DNA from: Centroscyllium fabricii
Lineage: Eukaryota
Assembly: GCA_051313645.2 (NCBI GenBank)
Contig: JBNRSN020000008.1
Coordinates: 105,028,001 to 105,092,000, forward strand
Reading direction: 5' to 3'
DNA length: 64,000 nucleotides
Positions within the stretch are counted from its first letter, which is position 1; every line of letters begins with the position of its first letter. Both the position numbers and the translations under genes were made by a program. Positions 1 through 64,000 of the stretch are shown piece by piece. The notes beneath the pieces are model-generated. The model saw only the letters and a program-made list of their open reading frames with translations, did no database searches and was not told the origin of the DNA.

Positions 1-1958
1 AATGAGGTGTCAACCTGGTGAGGCTACAACACAGGACTAGTTGCCTGCCAAACAACAGAAGCAACATGCGATAGACAGAGCTAAGCGATCTCACAACCAT
101 CGGATCAAATCAAAGCTTTGCAGTCCTGCCACATCCAGTCGTGAGTGGTGGTGGACAATTAAACAGTTAACAGGAGGAGGAGGTTCCAAAAATATCCCCA
201 TCCTCAATGATGGTGGAGCCCAGCACGTGAGTGCAAAAGACAAGGCTGAAGCATTTGCAACTATCTTCAGCCAGAAATGCCGAGTGGATGATCCATCTCG
301 GCCTCCTCCTGATGTCCCCAGCATCACAGATGCCAGTCTTCAGCCCATTCAATTCACTCCACGTGATGTCAAGAAACAGCTGAAGACACTGGATACTGCA
401 AAGGCTATGGGCCCTGACAACATTCCGGCAATAGTACTGAAGACTTGTGCTCCAGAACTAGCTGCGCCCCTAGCCAAGCTGTTCCAGTACAGCTACAACA
501 CTGGCATCTACCCAGCAATGTGGAAAATTGCCCAAGTATGTCCTGTGTAAAAAGCAGGACAAATCCAACCCGGCCAATTACCGTCCCATCAGTCTACTCT
601 CAATCATCAGCAAAGTGATGGAAGGTGTCGTCGACAGTGCTATCAAGCGGCACTTACTCAGCAATAACCTGCTAATTGATGCCCAGTTTGGGTTCCGCCA
701 GGGCCACTTGGCTCCTGACCTCATTACAGCCTTGGTCCAAACATGGACAAAAGAGCTGAACTCGAGGTGAAGTGAGAGTGACTGCCCTTGACATCAAGGC
801 AGCATTTGATCGAGTGTGGCATCAAGGAGCCCTGGCAAAGCTGAAGTGAATGGGAATCAAGGGGAAAACTCTCCATTGGTTGGAATCATACCTAGCACAA
901 AGGAAGTTGGCTGTGGTTGTTGGAGGTCATTCATCTCAACCACAGGACATCACTGCAGGAGTTCCTCAGGGCAGTGCCCTAGGCCCAAGCATCTTCAGCT
1001 GTTTCATTAATGACCTTCCCTCCATCATAAGGTCAGAAGTGGGGATGTTCGCTGATGATTGCACACTGTTCAGCACCATTCGAGACTCGTCAGATACTGA
1101 CGCAGTCCGTGTCCATATGCAGCAAGACCTGGACAACATTCAGACTTGGGCTGACAAGTGGCGAGTAACATTCGCACCACACAAGTGCCAGGCAATGACC
1201 ATCTCCAACAAGCGAGACTCTAACCATCTCCCCTTGACATTCATTGGCATTATCATTGCTGATTCCCCCACCATCAACATCCTGGGGGTTACCATTGATC
1301 GGAAACTGAACTGGACCAGCCATATAAATACTGTGGCTACAAGAGCAGGTCAGAGGCTAGGAATTCTGCGGCGAGTGTCTCACCTCCTGACTTCCCAAAG
1401 CCTTTCCACCATCTACAAGGCACAAGTCAGGAGTGTGATGGAATACTCTCCACTTGCCTGGATGAGTGCAGCTCCAACAACACTCAAGAAGCTCAAAGCA
1501 TTCAGGATAAAGCAGGCCGCTTGATTGGCACTCCATCCACCACCTTCAGCATTCACTCCCTCCACCACCGGCGCACTGTGGCTGCAGTGTGTACCATCTA
1601 CAAGATGCACTGCAGCAACTCGCCAATGTTCCTTCAACAGCACCTTCCAAACCCACGACCTCTACCACTTAGAAGGACAAGGGCAGCAAACGCATGGGAA
1701 CAGCACCACCTACAACTTCCCCTCGAAGCCACACGCCATCCTGACTTGGACCTGTATCGCCGCTCCTTCACTGTCGCTGGGCCAAAATCCTGGAACTCCC
1801 TTCCTAACAAGATTGTGGGTGTACCTACACCATATGGACTGCAGCGGTTCAAGAAGGCGGCTCACCGCTATTTCTCAAGGGCAGTTAGGGATGGGCACTA
1901 AATGCAGGCCTAGCCGGCCAGCGATGCCCACATCCCATCAATGAATTAAAAAAAAAAT
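1..1958 (+). mobile_element. CR1-clade LINE, RT region and 3' end, disrupted by frameshifts/stops
   Basis: ORF pieces 41-550, 528-770 and 850-1524 give KAMGPDNIP, NYRPISLLS, QFGFRQG, GVPQGSALGP, FADD; ends in CCCACATCCCATCAATGAATT(A)n tail. Confidence 0.9.
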
Positions 1959-2213
1959 TGCCCTGAAGATTTTACTAAATATTATCAGTCTTTACCTAAA
2001 AAGAATCATTGCAGAATTTATCAAAATACTCTTAATTTCTCCTGTCCTTGGTTTTTAAGTTTGTGTGATTTGCTTTTCTCTTTGCGCAGTTTCTATCGGA
2101 GGCCAGCACTCTCCGCCTCTGTTGTCAGAAATAGTTTATCTGTTTTGTTGCACAAGTATGTATATTTTGTCAGCTGTATGTCATGCAAGTTTTTCTTTTT
2201 TTTTATGCAATAG

Positions 2214-2300
2214 CACGAATGCCAGCATCACCATTCAAAGAGCAAAAAACATTCCAAAAAGTCAAAAAAGCATCACAGGAAGCATTCTCGCTCTCGTTCA
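2214..2300 (+). CDS. PRPF40A: PRPF40A coding exon ([29 protein letters not shown])
   Basis: Polypyrimidine+TAG acceptor, GTAAGT donor, 87 nt phase 0; peptide recognised as PRPF40A post-FF basic region. Confidence 0.93.
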
Positions 2301-3254
2301 GTAAGTGCTTCCGTATTGATTTATTTATCAAAATGTTATGGTATGGTGAACCGTTGATATACAGATTGAACACAAACCTATTGATTTGTTATATTTTGGT
2401 CTGTAAATTTGAATGTTGTTGTTAGTCAACTGTATAAGCAGACACTTTAGCCCTGATTTTCCACTGCCACTACCTGTCAAGTTATGCTAATTGGGGACAG
2501 TGACATTGGAATGCCTGTTTCAAACAGGTTGGCGCTTCATTTAAAATACATTTGGGGCTGGGATGCCCTGCACTTCATTTCCTGGTGTTCAGGTGTACAA
2601 GATGTCAATTATGAAGAATGTGGAATGGGCATCCAGGGTTGCTAGGGAATCAACTGTGGCTGTTGCTGATTTAAATGACACAGGTAAGTAAATTTAATGT
2701 TTGTCAATTTTGGTCATTTACCATTTGTTTTTCTTCTGTCAGTTCTGTTCGCACGAGCTTATGTGCTAATTGTTCAATTCCACCCCTACCAAGCACTATT
2801 ACTGGCACTAATGGGTATCACAATAAAACTCCCTCTATCTGAAATGTTTAGAAGAGAAGCATCCATCGATGGACATCAACCCCCGGAGGAAGTGCTCTTT
2901 GCTCACCCAGTGGTACCCTGGCACTTGTGAAGATGAAGTGCCTATACCATTCTTTGGCATACAGTTAATGCATGCAAAGTAAGCTACAACAGCAAACTCT
3001 AAAAAGGCACCACTAAGATATGTGAATGCCAAACTAATGTTGGATGCCTCCATTAGAAGCACCCAGCTAAGAATTCTGATCTGCCATGGATACCTTCTTC
3101 GGTTCAATGGTTCCAGTCGCACCTTGCTCAACATCTTACTTATATAGGAGCTGACTTGCACTGCCCTGTATTTACTTGTGTGGTAGCAGGACCCAGGAGT
3201 TTAACAATGAAACATCCTTGTGATCTGGGTAAGAGCCAGTGTAGATTAGTGAGC

Positions 3255-3422
3255 TCAAAATCCTGGAACTCCCTACCTAATAGCACTGTGGAAGTACCTT
3301 CACCACATGAACTGCAGCAGTTCAAGAAGGCGGTTCACCACCACCTTCTCAAGGGCAATTAGGGATGGGCAATAAATGCTGGCCTTGCCAGCGCGCCCAT
3401 GTTCCATGAATGAATTTTTAAA
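3255..3422 (+). mobile_element. 3' fragment of older CR1 subfamily
   Basis: AAAATCCTGGAACTCCCT...AAGAAGGCGGTTCACCACCACCTTCTCAAGGGCAATTAGGGATGGG matches the 3' end of 1-1958. Confidence 0.8.
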
Positions 3423-4667
3423 AGGGGGGCTCGGTGATTGGGACTTGGGGCTGGTAGGGAATGAAATATGGGTAGTTTTGGATGAGCTATTCCACAGTAA
3501 GATGAAACACTGGCTATAATTAGAATTGTTTCGTTCAATTAGTGCAACTTGTATTTAGATATGATACAAAATGGAGAAGGTGCAACACTGCCCCCATTCT
3601 GGTGGGTCGTCTTATTTAACGAGAATAATCACTGCACCTTCTCCAGGGTAGAACCTCTTCCCTTACAGTCTCTTGTCTTTTCAGCCTTTTCTTCACTGCT
3701 TGACTGCGTGTGCTGGCCTGATTACAAAACCCAGACTGCCTTTGGTGTCCGTGTCTTTTTTGAAAGCCTGACTGCAGTTACGGCTTTTAGGCAGCGCCGA
3801 GCGAAGTCCACCAAACTAACTTGGAATGACTTCTGCTGAGTTCAGTTGAAATAGATTGTCGCAGCAGAAATGAGTGTGAACATTGGATTCAATGGATTGT
3901 CGCTGCAGAAATGAGTGTGAACATTGGATTCAATGATAAATGATCTGTTTTGTCCCTGGAAACTCAGGTTTCTGATGTCCCATCTGAAACATAATACATA
4001 CCCGACAGTCCTGCTGCTCTGCGAATTTAACCCCTTTAAAGCACACTTTAACTTGCAACACATTTAAAAGAATAAATAACTCCTATCCAGATCCTTCTTG
4101 TGGAAAATTGGCCAGAGTCCTGAAACGTGACATACCCCAATCGTATTTCAGTGGCATTAAATGAAAGAAGGCACACTAGGGCATTCAACAGCCAGATTGG
4201 TTGCATTACAGGGTTTGGATCACCAAAGCGTCAAGTGCAGAGCTGTGCTTTTTGCAGCTATTGTGCAGTGTAGGGCTGGTGCATCCAGGGACTGTGGCCT
4301 GAAACTTGGCTCCACGTCCTTGTAGTCACACTGACCGATGAAGATGGTGCCATGGCACCAAGGCTAGCCTCCTCACAAATATCTCATACAGCATCACAGT
4401 CATTTCAGCAGCCATTAAAACAGGATTAGCTGCGAGCCTGCTCCAACACATACCTGTAGTTTTGTGGCTGTTCTTTAGGTTTGATTTTTATTCATTCATG
4501 TTTTCCCCTTTCACCCTTGTCAAAGACAGCTAAAAGGTCAAGATACTTTCTGAGCTTTTCCAAAGGCTTAATGTAACCACTCTAGCCTAAGCAGTGCCAG
4601 AAAATCTAGCCTTATATCTCGGTGTCCTTGCAGCTCAGTTGATAAGTACTTGTATTTAATCCTGTAG

Positions 4668-4764
4668 GGCTCTGAATCAGAAGATGATGATTATCACCAT
4701 TCTAAGAAAAAGAAGCGTTCCCATTCAAAATCCCCTTCAGACCGATCCTCTAGTGAAGAGTCAG
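4668..4764 (+). CDS. PRPF40A: PRPF40A coding exon (GSESEDDDYHHSKKKKRSHSKSPSDRSSSEES)
   Basis: TAG acceptor, GTAATC donor, 97 nt, frame continuous with neighbours. Confidence 0.92.
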
Positions 4765-4851
4765 GTAATCTAAACCTTGCTAACGCTATCATATATAAAC
4801 TTAAATTTTTCAGTCAGCTCAGGTTTTAAATATTTTCTCTCTCATATTTAG

Positions 4852-4913
4852 AGCGAAGTTATAAAAAGTCTAAAAAACACAAGAAAAAGGGCAAAAAGAG
4901 AAGACGCAAGTCT
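4852..4913 (+). CDS. PRPF40A: PRPF40A coding exon (ERSYKKSKKHKKKGKKRRRKS)
   Basis: TAG acceptor, GTAAGT donor, 62 nt restores phase 0; 87-nt upstream intron. Confidence 0.93.
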
Positions 4914-5710
4914 GTAAGTCTCAACTGCATTTAGATTTTCTGTAATTTGCTAGTGTCTGTGGAGATGAGTGATTTAATATCAAAATATTTAAGAACACCT
5001 AAATCATGTCTTCTGATAAGCTGTTCCTTATCTCAGCTCTACCCTTCAACCTTTCTCTGTATGGTTGCTGCTCTTCTGAATTATCCTGTCTTGTAGATCA
5101 TAGTAAAGCTTAGAAGGAACATGATTTTCCGTTTCCCTGCATCTGTGCCTCCTACTCTAACTCATTATTTTACTGGAACTCCTTGCTGCCCTCCCTACTA
5201 TAATCTTCAGGCCATCTAACGCCAAGCTTGGCATCGCCTATTCATTGTTTGATTTACCTAACTTTCTCTCATTCTCTTACCAGTGTTGGTGGGTACTACA
5301 TTTAGTAGTACACAAGAGTATTTGCTCCTTACCTAGGTTTCTCAGTTAACCAAAAATGTTTCAGAGAATTTATTTTAATAGAATATCTTGTTTTTATTTT
5401 TAAAATAGTGTTTCCAGATCATGATCAAACTTGCTGAAATACTTGAAATATTTTTCCTATTGCTTCTGTTTTCTTCTGAGTAGCCAATAGAGTTTGAAAA
5501 TTTAAGGTATTTTGACCTGGAGTGTGTGTAAAATTTAGAAAAGTTATCATTAAGGGAATAACAAAAACATGTAGGAAAAGATTATGTATAAAATTAATAA
5601 TTGTATAGAGCGTTAGATAATACTATTTGGAGCTGAGGTTTTTGTGAATCTGTATGACCAAATGTGAAGGAGGATTCAGCGAGAAGAAATGGAGGGAATC
5701 AAATTTAATA

Positions 5711-6248
5711 CAGGTTGAGCACCGGTAATCCGGCACGGGCGGGACCAGGCCCGTGCCGGGAAAGTGAAAAAAACGGTAGAATGAAGTTGGTCAGCGTGCA
5801 TGCGCGCACCATTCAAAATGGCTGCGCGCATGCGCACAACATTGGAAATGGCCGCCGAACGTCCTTGCTGAGTCTCCGCCGCGGTTTGTGCCTCCTGATG
5901 ACGGCCTGCAGGCTGCTCCGGGGAACCGCGCGCTTCACCATGGCGGGTGCTCGGGACTCGCACATTCAAAACACGGCGCGAGCCGCTGCGCCCTGACGCC
6001 ACGGAAGGCCCGGCTCGTCCTGCGGCCGTTTTGAATGATCTGCGCATGCGCTCGCCGTCCGGCGGCGCATGTGCAGATCATTCAAAACATCCGGCAGCTG
6101 TTTTGAATGATCTGCGCATGCGCTCGCCGGTGCATGCGCAGATCATTCACCGGAGCCTCGATCGCGGCTGCCATTTTGCGCATGCGCAGGGCAGTTGGGG
6201 CGATTTATACCGGACCACTGAAGTTGCAGGCGTTTCGGGTAACGGATT
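5711..6248. mobile_element. Tc1/mariner(pogo/Tigger)-like MITE, one end lost, CpG-rich
   Basis: TA|CAGGTTGAGCACCGGTAATCCGGCAC terminus shared with 13374-13728 and 24251-24589. Confidence 0.7.
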
Positions 6249-6570
6249 TAAAATTTGCCATTTTAGAAGGTAAGTGGAACTGTAGCCCAAAAGCCCTGTA
6301 AGTTAGAGAGATTTGGTTTTCCTTCCCATATTTATGTTTGAGTCAAGGGTTCCAATTAAATGTGCTACTCTTCATCAATTGGAACCACTAGTTTTCTTAT
6401 TTTGCAACTTTTAGTACTTGATTTACAAATTGAATGTGCTGGTCACATACCACGTTATTTAAGAAAGGATAAATTTCAACGCAACATATTGCAGCAATAC
6501 ATAAATCTTTATTTAAGAGTTACAGGTATAATAATGGTGAATGTAACCCTTTTAATTCCTAACTATATAG

Positions 6571-6738
6571 GTGACTCCTGAATCTGAAGGAGAACGAGAA
6601 CGTGATCGTGAACGGGAAAGGGAGAGAGACCGGGATAGAAGAGAAAAGGAAAGAAGCAGGGATGACGAAAAAGAAAGGAACAGACACAGATCGCAATCGA
6701 AGCACAAATCACCCAGAAAAGCCACCAACAAAGACACA
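6571..6738 (+). CDS. PRPF40A: PRPF40A coding exon (VTPESEGERERDR...KSPRKATNKDT)
   Basis: TAG acceptor, GTATGT donor, 168 nt; RE/RD-rich segment. Confidence 0.92.
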
Positions 6739-7254
6739 GTATGTAACCTTTTTATTATTTGAATGATATATAGTGATGTGGATCAATTTAATTTTGGCAT
6801 AAAGCTATGGGACTTTATTAAGTTAGACAAAATGCTTTATAACATCAAAATACCCTTCATATTTATTCTGATAATCGTCCTCAGAATCAATATTTATGCA
6901 AGCTTGCTTTTTCTATGGTTTTAACTTTGTCAGCAATTATCTTTTTCTTCTTTGCTGAATGACAATTCTCATTTCCAGATCAATTGTTGCTCTTTCTCCT
7001 CATTACTGTAACATAAATTAAAATATAGCCATAAAGAACAATCTTGCACTTATCTATGTTGCATTTCATCTGCTGTAGTTAGGAACACAGGAACAGGAAT
7101 AGGTGATTCAGCCCCTCGAGCCTGTTCTGCCATTGAATTAGAGAGTAGCTGATCTGCACCTGAACTCCATTTACTCACTGTTGTTCGTACCTTTTGATAC
7201 CCCTCCTGTGAATTTCACTCCTCAAACTAGTTTCTCTTTCAGGGACTATCCATA

Positions 7255-7970
7255 GAGTCATAGAGTAATACAACACGGAAAGAGGCTCTTCGGCCCATCG
7301 TGTCCACGCCGGCCATCAAACCCGTTCTATTCTAATCCCATTTTCCAGCACTTGGTCCGTAGCCTTGTATGTTATGGCATCTCAAGTGCTCATCCAAATG
7401 CCTCTTAAATGTTGTGAGGGTTCCTGCATCTACCACCCTTCAGGCAGCGAGTTCCAGACTCCAACCACCCTCTGGGGTGAAAAAGTTCCTCCTCAAATCC
7501 CCCCTAAACCTCCCGCCCCTTACCTTGAAACTATGCCCCCTGGTTATTGACCCCTTTACTAAGGGAAAAAGTTCCTTTCTATCTACCCTATCTATGCCCC
7601 TCATAATTTTGTACACCTCAATCAGGTCCCCCCTCAACCTTCTCTGCTCCAAGGAAAACAACCCCAGCCTGTCCAGTCTTTCTTCATAGCTGAAGCGTTC
7701 CAGCCCAGGTAATGTTCTGGTGAATCTCTTCTGCACCCTCTCCAAAGCAATCACGTCCTTCCTATAGTGTGGTGACCAGAACTGCACACACTATTCCAGC
7801 TGTGGCCTTACTAGTGCTTTGTGCAGCTCCATCATAACCTCCCTGCTCTTATATTCTATGCCTTGGCTAATGAAGGCAAGTATCCCATATACCTTTTTAA
7901 CCACCTTATCTACCTGTCTTGGTGCCTTCAGGGATCTATGCACATGCACACCAAGGTCCCTCTGATCCTC
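7255..7970 (-). mobile_element. CR1 (HER1-like) LINE 3' fragment
   Basis: ORF 7440-7787 QFWSPHYRKD...LERVQKRFTR...RRLRGDLIEVYKI; CTATGACTCTAT tail on - strand. Confidence 0.88.
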
Positions 7971-8773
7971 TGTCTTTCTCTGTCCATCTTCAAGTTTTAT
8001 CTAAGATGCCCATTGCCTTAAACTCATGTACCAGCCATTCGTGAAGAATTTTGTTGAGGGTGATTTGGAAGTCTAGGTATACTATATTGGGGCTTTCAAT
8101 GTTTACTTGGCATGTCACTTCCTCAAGATTGTCTGAGGTTGGAATGGGAATGGTTATCTTCAGCATTTTTTTCTAATGATTGATTCCATTGTTTTACCAG
8201 TTGCTGATGTAAGACTAATGTTTCTTAGTTATCTGGGTTGCTTTCATCACCTTTCTTAAAATAGGTGCCATGTTGGGTTGTTTCCAATTCAGTGGGATCT
8301 TTCCCTAGTCTTTTAGGCTCCCTCCCTGATGGTAATTGTCAGTACTTGGTAGATTTCATCCGCCTTGTCCCTTTTTTAACCTTCTGATTGTATTGACACA
8401 GCTCCTAACTTAATGTCATTATGATGGCTCATGTCTACAAGGGAAATAAATGTCCTTGTCCTCAAACACTCCTATGTCATTTGGCATGAGGATTGAAAGT
8501 ATTTAAAAAGTTATTCAAAATGAATGTCTTTCACAAAATAAAAGTACAGAAATTATAACTACCCAGTCTTCCTAATACCATTTACTGAAATAAAAATTGA
8601 GGCATGTGTGGAGAGTGTTTAATTTTTTTAAACTTTTGGTACAAATGAATGGGCATAAACTCTGTTCTTGAGAATCACTGCCTTAAATGAGGAACAATCT
8701 GTATTTTTCAAATTACACTTGATGCTAATGCACTACTAAAATATGGAAGATCCTGATTGCTGGTTGGAACTGA

Positions 8774-8884
<111 letters not shown>

Positions 8885-10103
8885 TTAACACTTGTATGTA
8901 TGAATCAACCAAGTCAAAAGTTGGGTGGGGGCAGTCTTTTAACACTCAAAAGGATTAAATGTAATTTCCAATGCTTTGACACCTGTTGTAATTTTTACAG
9001 GGGATATGATTTTGTGAAACCAGAATAGATCCCTCAAACTTTCTTTCAATATGTGAGCAACAGAGTTTCTTTATTATGTAGATAAATCCTTCTGATTCCA
9101 AGATCTGCCAGCTTAAGTTTGGGCGCATATCATGCTACAGTACTCTATATTCATCATGGGTCTTAAAACTTACCCATAATTTCTTAAAGAGCACCTGTAC
9201 CCTAATTAATATGTACAAGCTGAAGTGTCACTTCTGGTCTGTTTGTGTCCAACAGCAAGCTTCTGGCGTCAGAAACTGTAAGCAGTTCATGTGTGTTTTT
9301 GGAAAGTTGAAGATAAGACGTGTAAGGAAGTCTTCAGAGATTTGCCCAGAAATTGCTTTGCTTGCTTCACTTCCAATTATGGGAGTAGCCAATAACAGTG
9401 AAACTTTAATGTTGTTTGGTTAAACTTTATTTATGCCATCATACATTATGAAAATAAAAAAAATCCTGGGTAATCATAAAGAACATAAATGAACTGGTCG
9501 TGGCTCTGAAGGTAGCCTGGCTCTATGCTAACGTTCAAAGAGAGTGAGCTATCTGCTATTTCTGACACAAATAGTTTTTGTATCGAACTGAGCAAAGCTA
9601 GCTGTGTTGAGAGACCTGGGACCTTTTGAGTTGTCCTTTCAAATTCCTGGCCATCATACATAATTGCAAATGACCTGTTACTAAGTGTATTAAAATGGAA
9701 AGAACATTAGATAGGTGTGCCATAAAAATGTAGCAGGATTTTTTGCTATTAGTAACTCAAAACTAAATTTATTCTGAAAAATCTTGATAGCTTTAATTCC
9801 TGTTTTATTGTAGTTAATTTTGTAATTTCTTCAAGGACATTTTATTCTGATTTGTCTTTGTCCATTTGGAAAACATTAGTGCAAAAAAAAAACTTTGAGC
9901 ATGATGCAGGAAAAACAAGTTTGTACTTGTAGCCGAGTTCATTTTCCCTAAACAGTACTGCAAATTTTATTGTTGTTCTAAAATTAAATTTTCCGAGGCA
10001 TGAAATGCAGCAGAGGGTTTATTTTCCATCTCTGTATATACTTGTGTCTGAAGCGTTGCTCAGAAAGGGAGCAGAATATTTTTGTATGTTTTATCACAGA
10101 AAC

Positions 10104-10109
10104 ATTAAA
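10104..10109 (+). terminator. Candidate PRPF40A polyadenylation signal (ATTAAA)
   Basis: ATTAAA after about 1.2 kb of TE-free AT-rich 3'UTR-like sequence. Confidence 0.4.
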
Positions 10110-11080
10110 ATTTGTTTTCTGCTGAAATCCGTCTCCACTTCTGAATTATTAACTTACTAACATAAACATAAATACCACATCAAACATTATAATCCACTAG
10201 TTTGCATCTCACTTGCTTTATTGGTCTATGACATCAGGAATCAGACGCTGGGTGGACAATTGAGGAGAGCGTTTGCACAGGTGTTTTTACAACCACGACC
10301 TTCATACCTGACCTCCTTATTCAGAGAGGTGAACACAGGCCACCTGGACATCTTGTTGGAATTCTAGGATTATGGCTGGAAATCTACCCCTTCCAGTCCC
10401 AGATGTCTGTCTGAATGTAGATACACTATCACCACTTTAGTACAACAAGCAGTGACCTTTGTTAAAGTAGGGATGCATTTTCAGGTGGATCTATTTCGCT
10501 GCTTCAGAAATGTACATCAAAAAATGTTCCAGGGCTTTGAGACCTTCATACCATAGTGTGTTCTTACAAGATCATGGATGGGGATCGTCCTGTGCTGTCT
10601 TACACGGCCCTGACTTTGGTGTTTCTACTACCCTGTTTTTCCAGTGAGAACAGAGTGGGTAATGAGTGAAAACACAATTGTAAATTAATCCGCTGCCATT
10701 TTTGAGCAGGCTTTCATCTAGGGGGCCAGTGCTGTTGAGAAAATGACTTGGGTAGTTAATTAAAACTTTGAGGGCTGAGTTAGAGCAACCGTCTCTGCCA
10801 AGGCTGAGGCTGTGTTGATCTCCAGGGTTCTTATCCCTTCCAGCCACCTCTTCTGTTGAAGCAGCATGCTGAGATATTGTGGCTGGGCAATGGGAATCCT
10901 GCCCTGCTTAATTAAACACCCCTAACACAGGGAAATAGGTCATGGTTGGAGTAGATGCAGAGAGATTCTGCCTCATCCTGACTTACCCCAGGTGTAAAAT
11001 GTGGACGTTTGTGTTTCTATTGACGGGAATGCACTCCAGAAGATTTCAAGCAGAGACTTCTATGTAGTAGTGTAAAGGTG

Positions 11081-11086
11081 TTTATT
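11081..11086 (-). terminator. Candidate FMNL2 polyadenylation signal (AATAAA on - strand)
   Basis: TTTATT on + strand at the end of about 1.7 kb of TE-free 3'UTR-like sequence below the last exon. Confidence 0.55.
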
Positions 11087-12779
11087 TGACCATTAACAAA
11101 TCTGGGTTCTATTATAGTTTTTTTTATAAAACAGTTCTATTTTGCCAACAAGCAGGAAACTAAAGTACATGAGCAGAACATGCCAACATTCCGGTCACTG
11201 ATCCAGGACAGCATAAGATTCTTCACTCAAATTTGCAATTTTTAAAATTTAACTGCTGTGGATTAACTTAGAATTTATGATATTGCTAAAATTGAACACT
11301 GCACTCTCCTTATTGTCAACTTCCTTGTTTACTTTAACTTCCTTGTTTACTTTTTACTTGTCGGTGGACAAAGGACACAATCTTGGCATGTTCTATGCAT
11401 CATATACACACCGTGTAGAAAATGAAACAAAGCAGATGACTTTTAAAATTAAGTTTACACTGAAATTGTAAGCAGAAGTTAATCTGGTAATGATGAGCCA
11501 AACCTTGGTCACTGTCATTTTAGTTAAATATAAAAACAGAACTATAAGTTAAAATAACATTCAAATTGGATAGCACAGGCTGTCGCAATATTTTTAAACA
11601 ATATGTACAATATTACCCAGAGGCTATAGAGTGAATCAAAGAACTGTAAAAAACCATAAAAATGCACTGATTTCTTAGCAAAATATCTGTACATTTAGGA
11701 CAGCTTTATCTAAATATAACTACACATTGTTCAAAACAAAAAAATAATGCCAGTCACAAGTGGGTCACATGAGCCAAATGCAAACAGGAAGGAGTTCAGT
11801 GGTTAAATACTATACAATAAACTTTACAATCAACATGGTGAGGCAATGCAACCAAGGAGATTAAAATATAAGCCAAATGGGCACATTTTCAGAGAAGTAC
11901 ATGAATTCAATTTCTACTTCAACCTTTGAAAATTGTTAATGTACAATTTTACACCTTTGTGTCCAGTAACAAATTTCTACTTTTGGTCCTCAGACGCTTA
12001 ATAATACTGTTTAATTAGGGGTTAATACCTTAGTCATATCTACAAGTTTTTTTCCCAGTACTCCATACTCGATGAGTATATAACATTTTCTTTCAACGTT
12101 TGTCCTCACGATGCATTCGTAGGCCTGTTTGTTTCATTTCTTTTGACACTGCTGGCAAACAAGATAGTACTGTATCTGGTGATCATTGTAGATTGGTCAC
12201 CTGTGGTGAAGAGAGTTACTTCTCTATTTAAATTACCAAATTTCACAGATTCAGTGCCTTGGTTAGATAGTGCCAATACAAACAAACAAATTGTGTGCAA
12301 TGCAAGTACAGTGTGCAGTCTTCAAATGAACTCAATAACATTAACTGCCTTGGCAGTTTATGGCAAGCTATTCCACATGCATTAATCCTTATCTCCACCA
12401 AACACCTCTACCCATTTTTCTTGGATTTAATATTTCATGTCAAATTTAAAACCGTTTAGAGATCACACTTAATTTTTAGTTTACAACCGTGTTAAAATTT
12501 ATTGAATATAATAAAACTTATCAATTGTTATCAACAGTTACACACTGCAGCAGTGCTGTGCTGTGTAGCTTGAGAGGAATTTTTACATTGAGGCACTTGT
12601 TAACTTGGGCTGAATAAATCTGCTAGCCCACACAGATTGCCTGTGATTCTTCCTCTTGTCTTCACTCCAGTTTCCAACAGCATGCCACGCTGATAGTTAC
12701 GTGGTAACAAACAACGCACGCTTCACGCAGACACCATATCATTCAAACACACTCATACTCTCAACACTTTCCTTCTCCA

Positions 12780-12889
12780 TCACAATGCCAATTCAGTGCT
12801 ATTCACTGAGCGCAAGTTTTGTTCATCGAAACGTCTTCTCACACTTCTTCTCACCGCATCTGCACGCCTGTACGGTTGGTTCCTAAGAT
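12780..12889 (-). CDS. FMNL2: FMNL2 distal terminal exon (DLRNQPYRRADAVRRSVRRRFDEQNLRSVNSTELAL*)
   Basis: CAG acceptor, phase 1 matches exon 21235-21358, TGA stop; matches known FMNL2 C-terminus DLRNQPYRRADAVRRSVRRRFD. Confidence 0.93.
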
Positions 12890-13373
12890 CTGTGTAGAAA
12901 TGAAGTCCTAATTAAGATGATGTAAAAACACAACGGAGAAAAAGAGGGAAATGTTTTGTTGTGAATGAGAAGACAATCTAGCAAAGCAGCTTGTGTGTGG
13001 TGATCAATCCCAGAAAGTATTCAAGTACAGGAACAAGCAAGAAATATTACCATATCAAAAATACTGACTGCTCTGCAGAATTGAATAACTCCCATTATCC
13101 CTATATTTGCGTGGAAATGCCATTTTTCTAGATTTTGTTTTTCTTGAAGCTTTCATTCAGTTTTTAAACTGGATTATTTCAAGCAAGAGCCAACCTAATT
13201 AAAAGGTGGTAATTTTCAATAGCTAACTGCGCAAACAATCATTTCTGCCTAGTCACATATGCTGTATGTAATGCACTGTTTCATTCATTCATTACAATGA
13301 GTATATTTCAATTGTGGTATGCAGCTTCTCTATAAAACTTTGTAAAAAAAAAAATGTATTTATATAATATATA

Positions 13374-13728
13374 CAGGTTGAGCACCGTTAATCCATTACC
13401 CGAAAAACCGGCAACTTTGAACATCCGGCAATAATTTCCCCGACTGCCTTGCGCATGTGCAAAATGGCCACCGCGATTGATGCTTCGGCGAATGATCTGC
13501 ACATGCGCAGATCATTCACAATGGTCTCTCCAAGCCGAACGCGGGTTGGGCCGTGACTCCCCGAACGATAAGCACACGCACAGACCACTCAAAATGGCCG
13601 CCGGTGTTTCGCGGTGGCCATTTTGAATGGTCTGCGCATGCGCTCGCCGAAGCTTCAATCGTTCGGGATTTTAACTTTCCCGGCACGGTCTTGGTCCCGC
13701 CCGTGCCGGATTAACGGTGTTCAACCTG
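13374..13728. mobile_element. Tc1/mariner-like MITE
   Basis: TIRs CAGGTTGAGCACCGTTAATCC / GGATTAACGGTGTTCAACCTG in TA-rich site. Confidence 0.8.
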
Positions 13729-14772
13729 TGTGTGTGTATATATATATATATTCTCCTTGCCTTCACTATCTTTCCACTTCTTTGGTGGGCCTCTGCTGCA
13801 ACTCCCATTCCTTGGCCAAGAAAGCTGAATATAATCAGCTTTTATGTAATAACTTAATATAATTGATTACCAAATAAGTGCTTATTGGTTAAATCCAAAA
13901 TTAAACTTTTTTGCTAGATTTCTCCTTTCTGATCTCTTCCAACAATAGCTACCATTGTTAGGTGAGAGACAGCTAGGTATTAAGTGAGACCTATTACTGT
14001 AAACCGTTAAGCAGCACACCGGTGCTGAAATGGTATGCATAGTGAACAGTTTAATGCACAAACATTTCCTGAACAAAACCCACCAATTTAGCAGTGTTTT
14101 TACATATTTGAAAATTATCCAGATTGAGATGATTTGCTGCAGAATTTTAGAGCCCTGGTGAAGTTTTACTGCTGATATTTGTGTAGGAATTTTGGATTGA
14201 CGCAAAATGAAGTGGTACAGCTGCAGCATGCTTGTGTGAACATGGACGTCCAGCCAGCACCTCCTGTGATGCTGCTCCAGGCATAATCTTGTGGGGATTG
14301 ACGGCCCAACCCTTTGAAACCAGAGAAGCTAGACAGTGACAGGAACTGGGCCACCTTCATCAAGTCTATTTTGTGTTGCTTTTGGCTAGCAAGAGATTGC
14401 TTTTCTTTACAGCCTGTAAAACAGGGCTGCAATATTTCATCACTGTGTCGAACACTAACTTTGCCATTGATGAGATGTTTTAAAAATCATTTGGGGTAGA
14501 ACCAGTTTCAGAAATTCCAGTGGGGAGTGAGAAAATTAGTGCTTCATCAATCTACCCCCTGTGTAATGATGTCACTTTTGGAGTTGGTACCAGCAACATC
14601 AGGTGGAAATTTTGCCAGATCTGCCCAGCAGCAAGTACACCTGCACAAAACAGGATCTGACATTCCTGGGCCGTAAGTGGGCTCCACAATGCCATATCCA
14701 AATAACAATCACTATTGCCAGTGAAAGAGTAAGGATCCAATGAAATGGAACCATTTCAAGACACCCCCACCT

Positions 14773-15132
14773 GGCGGCACTGTTGCCTAACAGCACTAGA
14801 GACCCGGGTTCAAATCCAGCCTCGGGTGACTATCTATGTGGAGTTTGCACGTTCTCCCCGTGTCTGCATGGGTTTCCTCCGGGTGTTCCGGTTTCCTCCC
14901 ACAGTCCAAAGATGTGTGGGTGAGGTTAATTGGCCAGGATAAATTGACCCTATGTGGGGTTACGGGGATAGGGTGGGATGTGTGTCGGTGCAGGCTCGAG
15001 AGGGATATGGGGACAAGGCAGGGACGGGGTACTGGGTTTGGATGATCAGCCGTGATCTCATTGAATGGCCGAGCAGGCTCGAAGGGCCAAATGGCCTACT
15101 CCTGCTCCTATCTTCTATGTTTCTATGTCTAT
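14773..15132 (+). mobile_element. tRNA-derived SINE (HE1/V-SINE-like) with CR1 tail
   Basis: B-box GGGTTCAAATCC, GTGGAGTTTGCACGTTCTCCCCGTGTCTGC core, GGCCTACTCCTGCTCCTAT and (TTCTATG)n tail. Confidence 0.85.
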
Positions 15133-15789
15133 GACAGAATGTAAGGTGCCATGGTGGGACAGGTACCCCAGTAGCATCATTAAATAACCCCCATCCTCAG
15201 GATTTGGGACATGAGGACAGGCAGGTGGATGAAGTCCTGACCCATTGGACTTCTGGCAGTGGAGCAGGACTTTCAGAATTTCTACAGTTCCTTTGGTGCT
15301 TCCACAGAGTTCTTCTGGTACTTTTGTGCCTCGGTGTAGATCTGATGTGATCAGCAAACACTGGAGCTTAAGGTCTTTGACCCTTGTATGCTCCATCTTC
15401 CTTGGTGGGGGTGGGGGTGGGTGGGGGGGGTCGTTGAAGCACGATGCATCTGGAAATCTTTTGGGAGCTACTCCCCCAACTGCCTGCCAATTCCCCTCTC
15501 CACTTCCTCGACTTCTGTCAGAGAGAAGACAGCTGCCCTGGAAAGCTGCCCAGGATGGGGACGCACCCTTGCAGCAGGGGGGAGATCTCGCCATGCTGCA
15601 TGCCATGGGAAGATCCAGAGATCTGAAATTCATCTCTTCCATTGTCTACTAGACAAAGTCTATTCCAACCCTGTACTTACATCATATACACCTTGCAATT
15701 TCTCTCCCCAATTGCGTAACCCAGTGGTCCCCAACCTTTTTGCTTTCGCGGCCCGTTTTGGCCTTGTCACTTTACAGGTGGGTAAGGAG

Positions 15790-17500
15790 GAAACATAAAT
15801 GGAATAAAGGTGTGAAAGCTGAGCTGTGGTGGGAGAGTTAGAGGATCAAAAGCTTGGTCAAAAAGATTTGAGAAGGCTTTCAAAAGATTGAGAGAAATGT
15901 GGAGGGGGAATTTCAGAGCGTCAGTTAAGAAGGGGTGGGGGAAATGGACAAAAGGCCAGAGTCAGAGGGCCAAAAGGTGATGTAAAGGTGGAGGAGATTG
16001 AAGAGACAGGGAGGGGTGAGCTCTTGAAGGGGTTTGAGGATCAGGCTTTTAAATTTACTATACTGGAGAACAAGAAGGGAATTAAGAGCAGAGCGAATAG
16101 GAGTGATAGTTGACCAGGACTTAGTGCACCAGAGTTTTGAACAAGTTGATTTTCATGGAGGGTGCAGAATGAAAGACTAGTAAGGAGGGCACTTGGAAAA
16201 CCAAAAGCATAGCTGAGGGTTTCAGCTGCAGCACATGGTACGGTAGGAATTAAGGTGTCAAAATTGTGGAGGTGGATAGGATGTATGGCTTCAAACAGGG
16301 CGCCAAGGATTTTGCATGGTCTATTTCAGTCTGAGCAGCTTTTTATCGCCGAATGCCCCACAATCAACAGCCTGGGGGTCACCTTTGACCAGAAACTTAA
16401 CCGGACCAGCTACATAAATACTGTGGCTACAAGAGCAGGTCAGAGGCTGAGTATTCTGCAGCAAGTGACTCACCTCCTGACTCCCCAAACCTTTCCACCA
16501 TCTATAAAGGCACAAGTCAGGAGTGTGATGGAATATTCTCCACTTGCCTGGATGAGTGCAGCTCTAACATCATTCAGGAAGCTCGATACTATCCAGAACA
16601 AAGCAGCCCGCTTGATTGGCACCCCATCCACCACCTTAAACATTCACTCCCTCCACCACCGGCGTACTGTGGCTACAGTGTGTACCATTTACAAGATACA
16701 CTACAGCAACTCACCAAGGCTTCCTCGGCAGCACCTCCCAAACCCACAACCTCTACCACCTAGAAGAACACGGGCAGCAGGTTCCCTTCCAAGTTACACA
16801 CCATCCTGACTTAGAAATATATTGTTGTTCCCGCATCGTCGCTGAGTCAAAATCCTGGAACTCCCTAACAGCACTATGGGAGTATCTTCACTACATGGAC
16901 TTCAGCAGTTCAAGAAGGTGGCTCACCACCAGTTTCTCAAGGGTAATTGGGGATGGGTAATAAATGCTGGCCTTGCCAGCAATGCCCACATCCCATGAAT
17001 GAATAGAAAAAAGATGGCTGTGGAGTGTGATGATATCGTTATCAGGGAAATGGAGTTTATGGCAGAGGCTAAAAATGATGGCTTCAGTCTTCCCTAATGG
17101 TTGGAAGAAATTTTGATTCATCCACAACTTGATATCACATAGGCAGTCTGAACAACATTGTGGTGCTCATGGGGTCAGTCAAGTTGAGCTGGGTGTCACT
17201 ACCATACATTTGAAAGCTGAGTATGTGCATGCAGATGATGCCATTGAGGGGTAGCATGTTGAAGAGCAAGAAACAAGGGCCAAGGATAGATCCTTGGGAG
17301 ACTCCAGAGGTGATGGTGTTAGGACAACCAACAAAGCTACTGCTGGAGGTGAGGCTGGTTGTGTTGGACAGGCAAGAATGAAGTCACAAAGGCAGTCCCA
17401 CAACGCTGGATAACAGGAGAAGGGAAGGTTGACCTTGAATTCTATGGCGAGGCAGAGGACAAGAAAGGATAACACACTAGTCACAGAGGATATCATTCTT
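15790..17500 (-). mobile_element. Degenerate L2-clade LINE interrupted by CR1 16340-17010
   Basis: Purine-rich + strand; - strand peptides such as WMNQNFFQ..GKTEAIIF and GVPQGS-like (SPKDLSL) remnants. Confidence 0.6.
16340..17012 (+). mobile_element. CR1-clade LINE 3' fragment (same family as 1-1958, older)
   Basis: ORF 16255-16809 LGVTFDQKL..YINTVATRAGQRL..KAQVRSVMEYSPLAW; same 3' tail. Confidence 0.88.
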
Positions 17501-18369
17501 CACTCGAGTGTCCATTGATCCCTTTAGGACTTAACCCAATGCCTTCCCCAATCTGACAGTACTCTTCCCTCTCCTATCTGTTAACCTACTTCTTATGCAG
17601 ACCCATATTCTACCCTGGAGTCCCATGCATTTCATGGCTGGTTAACTAGTTTTTCATGTGTTTTCTGAAAGACTAAATTAACTATATTATATAGAGTTCC
17701 AGGATATACTTTATTTGTAACATCCTCAAACAATTGAATATCAACCCAATTAGGTTTCAGTATCAAGAATAATTAAGTTAATCAATGCTCCATTTTTCTA
17801 ATTAAACTTACCAACCATGGAAACAAATCTTTACAAGTAGCTCTGGCTGAGAAGCAGTATATGATGAGACAAGCCTTTCACAGTTTTAAAGAGTACAAAT
17901 TGGAGATGATTCACGCATGTTTTGTATATCATTGAACACTTCTTTCAATTTCCAATTCAAATTGCCCAAGAGCTAACTAATCACAAAAAGCAAATCTGTG
18001 TTTCCACAGCACCATACAGGTGATCAAGGCTTGTCTGAATAATGTTCTAATGGGATTCTCCTGTTTGTCTGCTGTAACTTCAGTGGAAGACCCGCAGAAA
18101 CCCTTAAAAAAATGGTGTTGCCCCATTTTTCTGGGATTTCCGTCAAAGTTAAGGGAGACGAGCGGGAGAACCATCACGGAAAGTGACCCCTAAAATGGCT
18201 GCAGTCCACTAACATTACTCGAGACTATTTGAAAAAAAATCTCGTTCTTATAGAATTAGCTTTCTCCAGTAAATACAAATTGATAAAGCATGCATTTACT
18301 GCTTTATCGTGTGCATATTTTACACGTGTCTGCCATAGTATAGCTGTAGCAAGAAAAAGCAATGCTTGC

Positions 18370-18463
18370 CAGCTCTGTGCGTCCTCCACCACCGCTGTGC
18401 AAGAAACATTCCTTACCCTCGAGGGACAATTTGGAAATTTAGTGATATTATTCTTCTTTAGAG
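18370..18463 (-). CDS. FMNL2: FMNL2 alternative C-terminal exon (ALKKNNITKFPNCPSRVRNVSCTAVVEDAQS); 3' boundary inferred
   Basis: TTTAG acceptor with pyrimidine tract, phase 1; peptide resembles the ALKKNNITKFPN..SRVR..VVED.QS FMNL2 splice variant; putative GC donor TG|GCAAGC. Confidence 0.7.
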
Positions 18464-19533
18464 CTAAACAGAAAAAACACAAAGGAAGGTTACATTTTAA
18501 AAAGAGGGAAAAGGGGAATAAATAACTCTCATTCTAGTGTTCCAGATTTCCAGTGCAGGTTAGCCATTGCAGCAGAGTTGCCACCAAAGGAGAGGTTAGA
18601 ACGCTTTGTCAGCTGTTGCAGATACAGCAGAAGCAGAGTAGAGAAGGCAGAGTCCACGTTCACAATTCAGTTCATTGAAACAAATTCACAAGCTGCTTTG
18701 AAGATTGACTTCAACAAGACAGGACATAACATAGCCCTATGCAATAGAGTTAAACACAGATCATCATAATTTCCAATGGTAAAAAGTAACATATATCTCA
18801 ACAGAGTTTCATTAAATGATTATAGAGTGTTGGTAAATCAGTAAAATTGGTCTTTTAATGACATATCAGTTAGAATAGGGTATAAACGGAGATCCACATG
18901 CTGGGTTAGATGAAATGCTTTAGTGATCAGAAGAATGTATAGCTTTGATACTTGACCTGAAGTCATTCAATGCAAGCATTTTTGGTTGAATTCATTCATT
19001 GTGCAAATGCTCATAAACATACAAGCCAGAGAACTACAGCAAACACTGATTAGGTCATGCACATATTAAAAGTGACTCAGAGTCAGAACAGCCTCGCAAG
19101 CAAGCAAAAATGCCTGAAAATACAAACATTTTCCAATTCATGCATTAGTTTGACTGCAAAACCAAAGAAATAATACTTTCATGCAGGGCAATTACACCAT
19201 TTCTATTTACAGCACCAAACATTTCATTAACATAATCAGGTGGGTTACAGTAAGAATAGCACAAGCATGGCGTAGTAATGAAGTAATGTACAAGAACAGC
19301 CAATATAAATACCATACCAATGCATTTCAAACAGCCAAAATGCACAATAAAGTCCTCAGTGACTTTAAAACATGCAACTGTAATGGAAAATGAGCAAAAA
19401 CAATTCCCAAAATGTAACACACTTTCTCATTCTTTTCAAGGTATCACATTTCACATGGCCAGAAAAAAAGGAGTAGGCATTTTATTTAAAAAAAGGCAAC
19501 CTTTAAAAGCTTCAGTTGTTAAAATGTAATATT

Positions 19534-19625
19534 TTAGTAATGGGAATCTTCAGAGTGAGTTGATTCACAGAAGAACCGAGAGCCACGTTTGGCTGTTCGG
19601 GCTGTAAAGGGCACGGTCTTCAGCA
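19534..19625 (-). CDS. FMNL2: FMNL2 alternative terminal exon ([30 protein letters not shown])
   Basis: CAG acceptor, phase 1, TAA stop; matches FMNL2/3 isoform motif [20 protein letters not shown]. Confidence 0.9.
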
Positions 19626-19991
19626 CTGCATGGAAGATAACAGCCAAACAAGACAAAGAGGAAACAGTAAGAAGCAAACAAACTAGTGTACTAGTATATG
19701 GTTAGTCAATAATTAAGTTAAGGCACAGGTACTTTAGACATTTAAAAAAAATTAGATTGTTGTTAAAAAGCATTACGCGAAACATCAATTGCTGGAGTCC
19801 GTAAACAATCTTTCACATTGACAAGCTATGTATTAGCACTCATTTAAAAGATTTAATCATAAAGCATACATTACACTATTACATCATGCATTTATTAAAA
19901 TGAGCTGTTAAAGAACTTGCAACAACAAAACACTCGTGTTAGTGTGAGATATTAATTACAATGAGGAATACAATGAATGTTAAACACGTTT

Positions 19992-20141
19992 GGGGTAACT
20001 TTAACTTTTGGCGATGGTGTAAAACAGGCAATAGCAGATAGCCCGATTTCCCTCTCAATTGACTTCAAAAATCGGTCAGGGTATATGGGCAGCCTCTCCA
20101 ATATCACCTGTTTACACTATTGGCAAAAGTTAAAATAGCCC
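19992..20141. mobile_element. Short old MITE
   Basis: Imperfect terminal inverted repeats GGGGTAACTTTAACTTTTGGCGATGGTGTAAAACAGG / CCTGTTTACACTATTGGCAAAAGTTAAAATAGCCC. Confidence 0.6.
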
Positions 20142-20196
20142 ATTGCATTTAACTGCAAACTGAAATGAAGATCTAAAGTACCAAGTTCTTTTTAGT

Positions 20197-20296
20197 GTAT
20201 GTGGAATGGTTTAATTTTTAGTGTACATTCCCCTGGTATGTGGAATGGTTTAATTTTTAGTGTACATTCCCCTGGTATGTGGAATGGTTTAATTTT
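20197..20296. repeat. 39-bp tandem repeat, about 2.5 copies
   Basis: GTATGTGGAATGGTTTAATTTTTAGTGTACATTCCCCTG repeated exactly. Confidence 0.9.
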
Positions 20297-21234
20297 TCAT
20301 GGGGGATGTAAGGTGAAGCGTATTACCTCACTGATACTTACAAAACTGCTCCAATTTACAAGCATTGTGCCAAATTTCACACACACTGTTAAAGGATGTG
20401 ATTGGACTTGATGGGTGTATTTTCTGTAAAACCAATTCTGAATGCAACCAACAATTAGGGATAGGAGATAGGAGAGAAGCAAACAGAGATCAAAAGCCCT
20501 TGTACTTTAGTTATTCACCTTCATTAGGAGATTAAGTGCATGCTTGAAAATAAGTGATAACTTGAGTGGTTTTCAAGTTGAATCTTCACTCCTTTGAATC
20601 CCTGATCTGACTATCACAGTCAGGAGCTACAGGAATGCAACAATCATTGAAAAGAGTTGCCCCTGGGCTTCTCTCCACTCATCTCCTGGCTGTCAGCATC
20701 GAGTAGCATTGATGGAGGCCTGGCACCAGGTCAGCTACCTCCTCCTCCAGCTGCTGTGTTCCAGGTCTGTGTGCTCAAATCTATCAGATACAAGTGTAAG
20801 GAGTCTCATCCATCCATCCTGATGTGGGCACAAGATGAAACACCTCTTGAACTTCTAAAATCATTTCCTCAAACAAATTTTACTCTATCCCCCAGCAAGA
20901 ACACCTCCTGCAGGCTAGACAAAGTGTGGCACTGGCAGGTCATGGGGTTGTCAATGGCCTGGAGCATCCTGCCCTCCTGGGTGAAATAGGATAGACAAGT
21001 AGCCATGTGGACAGAAGGGGGAAAAGAGCATGGAAGATAATAATGTCATTCACTACAATGGTTTCCTGAAGTCCAGATATTAGATATACCTAAAGCTAGA
21101 AAAATTGTACTTCTGTTTATTCTTACTGTGTCTGGGCTTGTATTTGCTTGCATGGGAGCACTGGGGTAGGAGGAGGATCAGAAGTTTCAGTGAAGCTTAC
21201 TCTCACCTTCCATGGCCAATATGCCTCTCCTTAC

Positions 21235-21358
21235 CTGTAATGATATCCTCAATGGCACCATCTTTTCCTTCATAGACCTGTCTGTGTTCTCTGACTTGTT
21301 TCCTCCTCAGCTCTGCAATTAACTCCTGCTGTTGTCTCTTGGTTTTATGAGATGGGGA
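21235..21358 (-). CDS. FMNL2: FMNL2 exon, DAD region ([41 protein letters not shown])
   Basis: TTTTAG acceptor, GTAAGG donor, 124 nt; [11 protein letters not shown] motif. Confidence 0.96.
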
Positions 21359-21689
21359 CTAAAATGTAATAAAACAGAAGGTTAATATTCAATATTTGCA
21401 GAAAAATATTGGTTTAAAGTCTTCAATATCTTTCAAATTTTGGTCATATTTTAATGCCATTAAAACACACAGATCTAAGTTTAGAACCAGTCTTTGATAC
21501 AATCTGCTTAGAAGATGACAACATATTAGGATCACAGGGCTATGGAGAAAGAGCGGGGTAATGGGACTAATTGCTAGCTCTTTCAGAGAGCTGGCACAGG
21601 CACGATGGACTTCCTTCTGTGCTCTATTATTCTATGACAATGTAGAGAGTAGAAATATTTCATCATAGCTAGTATATAGTGCAGTCACA

Positions 21690-22600
21690 GTGCGTAGGTG
21701 GAGAAGGGATAGACATTGAGTCCAGGGGCACCAATCAAGTGAACTGCTCTGTCTTAGATGGTGCCAAGTTTCTTGAATGTTGCTGCAGCTGCACCCATTC
21801 AGGCAAATTGCAAGTATTCCATCACACTCTTGACTTGAGTCTTGGTGGGGAAGTGTGGGGGCATGCGGGGGGGGGGGGGGGGGGGGGCTGGCTGTGGGGG
21901 CTAGTGTCAGGAAATGAGCCACTTGTCACAAAGTGCCCAGCCTCTGCCCTGCTCTTGTACCCACAGTGTTGATTAGGCTGGTCCAGTTGAACATCTGACA
22001 ATGGTGATCCCCACTATGCAGATGGTGGGTTATCTGGAGATGATGGTCCACTGAAGGTCAAGGAAAGGCAGTTGGGTTTCTTGTGTTCAAGATGGTCATT
22101 ACCTGGCACTTATATGGCATGAATGTTACCTGCCATTTGTCAGCCCAAGCCTGAATGTTGTCCAAGTCCTGCTGTAAGCTGGCATAGGCTGCTTCATCAT
22201 TGAACATACATACGAATTAGGAGCAGGAGTAGACCACTTGGCCCTTTGAGCCTGCTCCACCATTCAAGAAGATCATGGCTGATCTGATTACTCCACATTC
22301 CCGCCTACCCCCGATAACTTTTCACCCCCTTGCTTTCCAAGGAGTTGTGAATGGATCTGAACACTGGAATTGCCAATTAAAACCTCATTCCTAACACTGG
22401 GGCAGAGGGAAGGTAATTGATGAAGCAATTGAAGGCGGCTGAACCAATGACACTTCCCTGAAGAACTCATGAAGTGATGTCGTGCGGCTGCAATGATTGA
22501 CCTCGGACAATCATAACTATCTTCTTTTGTGCCAGATATAGCTCCAACCACTGGAGGATCTCCCCTTTGACCCTTCCATTGATAATTTTGCTAGGGATCC
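21690..22600 (-). mobile_element. Degenerate CR1 fragment with nested SINE tail (about 22205-22340)
   Basis: Reverse complement resembles 900-1600; nested AGGAGCAGGAGTAGACCAC..GAGCCTGCTCCACCATTCAA tail. Confidence 0.65.
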
Positions 22601-22643
22601 TTGAGTGGCCTTTAGTATTTTAGGTTATTTGGTTAAACACTAA

Positions 22644-23758
22644 GGCGTCAATTTTCCTCAAGGCGTCAATTTTCCTCAAGGTGTGGGGAATTAGTGGGTT
22701 TGCCGCGGGTCATGTTTTCTAAAGGGTCTGGGAGATCCACACAATTTTAGCTTAATTGGCCAATTATATCCCCGCATGTGGGAACCCTTGCCACTGAACT
22801 GTTTCCAGACAGAAAGCTGGCGGGGTTTCGGCGGTTTAAAGAGCAGAGGCCATTAGCCTAGTGAAACCACAGAGATTGAGTGACAGCTGCTGTTAGTTTC
22901 AATTAATTGTGAAAGAACTCTGTGACATCACAAAGCATAGTGAAACCACAGAGATTGAGTGACAGTTGTAGTTTTTTTCAATGGCTGCCTGCTCCAGCAG
23001 ACCCATTCCATTGAGAGCTAGTGAAGAGCTATCTGTCAAACCAGCTACATGGTGAGTTTCTGAAAGCTTTTTTCCCCACTGATCTTGTGCACCCTAGGGA
23101 TACAGTTAGTCCTCATACAGGCTGGAGCCCAGGGACGGCTTCTGCTGCAACTGCTTGAATGGGGCGGCACGGTGGTTAGCACTGTTGCCTCACAGCACTA
23201 GAGACCCGGGTTCAAATCCAGCCTCGGGTACTATCTGTGTGGAGTTTGCACAATCTCCCCGTGTCTGCGTGGGTTTCCTCCCACAGTCCAAAGATGTGCG
23301 GGTTAGGTTGATTGGCCAGGATAAATTGACCCTTAGTGTTAGGGGGATTTAATATGTGGGGTTATGGGGATAGGGTGGGATATGTGTCGGTGCAGACTCG
23401 ATGGGCCGAAATGGCCTCTATCTGCACTGTAGGGATTCTATGATAGCCAGCAAGCCACTAGTGTCCCCACCAGGTTTCAATGCCGTGGTTCTCACCAGGC
23501 GTGTTTAACATGGGAAAAGGCTCAAATTAGCAAGGGGCCCTTAAAATGGCATTATACATGCCAATTAAGGGTCATCAATGAGCCTAATGACCATCCCCGC
23601 CGGTGGTGGGCGGGACTGAAACGGGTCGATCGGACCCACCGGGCTGAAATTCACAAGCTGGCGGGAAACCGGTGGGAGGGGTCACGACCTCCGTTTCCAT
23701 GATTTTGCCTCCCCAGCCGCCGAAACAGCCGCCTGTCGGCTCAATGAAAATTGACCCC
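22644..23758. mobile_element. PIF/Harbinger-type non-autonomous element with nested SINE
   Basis: GGCGTCAATTTTC...GAAAATTGACCCC termini, TAA 3-bp TSD; colinear with 55437-56415. Confidence 0.8.
23161..23442 (+). mobile_element. tRNA-derived SINE (HE1-like)
   Basis: GGGGCGGCACGGTGGTTAGCACTG head, GGGTTCAAATCC B-box, GATTCTAT tail; absent from the paralogous MITE at 56101-56110. Confidence 0.88.
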
Positions 23759-24001
23759 TAAATGAATTGTTGCTAACTTTTGATTAATAGATGAGTCAGT
23801 TTTCTTTATCAAATCACTACCACAAAGTCTAGGGGCAGGAGCAGTTCCAACTGATGCACTGCTCCAGTTTTTAGATTTTGTCAGCTAACTAACCTACATA
23901 AAAATGTGTGTGAATTTTACACCAGTATTACTAATGTACTAGATTTTCCAGTACTTAGCACTTTTGTTTTTAAATCACATCCTCAGCCAATATCACTGTA
24001 C

Positions 24002-24100
24002 CTTTTCATCCTGATGTTCCAACATGGCTTCCTGTTCAAGGATTTTATTCAAAAGTGCCTGCTCCTGCTTCTTCCGTAGCTCATTGTCCTGGTCTGCTTG
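24002..24100 (-). CDS. FMNL2: FMNL2 exon ([33 protein letters not shown])
   Basis: TAG acceptor, GTACAG donor, 99 nt phase 0. Confidence 0.92.
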
Positions 24101-24250
24101 CTATTGAAAAAGATACACAGCTTGACACTTTTTCCCCCTCTTCCTATTCTCCACTGTCACGTCTTAATCTCCAGCTAATAGGGTGAGTGAGTGGCAGTGA
24201 AGTTTACAGCCTCAAGCATTCCCTGGCTGCAGAGCAGTATTATTGAAATA

Positions 24251-24589
24251 CAGCTTGAGCACCGGTAATCCGGCACCCGATAGTCCGGCACCTTCAGTGT
24301 CCGGTATGAATGGAAACCGGCGGTCTTCAGTTTGCAGAGCAAATTAACCACCGTTTCCCGCAACGCGTGGGCGAGCGCCGAAGGTATCGGCCGTTTGGGT
24401 TACTGTTATTTTAGGTCTTCTAAGTGTTCTATCCCCGGGCTCCCTCCCGGGGAGTGTTCTACCCTCGCGCTCCGGGCCCCGGGTAGTGTTATACCCGTGC
24501 GCTCCCCCCGAACCTTCAGTGGTTCGGAATTTTCAATGGTCCGGCACCGGCCTGGTCCCGAGGTTGCCGGATTACCGGTGCTCAACCTG
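24251..24589. mobile_element. Tc1/mariner-like MITE
   Basis: TIRs CAGCTTGAGCACCGGTAATCCGGCA / TGCCGGATTACCGGTGCTCAACCTG with TA on both sides. Confidence 0.85.
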
Positions 24590-25203
24590 TAATTGAGCTG
24601 GAACTCATTGATTTCTTTGCCTCCTGTCAGCGGAGCCTCAGGTACAAATGCCAGTCCACAGTGATACCCAAGGCTCCAGTTCAAGTTGCACTGTTCCATT
24701 AGATAATTTCAAATTGAAAATAATTGGCCTCAGATCTGCTAGACTAATTATTCATTTGTATATAAATTCAAAGTTGAAAATCGTAAAGAATTACAAAGTA
24801 TGACATATTAAATCATACATGAAAAATTAAAAGCTATTCTTTTCTGCATTCAGAAGTTTCCTAAAATAGGGTAAATATAATGCTGCAGCTGTATCTCCAA
24901 CCCTTTGTGAGATGCTCTTTGCTAAAGTGCAAGGTCAATGAATTTATCCGACAAGTCTGTCAGAAACCTGCCGTCTCAGAATCTTTACCATCTATAATGA
25001 TGATAATCAGTACACAACTTTTATCAACTTCACTTTGTAAACTGGAAAAGTTTGAAGCAATAATGTAAGAAAACTGGCACAATACATTTAGAAGTATGTT
25101 AGTTGTAGTCAGTTAATATCAAACATGTCAATGACTCACACCTGCAGTTCATGTTAAATCTTATTGGATCTTTTGCAATAGTGGACACGTGAACAGCTCT
25201 TAC

Positions 25204-25305
25204 CCTGTATGACTTCACAAATCTCACAATTACAGGGAAGAAGACTGATGGAGGGGTTGTCTTTGTATTCTCTCCAAAGTGTTTAACCACCTCATCAAAG
25301 GCATC
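25204..25305 (-). CDS. FMNL2: FMNL2 FH2 exon ([34 protein letters not shown])
   Basis: CAG acceptor, GTAAGA donor, 102 nt. Confidence 0.96.
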
Positions 25306-25757
25306 CTGTGCATCACATAAAATTTGAAACATTAAGACTAAAATAGCAAAAATTCTGAAAATGTATGATAAACAAAGATAGAAGAAAAGCCATGTGACTC
25401 AAAATTAAAATAACTGAATACTAATGGTGACTTACTGATACAGGGTATACTCAACAATTTAATATCCCACGTTTTCTTTCCCATTTCCTTCTCCCAAGAA
25501 TCTTTACGATATGCAGACATGTAGTTATCGTTTATTGCAGAATTATCAACATTGTAAACTGAAAACTAATTTGTGTTCCAAATATTAAAATTTGACTAGT
25601 CTACTATTATTACATCTCCAGCCTAAATATGTTGTACAAATGCCATTATTAAGCTACAAGAGCTTTGTTTCCATACATTTATGTGATAAATCTCAAATAA
25701 TCTGAAACAAAGACAAGAGATTGCATCAAAACTTATATTTTGTCATGATCACATATA

Positions 25758-26190
25758 TGCTTGATTGGCACTCCATCCACTACCTTCAACATTCACTCCC
25801 TCCACCACCGGCGCACTGTGGCTGCAGTCTGTACCATCTACAAGATGCACTGCAGCAACTCGCCAAAGCTTCTTCAACAGCACCTTCTAAACCCGCGACC
25901 TCTACCACTTAGAAGGACAAGGGCAGCAGACGCATGGGAACAGCACCACCTACAAGTTCCCCTCCAAGCCACACACCATCCTGACTTGGACCTGTATCGC
26001 CGCTCCTTCACTGTCGCTGGGCCAAAATCCTGGAACTCCCTTCCTAACAACATTGTGGGTGTACCTACACCATATGGACTGCAGCGGTTCAAGAAGGCAG
26101 CTCACCATCATCTTCTCAAGGGCAATTAGGGATGGGCACTAAATGCAGGCCTAGCCAGCCAGCGACGCCCACATCCCATCAATGCCCACA
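25758..26190 (+). mobile_element. 5'-truncated CR1, nearly identical to 1520-1945
   Basis: Direct sequence match including the AAATGCAGGCCTAGCCAGCCAGCG tail variant. Confidence 0.9.
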
Positions 26191-27941
26191 CTTCCCTCGT
26201 TCATTGCATTCTGCATTAATTGCCAGTGCAAAACACAAGTAAAACCCATGTAAACTTGTTACAGCAGTGAATTCATCTTAAGGAAACCTCTAGTAAACAC
26301 TACAGGAAGACAAATCTAAACTATCTTTCAATTATGCTTTTAAATTACAACAGAGGTAGGCCCAACCCCTGCTGCAGTGTTGTAATGTAAATGTAGCTGG
26401 ATTGGTATCTCCAATCGTATGAAATGCAACCATAATTAAACAGAGATGCCTTTTGATGCAGAGTGCCATCTGGTGTTTGTAAAGGAAGTTAGTTTCAAAG
26501 AAAGGGAAGTATTTGGTCTAAAACGGCCACGTGTCACGGATTTTAAAAATCTCCAGTGGCTCCTGTAGAGTTGCTGATGATTGTTTGAGGTTTTTTTCTT
26601 TTGATCACTGTATTTTTCTTTTATTTGACAGAAACTACTGGCAATTTTGAATGCAGGGCTGTGGGTGAGGGACTGAATCTAACTCAAGGTATTGAGTCTA
26701 CAGCAGAATTGGTTGTGAGGTAGAGCAGTGTAGAAAGTAGATGGGCTGAACTGTCTGGGAGCAGCCGGTTGTGTTGCCTTTCCAAGAATAGGCCACACAG
26801 TGTATCTGCAATTGTTGAAAAGCTAGTACAGGGTAGTGACTTTAATTTTCCAGCCATGGACCTTCCCTTGTCAAGGGCAGGTTAGTATGGGCCAACAAAA
26901 AACATTTACTGCCCTGTGCAGAAGAGCTGAAATCTCAATCTGCCCACGGCCAAAAAGGTGGCATCTACAGATATTTATATTTTCCACCAATAATATGCAT
27001 ATCAAACAGTGCCGGGATTGCTTCAAGGTCAAAGGTTAAAAGTTGCCATCCTATGAGTTTTAGCATCTATTATATAAAATATAGTTTAACTTTGTAACAA
27101 TTCATGAATACTTCAATTTGCTATTATTACAATTAGAAAATATTATATTTATAGAATTATTGATGCTTGACAATTAAATCCTTCAAAGATGTTCAGGCTG
27201 ATTCCCCAAATGGTCGCTCCCAGGGAGCACTGGTCTGGAAATGAGATGGCAGCCCTTAATTTTCCATCCATTTAAATTGATGGCTGATGAACCAGGTATT
27301 ACGAGCTCATAAATTCCTGGCCAGCACTCCTCGGTGGGCGTGCTAGATTGGGGAAATCAGCTTACACATTTCAATAAACCTTTAAGTGTGGAGAGAGCAA
27401 CAGAAGAAAGCACGAGCAACATGTCAGCTGGTCGAAGATGATGTTCAGCTGGTGGCAGAATGAAAAGCCTCAGAGCTACAAATCATAGCTCGAAGTAAAC
27501 AGATAACGGTGTTGGTGGTACTTATGTGCTGGGTGTCGCACACTAATGCTCATGAGTACAGGAATCACAACTACAGAATATCAGTGCACGGACAGAAGGG
27601 CTTTTCTGAGCTGCATTCCAGTTTTCATTTGAATCCAAAGGGGAATGAGTTAAGGTTTTGATTCAAATTGTAGAAGCTATGGAGTTTGAAACATTTCAGC
27701 TTAAGTGGGTCTTTGGGGCAGCACAGGAAGTTTAAATCCCACACTTAATTTTGTCAGCTAGTGCCAACAAGTGGAAATGTTAATGGCTGGCATGTATGCA
27801 GTTTAAATATCAAAATGAATAAACAATTGGCTATACTGAAAATTCTATTTTACTGTATTTTTTCTTTGACTAGAACACTAAAACTCCAGCTTTAAAAAGC
27901 AGGTTTGCTCAGTGAAAGTAATAACTGGAAAGAATTCTTGC

Positions 27942-28105
27942 CTGTGATATTCTTGCATCATCCTGCAGTTTTTTCAGTTTCGCTTCGTTGGCATTAAGAA
28001 ATTCTTTGAGCACAACATTATGCTCATGCATGGTGTACTCCCGCTTTGTGAGCTCCATGCCTCTTTGTAGCTCTTTAACATCCAGTAAGACATTTTCAAG
28101 GGAAA
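27942..28105 (-). CDS. FMNL2: FMNL2 FH2 exon ([24 protein letters not shown]...[10 protein letters not shown]), GC donor
   Basis: CCAG acceptor; 164 nt; only a CAG|GCAAG donor gives the phase-0 join to DAFDEVV. Confidence 0.93.
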
Positions 28106-30245
28106 CTGGAGTAAAACATTAAAATCAGACTGAATCAGCCATGCAACAATGTCTCAAATGTGCTATCAAATCCTGATAAACCTATTTGCTACAAAATATG
28201 ATGCTTGGATCAAAATCATTTATGATCACTCTCCCCCAGATGATCCTTTACTATGTGATTGCAAATTAACCCTGTGTCATCTTCTATGTTTCTTCTATGT
28301 TTCTATGTTTAATACACAAAACAAGATCGAAAATAGCCTGTTCCCTGTTTGGTTCCATAATGTATTGTTCTAGGAAACTGTCATGAATTCTTTCCATGAA
28401 CTCGTCCTCCAGACTAACCTTGCCAATTTGATTTGCCCAGTCTATATGAAGATTAAAATGAATACCTTTGTTACAAGCTCCATTATTTTGTGATTAACGC
28501 TCTGTCCAATGGTATAGCTACTGTTAGGGGGCCGATAAGCTACTCTCACCGCTGTTTTCTGCCCCTTGTTATTTCTTATCTCCACCCCTAATGGTTCTCT
28601 ACTTCCTGATCTTCCAAGCCAAGATCCTTTCTCACTACTGTCCCACAGAGAGGTTAAAGAATGCGAGGAGCAATAATGCACCACTGTCACAGAGAATGTA
28701 ATTTGTGATTTTTTTTAGGGCCTTTTCAGTGCTGTGGGAGGGGTGGAACCCTAATTGCAGGATTTCAACTGGAGAGTTCAGGGACAGATGGATGCAGATC
28801 TACCAGGCATCAATATTTTTAAGAACTTTGGTGAGGAAAAGTAGGTTGCAGTTGGGGTAGTTTGCAGGGACAAAGGTTTTTTTTTGAGAAGGGACTGATA
28901 ATGGCAATCTTAAGGTTGGAGCGCAATGCTCCCTGTAAGCTGCGCTTTGTTCCGTGCGGCCCGTTTCTTTTAGTGCGTGGTCCCTTTATACTTCCACGCA
29001 TACGTGGTATTTACAATGGAAAAGCTGGTGAGTGGCCTGCGCGAGACATTTCCTATTACTGTGCGGCTGACGGTTCATTGGTGGAGAGCGGTGCTTGTTT
29101 ACATACAGGATGATCAGGTTAGTTCTTCCAGGCTCAATAGAAGTGCTTGTTGATGTTTAACATATAAATTCCAGTGTGCTGTCACTAGTGAAAAAAATCG
29201 GCGATTTGAACGCGATCTCTCCAGCTCTCGCAGCTCTCGACATCGCGTTCAAATTGCCGATTTTTTTCACTATCACCAAAATATATAAAAACCTTCACAT
29301 TTACAACCTGTAAGACCACAAACAAATATCTCCAAAGGAATTTTTTTTAAATTACCTTTAAACCTGTTTTTTTCACTTCTCAAACCTGCCTGAATTTCAA
29401 TCGACATTTTTAAACGAAAAAAAGCGTACGGACAAGTCGGACCCCCTCCCCCCCAGCGTACGGTTTGTACGCTCGGGAAAATGTTGAAAATTGTGAAGGG
29501 CCCCTAACAACAAAACAATTAGCAAAATTTCACAGAAACATTAGGCTTCTAAAATATACCATTTTAAGTGAAGTTTCACAATGAATTGCTTCTATTTTAA
29601 TGGATCAGTTAAAAATGACTAATTACAGATTGATTTATTTAACGGTTAGGCTCAGATGCCTGGATCAGGAATTATGTACATTGGGAGTGAATGGATTCAG
29701 GCTTGGATTAGTTAGTTTTGTGAAGTATTTGTAAAATATCAGTCAGTTAAAGTCAGTTTTTAAAAATTGGCTTTCACCAGAACTTCCTGGATTTATTGGA
29801 TGTGGTCCTATTCCCTCCCTAACCCTTCTTTCTCCTCTTTTAAGACGTTCCTTAAAACCACCTCTTCAACCAAACTTTTCATCACTCTTGCTAATCTCAT
29901 TCTTGGTTTGGTTTCATTTCCCTCAGACCTCTGCGAAGCACCTTGGGAGTTTTTCCACATTAAAGGCGCAATATAAATTGCAACTTGCTGCTATTGTTAA
30001 ATTAGTTTTTTTTTAAAACCCTCTCCCAATTATGCAATTAAAACCCACAAATTCTGCCTGGTCTTCATGCTGAAAATTGAGCCGTGAGATGTGTATGCAT
30101 CATACTTGTGACATTATCAGTGCAATCACATCATAAATGTGGTGCACACTCATCACGGGACTTGATTTTCAGTATCAAAGTCTTCCAAGGGAGATGTAAG
30201 AAGTCACACAACACCAGGTTATAGTCCAACAGTTTTATTTGAAAT

Positions 30246-30280
30246 CGCAAGCTTTCGGAGCGTTGCTCCTTCATCAGGTG
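30246..30280 (-). ncRNA. Minimal type I hammerhead ribozyme motif (Penelope pLTR), stem I mismatch
   Basis: CAC-CUGAUGA-A-GGAGC-AAC-GCUCC-GAAA-GC-UU-GCG. Confidence 0.6.
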
Positions 30281-31764
30281 CAAGAGAGATGCATTTAAAC
30301 ACAGCATATACAGACGGAGAACAATGTAATCTTTCCAACTGCCCTACATCACACCTCGGCAGAGAGACATTCATAGCAATCAAAGGTGTGAATGGTGTTT
30401 AAACAGATCAGTCAGTCAAGCAGGCACCACTCTAGGAACAATGAGGTGCAGTCACAAAGGGTCAAATGTTGCAGTCTGGGTCTGTGTGAAAACCCACACA
30501 GAACAATAAAAAAAAAAGATTTTTCTTGCTGGAAATCGCAGCCGGTACAGCCGCATCTGCGTGGTGAGGACAAGCCAAAGACGACTCGAGCCTGGATGAC
30601 TCTCCATCAGGTGGGGTCACATGTAGCGCGACATGAAGCCAATATCTCGGTTGAGGCCGTGCTTATGAGTGCGGAACTTGGCTATCAGCCTCAGCTTGAC
30701 GATGTTGCATTGTCGTGTGTCTCGAAGGCCGCCTTGGAGAATGCTTACCCGAAGATCGGAGGCTGAATGTCCTTGACTGCTGAAGTGTTCCTCGACTGGG
30801 AGGGAACACTTCTGCCTGGCTACAGGAGAAACTACGCCATGTTCTTCGCAGCCTTCAACATGTCATCGATGACGACAAACACCTTGCTAAGGCCATCCCC
30901 ACGCCTCGACTACTCGCCTTCAAACAGCCGCCTAACCTCAAACAGACCATCATTCACAGCAAATTACCCAGCTGTCACAAGAACAGCGACCATGACACCG
31001 CACAACCCTGCCACGGCAACCTCTGCAAAACGTGCCTGATCATCAGCACAGATACCATCATCACACGTGAGGACACCACACACCAGGTACATGGTACATA
31101 CTCATGTGACTCGACCAACGTTGTCTACCTCATACATTGCAGGAAAGGATGCCCCGGAGCATGGTACATCGGCGAGACCATGCAGACACTACGACAACGG
31201 ATGAACGGACACGGCACAACAATCGCCAGGCAGGCGTATTCCCACCCAGTTGGGGAACACTTCAGCAGTCAAGGACATTCAGCCTCCGATCTTTGGGTAA
31301 GCATTCTCCAAGGCGGCATTCGAGACGCACGACAACACAAAATCATCTAGCAGAGGCTGATAGCCAAGTTCCGCACTCATGAGCCCGACCTCAACCGAGG
31401 TATTGGCTTCATGTCGTGCTACATGTGACCCCACCTGACGTAGAGTCATCCAGACTCGAGTCGCCTTTGGCTTGTCTTCACCACGCAGATGTGGCTGTAC
31501 TGGCTGCGATTTCCAGCAAGAAAAATCTTTTTTTTAAACTGTTCTGTGTGGGTTTTCACACAGACCCAGACTGCAACATTTGACCCTTTGTGACTGCACC
31601 TCATTGTTCCTAGAGTGCTGCCTGCTTGACTGACTGATCTATTTAAACACCATTCACACCTTTGATTGCTATGAATGTCTCTCTGCTGAGGTGTGATGTA
31701 GGGTAGTTGGAAAGATTACATTGTTCTCCGTCTATATATGCTGTGTTTAAATGCATCTTTCTTA

Positions 31765-31799
31765 CACCTGATGAAGGAGCAACGCTCCGAAAGCTTGTG
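31765..31799 (+). ncRNA. Minimal type I hammerhead ribozyme motif (Penelope pLTR)
   Basis: CAC-CUGAUGA-A-GGAGC-AAC-GCUCC-GAAA-GC-UU-GUG: core boxes, 5-bp stem II, palindromic AGCU stem III, CAC/GUG stem I. Confidence 0.72.
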
Positions 31800-31967
31800 A
31801 TTTCAAATAAAACTGTTGGACTATAACCTGGTGTTGTGTGACTTCTTACATTTGTCCACCCCAGTCCAACACCGGCACCTCCACATCATTTCAAGAGAGA
31901 ACAATAGAAAACGCTGGAGAAACTCAGCCGGTCAGGCAGCATCGGTGGAGAGAGAAACAGAGTTAAC

Positions 31968-32830
31968 GGGGGGGATTTTCAGAGGGCCGTGAAGGCGGGT
32001 TTCCGGCGGGGCGCGGGGTAAAATCACAATTCCGGCAGGCGGGAAGCCACCCCGCCGGATCCCCACCCATTTGCGATTTTCCTCAGGCAGGTTTTGCCGC
32101 CCCGAATGTTTCCCACCGGCGGCGATGCAGAATGAGCTCGTTGAGGGCCCTTAATTGGATGGGTAATCATATTTTAAGGGCCCTCAGTTATGTTAGCCCT
32201 CTTCCCACCCAAAACCCGCCTGGTGGGAACCCCGCCGGTGAAAGGTGGTGGGCACCCAGTCGGCTGGGTGTCTGCCACCTTCAAGGCATGGGCACAGTAC
32301 CCACACAGCAGCTGCCACCCAAGGGTGGTTAACTTCAGAGTCCCAAAACATAGAAATCACACCTTTAAATCCCTGCTATTCATATAGAGATTGGCATGCT
32401 GCGCTGTCTGTGAGCCAAGCTGTCAATCACCCAGGGGATCAGTTTCTGTTTACATTCCATTGAAACCACAAACAAACGGTGACTCACTTCAACTGTTTGT
32501 TTTATGGTTTTAGTGTTCCCTTTCAGACTCTGACATTTCAAAGGCTGTGTCAACATGGAAACAAAGGAACCACTTGAGCACTGTCAATCAAGCTTAGTGG
32601 TTTCTTCCTACTCAGGCTATTCAGGCCTGCCAATCAACAGCCCGCCCCACTCAAACTGTGAAGGGAAAGGGCTGCGTTCCCGCCCAATAGTGTGTATTGG
32701 AAGCCCAGCAGACTGGCGGCGATTTAATTGGCCACTTGAGCCCAAATCATTTGGGCCTCCCAGGTCCTTGGGCGGGTGGGGACAGAAAGCTAACCCGACA
32801 GCTTCCCACATCTTATTAAAAATTCCCCCC
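31968..32830. mobile_element. PIF/Harbinger-type MITE
   Basis: GGGGGGATTTTC...AAAATTCCCCCC termini, 3-bp TSD AAC/ATC; removing it restores the fold-back arm. Confidence 0.8.
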
Positions 32831-33153
32831 ATCGTTTCAGGTCGATGACCTTTCTTCAGAACTGGCGCAGCCGGGAGGAGGGATAGATTTTAAAGCTTGT
32901 TGGGGCTGGGGAAAGCGGGGTGGGACTTAAAGAACAAAGGAAAGATCAGAAATTCAAGGAACAGAGGATGGCTCTGGATAGGTATGAACGGCTCTTTTCT
33001 TTTTTTTTCTTTACTCTGCCAGAGCCGTTCACACCTATCCAGAGCCATCCTGTGTTCCTTGAATTCCTGATCTTTCCTTTGTTCTTTCAGTCCCACCCCC
33101 CATTTCCCCAGCCCCAACAAGCTTTAAAATCTATCCCCCCTCCCGGTTTCTCC

Positions 33154-33190
33154 AGTTCTGAAGAAAGGTCATCGACCTGAAACATTAACT
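33154..33190 (+). ncRNA. Minimal hammerhead ribozyme motif, second family
   Basis: AGUU-CUGAAGA-A-AGGUC-AUC-GACCU-GAAA-C(A)UU-AACU; the opposite arm has G at the A position, giving an ACGU palindrome. Confidence 0.65.
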
Positions 33191-34480
33191 CTGGTTCTCT
33201 CTCCACCAATGCTGCCTGGCCTGCTGAGTTTCTCCAGCATTTTCTGTTGTTATTTCGGATTTCTGCAGTATTTTGCTATCGCGTCTTTCGAGAGAACTGT
33301 CCTAAAGACTTGAGAGGAGTTCAGATTTAAGCAGCAATAAGTGTTAAAGTTCAATTCATAGACTGGTTCCTGGTCAAAGAGGTTATCAAGTAGAAATGGG
33401 TATTTTTTCTTTTGTTAAGAGAACCTTGTGTTTGCTTTGTTCCAGGTTTCCATTGGTGATAATTCTCATCACCCTCCCCCCTCCAATTAATAATTAACTT
33501 GGACTAAAAATTTAATTTAAAAAAGCTGTTGATTTGGTCACTGTTTAATTCTACTTATTGTTGTTTATTCCCCTCCATATCATGAGGTTAAATGAAAAAA
33601 AAAAATTATTCATTCATTATGTGTTATTTTGTACACACAAAAAAACTTAGACAAAAGTACTGGAGAGAATATAAAAAAAATTAACGTGGAAAAGTTCTGT
33701 TTTAATGAGATAACTGAGTGTATAGACAGGTTACATTGTGCTTGACTTCTAGCAGAAATAGATTTGTGGCCCCACAAAGACCAGCTGTTCTTGCCCACTG
33801 TAGTATCGACCTTAAAAGCTTTTTTTTTAAATAACTAATTTGTTTTCTTGGTAAATTTCCAAATAAAAACTGATTTTCTTTATTGATTTTCCTCCAAATT
33901 TAATCTGGCATCTTTTGGGTTCAATGCTTGCCTGGTTGTTCATACTAAAAATTGAATCTGAAAGGCACCTGAAAAACCCCAGGTTTGTAAAATCAACAAT
34001 AAAACCGACTTTAATCATCCATGCTGATACAGAACTTCCTATACAGCATGCAATAAGCATGCCACTCATGTATCACACAACAATATAATTGATCTTCATT
34101 TTTTTTTTTTTTTTTAAAGGTTAGTATGTTTTGACATGTACAGGATCATCCCATTTTGGATGGAAGTTTCCACATGACTCCCCAGACAGCAAATTTCTGC
34201 CCTGGTCCTGTGATCAAAATGAAGCAACAACCAAGCACTAAACTCCTTCCCAGAGGACGGGAAGGAGGTAAAAGATAATTAGCGAAGTGCCGAGATATAG
34301 TTAACTCAGCCGGCTCTTGTGCACATCCCAGTGGTTGGTGCAACACCACTACTGGGGAAGCTCTGGGAACAGTTCACTTTTCTACCTCTTAGATACCAAA
34401 AGAGAACAAATAAAAACCTTATGCAGATTTAGCAATATTTTCTGCAGTCTGTTTCCTTTAAGAGAAAGGTCCATGGTTAC

Positions 34481-34610
34481 CTGCTGCTGCTTTCTCCACA
34501 TAGTGGAGTTCATTGTAGAAGAGGGATACATCAGGGTACTTTTCTTTGATGACATTTGCAATGTAATGTAACAAGGTTTGTTTGCGATCTGTTGACTTAG
34601 TGTCTAAAAG
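34481..34610 (-). CDS. FMNL2: FMNL2 FH2 exon ([43 protein letters not shown])
   Basis: TAG acceptor, GTAACC donor, 130 nt. Confidence 0.96.
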
Positions 34611-34742
34611 CTACCAAAGGAAAAGAATAATTAGGCTCAAGCAGTTTAATATATTGATTAATCTTGCATACAGTTAAATGTATAATGCATTTTCATTTAT
34701 AAGTTGTATATTTGCTACAAATTTATAATGTGGATCTCTTAC

Positions 34743-34823
34743 CAGGTCTAAACTCTGCAGCTTAAATCCATACACTGCTCCCCTCTTACTGCTGTTCATG
34801 TAGTTGCCAAGAGCCAAAATTAT
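34743..34823 (-). CDS. FMNL2: FMNL2 FH2 exon ([27 protein letters not shown])
   Basis: GNYMN FH2 signature; AG/GTAAG sites; 81 nt. Confidence 0.97.
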
Positions 34824-35782
34824 CTACAGAAGGTTAGAAAAATTAAATTAATAGCCAGTGACAGAGTTGGATAAATTGGAAACTTGTGATATATTGCAAT
34901 GACTTGCTGGTGATATTATTGTGAATAATTAACACTTTTGCAGTACATCTGGTGATGGGCACCATTTCATCCATTTGATATTCAATTAGTGACAAATGGG
35001 TTTTATTTCAATGTTCCATAATTTTAACAGTAAATTCAGTTACTATTCAATTTTTATTGGCCTTAACTGTCCAAATTCACAATCTTACAATACAGCAGGA
35101 TTCTTCAGCTGCTGAAACTTTCTCCTTAAATATCAGAGATAAAGCAGAGTTTTGAGTACTGCATCAGTCTAGCCTTTAAAATTCACTTCTAAGTAAATCC
35201 AAAGCAATAATTCTCTAACTCTGTGAATATTGGCATTTTTAAACAATCATGAGTAGATTTCCCTTGGCATTGCACATAGTGAGTCAGCAGATATGTTAGA
35301 AGTTTGAGAGCGATGAGGTGAGTAACAGTGAAGTAAGTAGACAGTGGCAAAATCTTTTTTAGATTAAGTCTGGAAATTTGAGCCAATCAAAAAACTGTGA
35401 CAGATTATTTGTACTATGAATACATTTAAGACTTATAGGCAAGTCTTTTAATGTATAAGTACACCATCTTCTATGATATTCATGTGTAGTTTAGATTTGG
35501 AGCACACTAGAGTTCAGCTGCTAAGGTGGAGCGATGTTAAAATTGACTGGTCCCTCTAAGGCCACTGCTTAGATACTCGTGGAAAAACGATCTAAACTAG
35601 TGATTCGCTGAGGCTAATTGTAGAGGGAAGTTTCTGTAGATTTACAGCTACTGTAAATTTTATCCTAGGGGTGGGGTGGGGTGCCGGGGGGGGGGGGGGG
35701 GGGGCTGCAGGAATATGCCAGGTTATCAAGGTCAGAAAACAAATAGCTGGAAATGACTGTCTTTTTGACATTCTGAAGCATG

Positions 35783-37419
35783 AGGCTGGATTTTACCAAC
35801 CTCGGTGGGTCCGTGGCGGTCAACGCTGCTGGCTCCAGCCTGCTGTGTAGAATCATTGGGTTTGTTAAACCGCCCAGCGCGTTTCCCGGCCAAGTGAAGG
35901 AGGCGGGTCTGATGACATCATTTGATGACACGTCATCAGCCGGATTCCTTGACGGGACCACGCGCAAATTGATTTTGACATGTGTGCTGTCAGTGTTCTA
36001 CAGCATTGAGGTGCTGCAAACACTTACAAGCACTGCACAAAGGTGCAGGGCTGCACTCAGGCTCTCCCATGACTCCCTCAAATGTAGCCCGGTTGCACAG
36101 TGCACAGGAGGACACAAGCAGGGTTGTCGTCAGGAGGACCAGACTGCAGTGACGCAGTAGATCACAAAACGTTACTGCAAAGCCACACTCAACCTCATCC
36201 TGCTGTGCCTCTCATCACATCCCCATCACTCTGCCTTCCCTACCCTACTCCTGCACATCTTTACTCACACCAACTTACCTTGCACCTCCACCCATCCCTC
36301 TCTATCTACATTATCACATTCCCATCTCACTAGCCACCCCTCACACTCACCCTCATCCTAGTCCAATCACACCAACTAACAGCACACAAGGATTGACACT
36401 TGTGTGTTTTAGCCAATGTTCATGTGAAGTTTCTGTTAATGTGCTGTCAAACATATTTATTTTCAACACGTTGCGTTCTTGGACAGATTTGTGTGCACCT
36501 TTTGAAATGGCTTAGTGAGTTGCAGTGAATGGTGAGACATAAGGGTACCCCCCGCAATGCTGATGAGTGTGAAAGGAATGACTTGGGCATTGTAGGGATG
36601 CTTTATGGTGTTGGTGTGGGGTGGTGCCAACCTGACGCATCATGTGGCAGTCAGAGTGTACAGAGTCAAGTGAAGTAAATCTGGCCATGGTGAGGCCATT
36701 CCTGGCGTCCCGGGCAGCAATGTGATCGGGTGCTGATACCCTTTGTCCTGTGCAGCATCAGTTGATTGCGGAGAAGGTTGGTGTTGTTGTTGGTGCTGCT
36801 GATGTGCCTGGTGATGCTGGTGTTCGTCTGATCGTGGTGGGATTCTTAGGACCAAGGTGAGATAGTTTCAAGGGCACCAATGCTGATGAAATAGATGGCA
36901 GATGAAGTAGAGATGACAGAAGCAATCTGTCAATGGTGGAAGAGGTAATGAGGTCAGACTGGATGGAGACTTGTGTAAAGACTTGCAAGATTCTGAATCT
37001 GTAGTGGAAATGCAGTTTAGAGAACTTAGGGGCAAAGGGAACATTTCTCAATCAGCTGGGAGCTTTGACTTGACATCTGAAGCTGTCAACTCATCAGCTG
37101 AAACAATGGCAAGTGACCTCCTGCCTCAGCTTCACAGACGGGATCTAAGCACAGTGGGAAACCAGTGGGCGACCTGTCAAAAATCAAAAAGCTGGGAAAA
37201 AAGCATTATTAAGTGGCTGTAAACAAGCCACCAATGATTTCAAGTGCCTCCCCCGCCACAACATGTTGAATCTGCTCAGCGCTGACAGACTTGACACTTG
37301 GGAAAGGCGCGTGGTGGTGGGTTGACAGCGGGTTCCCAATCCGCTGTGGGGAAAAAAAACCATTTTCTCACCCGACTTGCCACGGATAGCACCCGCTGGC
37401 TCCCCGGAAAATTTTGCCC
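35783..37419. mobile_element. PIF/Harbinger-type deletion derivative
   Basis: GGCTGGATTTT...AAAATTTTGCCC imperfect TIRs, GC-rich subterminal regions like other copies. Confidence 0.55.
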
Positions 37420-37804
37420 ATGATGTCTGATATACGATGGAGGCACACATATTTTCCGATCACAGGTCTCCCGCAGGCAGAGGCCTGCGATCTGGGAAAA
37501 TCTGCGCCCTTACCTGAGGGCTCCCGGGATGCACACGCTTCCGCTCCTGGGCCTCTCCAAACTTGAAGTGCGCAGGGCCCACGTATCCCAGGGGTGCAGG
37601 TAGTTCGCAGCGTTCCTGGATTTCACGTGGGCCATGGGGAGCCAATCACAGAAGGGAATCTCCCTTCATACATTTGACAGGAAGACCTATCCAGGCGTAA
37701 CAATTGTAAGGGTTTTCTGTGGGCGGAGTGTCTCCAAAAAGCAGAACTATCTGCCCGGAGAGGCCGTTCTCCAGGGCAGCCAGAGGCTCTGTCAAGACCA
37801 TTCT

Positions 37805-37945
37805 GATGTGGAGGTGCCGGTGTTGGACTGGGGTGGACAAGTGTAAGAAGTCACACAACACCAGGTTATAGTCCAACAGTTTTATTTGAAATCACAAGCT
37901 TTCAGAGCGTTGCCCCTTCATCAGGTGTAAGAGAGATGCATTTGG
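37805..37945 (-). mobile_element. Solo Penelope pLTR fragment with hammerhead motif (37893-37927)
   Basis: Reverse complement of 31750-31888; CAC-CUGAUGA-A-GGGGC-AAC-GCUCU-GAAA-GCUU-GUG. Confidence 0.8.
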
Positions 37946-38259
37946 AAAGTTTGAAAGGCCACTAAATGCAGGACTCTATGTATTAAAAGTCTTGCATATG
38001 GCATGTATTTCCTGCAAGTGTCACACTTCTTGTAACATTTCACCCTCAAGCACACTTTTACAATAACACCCTTATTGTTAATAAACAACATAACTTCCAA
38101 CTCACCATTAACAACACCATGGGAGTTCTGTTAATAAAAATATTTTATTTTATATATGAATCTTTAAGTTTTGAAAGAAACCCTATTTGCAAGAATGTCA
38201 GTTCTATTTGTATTCAGGGCATATTTATACTGTCAGACATTAAGATAATTGCTACTTAC

Positions 38260-38328
38260 CTCCAGTATTTTCTTCAGTTTTTGAGATGATTTTATTGATA
38301 CGGATGCTGCTATTATAGCATGGAGTTG
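38260..38328 (-). CDS. FMNL2: FMNL2 FH2 exon ([23 protein letters not shown])
   Basis: TTTAG acceptor, GTAAGT donor, 69 nt. Confidence 0.96.
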
Positions 38329-39001
38329 CTAAATCAAAAACAATGAATGTTAATGATTAGCCGAAGTTAAGAAATAACTGCACTCTTATTAATTGCTTTT
38401 TTGGACTACTATAAGAATATCACGATGTGGATAAATTGTAATTGCTGATTGGTAGTTTTAATTTTGCATTTCCTATGTACAAGCCATATGAATCCAAAAA
38501 GATATACATTTTACATACACATCTAGCAAGCTCTACTTTGAAAAGTTCATTTTGCTGCATAGCTGTTTGAGGCAGAGTAACTGAGGCATGCAGATCAAAA
38601 AGTCTCCAATGCAATCCTAATCTGTGCCAATTTAGCTCCTCAGCGCCACGGTGGAGGTACGATCCAGCACCCCGAGATTAGGGGGGGGGGGGGAAAGAGC
38701 ACTCAGGGCTCCCACTCCTGCTTGCCATCCAAAGACACCCACTGGTAGTTACTAATGACAGGATTGGTCTCATTTGTGATGCCGTCCACGGTTGAATAGC
38801 TTGCACATTGTCAAGGATGTTCACTGCAGTGATGTATCACAGGTTGACCTGTGCCTGAGGAATCATACTCCAGTAAGATGCTTTCAGCAGTAATGGACAG
38901 CAGAGATAACTGGCAGGGAAGGAGCGAAGAAAAATTCACTTCGCTCCTCAATTTAAAGATTATTTAATGATCATTCTGGATTTCAAGATAGTTTAAGACT
39001 T

Positions 39002-39784
39002 GGGGGTAAATTTTCCCTCGGGTGTGGGGAATTGGCGGGCTTCTGGTGGGTCAGGTTTCCCACACGAATGCTAAAGGGCCTGGGAGCCCCACGCAATTTT
39101 GGCTCAATTGGCCAATTAATTCCCCGCGTGTGGGAATCCTTGCCACTTGACTATTTTCAGTATGAAAGTCGGCGGGGTGCCGGCTGCTTAAAGCCCAGAG
39201 CCCCATTACAAAGCGAAGTAAACTGCAGCCCTTTGATTGACGGGTCCAGGTCAGTTATAATGGGAACTGCTGCAGCACAACTGTTTCATTGACAGCTAGT
39301 GGAGAGCTATCTGTCAAACATTAAAAATGAGCTGCAAAGTGAGTTTTTGAAAGCCTTTTTCCTCACTGATATTGTACACCCTGGGGATACAGTTAGCCCT
39401 CCTGCAGGCTGCTGCCCAGGGACGACTTCTGCTACAGCTGTTTGCATGTCATCCTTTGACTTGCAGCTGTTTGTCAGCAAGCCAATTGTGGCCCCGCCAG
39501 GTTTCACTGACGGGGTTTCAAGCTAGCGGGTTATGGGTGGGGAACACCGGAAAATAGCAAGGGGACCTTAAAATAGCATTATACATGTCAATTAAGGGTC
39601 CTTAAGGAGCCGAACACCCATTCCCGCCGGTCACGGGCGGGAAAGATTTGGGGCGGCAGACATGGCGGTGGGAAATTGCAAAGTGGCGGGAACCTGGCGG
39701 GGTGGGTTGGGACCCCCCTGGTTTTGCTATTTTGGGCCCTCCCCGCCGGAAAACCCAGCTCATGGCCCAAGGAAAATTGACCCC
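39002..39784. mobile_element. PIF/Harbinger-type MITE
   Basis: GGGGTAAATTTTCC...GGAAAATTGACCCC termini; homologous to 22644-23758. Confidence 0.78.
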
Positions 39785-40680
39785 TTAATCTTCTGACCAT
39801 GACCATCTGATCTCAAATCAGTGATACAAAACTTAGATTTCAAGCTTTATTCGGGAATAACTAAGTCTATCCCAAAGTTGGATATTATGGACCAGTTTCA
39901 TTGTAGCCTGTTCAATCATTCCAATGTGCAGTGCTATAGAAGTTTTGGATTGGATAACAAACTAACTGATTCAAATATAGGGACAGCACGGATATTTGAG
40001 GGTCAATATTGGAATGCTGCGCCACAGTGCAGTTCAGACTCAGGGTTGAGTCTTGATTCCCAATCTGAGTTACATCAAGTCACTTTTCAGAGGTTATATC
40101 GTCTTCTAGCGGAAGAAAGCCCAACATTAGAGGGGCAATCACACATGTTGATCGCAGGTGGCATTGGCGATAGCTTAGGAGCTCGCCATGTGGTCCCAAT
40201 CTTTCCTCCAGGCATTAGGCCAGATAGATGAGGAAAATACTAAAAGCAAATTGGGAACTGAACTGAGAACCATTATAACAATTAAAGTAATAAAATTGCA
40301 AGCACGGGACAGATCATTGTTTTCTATGTGTCTTATTTATGAAGAACACGATTATTTTTAATAAATAAGGGTTCTGCTTACATACAATTAAAAAACTATT
40401 CCAACATCAACTTGCATTTATATAGTGCCTTTAATGTAGGAAAACATCCCAAAGCACCTCAAAGGAGCATAATAAGACAGAAACTGACATTAGGGGAGGT
40501 GACTAACAGCTTGGTGAAAGAACTAGGTTTTAAGGAGGCTCTTATAGGAGGAGAGTTGGAGAAGTTTAGATAGGGAATTCCAGAGTTTAGTGGTTCGACG
40601 GCTGGAAGAAGGGCCACCAATGATGGGGCAAAGAGCGGGGGGGGGAGGTGCACAAGAGGCTAGAGTTGGAGGAATACATT

Positions 40681-41495
40681 GGGCTCGAATTACCAAGCCC
40701 CGAGGAGGCGGGTTTGGCGGCGGGAGTGGTGGGAAAATTGCACAATCGGGGGGCAGGAACCCATCCCGCCTCCGTGCCAATGTCCCAGGAGGCGGGTATC
40801 CGACCTGTGCTGGGAGCCGCCTCCCCGAGGCAGGAAGCGGATTAGTGCCAATTAACTGGTCATTAACAGGCAGTTTTTTGCCTAATCCCTAGTCCCTATT
40901 TTTAGCCCTGAAGTGTGGGCTTCCCGACGGCTCTGAACCATGCCAAGTTAGCGAGGCGGACCATCGGTCTGAAGGGATTGGAGGGGTCAAGATGTCCATT
41001 GTGCAGGTGAGTTATGGGTGCATGTGTGCAGAGGTAAGTGTGTGAGGTTAAGTGTAAAGTGTTTTTATAAGTTTTACTTACCTTTACTTGCTCCTGCAGG
41101 CTTCCTCCCTTCAGTTCTCAGGAGTCCCTCAATTCACCGGCACAGAAAGCAGAATGGCCGATGAACTGTCAAAAGCTGCAGCCTCTGCCTTCTGGTCTGG
41201 TGAGCTCTCTAACTGAGTCTGAGTAAAAGGACTCAAGTTAGATGACAGATTATCAGTGTTTGACAGCTTCACAGATTTTCATCTGGCAAAAAGCTCTTGA
41301 CAGATGAAATGTCAATCACTGACATCACCAGTAACCAGGTGTCCCTTAATTGGCCTGCTGAGCCCACTGGGCGGGCTTAACAAGATCAATCAAGCGAAAA
41401 TCGCGTGGGTTGGCCACAAGTCGATGGAGGCGGGACTACAACCCAAAAAGTGGAAGTCCCGCCTCCATCACGTCCCCATTGATAAAATCGAGCCC
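40681..41495. mobile_element. PIF/Harbinger-type MITE nested in L2
   Basis: GGGCTCGAATTA...TAAAATCGAGCCC TIRs. Confidence 0.75.
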
Positions 41496-41919
41496 ATAGT
41501 TTTTGGAGGGGAGTAGGGATGGAGGTGATTACAGAAATAGAGAGGTGTGAGACCATGGAGGGATTTGAATATGAGGATGAGAATTCTAAAATCAAGGCTT
41601 TCGTGGACCGAGAGCCAATCTAGGTTAGCAAACATAAGGGTGCTGGGTGAGTGGGACTACGTGCGGGTTAGGATAAGGGCAGCAGAGTTTTAGATGAACT
41701 AATGTTTATGGAGGGTGGAAGATGGCAGTCTTTGTGAGGGAGAGGATATGGGATCATCAGCTTAACTTAGGGCCAAATATGTCAAAAAAAAGTTGTGAAT
41801 CATCTGGTCCAGCCTGAGACAGTGTCCAGGGAGGGGGATGAGGGAACGGAGGAATCGGCGGCGATGGAACAGAGTTTATTTCGGTCGTCCCAATATTTGT
41901 AGCTCATCCAGAACTGGAT

Positions 41920-42649
41920 TGTTGGAGTAAATTTTGGATGCCTGAACTGAAAACTTTAATGGACTCTTTGAATTTAAAAGGCATAAGAAACGCCGCCAAA
42001 GGGTTAACAGGCTAAAACTGAGAATGTTTAAAGCGAATCAAATCAAATACAAATTGAAGCATATACTAGACGGTTCAAAAACTCCAAGGCTGGGGAACAG
42101 ATAAGAGGAGTAAGCTTCAACTGTGGAAACAGATTAGAAGTTAAATAAAGACGTAAATCAACAAAGGGCCAGACATAGAGGAACTAACTAAAAACAGAAT
42201 ACAATGGGGTCTTAGAAGCAACTAGAGGAAAGTGCAGGTGCAAGATAAGGTTAGAGGATATTGGGCTATGGATATTGGGCTAATTGGAACAATTTATTGG
42301 CGTAAGTTATAGGTTATTGAGTTAATTGGAACAATTTATTGGCGTAGGTTATAGGTTATTGAGTTAATTGGAACAATTTATTGATTGGCTAATAATGATG
42401 TAATAAATGTAACGTGCGCAAATGCTTTGAAATATTGTATAAAAATGACTGACTGAAGGAGCTGTTTTGAGAGAGTGTGGCTAGCACTATCTCCCAGAGC
42501 TCTGAAATAAAGGTATACTTTCGCATTTTGAACAGAGAATCTGAGTTTGAGTTTTATTACTCTGTGTGGTTAGGCTGGGAAGCGTCGATGTTCCTTCACG
42601 GTTCGTCCGCCAGGCTTCAGCTAATCAATACATAAATTTTCCCACAACA
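41920..42649 (+). mobile_element. Solo LTR (730 bp) nested in L2
   Basis: TGTTG...CAACA ends, exact 5-bp TSD TGGAT (41915-41919 and 42650-42654), TATAAAA 42438, AATAAA 42506. Confidence 0.85.
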
Positions 42650-43856
42650 TGGATGTTGGACAAGCAGCGTGCCAAATTAGAGGCAGTGGGGGGTCAAGAG
42701 AGGTAGTGGTGTGGTCGAGCTGGGTGTCATCAGCGTACATGTGGAACCTCATGTCATATCTTTGGATGACTTTGCTGAGGGGCAGCATGTAGCTGAGAAA
42801 TAGGAGGGGTCAAGATTAGATTGTTGGGTGACAATAGGTAACAATATGGAGCAGGAAGAGATGCCATTGCAGGAGCTCTGGCTATGGCTGGATACTTAAG
42901 AGTGGAACCAGGCAAGAGCAGTCCTACTCAGCTGGACAACGGAGATGGGGCAATGGAGGTGGATGGTATGATCGATCGTGTCAAAGGCTGCAGACAGGTC
43001 GAGAAGGATGAGGATGGATAATGCACCACGGTCACAGTCACATAGGATGTCATCTGTGACTTTGATCAGGGCCATTTCAGTATTGTGGCAGAGGTCGAAC
43101 CCTGATTGTAGAATTGTGGGAAAAAATGGGCATAGATTTGGGAGGCGACAAGACTTTCCAGGACTTTGGAGAGGAAAGGAGTTTGGAGATGGGGCTGGTA
43201 GTGTGCAAGGACAGAGAGAGTCATGGGTTGGCTTTTTTGAGAAGCGGGAGATGGCAGATTGTAAAGGAAGAGGGACAGTACCCAAGAGGAGGCAATTTAT
43301 AATATCAGCTCGCATGAGTGCCAGGATGGGAAACTGAGTGGTCAGCAGTTTAGTTGGAATAGGGTTCAGACAATAGGAGGTGGATTCCATAGAAAAGATG
43401 AGCTCAGAGAGGATGTGAGGGGAGATCAGAGAGAACCTGAGAAAGATGAGGGTTCAGGGTTAGAGCAGGAAGAAACCTTGAGGGAAGCATGGCTTAGTGG
43501 GCAATGGGAAGGGATGCAGAAGAGATAGCTGAACAAATGGTCACAATCTTAGTGACAAAGAAGTCCATAAGCTACTTGCATTTGTTGTTGGAGGAGAGAG
43601 TGGAGAGGGAAGAGGAGAAGGGTTTAAGGAGATGGCTGGTAGTGGAGGAAAGAAGCTGAAGGTTACCTTTGCATTCCAGGATGATCCTGGAGTAGTGAGC
43701 AGTTTTGACAGAGGTGAGCAGTTCTCAATGTGGTCCAGCCAGATCTGCCGATGACTGGTAAACTGGTTGTGCACCAGTTTAAGTTTATACATTTAAGCCT
43801 GCACCCCTTGAACTTAATGGAGTTCAAATTTAGATTGCAACAGTGACAGTACTTAC

Positions 43857-44091
43857 TGGTGTCAACATCTGAACGCTCTCTGTAAAGTTTCCGATGAATG
43901 CCATAATGGTCATCCTCTGCATCAGTCTTTCAACCTTACTAAACTGCACCATGAACCGGTCTTCATCTGTTAAATTCTCCAATGGCTTCCTCTCTCTTTC
44001 ATACTGTCTCAGAACCTTAACTTCATTTTCTGTTGGCAAGAACCTCATCAGGCACTCAACAAAGTCCACGGGTAATGTTTTTAGGTCAAAT
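43857..44091 (-). CDS. FMNL2: FMNL2 FH2 exon ([25 protein letters not shown]...ESVQMLTP)
   Basis: TAG acceptor, GTAAGT donor, 235 nt phase 2 to 0. Confidence 0.97.
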
Positions 44092-44409
44092 CTAATGCAA
44101 ACCAAAGAAATATTAGTTCTAACATAAATTATGACTAATATATATTCCTTTTCAGTAGAGTAAACAACATACAATGCCATAATAATTTTAAACTTTTTTT
44201 TATTTTTCAGAGAAATATGTCGAGTCTGAATATACTATTGGCAAGATCTTTTTTCAGTTTTTTCCCTTCCCAATTTTCCTCTCTCCTGTCCTGTCCTCAG
44301 GGCATTGATTCCTTGCTGGAGTGCTACCTCACAGCTACTCACTGGATAAACCTTTTGTGCCATTGGAGGAGCTTATTCATAGAGTCTTTGGCAAAACTGT
44401 ACAATTAAA

Positions 44410-46100
44410 AACATAAGAAATAGGAGCAGGAGTTGGCCATGCTTGATCTTCTGCCTCAGCTCCATTCACCAGCCCTATCGCCATATCCCTTGATGCCCTT
44501 ACTAGTCAGAAATCAATTGGCTTCGGTTTTGAATATACCCAATGACTGAGCCTCCACAGCCCTCTGGGGTAGAGAATTACAAAGATTCACCACCCTCTGT
44601 GTGAAGAAATTACTTCTCATCTCAGTCCTGAATGGTCTACCCTTTATCCTGAGGCTGTGGCCCCTGGTTCTAGACTCCACAGCCACGGAAAACATTCTCC
44701 CAGCATCCACCCCATCAAGCCCTGTAATAATTCACAATCTATATCAATGATTTGGATGAGGGGACTAAAAGTAACATTTCCAAATTTGCTGATGATACAA
44801 AGCTAGGTGTCAGTGTCAGTTGTGAAGAGGCGTCAGGGGGATCTCGACAGGACCAGTGAGTGGGCGAGAACATGGCAGATGGCATATAATGTGGATAAAT
44901 GTGAAGTTATCCACTTTGGTAAAAAAAACAGAAAGGCAGAGTATTTCCTAAATGGTGAAAGATTGGGGAAAGCAGATGCTCAAAGGGACCTGGGTGTCCT
45001 TGTACATGAGTCGCTGAAAGTGAATGTGCAGGTGCAGCAATCCATTAGGAAGGCAAATGGTATGCTGACCTTCATTACAAGAGCGGGGAATCAGGGCGGG
45101 GGGAAATGTAAAAGCGGCAAGGATCCGGCGGGGGGGAGGGTCGCGACCCACTGGTTGCGCTATTTTGCCGGCCGAGCCACCGAAAACTCCGCCTCACGAG
45201 GACATGAAAATCCCCCCCAAAGTATTTATTTAATTTCTCTGCCATTTCCTCATTCCCCATTATAAATTCTCCTGTCTCTGACTGTAAAGGACCTACATTG
45301 ACCTTCGCCAGTCTTTTCCTTTTCACATACCTATTGAAGCTTTTACAATCTATTTTTATATTTTTCGCTAGTTTATGCTCACATTCCATTTTCCCTTTCT
45401 TTATCAATTTCTTGGTCCCCCTTTGCTGATTTCTAAAAAGATCCCAATCCTCAGGCTGACTGCTTTTTCTGGCAACTTTATAAGCTTCCTCCTTTGAATA
45501 CTAGCTTTAATTTCTTTTGTTAGCCATGGTTGGATCACTTTTCCTTTTGGGTTTTTATGCCCTAGAGGAATATATGTTTGTTGCAAATTATGCATTATGT
45601 CCTTGAATGTTAGCCATTGTATGTCCACCTTCAGACCTTTTAGTGTAGTCTCCCAATCTACCATGGCCAACATGTCCCTCGTACCGTTGTAGCTTAGATT
45701 GAAGACCTTAGTTTCAGATTGGACTACATCACTCTCAAACTTAATGTAAAATTCAATCATATTATGGTCACTTGTCCCAAAAGGCTCCTTTACCACAAGA
45801 TTATTATTAGCCCTTTCTCATTACACAGTACCAGATCCAGAATAGCCTGTTCCCTGGTTGGTTCCTCCACATACTGATCCAGGAAACCATCTCGCATGCA
45901 TTCCAAGAAATTGTCCTCCACACCATTAGTGGTAATTTGATTTGCCCAGTCAATATGTAGAGTAAAGTCCCCCATGATTACCATATTGCCCTTGTTACAT
46001 GCACTTCTAATTACTTGATTGATACTGTGCCCTACATTACCACTACTGTTTGGTGGCCTATACACAACTCCCACCAATGCTTTCCTTCCTTTGCTGTTTA
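44410..46100. mobile_element. Rearranged CR1 pieces in both orientations with a MITE fragment (45083-45217)
   Basis: - strand 3' end 44410-44735; + strand RT piece 44735-45080 (FADD); - strand endonuclease pieces 45218-46100 (GVVYRPP, IMGDF, LDLVL, SDHN). Confidence 0.8.
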
Positions 46101-46243
46101 ATTACTAATTAAGTTGTATATATGTTGGAAATATAACAAACAAGTGAAAATAGAGCAAAACTAAATAACCTCCTCTCCAAACAAAGGCTGTAAAATGCTT
46201 GGCAAGCAAGATTTTGATTGCTGGAGAGACTTCAATTACTCAC

Positions 46244-46446
46244 ATTTGGATAGCCTTGCATATTTCATCAGTGGTTTTTCCTGCCTTTCGCAATGTGATG
46301 GCAAGGTTCTTGGCTCTGTTGGGTTCCAGCAATGTCACTTTGCTTGATCCCTTTTGGATCACCTTTTGTCTACTTGAAACAACATCCATGGCTGGCCCCT
46401 GGGCTTTTGTTTTAAATATTTCTTCAAACTCATCTACATTTAGTTC
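46244..46446 (-). CDS. FMNL2: FMNL2 FH2 exon ([17 protein letters not shown]...[14 protein letters not shown]...ICKAIQ)
   Basis: CAG acceptor, GTGAGT donor, 203 nt. Confidence 0.97.
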
Positions 46447-46597
46447 CTGTAAATTAAAATTTGTACATATATCCAAATGTAGTGCTGAGATACTCAAACC
46501 ACAATATAAACACAAAATAGTGATCATGATTTTAAATATCTAATAAGTCTCAATGTAATATTTATCCTTATATGACAATATAAAGCTTAAAATGTAC

Positions 46598-46722
46598 CTC
46601 CAGGATTCTCTCATCATCAATGTCATTGAAGACAGTGCCATTGATCTGATTGGGCTTCAATGCCACCCAGTTGAAGACTGGCATACGGAATTTTGTCTTG
46701 ATAGGTTTCTTGATCTTCACAG
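46598..46722 (-). CDS. FMNL2: FMNL2 first FH2 exon ([42 protein letters not shown])
   Basis: CAG acceptor, GTACAT donor; residues are FMNL2-type rather than FMNL3-type. Confidence 0.97.
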
Positions 46723-48000
46723 CTGCACAAAAATGGTTTAGATATTGTTCCTCATCACTTACAGCATACATAACATAAACTCAATTTTGTACAAATGTTA
46801 ACTGCACTTGCCATCAGCCAATCCTCATGCAATTACAAAATGAACAGAGTTTGCATTATCTGTGATCCAAATGACAGCATGAAAAGTGTTATTAATACAT
46901 TTTTTTACTATACCTTAGGCATTACACATTCATCATGAAAGGATATTTGGAGGCCCTATTAATGAGCATATTAGCAGGCAGTGCAGTAAAATAGCAAATT
47001 TGTTTTATTGTTTTCCCCACTGTCATCACTTAAAAAACGGCTGGGGATTAACAGGTAATAAGAACATAAGAAATAGGAGCAGGAGTAGGCCAATCGGCCC
47101 CTCGAGCCTGCTCCGCCATTCAATAAGATCATGGCTGATCTGAAAGGTAACAGCGCAAATTATTTTAAATATTAACTCTTTTTAGCCAACCAGTCAGATT
47201 TAGAATTTCAGGCTAAGAGCAAACTAAATTATTCCAAATATTTTTATGGTCAGTTTCAGCATTGACTAAATCATTAACTTCTCTCAGATTACTGAACTAC
47301 ACAGATCTGAGAAAACTGCAATGGTAAATGTACACAGAGTTAGCTCCTAGTCAGGGATAATATTAGAACCATGTGTGAATTGACAAAGTATTCAATACAT
47401 TATTCAAAAATCAGAACTTTGCACTTGCAAGAGCAAGTTTCCATTTCCTGTCATTTGAATTCACAATTTAAGTCTCATTTAAGATGGTCTACAGTGCGCA
47501 GACTGCAGTTATGTAATTCAACTCCATGATTAAGAATAGAGACACTCAAATGGAACGCACATGCTCATTGTATTAAAATACCACAATCAAGTGTTTCAAC
47601 TTAGAGCATGCAATAACCAGGACAAACAGGAGAAATATTGCAAGCATGGTATCTTTCAGTGCAATTTAGAATTTTCAGAGCTCAATCCACGATATACAAA
47701 GCTAAAACACCTGAAATCATGAGTCTGTGAATGAGAACACCATGTAGAATTCGATCATCACAGCCACACAACCGGATTACTACCATACATATATGAACGG
47801 ATTCACCTCAGTTCTTAAAATAACAAACAAATGTATATGTTTTAACATGTACTTGTGTTATATACTGATTCATCCAACTGGACCAACTCTTGGAATCTTT
47901 AATAAAAAATCAAATCCATTGGAAAAAAATAGATTAGTTATAAAATTTATCATTAACATTTATTTCAAGTAGGCGAGATAAACTAGTGTACGAAAACATA

Positions 48001-48835
48001 GGGGGGAATTTTTCCGGAAGGGCGGGAACCTGGCGGGGATTGGTCGGGGCGGCTTCCGGTTCCGCCCGCCCAACCAGCTGGGAAGGCCACACAATTTTAG
48101 GCTAATGAGGTCGTTAAATCCCCGTCGGCGGGAGCGGCAGGTAATTAGGTGAATCGGGTCGGGCTGCAGCGGAGCTGCGAGCACTTTGAGTGAGAGTTCC
48201 AGCACTGGTTGTTGTCAGTTCCCATGGCAACACTCCACTGTGACATCACAGTGGAGTGGAGCCAATGGGAAAGGCCAAGTGCTGGTGACTGACAGGTGGG
48301 CGGTCGGGCTCCGAATCCCTCACAGCTCGCAGCAGCTGAGAGGCCATCGTGAGAACTGAAATTGCTCAGTTTCTGGTCTCAGCTGATATTGAAGGCAGAA
48401 CGGAGGTACTTACTCCTCTAAGGTGCTGGAGGCATGCCAAGCGTTTGGCAGCATGTCCTTCAGACCTTAAAGGAGAAAGTAATAAATTCAGGAACTCACA
48501 CAACACCAGGTTATAGTGCAAAAGTTATAAGCAGCGCTGTGCTCCCACTGGGTTTCACCCAGCGGGGTTTAAGGTGACGGGGTATGGGCAGAAAACAGCA
48601 CAAAATGGCTGAGGGCCCTTAAAATGGCATTAAAAATGGCAATTAAGGGCCCTTAACGAGGTGACAACCCATCCCCGCCGGTCGGCGGTGGGAAGTTTCG
48701 GGGCGGGGAATCTGGGGGCGGGAAAATGAGAAAGCGGCGGGGATCCGGCGGGGAGGGGTGGGACCCGCCGGTTCCGCTATTTTGCCGGCCCGGCCGCCGA
48801 AAACCCTGCCTCACGGGGACATGAAAATTCCCCCC
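48001..48835. mobile_element. PIF/Harbinger-type MITE
   Basis: GGGGGGAATTTT...AAAATTCCCCCC TIRs with ATA TSD. Confidence 0.82.
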
Positions 48836-50413
48836 ATAGTGTTCCATTATGCCAAGATAAACTGTTGTGTTTTATTTTTGTTTAGTAATATGCACTGAAA
48901 GAACCACAGTCAACAATACATATCACTGCTTGAAAGACACAGTGTGATGTACAGCACCAACAGAGCATAAAGAAACCTACAGAACAGCTTGATTGGTCCC
49001 TCTTGTATGGAAGCAGATAGGGTAGATAAAGAAAGATGAGTTAGCAGAAGTGAAGTAATTAAGTAGTGTGCAAGGAATAGCAGAAATCATTTATCATTGG
49101 CAAGCACTCTCACTGGTGAAAATAGCATAGGAAATTTATTGCACTACTTTGCCACAGATGTAACTTATAATCTAAATGGATCACAGTAACTTTGCAACTT
49201 TCACATATTTGTCATGGCATTTATTTATTGATCTTATTAATATTATTGTTATCTTAAGCCAATTATAATAGAGCTAGGTCATGTGATTGATACAACCGCA
49301 CTGATCCATTGTATAGGTCATTGATTTTATACCTGATATATCATTAACTGGTCACAATGAGGCAGCCATGTTACCCAATTACAACTCAATGAGAGGTTAA
49401 AAGGAGGTTTATCTTTTAAAATCCAAAAACATCGTAGGATGTTATTTTAAAATTGCTTGATGAGGCTTTGTTATGATCATTTAATTTCTGCCACCATTTT
49501 GTCTCCTTTTTCTGTCATTATTTCTTCATTCCCTTTTCTCTTTCAATGCACCCTTGAGACTTATAACCAAAACTGCATATTGTAATCATTCTCTATTCAT
49601 TGCACTGTAACATAATTTCTGACACAACTATTTTTAACAGTTGGAATGATTTACTATTAAATGATAAACTTTAGTCTTTGAAACATGAATACCTGTATTA
49701 TTTTCAGCATTCATTGTGATTCTGAGTCTTTATACTAAATAGGAGACTTCCAACTTGAATAAATGCTGCTAAAGCAGATTCTTCTGAGAAGTTTCCTCTC
49801 TCCCCACCCACATTATTTTTCCTTCTCCTTTCCTCCATCAATTCATTTTTTTTTAAAGTTTCTTTCTGGATTACCAATCATTTCCAGAATCAGAGGGGTG
49901 AATGTCACTCTTGAACCTCCTGCATTTGTGTTTTCTTTCTACATCTTCACCCCCACTCCACCCGCTGTCACAGGCAGCCCGAGATCAGGATTGTGATATG
50001 GGGAGAATGGAAAATACAAAACCCAACGGCCAACCACCTTTTCATAACTTTCCTCTTCCTGTATGTAGTCACCTTATTCATCTGTCTAACTTATAGGGGC
50101 CGATATTAAACACACCACATGGGTGGGAAACGGAAGGAAAAACAACAATAATGAGGTGTCCTGCTGCTAAATTTGGCAGGACCGTCATGTCCCCGGGATT
50201 CCACCACCGCCCCTCCGCAAGTCACAAATGAAATAACAAACACACGCTACAGAGGGCACTAGTTTCTATAATTTACTGTCACAATGTTGTCTGGGTCCAG
50301 TATTCAAACTCCTGATGTTGCCAAGTATTCCTTTGATGTCAACAATTAAGTGTCTCATCACCTGTACACTAGGTATCTGTGAAACACATTGTGATCGTAT
50401 ACCATGATGTTAC

Positions 50414-50602
50414 CTGCTAAGCCAGGGTTAAAAATGAGAGTCGGGGCTGTCCCGGGCAATGGAGGAGCTGCTGGCGGTGGCGGTGGTGGTGGCGGTGGCG
50501 GAGGAGCAGGCAGAGCTTCTGTGGTTGCAGTTGGAGGCGGCGGCGGTGGTGGCGGAGGGGGAAGTGGGTGTGATGATGGGACCGCCACTGGCCCATTTGG
50601 TA
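50414..50602 (-). CDS. FMNL2: FMNL2 FH1 poly-proline exon
   Basis: CAG acceptor, GTAAC donor, 189 nt phase 1-1; two poly-Pro runs, ends APPLPGTAPTLIFNPGLA. Confidence 0.95.
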
Positions 50603-51109
50603 CTGCCAAAAATACAAAAACAAAAGATGTGTTTAGCTTTCAGAAAAGTCATAAATGCTATTATGTCAGTCCTGCAAACATTTTCTTTTTTCACGGGATA
50701 ACGGTTAAACAATTATCGGATTTCAGACAAAGCTACCTACATAGGTAATCGTAAAATACACATTAAGCACACTGCTATGAGTTTATTCTAAAACTCCCGA
50801 CTTACATCAGAAAACTTTAACTTAATACTGGGGGGAAAATCTTACTAGCGGTGAGTGAGGGTCTAGATTGAGTACTATTATTTTCATTGTGTTCATGTTG
50901 TCCTTCCAGTCATTTTTACTGCTACTACTATCCTTCTCCAGGGATATTCATAGACTTAAACTATTACAATAAAAAGTTAAGTTTATTTTCTCGCTAAAAT
51001 AGCAACATGGTTACTGCCATGCCAGCCAGGGTCACAGAATCATAACACAATTAATCCCCAGTGACAAATTCTGTGCCTCAGTTAGAAGCCAATCTGAGTA
51101 ATGCCTTAC

Positions 51110-51410
51110 CTGGACCAGATGGGCATGGAGGAGGTTGGGGAAGGGGAGGCACTGGCATTCCTGATGCTTCAAGTGGTGGTCCTGTATAAATGCTAGATAC
51201 GTGCTCTGCACCTGGGGACAGCACCGCAGAAGACAAGACTGGTAGAATGGCAATGTCACCATCTCCTTTCTTCTGGACTTTGATAGAACCCTGCTTCTCC
51301 AGTTCATGAATCTTTTTCTCTAGATGGTTATGTCTTTGTATGGTCTCCTCCTTCTCCTTGATCATTCTCCGCAGCGTGTGAACCTGGGTGTTGGTATCTT
51401 TGTAAACCTC
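51110..51410 (-). CDS. FMNL2: FMNL2 exon ([22 protein letters not shown]...[11 protein letters not shown]...PPPCPSGP)
   Basis: CCCAG acceptor, GTAAGG donor, 301 nt. Confidence 0.95.
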
Positions 51411-51609
51411 CTGGGAAGGGAGAGGGGCAAAAAGTATAAAGTATGACCCACGGAAAAATCTTACTCTCTAAATCACTCCCAATGAAGATTGGTACGCACA
51501 TGCATCTTTTTTAGACACTTCCCACCTTCTCCGTCCCTCCACATATTATGAAGTAAACCGAAATTCTGCACCTATTCTTAATTATCGAGACATCCTCCAA
51601 TTTTCCATT

Positions 51610-52226
51610 GGCCCGGAATTTGCGGTTTCGAGGACGGCGAACTGGCAGCGTTCGCCGTCACTGTGCCTTTGAAACTGATCACAACTTCGGGATTTGGTGA
51701 AATCACTCAAATCAGGGAAACCGCCAAAAACGTCAGCTCTTCTCCAGTAATTACACTGTTAAATTCCCCACTAAAAGTTAGACTCAGGGAGTAGGTGTAA
51801 CTGGGGTATTAATAGTGTATTGACTGTTAAACAAAGATTATGGACCTGAAAAATTCATTTAATTTTGTGCAGTGTCAAATTTATCCATTTTAATAAAAAT
51901 TTACATTTTGAAGATTTTTTTAAAAATTCAACTTTATTTCAGGTTTGCCTTTTCCCCATGTGAGAGCCCCAATCTTTGTTTTGCTGTAACATTTTTTTAA
52001 ATGTAGAATTTTAAGAGCTTACCAATGTCCTTGTTCGCTGTCTGTGAGAATTCTGTGTTTTGATTGGCTGCTTAGAGAGCTTGTTGACGCCACAGCAGCT
52101 TGCACTAGGGCATTCCCACTATACTGATTTGAACTGAATGTTGGTAAGCCCGAACTTCTCGAGACAGATTGTGAGATCTTTGTGCGAAGCTTACTTCGCT
52201 TCGTCGCTAACCTCAAATTCTGGGCC
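51610..52226. mobile_element. MITE with GGCCC(G/A)GAATTTG TIRs
   Basis: TIRs; paralogous to 63252-63954. Confidence 0.78.

Positions 52227-64000: not shown

Follow-up and report, generated by a model that had tools for sequence, protein, structure and literature searches.

A truncated Penelope-like element folded back on itself in an intron of shark FMNL2, with a hammerhead motif in each arm, the sense copy being predicted to be masked

The window analysed here is a stretch of 64,000 nucleotides of Centroscyllium fabricii DNA (contig JBNRSN020000008.1, positions 105,028,001 to 105,092,000). It carries coding stretches of a formin-like gene on the minus strand, where tblastn of the protein P0034 places 13 stretches. 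The exon peptide matches shark formin-like protein 2 at 100% across 91% of the query, most of the named hits being FMNL2. Residue 884 of P0034 ends at 34482 and residue 885 begins at 28106, and GT and AG are seen at the edges of the intervening minus-strand intron of about 6.4 kb (28107..34481). The placing of FMNL2 on the minus strand by an earlier reading of the sequence (the first-pass annotation) is confirmed, and the element described below is intronic.

The insertion includes two arms of 627 nt each, 30194-30820 and 31225-31851, which are reverse-complementary and gapless, with 38 differences (94% complementary) and a spacer of 404 nt between them. The first-pass annotation had recognised this repeat, and only its start of the right arm, at 31224, was one base off. 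The right arm (31225..31851, plus strand, from self-comparison) lies within a direct copy, a 5'-truncated Penelope-like element (PLE) at 30825..31888 on the plus strand, delimited by protein homology and contig ends. This copy comprises the final 1064 nt of an endonuclease-bearing PLE, namely 200 codons, the 3' UTR, a minimal hammerhead and a tail. The left arm (30194..30820, minus strand, from self-comparison and tblastn) is an inverted, 5'-truncated and tail-less copy of the 3' part of the element. It contains the last 68 endonuclease codons, the 3' UTR and the hammerhead, and matches residues 576-643 of the homologue P0001 at 79% (tblastn).

The boundaries of both copies can be read in detail. 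The upstream ORF continues past 30825 in other copies, so that the window copy is 5'-truncated there and the four nucleotides at 30821..30824, which match the continuation of neither arm, are junction filler. Loose contig ends at 30825 run on into the normal ORF in three of four sequencing runs (X1, X13 and X16). At the other end, an A/C-rich (73%) tail of 37 nt (31852..31888, plus strand) is present on the right side only, as judged from contig ends and from the end shared with a further copy at 37804. Owing to this one-sided tail, which the first-pass annotation did not mention, the unit reaches 31888. The same base ends the copy at 37804, and 544 contigs of X1 switch to unrelated flanks at 31889. 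The inverted arm halts 37 nt short of the direct copy's end, and other contigs likewise exit the element at 31844-31855. Both types of end therefore occur in other copies, as loose ends at 31887-31889 and as joints from 31844-31855 in contigs of the sequencing runs. The flanking 11-mers (30183..30193 and 31889..31899) agree at 9 of 11 positions, both mismatches being transitions, and probably represent a target-site duplication; 0.6% of random position pairs score equally high.

The coding remnant (30826..31428, plus strand) was delimited by homology, alignment and translation. It corresponds to the C-terminal 200 codons of a reverse transcriptase-endonuclease (RT-EN) ORF, with a Cx4CxxC linker and a GIY-YIG-type endonuclease of the CCHH kind, two cysteines lying between the GIY- and YIG-equivalent motifs in the alignment. 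Positions 30826-31425 match the last 200 residues of P0001 (444-643) at 82% identity (tblastn). An in-frame stop at 31348-31350, where other copies read G, precedes the natural stop at 31426-31428. The plus-strand frame 30784-31350 contains VVYLIHCRKGCPGAWYIGET..RMNGH, and the endonuclease motif string in the window is VVYLIHCRKGCPGAWYIG..NGH..GEHF. The GIY-YIG C-terminus claimed from the sequence is thus borne out: the quoted peptide is present, and shark ORFs with both RT and endonuclease match at E 2.6e-82. A profile search, of the kind proposed as a check, gave a weak Pfam GIY-YIG match (E=0.013) that lies below the cut-off, as does that of P0002 (E 0.00025). The best homologues of the endonuclease stretch are shark proteins carrying RVT_1. 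In P0001, RVT_1 is found at E 5e-9 together with a DKG motif (ADKGG), and RT lies upstream of EN in one ORF, an arrangement missing from the window copy through truncation. In the ESM Atlas, P0001 has RT/GIY-YIG clusters as its neighbours (0.97), and a PDB sequence search with P0001 returned nothing significant (best E not below 0.49).

The linker of the window copy is CHGNLCKTC and that of P0001 CHSNLCKTC. A CX2-5CxxC linker between RT and EN is described for Neptune and Nematis and as lacking from Penelope and Poseidon (PMC8557442). Neptune and Poseidon are the widespread vertebrate groups in the sample of a recent retrozyme preprint (bioRxiv 10.64898/2026.07.22.740005). Linker motif and host range together suggest that the element is likely of Neptune type. 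The Penelope-like origin proposed at first reading is upheld, as are the inverted pseudo-LTR (pLTR) and the minimal hammerhead.

In the published layout of PLEs, the 5' end carries a 5'-truncated copy in inverted orientation, one of the two ends bears a tail of 30-40 bp, and the duplications measure 8-10 bp (PMC8557442; PMC3846280); such an architecture is typical of PLEs (Craig 2021; Arkhipova 2013). The layout of the insertion matches these descriptions, as the first-pass annotation had supposed in citing minimal hammerheads and inverted pLTRs: the inverted pLTR of 627 nt is accompanied by a 37-nt tail, within the size given for this optional feature. With the EN+ elements of the Neptune/Nematis type (PMC8557442; PMC3846280) the family shares RT followed by a GIY-YIG domain with CCHH, the linker, 5' truncation, an adjacent inverted truncated copy, the one-sided tail and a hammerhead near the 3' end; the probable duplication of 11 bp is near the reported size. 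By contrast with the elements described there, the window copy has no direct-repeat pair of pLTRs and no RT, and a 404-nt loop plus filler replaces the palindromic junction. The Poseidon element PAc of Anolis carolinensis (PMC11167929) likewise has a hammerhead followed by an AC-rich region and two 3' ends that define the tail, whereas Poseidon lacks the linker zinc finger for which the window element has the motif. Moreover, the PAc ORF begins at stem II. A comparable ORF start, at the ATG within the core, was considered here and rejected, since in two of the three copies, that of the right arm and the one at 37.9 kb, the frame opened by this ATG is closed by TGA after nine codons.

The hammerhead motif reads CUGAUGA-A-GGAGC-aac-GCUCC-GAAA-GC-U-U, on the plus strand at 31768-31796 and on the minus strand at 30277-30249. 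Core, stem II and the AGCU of the palindromic stem III are present in both arms, as first described. The right-arm motif (31765..31799, plus strand; pattern, and 46.5 bits with the custom model R1 described below) has an intact CAC/GUG stem I and is antisense in FMNL2 pre-mRNA. That of the left arm (30246..30280, minus strand; pattern, and 38.8 bits with R1) is sense, with a predicted cut site between 30249 and 30248, and reads GCG where the other two copies read GUG, which leaves an A.C mismatch in the middle pair of the 3-bp stem I. The third copy is a separate 140-nt stretch (37804..37943, minus strand, 97% identical; pattern and R1), consisting of hammerhead plus tail and also sense in the pre-mRNA; its stem II has two G.U wobbles, its 5' end differs and it has no inverted arm. 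A full descriptor requiring the core, 4 bp or more in stem II, a palindrome at N15.2/N16.2, U16.1 and H17 finds three sites in the 64 kb, namely both arms and the 37.9-kb copy, whereas 50 mononucleotide shuffles yield 0.02 on average. The bare core pattern discriminates weakly (11 sites against 4.69 expected). Two side observations concern the same region: a second fold-back hammerhead element adjoins the insertion, and an AAUAAA lies at 30239 on the minus strand.

The motif has the features of the minimal type I hammerheads of metazoan PLEs (PMC4209133): the type I core, an extra nucleotide after A9 and before 10.1, G10.1-C11.1, a palindromic 15.2/16.2 and no helix III. It departs from them in a helix II of 5 bp (7-8 in Schistosoma), in a helix I that is 3 bp long in the right-arm and 37.9-kb motifs and has its central pair broken in the left arm (4-5 bp reported), and in the cleavage triplet CUU. 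The fourth stem I pair, kept in relatives, is a mismatch in the window. Dual opposite-strand hammerhead motifs are known already at distances of 100-700 bp (PMC4209133); those in the window are separated by about 1.5 kb. All three window copies retain an intact core, and the changes in their stems are wobbles or mismatches, with no compensations. The suggested Rfam test was negative, with no hammerhead hit at gathering scores in the window and none up to E 10 in 30000-33500, where the 15 matches obtained are to miRNA-type models on the neighbouring hairpin.

Related motifs were sought in metagenome contigs with a pattern that fixed only CAC, the core, G10.1/Y11.1 and AGCU, leaving stem II and the closing GUG free. 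At least 120 matches were obtained; among those listed, 97 are without a stem II of 4 bp and are mostly due to chance. Of the 23 listed matches whose stem II has 4 bp or more, 16 also show the GUG closing stem I, against 4 of the other 97, and the contrast persists when the listed matches are collapsed to 81 groups (7/13 against 0/68). Four of those 16 listed loci (L013, L032, L050 and L058) bear ORF pieces related to P0001, and none were found at the other 12. The element at L058, for example, is a relative (48% to P0001) in which endonuclease and UTR occur with the same stem II and an inverted arm begins. The shark family itself is absent from the metagenome matches listed, the best DNA matches being of 41 nt, in L032 and L058. 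For the motif alignments, L092, which has G at 17 and lacks G10.1-C11.1, was left out as probably due to chance, and L050, L052, L058, L087 and L101 as near-duplicates. Pairing holds in 95% of the cells of the 12 distinct related motifs, and 5 of the 9 pairs vary on both sides, so that stems I and II covary, with a score of 0.614 against 0.167 when shuffled and at most 0.194 when slid. These motifs lie outside the shark family and the rows were picked for having stems, so the covariation shows an architecture recurring with different sequences, not cleavage. The custom model R1 finds all three window copies (E 5e-10 to 6e-8, the next match at 0.94), a result that is not independent because R1 was trained on motifs fetched with a window-derived pattern and L032 shares the stem II sequence.

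The history of the arms was read against other copies of the family, 92,884 contig records of X1 aligning to the 1.1-kb stretch. Since the runs contained at most 54% of sampled words, the letters that predominate in them may belong to related species. Among the 40 of 165 variant rows listed, 21 fall in the arm; two were dropped because the other letter had less than 90% of X1 depth, and 19 were used. At these 19 sites, where the right arm departs from the family letter, that letter stands in the left arm at 17 sites and a third letter at one; the single departure shared by both arms is at 31614. On these listed rows, changes in the right arm account for 18 of the 38 differences, and the remaining 20 presumably arose in the left arm. 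Transitions account for 27 of the 38, with 12 in CpG-type context (K2P 0.064). The pattern is consistent with a single insertion after which each arm decayed neutrally by about 3%, near-equal decay of both arms being as expected of a dead insertion. The one shared site, 31614, within the 40 listed rows of 165, suggests that both arms derive from a single template.

The locus is, with high probability, a dead-on-arrival insertion of an EN+ PLE, likely of Neptune type, in an intron of shark FMNL2, whose hammerhead is likely a passenger and is predicted to be masked. The RT-endonuclease would have nicked both target strands about 11 bp apart. Two cDNAs would then have been primed from the two 3' initiation sites of the element, one at the tail end (31888) and one at the tail-less end (31851); both would have ended early, after 1064 and 627 nt, and been joined head to head across four untemplated bases. 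In the active element, the hammerhead would likely process tandem transcripts as a dimer or with the help of the element protein. The anole PLE cuts and extends both strands in vitro, its tail lying between two RT start sites; its hammerhead cleaves only with protein and is dispensable for insertion in vitro (PMC11167929). This two-strand cutting and extension, together with the presence of both end types in other copies, supports dual priming, which is the simplest reading and probably to be preferred to snap-back self-priming or template jumping, although one locus does not suffice to distinguish it from either.

It is conceivable, though on balance unlikely, that a single cDNA stopped at 30825, folded at 31225, copied itself outward and ended 37 nt short. 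Arms formed in this way would have started out identical, in keeping with the letter that both share at 31614, and self-priming has been proposed for PLEs (PMC3846280). It is favoured, however, where junctions are palindromic (Arkhipova 2013), and here the junction shows neither palindrome nor microhomology and the filler matches neither continuation. Snap-back also gives no account of the stop at the tail boundary, a point at which other copies end too.

Much less probable is a non-autonomous family, comparable to a hammerhead-bearing MITE or a retrozyme, in which the fold-back is mobile as a whole. In X1, the summed depth of the 3' 120 nt is about 10-16 million against about 1-3 million in most ORF bins, and the neighbouring second fold-back element could be taken in the same sense. 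But the loose ends at 30825 enter the normal ORF in three of the four runs, and the 30825-31225 joint is absent among the joints listed, one ambiguous joint (30825-31304, a single contig) being seen. Self-comparison found no tandem units in the 64-kb window, and the copy at 37804 differs in its 5' end and lacks an inverted arm. Non-LTR retrozymes share with the insertion a type I hammerhead of PLE pLTR origin and an occurrence in cartilaginous fish, of which the preprint's sample includes one. They are defined as at least two consecutive non-coding tandem units, each with a hammerhead (bioRxiv 10.64898/2026.07.22.740005), and these hammerheads have the same polarity, whereas the window unit is inverted and retains endonuclease-coding sequence. 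Retrozyme membership was rejected for want of tandem units.

In FMNL2 pre-mRNA, the right arm would be transcribed first, as antisense, so that the sense hammerhead would pair with it on emerging. The equilibrium folding prediction gives the double-stranded hairpin anticipated by the first-pass annotation a length of about 600 bp, with 601 of the 627 left-arm nucleotides paired, helices of up to 80 bp between the arms and a predicted cost of +55.9 kcal/mol for opening the left-arm hammerhead. The ribozyme motif that had been placed in the pre-mRNA is indeed sense at 30246-30280, but its usability is weakened by burial and by the mismatched stem I. The arms face opposite ways, so that only one motif is sense in the pre-mRNA; the two motifs, being reverse complements, cannot serve as each other's dimer partner, and a hammerhead dimer between the arms was rejected on this polarity. 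The lowest-energy predicted folds of the motif as monomer or dimer also differ from the hammerhead fold. On these four grounds (burial, A.C mismatch, no dimer between arms and predicted folds other than the hammerhead), self-cleavage of FMNL2 RNA at 30249/30248 appears unlikely. The outcome would more likely be a long intronic dsRNA formed from the fold-back, which is a plausible ADAR substrate. A>G places number 29 in X13, whose RNA nature is a guess, against 22, 23 and 19 in the other runs; they come from multi-copy contigs only and are uninformative on editing.

That the insertion works as a cis-regulator of FMNL2, through cleavage by the sense hammerhead as a dimer with the same-polarity copy at 37889-37933 or through pairing of that copy with the right arm across exons, leading to skipping or back-splicing, is highly doubtful. 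In its favour, all three copies keep their core, and the 140-nt copy, complementary to the right arm at 97%, together with that arm brackets the exons at 34482-34832; amniotes also have conserved intronic hammerheads (PMC6155905). Against this, stem I of the left arm is mismatched, no protected sequence is evident, the local 627-nt hairpin should outcompete a 140-nt partner 6 kb off, and the predicted monomer and dimer folds are not hammerheads. Moreover, minimal PLE hammerheads cleave poorly even as dimers (PMC4209133) or require protein (PMC11167929). Long inverted repeats may also arise as sequencing or assembly artefacts, but the chance that this one is a fold-back chimera is negligible, given 38 arm differences with transition and CpG bias, the separate departure of each arm from the family, and a tail and probable target duplication positioned as expected.

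The insertion appears to be an ordinary addition to a described class; the shark family itself is seemingly undescribed, no account of it having been found in a literature search that covered few subscription papers and lay outside Repbase. As one of very many decayed copies, the locus alone matters little, such hammerheads numbering thousands per genome (Cervera 2014). It is nevertheless a clean example of the inverted-pLTR-plus-tail product, in which both 3' ends, the filler and a probable target duplication can be read. Sets of such copies could test the two-initiation-site model derived from the anole in vitro work, and could show whether self-masking lets hammerhead-bearing insertions survive in introns. 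A bolder and rather improbable proposal is that the fold-back acts as a built-in silencer: since Penelope insertions frequently bring along an antisense arm of their own, an intronic copy with hammerhead and AAUAAA hidden in dsRNA would be tolerated, while solo sense copies such as 37804-37943 would stay able to cut or truncate the pre-mRNA or to pair across exons. If this were true, one would expect shark introns to show a depletion of solo sense copies but none of fold-backs, and two-strand priming by a PLE dimer would have left its in vivo record in the one-sided tails.

A second fold-back element, from another hammerhead-bearing family, lies at approximately 31900-33276 and begins 11 nt past the tail of the Penelope-like element (30194-31888). 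Its arms (31900-31966 plus 32833-32995 versus about 33021-33251) flank a 25-nt loop and carry hammerhead motifs at 32835-32859 (minus strand) and 33158-33182 (plus strand), both with stem II AGGUC/GACCU. The element has a right-side-only extension, and no ORF was seen in it. Its left arm is split, exactly at the hammerhead (GAAACG), by a MITE-like insertion of 870 nt (31967-32832). This insertion has terminal inverted repeats of G-run/C-run type, and related copies of it occur at about 39457-39777, 48609-48835 and 53572-53739.

The target sequence is present in three similar copies (30173-30193, 31889-31899 and 33277-33294). These copies suggest nested duplications, in which the second fold-back element would have inserted first and the Penelope-like element later, into the left duplication of its neighbour. 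At other loci, several contigs join the tail-less end of the Penelope-like family (31844-31855) to the end of the second family (31900, 31906 or 31908), hinting that one was often inserted beside the other; such joints may be no more than a consequence of the abundance of both families. In some copies of the Penelope-like family the tail, of roughly 35 nt, is tandemly repeated (joints of 31889/31890 to 31856; 7 contigs in sequencing run X1, and also in run X5).

Other repeats in the window include a near-perfect hairpin (29186-29272; 41 bp, 88%, 5-nt loop) in the same FMNL2 intron as the Penelope-like element and, on the minus strand, a 46-nt fragment (48484-48529) with 85% identity to the region immediately 3' of that family's hammerhead. 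An uninterrupted reverse transcriptase frame of 464 codons (61655-63046, plus strand; RVT_1, E 1e-33), presumably CR1/L2-like from its motifs, lies within an FMNL2 intron, antisense to the gene.

Pieces of the Penelope-like endonuclease also occur inside shark gene models, including septin 5a, XRCC5, cytochrome P450 2C31-like, IQCK and FSTL5 (homology search matches P0007, P0008, P0016, P0023, P0027, P0032 and P0033), reflecting either exonisation or annotation error.

The end of the right arm and tail (31749-31888) forms 140-nt inverted repeats, 97% identical, with the solo copy at 37804-37943, and FMNL2 exons at 34482-34832 lie between them. Although competition is expected from the local hairpin of the Penelope-like element, these flanking repeats could favour back-splicing of the exons.

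Follow-up and report, generated by a model that had tools for sequence, protein, structure and literature searches.

Does the hairpin near the middle of this stretch of Centroscyllium fabricii DNA belong to a family that moves as a hairpin, or is it what a known kind of retroelement leaves behind? The initial annotation favoured the former and described, within the 64,000-nucleotide stretch that we analysed (the window), a non-autonomous fold-back retroelement carrying a hammerhead ribozyme in each arm, possibly an undescribed retrozyme-like family. We assign a probability of about 0.84 to another reading, namely that this element, here called B, is a single, heavily 5′-truncated Penelope-like element (PLE) insertion in which two short 3′ ends lie head to head.

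Architecture of element B and its neighbour

Element B is made up of the following parts, numbered on the window:

31900..31967, − strand: outer part of the left arm, an inverted PLE 3′ end without tail; its start is uncertain by up to 5 nt, the repeat finder reaching 31895
31968..32830, no strand assigned: insert of 863 bp, non-coding, bounded by terminal inverted repeats (TIRs) of 12 bp; it splits the − strand hammerhead in stem III
32834..32995, − strand: inner part of the left arm; the − strand hammerhead has its core and stem II here (32863-32834)
32996..33020, + strand: loop of 25 nt, 92% pyrimidine; the adjoining right arm is 71% pyrimidine
33021..33251, + strand: right arm, corresponding to the PLE 3′ end in direct orientation (pseudo-LTR region)
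33252..33282, + strand: one-sided 3′ tail, 31 nt long, or 34 nt with an end at 33285, not present in the left arm

Removing the insert in memory leaves arms of 230 and 231 nt that align over 231 columns with 214 matches, 16 mismatches and one gap, and nine of the 16 mismatches are transitions. The hairpin with arms of about 230 bp and the 25-nt pyrimidine loop that had been described are real. The wording "near-perfect" is a bit generous: the arms do pair, but at an identity of 92.6%. Local alignment places 32834–32995 against 33021–33183 in the inner arm (153 matches, nine mismatches, one gap) and 31900–31966 against 33185–33251 in the outer arm (61/67 identical). The segment 32834–33256 folds at −302 kcal/mol (z = −31), a value equalled by 0/100 shuffles. 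The element was also said to lack coding capacity. In agreement with this, no Pfam family matched any of the four longest frames in or across it below E 0.26. Two features had been overlooked: the tail, which runs 31–34 nt beyond the inverted repeat on the right side, and a likely target duplication of 11–14 bp flanking B. In the neighbouring element A, the loop is the 5′ excess of its direct copy. By analogy, the loop of B probably marks the truncation point, its 25 nt being the surplus 5′ end of the direct copy left without a pairing partner. Besides the two arms, blastn found no further copies of the B arm in the window (next best match, E 0.16).

The insert, whose TIRs match at 11/12 positions, is bordered by a 3-bp duplication agreeing at 2/3 (31965–31967/32831–32833). 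Three relatives in the window have 3-bp duplications and end regions that are 62–72% identical; across the insert and these relatives the TIRs match at 11–12/12 in 4/4, and the duplication is 3/3 in two and 2/3 in two. Elements of this non-coding family, 782–1573 bp long with G-rich 12-bp terminal repeats, are located at 48001–48835, 39003–39784 and 53442–55014, and ends are also found at 23758, 45218 and 56415. The insert is presumably PIF/Harbinger-like, given its short G-rich TIRs and 3-bp A/T-rich duplication, which are hallmarks of that group. It likely arrived after the hairpin had formed.

To the left of B lies element A (30194–31888), which shows the same layout with arms of 627 nt and a coding loop of 404 nt:

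30194..30820, − strand: inverted 5′ copy, 589/627 identical to 31225–31851, with a hammerhead core at 30277
30826..31428, + strand: 5′-truncated reading frame with a GIY-YIG endonuclease region at its end and an internal stop at 31348–31350
31764..31800, + strand: minimal hammerhead, stem III AGCU
31852..31888, + strand: one-sided tail, 37 nt, AC-rich, missing from the inverted copy; its end is set by the solo copy at 37804–37943

The frame of A matches Pfam GIY-YIG at E 0.013, below the cut-off. Among 120 candidates, 102 were homologues of this frame, some of which bear PF00078 or PF01541; the best named homologues, from the shark genera Heptranchias, Mustelus, Chiloscyllium and Scyliorhinus, are 67–83% identical, which by itself marks the host as probably a shark. 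At the inversion junction of A (30821–30828), 5–8 nt fit neither copy.

A solo 140-nt end of family A (37804–37943, − strand) carries hammerhead and tail without an inverted arm and with no obvious target duplication. Family A thus occurs both as a fold-back and as a solo end, which indicates that truncation varies within one family. Moreover, the coding neighbour A displays the layout at other arm and loop lengths, so that a fold-back needs no special family. The assignment of B to a second family, apart from A, was borne out, as its best local alignment to the 3′ end of A scores only 23. Arm divergence (16/230 in B vs 38/627 in A; p 0.64) gives no order of insertion. The distances from the cut site to the arm end and to the tail end measure 55 and 92 nt in A, and 65 and 96–99 nt in B.

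Hammerhead motifs in the two arms

One of the two motifs of B is found in the right arm:

33154..33190, + strand: minimal type I hammerhead with a 4-bp stem I, a 5-bp stem II and stem III ACAU, predicted to cut after 33186

Some 300 nt separated this motif from the other, which is on the opposite strand, until the insert entered. Both arms had been credited with one and the same hammerhead sequence with a palindromic ACGU stem III. There is one motif per strand, but the quoted sequence does not occur in both, and both are damaged. In the + strand arm, a G16.2 to A exchange yields ACAU and the palindrome is lost. In the − strand arm, the quoted motif is present once the insert is removed; now it is split in stem III, where the insert interrupts it at its cleavage triplet. 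The + strand motif further has an extra A after A9 and a stem II closed by A10.1–U11.1.

The link to Penelope that the initial annotation had drawn holds, since the motif fits the minimal PLE hammerhead described in PMC4209133. According to that paper, this form has an extra base after A9, a palindromic 15.2–16.2 and no loop 3; B shares with it the type I CUGANGA core, short stems I and II and the lack of a stem III loop. The ACGU/GUU form, which by our own count occupies 15/56 rows of Fig. S3 in PMC4209133, is that of the − strand copy of B at the empty site. Unlike the usual G–C, the A10.1–U11.1 pair of B is seen in few of these rows, for example Latimeria 2. The rows contain no cartilaginous fish, and the + strand copy of B differs from them by its ACAU. 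A 17-nt piece of the B motif gave no literature match.

A strict scan for minimal hammerheads returned three matches in the window (31768, 33158 and 37924) vs none in 12 Markov-1 nulls; allowing one mismatch added nothing in the window and one match in the nulls. The strict scan misses the inverted copy of A, whose stem I has decayed, and the split copy of B, both of which are visible in the alignment. The Rfam hammerhead models gave no match at the gathering threshold over the whole window. With E up to 10 over 30000–33500, there were 15 matches, all below gathering and none of them a hammerhead. Rfam miRNA and snoRNA matches on B were rejected as generic hairpin matches below the gathering score. 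The inner hairpin at 32937–33080 matches a plant miRNA model at E 8e-7 and 45 bits (gathering 85) and is likely to prompt false miRNA calls. A bacterial promoter scan was set aside as not informative for vertebrate DNA. Short palindromes of 54–127 nt also occur at 29186–29272, 6028–6149, 13571–13644, 48219–48271 and 59334–59417; the scans revealed no hammerhead in them, and several lie within other repeats.

Forcing the hammerhead fold inside the hairpin costs 55–60 kcal/mol, compared with 0.7–3.7 kcal/mol in an isolated arm, and the motif in B is predicted to be buried in the duplex. For stem III of B, 4/4 pairs could form with no other partner than an intact B copy, against 2/4 with family A motifs, and the locus contains no motif on the same strand able to pair with it. 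The strand of the solo copy of family A is that of the inverted hammerhead of A (30277) and of the host pre-mRNA, and the two have matching AGCU stems III. For minimal PLE hammerheads, PMC4209133 reports that monomers are inactive and same-strand dimers weak. On our reading, the pseudo-LTR carries the hammerhead along as a passenger. The B copy is predicted to be inert today: it encodes no protein, its motif is buried, and a double hammerhead would lack its second member on the same strand.

Origin of the fold-back layout

Element B combines features of EN+ PLEs: a minimal pseudo-LTR hammerhead, an inverted 5′-truncated copy, a one-sided tail and a likely target duplication. An inverted 5′-truncated copy at the 5′ end together with a tail of 30–40 bp is given as typical of PLEs in PMC8557442. 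PMC3846280 describes inverted pLTRs with 9–10-bp duplications and a 31-bp tail, and PMC4209133 links pairs of hammerheads, 100–700 bp apart on opposite strands, to truncated PLEs. These published layouts, together with element A, are the ground on which we read B as a truncated PLE. The resemblance to 5′-truncated EN+ PLEs (Penelope/Poseidon, Neptune) as presented in PMC8557442 and PMC3846280 extends from the head-to-head 3′ ends and one-sided tail to the short target duplication, the pseudo-LTR hammerhead and the insertion beside another PLE. Unlike these elements, B is truncated past the coding sequence, so that a clade is not assignable.

Several points count against the truncated-PLE reading. 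The target copies differ more (2/11 to 4/14) than the arms (6–7%); the tail of B is U-rich and its stem II has A–U instead of the usual G–C; and the continuation of the sense strand through the loop rests on inference. A parent element of B with reverse transcriptase (RT) and GIY-YIG domains was not found among non-animal collections and translated frames. The translated arm frames, compared in search of spurious shark translations or the N-terminus of a parent, yielded 0/9 and 0/1 candidates, which is a weak test for non-coding DNA, and two matches to these frames were unrelated repeat proteins and were rejected as chance. As expected, an exact 24-mer of B had no occurrence in prokaryotic genome contigs, and the right arm of B had no match among plasmids and phages. 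For the element A homologue P0001, 0/50 pattern matches in prokaryotic contigs were confirmed. The literature covered, which excludes most subscription papers and the repeat databases, yielded no description of family B.

How could two 3′ ends come to lie head to head? In our model, the RT-endonuclease of the parent would nick both target strands 11–14 nt apart. From each nick, cDNA would be primed on the RNA of the element, beginning downstream of the hammerhead at either of two start sites, of which one would yield the tail and the other would not. Both cDNAs would end early, at about 290 and 230 nt, and be joined at their truncated ends with 25 nt left unpaired. The left copy would later have been interrupted by the DNA transposon-like insert. 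In vitro, the anole Poseidon protein is reported to cut and extend both target strands and to initiate copies at two internal positions, one at either border of the tail, with ribozyme cleavage being dispensable (PMC11167929). In this anole element, PAc, the cut lies at ORF +26 and one start site at +111–118, which gives a spacing of 85–92 nt vs 96–99 nt in B; both are tailed. Unlike PAc, as described in PMC11167929, B has no start codon at stem II and its tail is U-rich, not AC-rich. Two-ended priming is what we infer ourselves; the experiments of the anole paper do not test inversion.

Alternatively, and this we hold as a tentative possibility, the inversion could have arisen from one cDNA that folded back or primed itself, or B could derive from a short, SINE-like PLE derivative. 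The element would then still be a truncated PLE, and the difference lies in the mechanism. In PMC3846280, PLE inversions of the head-to-head type are explained by self-priming on an antisense template, and B holds no coding sequence, so the length of the template is not fixed and a SINE-like source is conceivable. However, the left arm is without tail and 31–34 nt short, which a second start site fits better, and the arms are joined by a non-palindromic spacer of 25 nt rather than by the palindrome described in PMC3846280. Decidedly unlikely is a family whose copies move as fixed hairpin units with a Penelope enzyme, B being one of them. The absence of a coding remnant in B and of a longer relative in the window would suit such a family, non-autonomous PLE derivatives are known to exist (PMC8557442; bioRxiv 10.64898/2026.07.22.740005), and pLTRs alone are reported to mobilise cargo in trans (PMC3846280). 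Yet the coding neighbour A has the same layout with other lengths, the known derivatives are head-to-tail, and the tail occurs on one side only, as an integration product would have it. A full transcript is moreover predicted to form a 230-bp duplex that would bury the ribozyme and the copy-start region. If true, such a family would add a new kind of parasite of PLEs, but we see no sign of it in the window.

A non-LTR retrozyme giving rise to a small circular RNA is very improbable as well. Like the animal non-LTR retrozymes of PMC7229834 and bioRxiv 10.64898/2026.07.22.740005, B is small, non-coding and PLE-derived with a type I hammerhead motif, and retrozymes have been reported in one chondrichthyan genome. 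Whereas those retrozymes are head-to-tail with at least two intact ribozymes on the same strand, B is head-to-head and has none intact. The head-to-tail repeats of 150–450 bp were not found, a same-strand stem III partner is absent from the locus (2/4 pairs with family A), and the motif is minimal rather than of the canonical type with loop contacts. Over 27500–38500, no tandem array was detected beyond two short low-score repeats. The proposal of an undescribed retrozyme-like fold-back family is therefore not supported, given the opposite strands, the lack of a tandem array and a layout that is that of published truncated PLEs. An LTR retrozyme was rejected too: no long direct repeat was found, and a type I motif with an 11–14-bp duplication stands against type III with 4 bp. 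For B itself, a MITE or foldback DNA transposon was discarded because the right end runs 31–34 nt past the inverted repeat. We likewise give very little credence to a local inverted duplication or an assembly artefact formed without retrotransposition. Fold-back artefacts do occur in assemblies, but the arms of B differ at 16 sites and a gap, one arm received a later insert, and a tail and a target duplication are present.

Target copies, host intron and implications

Reading B as a truncated PLE insertion directs attention to its flanks and those of A, where three similar target copies are located:

30180..30193, + strand: target copy T1, left of A
31889..31899, + strand: target copy T2, the entire spacer from the A tail to the B left arm
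33283..33296, + strand: target copy T3, right of B

Identities amount to 9/11 for T1–T2, 9/11 for T2–T3 and 10/14 for T1–T3, and all mismatches are transitions. The target sequence is 10/12 palindromic. Anchored nulls gave 2.8e-4 for T1–T2 and, with 21 offsets allowed, 4.6e-3 for the duplication flanking B (9/11), which is of moderate strength; both jointly were attained in 0/200000. Unanchored local alignments of the targets are much weaker (p 0.015–0.073). Judged from these alignments, A and B, members of different families, appear to have a target site in common, of which there are three copies. T1 and T2 share two states against T3, and T1 and T3 share three extra 5′ bases. This pattern suggests that B inserted before A, and that A then entered the left target copy of B, with a cut at the border of B to within about 3 nt.

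A common sequence preference or chance explains this single case of a shared target. A bold reading, which we regard as doubtful, is that Penelope fold-back insertions serve as landing pads across families. The unrelated endonuclease of A would have cut the base of the fresh 230-bp hairpin of B, and such a structure-guided cut, as at a cruciform, would have re-duplicated the target copy of B. It would yield a quasi-palindromic target three times over and a duplication of A that ends about 3 nt from the left border of B. Existing PLEs, or sites next to them, are described as targets of further PLE insertions (PMC6765202), while PMC3846280, for the PLE types it studied, reports no cross-mobilisation. 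Our literature search found nothing on the Penelope GIY-YIG endonuclease and cruciforms. According to PMC8557442, the formation of inverted ends and the choice of targets by PLEs are still open questions.

Both elements reside in an intron of a formin gene:

28106..34480, − strand: host intron of the formin FH2 gene, 6375 nt, with GT and AG ends, holding A and B

The exons flanking this intron were located with FH2 motifs, and Pfam FH2 was found on two other exons (E 2.4e-17 and 5e-4). The formin exons extend across 25102–51467 on the − strand, with a polyproline stretch at 50358–50639, and the gene is presumably FMNL-like. The window is otherwise vertebrate-type DNA rich in LINE fragments, among them reverse-transcriptase fragments at 61655–63049, 41–1954, 7256–7978 and 57034–57859, which include one stop-free frame of 464 aa. 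The only likely present effect of B is a possible one, a predicted 163-bp duplex in the intron of the host pre-mRNA.

Element B, read as a truncated PLE, is a small, clear example of a Penelope insertion that mimics a hairpin RNA gene or a MITE. Together with A, it provides two shark-like variants of the minimal hammerhead, from a group absent from the 56 rows published in PMC4209133. Should the shared target prove general, it would offer a simple genome-wide test of site choice, and landing pads, if true, would be a rule for the site choice and clustering of PLEs.
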